Source of the DNA: Candidatus Thorarchaeota archaeon
Lineage (GTDB): Archaea; Asgardarchaeota; Thorarchaeia; Thorarchaeales; Thorarchaeaceae
Direction of reading: 5' to 3'
Length of the DNA: 15,146 bases
Assembly (NCBI GenBank): GCA_038893995.1
Contig: JAWAQK010000043.1
Span: 6,603-21,748, forward strand
In this document: positions 1 through 15,146 of the stretch, piece after piece
Numbering within the stretch: position 1 is the stretch's first letter
How the letters are laid out: each line of letters starts with the position of its first letter
Program-made: the position numbers and the translations under genes
Notes under the pieces: model-generated
What the model was told of the DNA's origin: nothing
Database searches by the model: none
Seen by the model: the letters and a program-made list of their open reading frames with translations, nothing else

Positions 1-57
1 ATGTGCAACTGCGGTCTTTCCGCAACCTGGAGTGCCACCAATCAGGATGGCGGTCAT
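1..57 (-). CDS. 5' end of AK6/Fap7-family (atypical adenylate) P-loop kinase; runs off the left edge
   Basis: The reverse complement of 57..1 reads MTAILIGGTPGCGKTAVAH with no stop. This is a hydrophobic strand followed by Walker A GTPGCGKT right after the start Met, typical of archaeal AK6/Fap7 (GTPGxGKT). Not in the ORF track. Confidence 0.8.
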   Translation of the reverse strand, partial: MTAILIGGTPGCGKTAVAH

Positions 58-121
58 GTGGTGAGGTCCTGCCGATGGGCTATTAGATGTTACTATGCGT
101 GAGAGGCACCATGGGCATTAC

Positions 122-135
122 ACAACCAATAAAAG
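122..135 (+). promoter_or_regulatory. Putative BRE/TATA promoter for the acetyltransferase operon
   Basis: ACAACCAATAAAAG is the main AT-rich patch in the divergent spacer, about 25 nt upstream of an in-frame GTG at 159. Confidence 0.4.
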
Positions 136-158
136 ACCTCGAGCTGGTTCGGGGAACT

Positions 159-659
159 GTGTCAGGCATCGCTGATGTGACGCGGACCACCAGTCGCATC
201 GAGATAAGGCAGTTTGTCCAGGAGGACCTTCCGGCAGTCGTAGAGATCAACAGGACCTGTCTTCCGGAGAACTATCCGGATCAGTTCTTTCTTGGGCTCT
301 ACTATCATGCGCCCAAGGCGTTCCTAGTGGGCCTGTTCGACGGTAGGATCGCTGGCTACATCATGTGCAGGGTGGAGAGAGGACTCTCGGACCTGCACAT
401 ACCCATAAAGAAGGGACACATAGTCTCGGTGGCGGTACTCCCCCATGCCAGGAGACATGGGCTGGGGACTGCCCTTGTCCGTACCGCAATGGCTGAGCTG
501 AAGGGATACGGAGTCAAGGAGTATATTCTCGAGGTGAGGAGGAGTAACGAGGGAGCAATATCGGTCTACGAGTCCCTCGGGTTCGAGATAAGGCGGGTCC
601 TGAAGGGCTACTACCGCGATGGAGAGGACGGCTACCTCATGGCGAGGGCCGCAGACTAG
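159..659 (+). CDS. Ard1/Naa10-type (RimI-annotated) N-terminal protein acetyltransferase, GNAT family
   Basis: Motifs CLPENY, GHIVSVAV, RRHGLG (acetyl-CoA motif A), LEVRRSN..A..Y..LGF and YYRDGEDG. The ORF is open from 87, but GTG 159 (or GTG 177) fits the promoter position and family length better. Confidence 0.9.
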   Translation: MSGIADVTRTTSRIEIRQFVQEDLPAVVEINRTCLPENYPDQFFLGLYYHAPKAFLVGLFDGRIAGYIMCRVERGLSDLHIPIKKGHIVSVAVLPHARRHGLGTALVRTAMAELKGYGVKEYILEVRRSNEGAISVYESLGFEIRRVLKGYYRDGEDGYLMARAAD

Positions 660-676
660 GGAGCATCAGAGGTCAA

Positions 677-1594
677 ATGAATCCCGATGAGATCGAGGTA
701 CCGCTTGCCCCAGAGTGCTCTGCCTGTATCGTCAACAGCCTCATGACGATGGTCTCGCTCATCACAGATGACACCTCCAGGCAGTTCGAGATGCTCTCTC
801 ATGCTCTCAGAGAGATATCAGAGGGCTACAGGAGTAGGACTAGACCGCATGCACTGTCTCTCAAGATCTACCTTGACCTGTACTCGTCTTCAGGTGTCGA
901 CGATCCTTACAGACCCATTAAGGAGAGGAGTATCAGGGCTGCCCTAGAAGCACTGCCAGCTATCGAGCCAAGAATACAGGAGATGAATGGCTACGACAGA
1001 TTCAGGGCAGCTATTGCAGCATCCATCACGGGGAATCTGATCGACTTCAATACTGCGGCACATCGGCCCACACTTGACACCATCAGCACAGACTTCTGCA
1101 GGGTGCTTGAGGCCGGTTTCACCCCGGACCACACCACGACGCTGTGGGAGGAGGTCAGGTCGAGAGTGGGAAGGGTGCTCTTCGTCGGCGACAATGCTGG
1201 TGAACACGTACTGGATGCGTTACTTGTGAGGGAGTTTGACAAGATGGGGTGGGACTGTGTCTACGCAGTGAAGGGCGCAGCAATGATAAACGACGTGACA
1301 CTCGGCGACGTGCGGGGGAGTGAGATTGAGAGGCTAGCAAGGGTCATCACAACAGGAGCCAGGGCTCATGGTGTCCCCCTGTCCCATGTGAGCAGTGAGT
1401 TCATCGAAACAATGAAGCGCTCGGACATTGTCATCAGCAAGGGCCAGGCCAATCTGGAGACGCTACCATTCATTCAGACCCGGACTGGAGTTGCAGTCTA
1501 CTACCTCTTGAGAGCAAAGTGTCCCCACATGGCCAGACGCATCGGCGTACCGGTCGGGTCGAATGTAGTCCTCAGGAGTCCCCCATTGAGATAG
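677..1594 (+). CDS. ARMT1-like / DUF89 damage-control metal-dependent phosphatase
   Basis: N-terminal PECxxC plus GNLIDF, DNAGE, INDVT, KGQAN and C-terminal KC motifs of DUF89. GAGGT SD lies upstream. Confidence 0.9.
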   Translation: MNPDEIEVPLAPECSACIVNSLMTMVSLITDDTSRQFEMLSHALREISEGYRSRTRPHALSLKIYLDLYSSSGVDDPYRPIKERSIRAALEALPAIEPRIQEMNGYDRFRAAIAASITGNLIDFNTAAHRPTLDTISTDFCRVLEAGFTPDHTTTLWEEVRSRVGRVLFVGDNAGEHVLDALLVREFDKMGWDCVYAVKGAAMINDVTLGDVRGSEIERLARVITTGARAHGVPLSHVSSEFIETMKRSDIVISKGQANLETLPFIQTRTGVAVYYLLRAKCPHMARRIGVPVGSNVVLRSPPLR

Positions 1595-1606
1595 ACGCGT
1601 GGCAAG

Positions 1607-1618
1607 CTTTTTATTTAT
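1607..1618 (+). terminator. T-rich tract after the DUF89 gene (archaeal-type terminator or distal TATA)
   Basis: CTTTTTATTTAT starts 13 nt after the stop codon. Its role is ambiguous. Confidence 0.35.
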
Positions 1619-1654
1619 GCTGCGACCGGCACTTCTGAGTCCGGTCAGAGCCAC

Positions 1655-1670
1655 AAGGTAACGTTTAAAT
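1655..1670 (+). promoter_or_regulatory. BRE/TATA promoter of the thermosome-rpo6 unit
   Basis: AAGGTAACG-TTTAAAT, with TTTAAA at 1664-1669. SD GGTGGAGG at 1729-1736 precedes ATG 1744. Confidence 0.6.
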
Positions 1671-1743
1671 CCAAACCTCCGAAGTCCATGTACAGTTTTG
1701 CTGGACGAGTCTGGCAAGGTCCAGACTAGGTGGAGGATAAGCT

Positions 1744-3387
1744 ATGAGTCAACAGATACCTGTCCTAGTGCTGAAAGAAGACACCGAGAGAACACGAGGT
1801 CGCGATGCCCAGAGGAACAACATCATGGCCGGCATGGTCATTGCAGAGGCGGTACGAAGCGCCCTGGGTCCGAAGGGCATGGACAAGATGCTAGTGGACT
1901 CGTTTGGTGACGTTACCGTGTCAAACGATGGTGCAACCATCCTCAAGGAGATGGACGTGGCGCATCCCGCTGCGAAGATGATCATAGAGGTCGCGAAGAC
2001 CGTCGATACCGAGGTGGGAGACGGCACCACGTCAGCTGCTGTACTTGCCGGAGAGCTCTTGAAGCGGGCTGAGGAACTGCTGGACCAGAAGATACATCCG
2101 ACCACGATAATATCAGGCTACAGAGCAGCGACTGACAAGGCCATCTCAATCCTTGATGAGATTGCTGAGAAGGTCGACCCTCAGAGCGCTGAGTACAAGA
2201 AGGTCCTCAAGGACGTTGCTAAGACCTCAATGTCGAGCAAGTTTGTGTCTGGTCACAAGGACAAGCTGGCTGATATCGTGGTGGACGCAGTCCTGTCCGT
2301 CGCCAAGGAAACGCCCCCAGGCGAGCGGATCGACCTTGACAACATCCCCCGCATCAAGCAGGAGGGACTGAATGTCGAGGACACCCAGCTCGTGAGAGGT
2401 ATTGTCCTTGACAAGGAGGTCGTCCACTCCGGCATGCCCAAGAGAGTTGAGAATGCCAAGATCGCCCTCTTGGAGTGTCCGCTCGAGATAACGAAGACTG
2501 AGTTCACTGCAAAGATCGCAATCACCGATCCGACATCGATGCAGAGCTTCATTGACGAAGAGGAGAGAATGCTCAAGAGCATGGTGGACACCATCGTCAA
2601 GGCAGGCGCAAACGTCGTGATTGCACAGAAGGGAATCGACGATGTCGCCCAGCACTATCTCGCCAAGCACGGCATCCTCGCCGTCCGGAGGATAAAGAAG
2701 TCCGATGTGGACAGACTTCACAAAACCACCGGTGCGACGATAGTCTCAAACATTCACAAGCTGACAGAGTCCGACCTGGGCACTGCCAAGCTCGTAGAGG
2801 AGCGCCAAGTCGGCGAGGACAAGATGGTCTTTGTGGAGGGTACTCCGAAGTCGTCCGTGATGACGATACTCGTGCGAGGTGGCACTGAGCACGTGGTCGA
2901 CGAGGTCGATCGCGCACTTAACGATGCTGTCAACGTCGTGAAGGACGTTGTCATGAAACCTGCAGTGCTGTACGGCGGCGGTGCCGTTGAGTGCGAGATT
3001 GCCGAGAGGATAAGGGCATACGCCAACACTCTCGAGGGACGAGAACAGTATGCTGTGAGGGCCTTTGCCGATGCAGTCGAATCACTGCCGATGGCAATCG
3101 CTGAGAACGCAGGTCTCGACCCGATTGACATCATGGTGTCATTGAGAGCGGCGCACAGCGAGGGTAACATCACCTATGGCATCGATCTCGAGAAGGGCAA
3201 GGTCGCAGACATGAAGAAGTTGAGGATTGTCGAACCAGTCCTCGTGAAGAGGCAGGTCGTTGCATCGGCATCCGAGGCATCACAGATGATCCTCAAGATT
3301 GACGATGTCATAAGCTCCAAGGCAAGCAAGACTCCAGGTGGAGAAGGCCCCCGCAAGGACGAGGGCGGTGACTCTGACGAGGACTGA
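1744..3387 (+). CDS. ths: Thermosome subunit (group II chaperonin)
   Basis: Motifs [45 protein letters not shown] and ILKIDD; 547 aa. Subunit type (alpha or beta) cannot be assigned by eye. Confidence 0.98.
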
Positions 3388-3415
3388 AGACTGATCTCAA
3401 CAAAGGGTGTGTTGA

Positions 3416-4114
3416 ATGGCAGACGAGTTCGACCAGCAGAACGACGATGACGGTACTGAGGAAGAGGAAGGGACTGAAGACATCGAAGAGAAGACTCCGC
3501 CCAGTCAGGACACGAAACTGACAACTATCTCAGGAGTAGGTCCGAAGACAGCAGAGAAGCTGAAGGCTGCAGGCTATGACACCATCAGGAAGGTGGCAGA
3601 GGCGGAGCCTGAGAGTCTGAGTCAGGCAGTCCCGGGACTCAGCATCGCCAAGGCCGAGTCCATCATCGAGGAGGCCGCCACACTGATCGAGATGACAGCG
3701 ACGCAGGTCGAACGAGCTGCGCCCACGCCCTCAAAGATCAGAAAGAAGAAGTCAGAGGAGGCTGAACCAGTCAGGATAGAGTTCCCAAAGGCCGAAGAGG
3801 GAGGACGCACCACTCAGGTGACGGGCCTTCTCTCAGGTGTAGAGAGGGAGAACAGAGAGAGGGGAGTCCCAATTGGTCCAAGGTGGCTCACGAAGTTCGA
3901 GAAGGCGAGAATCATTGGCGCCAGAGCCCTACAGATCTCAATGGGGGCACCCCCGCTCATTCCTCTCGAGAGCGCACCGAAGGAACTCTTCGCCCTTGCA
4001 GAGGCTGAGCTCAAGGCTGGAGTCCTGCCAATGACAGTGAGACGCACTCTGCCGACTGGCGAGTATGCCGACATACCTCTCTCAACGCTACTGAAGTATA
4101 CGAGGCTGGACTGA
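3416..4114 (+). CDS. rpoK: DNA-directed RNA polymerase subunit Rpo6 (K) with N-terminal acidic tail and helix-hairpin-helix domain
   Basis: The C-terminal ~80 aa (LTKFEKARIIGARALQISMGAP...ELKAGVLPMTVRRTLPTG) is the Rpo6/RPB6 signature. Residues 35-90 are HhH-like (ISGVGPKTAEKL...VPGLSIAKAESI). Confidence 0.93.
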   Translation: MADEFDQQNDDDGTEEEEGTEDIEEKTPPSQDTKLTTISGVGPKTAEKLKAAGYDTIRKVAEAEPESLSQAVPGLSIAKAESIIEEAATLIEMTATQVERAAPTPSKIRKKKSEEAEPVRIEFPKAEEGGRTTQVTGLLSGVERENRERGVPIGPRWLTKFEKARIIGARALQISMGAPPLIPLESAPKELFALAEAELKAGVLPMTVRRTLPTGEYADIPLSTLLKYTRLD

Positions 4115-4138
4115 GAGTCCAGCTTCTTACTCTTTCTT
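4103..4138 (+). terminator. Hairpin plus pyrimidine tract at the end of rpoK
   Basis: GCTGGACT (4105-4112) and AGTCCAGC (4116-4123) form a perfect 8-bp inverted repeat spanning the stop codon, followed by TTCTTACTCTTTCTT. Confidence 0.55.
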
Positions 4139-4187
4139 GACGATAGACCGAGAACAATCTCTTTAGGAAATCGATACCTGAGTGTAG

Positions 4188-5537
4188 GTGGTGGTCATTC
4201 TGCAGTCGCTGTTCCTCTCTCCAGACCTGGTGATCAGGAGTCTCGTTGGCTTTGCAGTTGGAGCACTGATTGGTCTAGAGAGACAGAAGCGAATGACTGA
4301 GGGCGAGGTCATCGGAGTCAGGTCATTCGGTCTGCACAGTCTTCTGGGGGCAGTATCGGCATACACGTATACACTCTCAGACTATCAGAACATCGTTGTG
4401 CTGCTCTACGCATCAGTAATATCGGCCGCGATTGTCGTAGTCCAGCTGGTCCACAAGGTCTTCTTCACTCCTAAGAAGGGAACGACCACGTCTATAGTCT
4501 TTGCCTTCTCCTTCGTATTGGGAGTCCTGGTGGGGCTGGATGCCCCGCCAAGCTCGCCTGACAGCTTCCCCATAGGCGGACTACAGATGCTGGCCATGGC
4601 AATGTCCGTACTCACATTTCTCGTGCTTGGGTTCAAGGAGGAGGTGGCCCATGCAGTCGCAGGGATATCTAAGGAGGAGATGATCAGCGCTGCAGAGCTT
4701 CTTGTACTGATACTCTTCTTCTGGCCCCTGATGCCTGAGTCGGTGAGATTCCTGGGACTGGAGTTCCCAGCCTTCCTAATGTACGAACTCATAGTGCTCC
4801 TGCTCGGAGTCAGCTTCCTGAACTACGTACTGGTCAAGAAGTACAGAGAGAGAGGACCACTGTTCTTCGGCATCTTCGGAGGACTAGCGAACAGTGAGGC
4901 AGCGGTCTCGAGCATATCTGAGTACTATGTAGAGACCGGCCGGTCAGACACAGAGACGATGTCAGTGGCATGTCTGTTGACAAACATATCAATGGTCGGT
5001 AGAAACGGACTGATCATCGCACTGCTCGACCCGTCACTGCAGGTACTGAGGTACTACCTCGTTCCAATGGCAATCATGTGCACAGTTGGTCTTGTCAGGG
5101 TCCTACAGGAACGAACAGGTACGCACAGTGTTGACCAGGAGGAACTCCACTCCAGGCTCAGCTCACCGTTCGAGTTCCACGCTGCCATCAAATTTGCCGC
5201 ACTGTTCATAGCGATATCGACCTTCTCCCTGTTGATGCAGGACCTGTTCCAAGATGCAGGAGTCATCATCGCAGCGATAGTGGGTGGTCTTGCATCAGCG
5301 GGGGCGGTCGTTGCATCCATGACCCTGCTATACGTTGCCCAGGGGGGAACCATCACAGTCTATGCGGCCGTGTATGCTGCAACGGTTGCGACCGTCATGT
5401 CAGTGATGAACAAGACCATCTACGTCTACATCCAGGACAGGGAGGGTGCACTCGCCAAGAATGTACTCAGAGACAGTCTGATCATGGTCGCCGGCGTATT
5501 GGCATATCTGGTGCTCGCTCCACTTGTCCAGCCCTAG
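4188..5537 (+). CDS. MgtC/SapB-family, DUF4010-domain polytopic membrane protein
   Basis: N-terminal GALIGLER...GVRSF MgtC motif, more than 10 hydrophobic segments, GGLANSEA (GGxxSS-type) and PFEF..AIKFA, all typical of archaeal DUF4010 proteins. Confidence 0.85.
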   Translation: MVVILQSLFLSPDLVIRSLVGFAVGALIGLERQKRMTEGEVIGVRSFGLHSLLGAVSAYTYTLSDYQNIVVLLYASVISAAIVVVQLVHKVFFTPKKGTTTSIVFAFSFVLGVLVGLDAPPSSPDSFPIGGLQMLAMAMSVLTFLVLGFKEEVAHAVAGISKEEMISAAELLVLILFFWPLMPESVRFLGLEFPAFLMYELIVLLLGVSFLNYVLVKKYRERGPLFFGIFGGLANSEAAVSSISEYYVETGRSDTETMSVACLLTNISMVGRNGLIIALLDPSLQVLRYYLVPMAIMCTVGLVRVLQERTGTHSVDQEELHSRLSSPFEFHAAIKFAALFIAISTFSLLMQDLFQDAGVIIAAIVGGLASAGAVVASMTLLYVAQGGTITVYAAVYAATVATVMSVMNKTIYVYIQDREGALAKNVLRDSLIMVAGVLAYLVLAPLVQP

Positions 5538-5554
5538 CCACATCGATGGCTGCG

Positions 5555-5568
5555 CAATGCTTATAGAG
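5555..5568 (+). promoter_or_regulatory. Putative TATA promoter for hisS
   Basis: CAATGC-TTATAGAG, with TTATA at 5561-5565, implies a leader of about 100 nt before hisS. Confidence 0.45.
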
Positions 5569-5691
5569 CGTGTGAGTCACCGGACTTGGTAGGTGACAGT
5601 CATATTGGCTGGTGAACGTGTTCATTCTCATACTGGGGCTTCCTAGATATTGCCAGCCGGCCTGTCGCCGAGAGATTGGGAGGTCTTACTT

Positions 5692-6990
5692 TTGACTGAT
5701 CTAAGAACAGTCCGCGGTATGCGAGACCTTATGGGCGACGAGATGCGCGTCAGTGACTATCTGGTATCTACGGCCGTGAGTGTGTTCAAGCTCTTCGGTT
5801 ACGAGCCTCTGGACTCACCGGCTGTGGAGCTCTGGGAAACCCTCTCGGCCAAGGGCGGAGAGGATGTGGAGGCTGAGACTTTCAAGTTCAGGGACAAGGG
5901 CGACCGAGATGTGGGACTGAGGTTCGATCTGACAGTACCTCTCGCCAGGATTGTCGCATCCAACCCCCATCTACCCAAGCCATTCAGGAGATATGCAATA
6001 GGAAAGGTGTGGCGTTACGACAGACCACAGGCAGGGAGATACAGAGAGTTCATGCAGGCGGATGTGGACATAGTGGGGTCAGCCAGCCCAGCCGCTGACG
6101 CAGAGGTGGTCATGGTCGCGATAGAGTTCATGGAACGAGTCTTCGGGAGAGACTTCACCGTCCGTATCAACGACCGAAAGGTGCTCCGGGGGCTGACTGA
6201 GACTGTCGGTGTGCCCGAGAAATACTCGATGGAGTGCCTCAGGGCCATTGACAAGCTGGAGAAGATAGGCGTCGACGAGGTCATGCAGGAACTCAGGACT
6301 CGCGGGATCTCAGAGTCACAGGCAGGGGACATCCTTCAGAAGATAACTCTCCGCGGCAGGGGAGAGAAGGTAATTCAGGAGATGCGCGAAGTAGTAGGCA
6401 CGAGTCCCGTTGGGGCAGAAGGGGTTGCAGAACTGGAGATGATGGCCCAGATATTTCACGACTGTGGCGTCGAGGACCTTGTCGAGTACGACATGTCTCT
6501 GGCGAGGGGTCTCGACTACTACACGGGTCCAGTGTTTGAGGTGAGATATCTGAAGAAGCCGGAGATAGGGTCAGTGGCTGGAGGAGGCAGATACGACCAT
6601 CTCATTGAACGATTCGACGGCCCCCCAACTCCCGCAACTGGAATATCTCTTGGAATTGCCAGACTCATTGATGCTGCGATGTCTGCAGGTCTTCACGAAC
6701 GTGTCAGGCCCGTCCTTGATGCGTTCATTGCGCCTATCGATGAGTCGATGATGAGGCATGCATTCAGGATCCAGAGAGAACTCGTGCGTGCAGGCCTGGC
6801 CTGTGAGGTAGATATGATGGGCAGGTCTCTCAAGAAGATGCTCGAGGTCGCTGACACCAGGAGAGCAAGATACGTGATAATCGTTGGGCCTCGAGACATC
6901 CAGAGGGGTGAGGTCAGTCTGAGAGATATGCAGACTAAGCAGACTGAGAGCGTACCCCTGACCGGCCTGAGTGACAGACTGAGGGTCTGA
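5692..6990 (+). CDS. hisS: Histidine--tRNA ligase
   Basis: Motifs VRGMRD, LRFDLTVPLAR, WRYDRPQAGRYREFMQAD, LARGLDYYTG and GGGRYD, plus a C-terminal anticodon-binding domain. Start placed at TTG 5692 because SD GGGAGGT lies at 5678-5684; the ORF track starts at 5650. Confidence 0.98.
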   Translation: MTDLRTVRGMRDLMGDEMRVSDYLVSTAVSVFKLFGYEPLDSPAVELWETLSAKGGEDVEAETFKFRDKGDRDVGLRFDLTVPLARIVASNPHLPKPFRRYAIGKVWRYDRPQAGRYREFMQADVDIVGSASPAADAEVVMVAIEFMERVFGRDFTVRINDRKVLRGLTETVGVPEKYSMECLRAIDKLEKIGVDEVMQELRTRGISESQAGDILQKITLRGRGEKVIQEMREVVGTSPVGAEGVAELEMMAQIFHDCGVEDLVEYDMSLARGLDYYTGPVFEVRYLKKPEIGSVAGGGRYDHLIERFDGPPTPATGISLGIARLIDAAMSAGLHERVRPVLDAFIAPIDESMMRHAFRIQRELVRAGLACEVDMMGRSLKKMLEVADTRRARYVIIVGPRDIQRGEVSLRDMQTKQTESVPLTGLSDRLRV

Positions 6991-7078
6991 GGAGGAGGTC
7001 CACTAGGTCCTTTAGGACTCAGTGCATCTGGGCAAACACTTTTCTCTCACCTGGACCAAGTGACTTTGGGTCTTCGTA

Positions 7079-7918
7079 ATGGTACGCATGCCTGTCGTCG
7101 CTGGTTCATTCTACGAGGGAAGAGAGGACATCCTCCGCGAGAGGCTGAGACAGTGCTTCCTTAGGCCACCCGGGCCGGGAAGACTTCCGGAGGGCAACCC
7201 CGGCAGTACAAGAGCACTGAAGGCAGTCATTGCGCCCCATGCGGGGTACATGTACTCCGGATATCCGGCGGCACACACATATCTTCGGGTATTTGAGGAT
7301 GGGAGGCCCGAACACATCGTCATATTCGGACCTAATCATACGGGATTCGGAGCCAGGCTCGCGGTCTGTGAGGATGACTGGCAGACCCCTCTCGGCGTCG
7401 TGAAGTACGACCGACAACTCGGCCCGCTGATCCTGGACAACAATGCGCTGGCCTCAAGGGACTGTATCGCTCACAGTTCTGAGCACTCGATAGAGGTCCA
7501 GCTGCCGTTTCTCCAGTATGTGTTCGGCGAGGGTCTATCCTTTGTTCCGATCTGCATCAGTGACCAGAGGTATGAGGTATGTGAGTCAATTGGCAAGACT
7601 GTGGGTGAACTCGCAAGGGAGATGGACATACTGGTCATTGCCAGTTCCGACTTCACTCACTACGAGCCAGCAGAGGTCGCCAAGAAGAAAGACACACAGG
7701 CAATGGAACTGCTTGAGTATCTGGATCCAGAGGGATTCCTGAAGTTTGTCCGGCAACACAGAATAAGCATATGTGGCGCAGGGCCAATAACGGCAGCCCT
7801 GGTGGCCGCGAAGGAGAGAGATGCAACAACATTCAGACTTCTGAAGTATACGACTTCGGGAGACGTGACAGGGGACCACCATTCAGTCGTGGCATACGTT
7901 GCCGCCGCTTTCGAGTGA
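7079..7918 (+). CDS. MEMO1-family / AmmeMemoRadiSam system protein B
   Basis: Motifs R.P.VAGSFY, PHAGYMYSG, GPNH, EHSIEVQLPFL, SSDFTHY, CGAGP, Y.TSGD and VVAY. Confidence 0.95.
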   Translation: MVRMPVVAGSFYEGREDILRERLRQCFLRPPGPGRLPEGNPGSTRALKAVIAPHAGYMYSGYPAAHTYLRVFEDGRPEHIVIFGPNHTGFGARLAVCEDDWQTPLGVVKYDRQLGPLILDNNALASRDCIAHSSEHSIEVQLPFLQYVFGEGLSFVPICISDQRYEVCESIGKTVGELAREMDILVIASSDFTHYEPAEVAKKKDTQAMELLEYLDPEGFLKFVRQHRISICGAGPITAALVAAKERDATTFRLLKYTTSGDVTGDHHSVVAYVAAAFE

Positions 7919-9175
7919 CAGCTGAGAGCAGGTCAGTCCATTCTCTGAGAGAAGACGGCGACCATCTGGGAGTGAGAAGGCAGAGTACAGGGCAGCACCC
8001 AGCATCATGCATAGTCCGATCGTCAGTGCGGCAGAGCTCGACGCCATCTGGTCAAACAGGTAGCCGCCCACCAGCGGACTGAGAACCATTGCAAGACTGG
8101 TGACGGCTCCAAGCACACCCATGACGGACCCGTAGGCTGACCGATCTGTCAGGTCTGCAATCAGGGCCTGAAGTGTCGGCGTGTGTAATGACATCGAGAT
8201 CGAGAGCACAAGAGCGGCTGCGAAGAGACTACTATTGTCCTGAGCAGACAGGAACATCCCCATGGCAAGGGCACCTGCAAGAGATCCAGATACTATGAGC
8301 CACTTTCGACCCAGTCGGTCCGACGCCTTGCCGAATGCCACGCTGCCCGCTGCAGTGACTACACCGACCATTCCAAACATGACACCGATTATCATGGGCG
8401 TGACGACAAGACCAGGCCGAGGATTCTGAATGACGTCGAGCACAAGGGCCACCTGAAGCACACCGAGTGAGAAGGTGCTGGCGAAGGATGTCACCATGAG
8501 GGCCGAGAATGCCAGTGGGTGTTGGCTCATCACCGTCAGACCTGATCCACGTCTTGAGAGTCCCATCCCAGAGACTGGGGCTGGTTGCAGTCGAGGAGGC
8601 TCTCGCAGAAGCAGGTGGACCGACAACATCGTACCAAACGCGAGCAAGGAGGCAACAACAAACGGAAGCCTCACACCAAGCACACCAGCCAACATACCGC
8701 CTGCCACAGGCCCCAGCACCATCCCTACCATGTTGCCCACATTGAGTCGTCCCATTGCAGAACCACGATTCCTGACTGTGGTCACATCTGAGACGAATGC
8801 ATTGGCAGCCGGAAAGAAGCCTGCAGAGATGGCCCCCTCGGCCGCCCTAGCAGCAATCATCACGATGACTGTGTCAGCCATGGCATACACTAGGTTGGAC
8901 AAGCCGAACCCGATGAGGGAGAATAGGAGGACAGGCTTTCTGCCTACACGATCAGAGAGCCGCCCCATTGGACCCGACAGCACTATCCTCGAGAGTGCAA
9001 ACGATGCCGTGAGGGCACCAAGCTCAGTACCGCCCATGCCAAGTTCCTGTACGTAGTACGGAAAGACGGGGACGACCATGCCGAAACCGACCTGAAGGAT
9101 GGCCATTGAGAATGCGAGCATCCATACCTGCTGGTAACCGGACGGGACGTGAGTTCCAGATGTCGGACCAGCCAT
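7883..9175 (-). CDS. Major facilitator superfamily transporter (DHA1/TetA-like)
   Basis: About 12 TM segments, with MFS motif A twice (GRLSDRVGRK, GKASDRLGRK) and motif C-like G..LGPVAGG. The start is uncertain: TTG 9220, ATG 9175 or ATG 9121. Confidence 0.92.
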   Translation of the reverse strand: MAGPTSGTHVPSGYQQVWMLAFSMAILQVGFGMVVPVFPYYVQELGMGGTELGALTASFALSRIVLSGPMGRLSDRVGRKPVLLFSLIGFGLSNLVYAMADTVIVMIAARAAEGAISAGFFPAANAFVSDVTTVRNRGSAMGRLNVGNMVGMVLGPVAGGMLAGVLGVRLPFVVASLLAFGTMLSVHLLLREPPRLQPAPVSGMGLSRRGSGLTVMSQHPLAFSALMVTSFASTFSLGVLQVALVLDVIQNPRPGLVVTPMIIGVMFGMVGVVTAAGSVAFGKASDRLGRKWLIVSGSLAGALAMGMFLSAQDNSSLFAAALVLSISMSLHTPTLQALIADLTDRSAYGSVMGVLGAVTSLAMVLSPLVGGYLFDQMASSSAALTIGLCMMLGAALYSAFSLPDGRRLLSENGLTCSQLSLESGGNVCHD

Positions 9176-9209
9176 GAGATGTGTGCATTCGTCGAGACCA
9201 GAACTGGGG

Positions 9210-9719
9210 CTATCTCTCAATTGCGACCTTTTTCACTCCCCTGATACTTGCAAGGGCGCTTATCACCGACCCTGGTAGTGCGGACTCAACGACTACTCTG
9301 AGAGATGGCTCCTCATAGACCCCTACGTCCTCTGCCACAATCTGCCTGATCGCAATCCCATGTGACGCAATCACTGATGTCACCTCGGCGACCACTCCAG
9401 CCCGTTGTGGGGACTCGACATGTATCACGACCACTCCATGCCCCATCATTCTGGCCATCTTCTCGTGCGAGGAGCCTATCGGCTCAATGCTGGAGAATAG
9501 CAGTCTCAGGCGCTCGTCACTGTGGATCCTCTTGGTCGTGGCATAGACAGTCCTCCGATCGACGTTGAGGGCCTCGCCGAGGGCGACCAACGGGATGCGG
9601 ACCTGACGACACTTGATTACCCCCGGTCCGTCGACACGAAATCCGTGCTGAATCAGTGCCTGAGCCACACGGAGCTGCTTGGGAGAGTCCCGAAAGGAAT
9701 CAGTCACATACTGCCACAC
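9210..9719 (-). CDS. Archaeal ACT-domain regulator of amino acid metabolism (COG2150-like)
   Basis: Motifs W...F...P.Q.RVA..L...G..V, C....IP..LGEALNVDRRTV (HTH-like) and C-terminal ACT GVVAEVTSVIASHGIAIRQ. GTG 9719 with an upstream AGGTGG SD is preferred over 9770. Confidence 0.88.
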   Translation of the reverse strand: MWQYVTDSFRDSPKQLRVAQALIQHGFRVDGPGVIKCRQVRIPLVALGEALNVDRRTVYATTKRIHSDERLRLLFSSIEPIGSSHEKMARMMGHGVVVIHVESPQRAGVVAEVTSVIASHGIAIRQIVAEDVGVYEEPSLRVVVESALPGSVISALASIRGVKKVAIER

Positions 9720-9729
9720 TTGTGCCCAC

Positions 9730-10275
9730 CTACTGAGGTTCCACAAGCTCACGTTCGTAGAGTGTCTCATGAATGTAACCGCTGGGCATCCTAAAGTGGT
9801 TTCTCCTCTCTCCGACCATTCTGTACCCGAGACTCTCGTACAGATGACGGGCGGCCATGTTGTCGGAGAACGTACTGAGGACTATCTTCTCGTACTTCTG
9901 CTCCCTCGCTGCAGACTCTGCAGCTATCATAAGTGCACGACCCACACCGAGATTGCGGAATGGCTTCATCACCACGACTCCCAGCCTTGCAACATGACTG
10001 GATGCGGCCCACTCCTCAGGTTGCAGTGTCAGGTGCCCTGCATACTGACCGTCGACATCAGCCCTGAGAAGAACTTCCCTCGTGTACCGGGTCCGGTTGA
10101 TCCAGGCGACCCAGTCAGCAACCACAGACGTCACACAGAGCGTCGGTAGCCAGATGCCCTCCTCCACGACCCTGCAGAAACCGGCGTGCAGTTCTCTAGC
10201 GTCGCTAACCTCTGCCGTACGGACAACTATCTGTCTGTCGTCACGTGTTGTGGATGTCAGCACAATCGGGGTCAT
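9730..10275 (-). CDS. GNAT-family N-acetyltransferase
   Basis: Motif A FRNLGVGRAL, motif B N.AA..LYESLGY, and HVARLGV. Confidence 0.9.
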   Translation of the reverse strand: MTPIVLTSTTRDDRQIVVRTAEVSDARELHAGFCRVVEEGIWLPTLCVTSVVADWVAWINRTRYTREVLLRADVDGQYAGHLTLQPEEWAASSHVARLGVVVMKPFRNLGVGRALMIAAESAAREQKYEKIVLSTFSDNMAARHLYESLGYRMVGERRNHFRMPSGYIHETLYERELVEPQ

Positions 10276-10367
10276 GACATGGAGAGTGCATAGGTCATCA
10301 CAGCAAAAGGGTTTTGGTACGACCGAATGAGAGGGGACCGGGCTCCTAGTACAACCGTCGTGGATAC

Positions 10368-10380
10368 GCTACCTTTAAAA
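10368..10380 (+). promoter_or_regulatory. Putative TATA box for the surface protein gene
   Basis: TTTAAAA at 10374-10380 lies inside the annotated N-terminal extension, which supports the later start ATG 10441. Confidence 0.5.
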
Positions 10381-10440
10381 CGCGCCAGATTCAGACCGCG
10401 TGAGAAGACGTGTCACAGTCTGTGTCAGGAAGGCCTGAAG

Positions 10441-12021
10441 ATGAGAAGACCCGATCTGCTCATGCTCTTGATCATTTCGCTCGTAGTGACGACACTGCTG
10501 ACAGTTCAGCCCACGACGTGTCCTACGACCGCTGATGATAGTAGCCCAGTTGCCACATCACCAAGCCACGTCTCGCGATTCGATTCCCCAAACATGACAA
10601 TCATACTGGTCTCTCCAGCAAATCAGAGCAAACTGGTGGGCGTCGCAAACATCACGTTGTTCATCTCGTCCGTGAATGGTCAAGTCAACCTGACGCTCTA
10701 TGTACAGAACCAGGTCTTTCCTGACTACAATCGTACACTGATCAGCCCTGGGTTTGTCAGCCTGTTTGTCAATACGACCATCTTGGCAGAGGGATACCTG
10801 AACTTCACCATCTTGCTCGAGGACATGAGATTCGTGCCGGTGGACCGAGAGAGCTACTACCTGAGGTTCCTTGTCGATAACCACGGCCCTCCCTCTGTCG
10901 AGCTCATATATCCAACCACCACGGACACGCTGACAGGTGTCGTGAATCTCACCATCAGGATAATATCCGACTACACTCACGTCTACATGAATATCACAGT
11001 CGCAGGTAGGATCACCCCTGAGTTCAACTCGACACTCGTCCCAGTCGGTCTCGGAAACTTCACACTCAACTGCAGTCGCTATGACAACGGAGTGAACATC
11101 TTGGGCATCAAGGTGTGGACCGAAGAGGGGCTATCAGCGTATGTCGAGCGGAGCGTGAACTTCCTGGACCACGTAAGATTGACGCCCCTGGGGTTGACCT
11201 ACTACTCGGTCATCAAGGGCAATCAGGAGATCAGACTGATAGTTGAGACTCCATATCCCAATGTGACCGTCAGTCTACTGGTGGACGGTGTGGTTGCCCC
11301 CGATGTGGACAGAGTGGTACTCTCTGCGGGCATCAGGAAGATATACCTGAACACGACACCCTATAGAGAAGGAGAACACAATATCACGTACGTGGGTAGC
11401 ACCCTCAACGGGCACAACTGGACCTACCGGACATGGTATGTGATTGATAACCACGGTCAGCCGAGGGTCTCATTTGTATTCCCCAGGTCGGATGTCGTAT
11501 ACGGCCTTGCAACATTCAGGATCAACATAGATAGCACATGGCAGTATGTCAATCTCACAGTGTACGTCGACAATGTACCCGTGGAGGGACTTGTGAACGT
11601 CACTGTTCCCACCGGCGAGTACAGCTTCTTCATTGACGTGGGGATGTACTCCAAGTGGGAACACACCCTGAAGGTCGTCGTCACCACAGAGGAAGGAGTG
11701 ACGGCAGAAGCCTCCCGAGTGTTCGGTTTTGCAAGTTTCAAGCCTGAGGACATGGTAAGCCTGCTTGTAGTGCTTGGTATTGCATTTGCTATTCCTGTCA
11801 TGCGCTGGAGAAAGGGACAACCAGTGCGAACAACGATCATCGTGGACATCGTGTTCATCTGCGTGACACTTGCCCTGTTTGTCGCAGTGGGAGTCACCTC
11901 TGTGGCGCTTGTGCTCTGGCATCTCAATATGGCCAGCATATGGTCAGTGGGGGCAGCACTCATTGCCACAAACTTGATACTCCCGCTCTTTGAGAGCACT
12001 CGGAAGGAGACCTCAGAGTAG
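10441..12021 (+). CDS. Secreted, C-terminally membrane-anchored surface glycoprotein with four Ig-like repeats (hypothetical)
   Basis: Signal peptide-like MRRPDLLMLLIISLVVTTLLTV, an S/T/P-rich linker, four beta-rich repeats of about 95 aa, 18 N-x-S/T sequons by my count, and three or more C-terminal hydrophobic helices. Confidence 0.8.
   Translation: MRRPDLLMLLIISLVVTTLLTVQPTTCPTTADDSSPVATSPSHVSRFDSPNMTIILVSPANQSKLVGVANITLFISSVNGQVNLTLYVQNQVFPDYNRTLISPGFVSLFVNTTILAEGYLNFTILLEDMRFVPVDRESYYLRFLVDNHGPPSVELIYPTTTDTLTGVVNLTIRIISDYTHVYMNITVAGRITPEFNSTLVPVGLGNFTLNCSRYDNGVNILGIKVWTEEGLSAYVERSVNFLDHVRLTPLGLTYYSVIKGNQEIRLIVETPYPNVTVSLLVDGVVAPDVDRVVLSAGIRKIYLNTTPYREGEHNITYVGSTLNGHNWTYRTWYVIDNHGQPRVSFVFPRSDVVYGLATFRINIDSTWQYVNLTVYVDNVPVEGLVNVTVPTGEYSFFIDVGMYSKWEHTLKVVVTTEEGVTAEASRVFGFASFKPEDMVSLLVVLGIAFAIPVMRWRKGQPVRTTIIVDIVFICVTLALFVAVGVTSVALVLWHLNMASIWSVGAALIATNLILPLFESTRKETSE
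10588..11736 (+). repeat. Internal protein repeats, four units of about 95 aa in an A-B-A-B arrangement
   Basis: DNHG recurs 190 aa apart (GATAACCACGG at 10876 and 11446) and TEEG recurs 189 aa apart. Confidence 0.75.
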
Positions 12022-12861
12022 CTTCATGAGCGGGACCCCGACATGGGGTTCAACGGTCCAGCTACAGAGCGCAGAATAGTCGTCCAGGCGGTCAGCTGGT
12101 ACAGCGGTCTCGACTGATTTTGCCCTGAGAGTTGAGGCGAGTCTGACCGTACGCTCTATCACCTCCCCGTAATGTTCAATGCCATCCTCGGTCACGTCCG
12201 CTGAGAAGACTGCCTCCCCTCCATCGCACTTCACAACTGCTCCTAGCCCCACCGACCTGTTGTCGCAACGAAACTCCGCAACTAGACCTCTCCGAGTGCC
12301 ATTGACTATGTCGCCGATCAGGCGGGTCAGACCGCCAGGGCGCCCGAGTGTGTGGAATCTACGGACTCGAGAAAGACCATTCTCACGATCGACAAGTATC
12401 CGGTCAAGACTGTTCCGTCCGGTCCAGGCGATCGACTTGAGGGGTGCTCTGATCCGTGCCAGACCACCGACAGAGAAGTATCCCAGCCGCATCCAATAGT
12501 TGTACGCGTCAGGGGGAGACTCTACAACAACGCGTCTCACGCCCCGTGAGCCTAGAAATGACTCGGCTGCACTGGTCAGCATGCGGCCCACTCCCTGTCG
12601 CTGGTATCTGGCGTCGACATCAAGCCCCAAGATGATGCCTACCGGTCCCCTACAGTTGTGTTCGATGTCAAACACTACCTCTCCGATGACAGGTCCGTCA
12701 GCATCTGCAACGAGCCATCCCCATCTCCTCGAGACGTACAGTTCATGCTCCTGCCTGACCTCGCTGACACTCTCGTAGTTCCTCTCGGGAAAGCGGGTGG
12801 TCCTGTATACAGTCAGCATGTCCTTGCAGTCTCGAATCTGACCCTGTCTGACCTGAATCAT
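12013..12861 (-). CDS. GNAT-family acetyltransferase with an additional C-terminal domain
   Basis: The N-terminal GNAT has VDARYQRQGVGRML and AYNYWMRLGY. The ~140-aa alpha/beta C-terminal part has no clear motif A. Confidence 0.8.
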   Translation of the reverse strand: MIQVRQGQIRDCKDMLTVYRTTRFPERNYESVSEVRQEHELYVSRRWGWLVADADGPVIGEVVFDIEHNCRGPVGIILGLDVDARYQRQGVGRMLTSAAESFLGSRGVRRVVVESPPDAYNYWMRLGYFSVGGLARIRAPLKSIAWTGRNSLDRILVDRENGLSRVRRFHTLGRPGGLTRLIGDIVNGTRRGLVAEFRCDNRSVGLGAVVKCDGGEAVFSADVTEDGIEHYGEVIERTVRLASTLRAKSVETAVPADRLDDYSALCSWTVEPHVGVPLMKLL

Positions 12862-12923
12862 GCCGTAATCAGGACGACATCTGTGGCAATCTAATCATAA
12901 GCATATGTAACATGTCGGTCCTA

Positions 12924-13847
12924 CTACCGCTGTTCTAGACACTCAGCAATGTGCAAGGATGTCTCAACAAGCCCGACCGCAGACTCCCCGAGCAGATATA
13001 GCACTGGTTCAACTCCGATACCTCCTGGAATGTGAAGCCCGACCGTGATGCCAGGCGGGACCTCATCTCTTCGGTCTGCGACTTGCTCCGCAATGTCAGG
13101 CGCGGTCGCAGCTGGCTCTGGAAGTGTAAGTACGAGTACTCCAGACTCGACAGACCGCGACACTATCTCGTTGGAACCGCCGATGCACAGACAGGATCGC
13201 ACCCAGGGCCATCGTCGTCTGGCCCAGAGTAATAGCTCAGCCATGTGGGTCGAGGCTCCGAACTCAGGGGACATCAGTGCCCTCGGGTAGCCTGCGACCA
13301 CAGTGATCCTGCCTGGCACCCCAGCGACATCAGTGAGGGACGAGGCGTCAGAGGTACATGTGACCAGGTTGGCCCTGACCTGTGGGACGAGCCTAGAGAA
13401 GGCCCTACTGGCCTGCATGATGTCCAGCGCGGCCCTCATGTCGGAGAGCACACGTGTCCTGTCGGTCAGTGATCCCTCCTCTCCGCTCACAAGCCTGCCA
13501 CAGATATCACAGTCGGAGGATGCTATTGACGGGACCATCTGTCTGTGTAGCCCGCACGTGCTACCAGCCATCCTGAGCTTCATGCAGTGGCCACACAGCA
13601 TCCGTATGGCCTCCGCAGGAGCACCATTGATCAAGACCTCTGCAAGTCGTCTGCATAGGGACTCAGTATCGTGGTCCCGTGGTCCTGTAGGAGAGGCACT
13701 CAAGTACTTACTCACTGCCGCCTGCGTCACGTCCATTGCTCGGGCGATCTCGTTCTGAGACAGACCCGCTGCTCGCAATACTCTGGCAAGCTCTGTCCTG
13801 ACTGATGGTAATACAGTCTTCTGCACTACCTCGCACGGTGGGCGCAT
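12924..13847 (-). CDS. thiR: ThiR thiamine-responsive transcriptional regulator (HTH + Cys cluster + ThiN-like domain)
   Basis: MRPPCE..., HTH LSQNEIARAMDVTQAAVSKYL, CxxC/CxxH/CxxC, and ThiN motifs VPQVRANL, VAGVPGRI, PEFGASTH and G.EP..YLLG. It is divergent from a thiamine ABC transporter. Confidence 0.88.
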   Translation of the reverse strand: MRPPCEVVQKTVLPSVRTELARVLRAAGLSQNEIARAMDVTQAAVSKYLSASPTGPRDHDTESLCRRLAEVLINGAPAEAIRMLCGHCMKLRMAGSTCGLHRQMVPSIASSDCDICGRLVSGEEGSLTDRTRVLSDMRAALDIMQASRAFSRLVPQVRANLVTCTSDASSLTDVAGVPGRITVVAGYPRALMSPEFGASTHMAELLLWARRRWPWVRSCLCIGGSNEIVSRSVESGVLVLTLPEPAATAPDIAEQVADRRDEVPPGITVGLHIPGGIGVEPVLYLLGESAVGLVETSLHIAECLEQR

Positions 13848-13865
13848 GGTCTATTGGCCTCGGAA

Positions 13866-13883
13866 GATTAATATCATCCTTTC
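13866..13883 (-). promoter_or_regulatory. Putative BRE/TATA for leaderless thiR
   Basis: The minus strand reads GAAAGGATGA-TATTAAT, about 21-27 nt upstream of ATG 13847. Confidence 0.5.
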
Positions 13884-13910
13884 ATAACGCCGTTGTATAA
13901 CGCGGATATA
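13883..13910. promoter_or_regulatory. Two tandem imperfect palindromic operators (putative ThiR sites)
   Basis: CATAAC-GCC-GTTGTA (13883-13897) and TATAAC-GCG-GATATA (13896-13910) both approximate TATAAC-N3-GTTATA. The second overlaps TATAAAT (13907-13913). Confidence 0.7.
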
Positions 13911-13954
13911 AATCAATGGGTGAGCTGGACTTGAACGGAGAGCAATACAGGGTG

Positions 13955-15055
13955 ATGAGAAGCCCACGAGGAAAGATCCTCGTGATCGGACTGGTGGCCA
14001 TCATAGCGGTCGCATCGATCGCGGTCCTCACCGCCCCAAGGCCCAAGATCATCGTCTATACATACGACAGCTTCATGGTGTGGGGTGATGACCCCGAGTC
14101 CATCGACGATATCATCCTCGGGCCCTTCGAGAGGGCATATGGTGTGGATGTCGAGATAGTACGGCTTCAGACCGATGCCACAGGGATAGTCGCAAGACTT
14201 GTCGCGGAGGCCCAGAGGCCCATTGCGGATGTGGTCATCGGGATCGACAACATACTGATACTGCGAGAGCAGACAAGAGCTGTACTTGAGCCATATACTC
14301 CAGACAACCTGTCAGTGATAGACCCTGAACTGATCTCAATGCTAGACAGCGAGCACTACCTGCTCCCCTTCGACTATGGAGTCGTGTGCCTTGTCTACCC
14401 GGCGAATGTGATCAATGAAACTACCCACCCACAGCTGACATCGCTGAATTTTGACCATCTGGCAACAGTCGAGTTTGCCTCAATGCTGGTCACTGAGAAC
14501 CCACACTTCAGCAGTCCAGGGCTCTCATTCCTGCTGAGCGAGATAGCCTACTATGAGAAGCTCAACAATGCCAACTGGACAGACTGGTGGGCCAGCGTCA
14601 GGGGACACATCAATGTCCAGGAGGGATGGAGCCAGGCCTGGACCGTGTGGTACGAGGACCCCACAAGGCACCTACTAGTGAGCTACGGCACGGACCCCGC
14701 ATACTCAGCATACTATGCAGGTGGCGTACCTGACATCAGGGCGGTGGGCATCACTCACAATGGGACCGTCTACGGTTGGCTGCAGGTCGAGGGAATAGGT
14801 CTCGTCAAGGGTGGCCCTCATCCAGAGCTCGGAAGAGCACTCATAGACTACTTCCTGAGCGCGGAAGTACAACGGCACATACCACTCAACCAGTGGATGT
14901 TTCCGGCCAACAGGTATGCACCACTGCCTGCCGTGTTTGACTACGCGCTCCAGCCGGGCGATGTGACGCCATTCAACACCCTCTTTACACCCACCGAGAT
15001 TGCCACAAACCTGGCGAGTTGGCTGGATGAGTGGGACGCCATAATGCTGACATAG
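13955..15055 (+). CDS. thiB: Thiamine ABC transporter substrate-binding protein
   Basis: Motifs VYTYDSF, ADVVIGIDN, PFDYG, SSPGLSFL, GWSQAW, SYGTDPAY, QVEG and QWMFPAN, with an N-terminal TM anchor and no lipobox Cys. The ORF opens at 13916, but the TATA position favours a start at 13952 or 13955. Confidence 0.93.
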   Translation: MRSPRGKILVIGLVAIIAVASIAVLTAPRPKIIVYTYDSFMVWGDDPESIDDIILGPFERAYGVDVEIVRLQTDATGIVARLVAEAQRPIADVVIGIDNILILREQTRAVLEPYTPDNLSVIDPELISMLDSEHYLLPFDYGVVCLVYPANVINETTHPQLTSLNFDHLATVEFASMLVTENPHFSSPGLSFLLSEIAYYEKLNNANWTDWWASVRGHINVQEGWSQAWTVWYEDPTRHLLVSYGTDPAYSAYYAGGVPDIRAVGITHNGTVYGWLQVEGIGLVKGGPHPELGRALIDYFLSAEVQRHIPLNQWMFPANRYAPLPAVFDYALQPGDVTPFNTLFTPTEIATNLASWLDEWDAIMLT

Positions 15056-15070
15056 GAGGTGTACTCGACA

Positions 15071-15146
15071 GTGAGCAGGGGGAGTATGACTACACTGATC
15101 TCGATAGCACTCCCCCTGCTGTTTCTTGTCGTGTTCGTACTCTATC
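15071..15146 (+). CDS. thiP: 5' end of thiamine ABC transporter permease; runs off the right edge
   Basis: SD GGAGGTG at 15055-15061 precedes a GTG start reading MSRGSMTTLISIALPLLFLVVFVLY. This resembles the first TM of ThiP/FbpB-type permeases and lies directly after thiB. Confidence 0.7.
   Translation, partial: MSRGSMTTLISIALPLLFLVVFVLY

Follow-up and report, generated by a model that had tools for sequence, protein, structure and literature searches.

The closest described relative of the protein reported here is the Thorarchaeota Rpo6 discussed by Shematorova and Shpakovski (Int J Mol Sci 2026;27:4679; PMC13257274), which is of the same protein type as ours and whose long extension at the N-terminus includes a helical fragment. 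The extension is covered there in two sentences, from one modelled sequence, with a citation to a paper on the helix-hairpin-helix (HhH) fold. Our literature search, which had few subscription journals within reach, returned only this paper on the thorarchaeal extension and nothing on a C-terminal fusion. The initial annotation of this DNA, made by a model from the sequence alone, had stated that the fusion was not known to be characterised; those two sentences correct it as regards the extension, and the statement stands for the C-terminal fusion and for fixation. We did not find described the family-wide fixation of the module under core-like selection, its contrast with the variable copies on eL32 and Topo VI-A, or the independent C-terminal fusion and repeat tail of Kariarchaeaceae. 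A related engineered system also exists: when Topo V (HhH)2 repeats are placed on DNA polymerases, DNA binding improves with as few as one or two modules (PMC8313265).

The subunits of archaeal RNA polymerase otherwise vary very little, and here a folded domain predicted to bind nucleic acid is fixed, throughout an Asgard family, on the homologue of omega and RPB6.

Structure of the rpo6 locus

The window is a stretch of 15,146 nucleotides from a Candidatus Thorarchaeota archaeon (assembly GCA_038893995.1, contig JAWAQK010000043.1, positions 6,603 to 21,748). Its rpo6 reading frame is single and uninterrupted, without a stop or frameshift. The features of the locus are:

1744..3387 (+): thermosome subunit gene, 28 nt upstream of rpo6
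3405..3409 (+): Shine-Dalgarno-like GGGTG, 6 nt upstream of the N-terminal ATG
3416..4114 (+): rpo6 (rpoK) gene, 232 aa, from the ORF list and Pfam/NCBIfam profile matches; sole copy in the genome
3416..3514 (+): N-terminal tail, aa 1-33, predicted disordered; net charge -14 in this protein
3515..3685 (+): (HhH)2 domain, aa 34-90; the final helix extends to aa 101
3734..3751 (+): basic patch, aa 107-112 (KIRKKK), an almost invariant K/R run
3752..3874 (+): Pro/acidic linker and conserved pre-core segment, aa 113-153
3875..4111 (+): Rpo6 core, from Pfam, NCBIfam and structure matches
4102..4136 (+): hairpin and T-rich run at the rpo6 stop codon, a weak candidate terminator (1 found against 0.6 expected by chance)

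The initial annotation had placed the module at 3518-3685, which correctly corresponds to residues 35-90, although the amino acid string that it quoted ends at residue 87. Downstream of rpo6 lies a gene for an MgtC/DUF4010 membrane protein, and the thermosome-rpo6 order is common to most of the Asgard loci checked, with or without the HhH. Elsewhere in the window we observed a protein of 564 aa, predicted to be secreted or on the cell surface, which has repeating beta-rich units, C-terminal membrane helices and no Pfam match (10327-12021, +), and an HTH-ThiN (ThiR-type) regulator (12924-13847, -) divergent from a thiamine ABC transporter binding-protein-like gene (13916-15055, +).

The protein is a genuine member of the Rpo6/RpoK/RPB6 family, with scores above the curated cut-offs for NCBIfam RpoK NF002207 (residues 146-231, 95.5 bits against 71), NF002208 (71.2 against 57) and Pfam RNA_pol_Rpb6 (PF01192; aa 157-204, 28 bits against 26). 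The two-helix and beta-finger fold of Rpo6/RPB6 is present, the core superposes on human RPB6 (Z 11.2, rmsd 1.5, 78 residues aligned) and its top Foldseek matches were all Rpo6/RPB6. Pairwise identity of the core is 75% within the family, and to judge from sequence it should assemble into RNA polymerase like any Rpo6/RPB6. The source genome (91% complete) gave one Rpo6 match, with no second short copy, and nearly all family genomes gave a single match each.

In the AlphaFold2 prediction the HhH region (34-101) has a pLDDT of about 85 and the core exceeds 90, while aa 1-31 and 99-110 fall below 50 and the whole-chain pTM is 0.42. The protein is thus modelled as two confident domains with a low-confidence joining segment, in agreement with the flexibly tethered arm that had been proposed from the sequence.

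Authenticity and translation of the fusion

The window DNA was found in hot-spring metagenomes. One Logan contig, which may come from the source sample itself, covers 3000-4352 without any difference, and a second metagenome sample covers 3094-3785, from the end of the thermosome gene to the basic patch, with no joints or indels. The order of N-terminal HhH followed by core is present in 120 database proteins, with homologues labelled Candidatus Thorarchaeota. An assembly artefact or chance joining was ruled out by the same architecture in relatives, database proteins and read-derived contigs, and the claim of a real HhH-Rpo6 fusion in one 232-aa ORF was borne out.

The annotation had also considered that translation from an internal codon, giving only the core, would undo its reading. 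We found a GGTG-type motif ahead of the N-terminal start in 23/24 family loci; a strict ribosome-binding motif occurred at an internal ATG/GTG in only two of the 24, and four of them have no internal ATG/GTG at all between HhH and core. An internal start yielding the core alone was rejected as the general case, and the sequence evidence shows that thorarchaeal Rpo6 is translated from its N-terminal start. Two short (82-84 aa) Thorarchaeota-like database entries were set aside as gene-calling artefacts, the HhH being included in their open frames. It should also be noted that contig LIZT01000039.1 (GCA_001304335.1; L217), labelled candidate division TA06 bacterium, has the thorarchaeal ARMT1-thermosome-rpo6-MgtC order with its Rpo6 called short; this contig is probably mis-binned.

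Fold and conserved residues of the HhH domain

The arm belongs to the HHH_5 family and is not an alpha-CTD. Pfam HHH_5 (PF14520) matched aa 34-88 (E 8.6e-16, 58.6 bits against a cut-off of 27), and the AlphaFold2 model has helices at 35-37, 43-51, 57-62, 65-71 and 77-101, with two HhH motifs joined by a connector helix. The HhH part superposes on the RadA N-domain (Z 11.0, rmsd 2.6, 63 residues), and its best matches among solved structures are the DNA-binding (HhH)2 domains of Topo V and RadA. The whole domain matched RAD51 at E 6.5e-5 and 1e-11 in two comparisons, and the NusA AR2 profile at E 4e-10. The annotation had offered to give up its assignment if aa 35-90 lacked an HhH profile or structure match; instead, these matches confirm the likeness to the RadA/Rad51 N-domain and L32e type, extend it to Topo V and uphold the resemblance to NusA acidic repeats.

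Hairpin motif 1 is the canonical G40-V-G42, and motif 2 is G74-L-S76, a variant that occurs in RAD51. Across 81 homologues G42, K/R44, K48, G74, S76 and K79 are invariant, and the surface outside these residues and the basic patch varies. G74, S76 and K79 align with human RAD51 G65, S67 and K70, weakly by this alignment alone (E 0.58). RAD51 K64 and K70 contact nucleosomal DNA (PMC10990931); the K64 equivalent is absent, position 73 being P/A/S/T and not basic. The HhH domain is net acidic in the 81 sequences (median -3, range -10 to +2) and the basic region aa 102-113 has a net charge of +5 to +8 in the family. The spacing from HhH to core is 58-63 aa in the 81 homologues, with P118 and G150 invariant and L138-G141 near-invariant in the linker segment. 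Only Met1 is invariant in the N-terminal tail, whose net charge ranges from -22 to +5 and flips from genus to genus.

Distribution and selection

Rpo6 was matched in 79 of the 85 other genomes of the same family, Thorarchaeaceae. In 77 of these 79 the match ran over HhH, linker and core and in the other two it ended at a contig end, so the fusion is kept in close relatives, whose lack of it had been named as a possible sign of an artefact. Apparent losses of the HhH (G015, G387, G390 and the second copy in G343) were dismissed as short matches at contig ends. The HhH was present in each of the 119 full-length database homologues inspected, as a tandem duplication in one, and among the best 150 matches in a library of 1.8 billion proteins those with HhH and core were of two types only, N-terminal (thorarchaeal) and C-terminal. 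Outside the family, the N-terminal HhH was absent from all listed matches of a phylum-wide protein search that was blind to reversed-order (core then HhH) fusions. In the sister family, represented by one genome, Rpo6 is 153 aa long and has just an acidic tail; with this one genome and a node without support, a gain once the two families had diverged looks the same as a loss within the sister family.

Nine independent pairs, when pooled, gave dN/dS values of 0.062 (HhH), 0.070 (core), 0.129 (linker) and 0.193 (tail), all of them rough because synonymous sites are partly saturated. By this sequence measure, the HhH is under purifying selection as strong as the core.

The same module on other proteins

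In the source genome, modules of this kind also occur on RadA, on an MFS-like membrane protein and, in two copies, on Topo VI-A; the module is further found on a HEAT protein. Topo VI-A has it in 25/25 family loci, with 2-7 N-terminal copies where complete, and in 0/5 loci outside the family. Ribosomal protein eL32 has 1-4 N-terminal copies in 24 of 30 loci (L049-L078; overall range 0-4), and none in the source genome or genus g5. Because Topo VI-A and eL32 carry variable numbers of copies, we infer that a mobile (HhH)2 repeat circulates in the family and is appended to information-processing machines. On Rpo6 alone is the copy number fixed at one.

Thorarchaeal Rpo6 HhHs formed one group in a 62-column HhH tree (75/94, and 99/99 after thinning), and those of Kariarchaeaceae Rpo6 grouped with HhHs of Kariarchaeaceae ribosomal proteins (87/84). 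No donor of the Rpo6 module was identifiable in this tree.

Several further details were observed at these loci. Topo VI-A is at L031:4356-6542 (-) in the source genome and at L083-L107 in the family; there is also a shorter second paralogue of Topo VI-A/Spo11 type, and the sister-family Topo VI-A match sits in a 1127-aa frame. The source-genome eL32 (L070:1036-1887) has a long Lys/Thr/Glu-rich tail which is not an HhH. The MFS-like protein with C-terminal (HhH)2 (L032:1529-3223, -) has a counterpart of the same kind in the sister family (L036:3333-4991, -). Family f14 (L116, L117, L113) has N-terminal (HhH)2 on long proteins with L35Ae-like ends, the Pfam match being weak for L116.

Independent fusion in Kariarchaeaceae and other Rpo6 variants

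In Candidatus Kariarchaeota FT_008 (G085, L042:652-1224, +) the Rpo6 core is followed by a C-terminal (HhH)2. This reversed fusion was found through Rpo6 frame lengths in a 400-genome Asgard survey, among the matches listed, and further Rpo6 fusions may exist in that survey. Six 90%-clusters (P0121-P0126) share the C-terminal (HhH)2 on Rpo6, four of them with two modules, and this module matched Pfam RNA_pol_A_CTD at E 1.3e-7. The HhH-tailed cores fall inside a Kariarchaeaceae-type clade (100/99) among HhH-free relatives, and a core tree uniting both fusion types was rejected (AU p 6.2e-6); the AU test on the HhH domains alone did not reject a common origin (p 0.22). On the grounds of the core tree and the opposite termini, we conclude from these sequences that a Kariarchaeaceae subclade gained its Rpo6 HhH independently of Thorarchaeota. 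Close relatives, including entries labelled Kariarchaeum pelagium, have a KKPAKKAA repeat tail in place of the HhH (variable in length in L219:4001-4462 (+), P0127 and P0129), and the repeat-tailed and HhH-tailed forms share one locus, adjoining an RNB-domain gene. We take the Lys/Ala/Pro composition of this tail to be histone-H1-like and DNA-binding. Because the N-terminal stabilising loop of Rpo6 contacts the C-terminal beta-finger (PMC13257274), both termini probably emerge close together on the polymerase.

Other unusual subunits were also seen. In family f27 a LarA-type lactate racemase domain is fused in frame to Rpo6, in frames of 557 and 584 aa (L039:1518-3188, +, in G314 and L040:2124-3875, -, in G313); in G311 the frame upstream looks disrupted or of another kind. 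In G088, family f14 (L215:1084-2694, +), the Rpo6 core lies in the middle of a 536-aa frame with a C-terminal region ending in a Cys cluster, and Pfam matched nothing in this frame beyond the core. The source-genome Rpo5 (L143:1869-2426, +; 186 aa) is of a long two-domain form, with an Mrr-like N-domain and Rpb5_C, which is tandemly duplicated in 7 of the 18 family genomes searched.

Possible roles of the arm

On sequence conservation and analogy, the reading we favour, with a probability of roughly 55%, is that the arm is a tethered grip on nucleic acid without sequence specificity, which would work like Rpo13 of Sulfolobus and not as an alpha-CTD homologue. Rpo6 would be a true polymerase subunit with a permanently attached arm, in which the hairpin residues (G40-V-G42-P-K44, K48, G74-L-S76 and K79) and the K/R patch would hold the nucleic-acid backbone whatever its sequence. 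The template would most likely be double-stranded DNA, possibly histone-wrapped, and nascent RNA might also be held. By raising locally the affinity with which the polymerase binds its template, the tether would stabilise promoter or elongation complexes, as Rpo13 does in Sulfolobales and Topo V (HhH)2 repeats do on the DNA polymerases to which they are fused. The module itself may have been recruited from the (HhH)2 repeat pool which was also appended to Topo VI-A and eL32. Consistent with a grip are the invariance of the hairpin residues and basic patch while the remaining surface varies, the convergent HhH and Lys/Ala/Pro tails on Kariarchaeaceae Rpo6, the DNA-binding nature of the best structure matches, and a fixed single copy under selection like that on the core. 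Against it, the domain is net acidic, lacks an equivalent of RAD51 K64 and has G-L-S and not G-h-G in its second hairpin; (HhH)2 domains such as NusA AR2 bind proteins; the module also occurs on MFS-like and HEAT proteins, where a nucleic-acid role is not obvious; and most Asgard archaea, the sister family included, manage without the arm. A bolder version, which we consider improbable, holds that generic nucleic-acid arms were bolted onto Asgard Rpo6 repeatedly, each time independently, and that the thorarchaeal one grips histone-wrapped DNA through the lysine equivalent to RAD51 K70. Rpo6 would then be a built-in chromatin-engagement site of the polymerase, foreshadowing the functional tail of eukaryotic RPB6.

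That the arm docks onto proteins instead, its HhH and charged tail recruiting a factor or clamping a neighbour (Rpo5, the C-terminal part of Rpo1, TFE, Spt5 or a repair enzyme), seems to us unlikely. The RPB6 tail does recruit TFIIH p62 (PMC8754651), an AlphaFold3 model has extra Rpo6-Rpo5 and Rpo6-RID contacts (PMC13257274), the HhH is acidic and AR2-like, and the fixed 58-63 aa linker implies that geometry matters; yet the invariant residues are the nucleic-acid-contact hairpins and not a separate patch, the tail charge flips between genera, and a partner-specific module would not easily be swapped for a low-complexity Lys/Ala/Pro tail, as in Kariarchaeum. A complex prediction with the arm (aa 30-113), the Rpo1 C-terminal subunit, Rpo5 and the Rpo6 core scored 0.00, which argues neither way. 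Rpo6 sits near the stalk and the RNA exit side of the polymerase, and the module is found on thorarchaeal eL32 and Kariarchaeaceae L35Ae-like proteins, so that binding of nascent RNA or a trailing ribosome (in transcription-translation coupling, termination or co-transcriptional rRNA folding) may be imagined; we hold it to be quite improbable, since the source genome keeps the HhH on Rpo6 with none on eL32 and the closest solved relatives are DNA binders. We give equally little credence to a near-neutral passenger, a mobile (HhH)2 which landed on a fusion-tolerant terminus and was kept merely folded, without taking part in transcription: the module turns up on various proteins of the family and Asgard Rpo6 accepts unrelated fusion partners (LarA-Rpo6 in f27, the 536-aa frame in G088), but there are no losses in 79 genomes of 14 genera, dN/dS is like that of the core, the surface lysines and basic patch are invariant and linker length is constrained. 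Very unlikely indeed is a true analogue of the alpha-CTD, with specific recognition of activators or of a sequence element upstream of the promoter core. The fold class is shared and the Kariarchaeaceae module does match RNA_pol_A_CTD, but archaeal promoters are read by TBP/TFB, the carrier is the omega homologue and not an alpha (Rpo3/Rpo11-type) subunit, and PF03118 had no match in the window protein up to E 0.1; the alpha-CTD analogy suggested at the outset is accordingly doubtful.

That Kariarchaeaceae, a Heimdallarchaeia lineage, acquired such an arm independently suggests that accessory arms are preferentially anchored on Rpo6 in the archaea related to eukaryotes. At 84 residues the thorarchaeal arm is a small testable unit and a natural counterpart of engineered HhH-polymerase chimeras.

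Comparison with known systems

With Rpo6, RPB6 and omega the window protein shares core sequence, fold and single copy, and the thermosome-rpo6 order is an Asgard feature. The N-terminus of RPB6 is a disordered acidic tail only, whereas the window protein adds a folded (HhH)2 and a basic patch. The eukaryotic tail is also conserved and acidic with an aromatic anchor, a pattern to which the thorarchaeal tail does not conform, being acidic in the window protein but variable in charge across the family. Hairpin residues are shared with the RadA/RAD51 N-domain, the Methanopyrus Topo V repeats and the N-extension of haloarchaeal eL32; the window module differs from these (HhH)2 appendages in being a single copy on an RNA polymerase subunit, and thorarchaeal modules are one residue longer than RadA ahead of the second hairpin. 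The bacterial alpha-CTD and NusA AR2 are likewise HhH folds on a flexible tether at RNA polymerase, with a different carrier subunit. Rpo13 of Sulfolobales resembles the arm as a lineage-restricted polymerase add-on with a basic region and a proposed non-specific grip on double-stranded DNA (PMC3479171); it differs in being a separate subunit with no HhH and no homology to the arm, and its function has been shown experimentally (PMC3479171).
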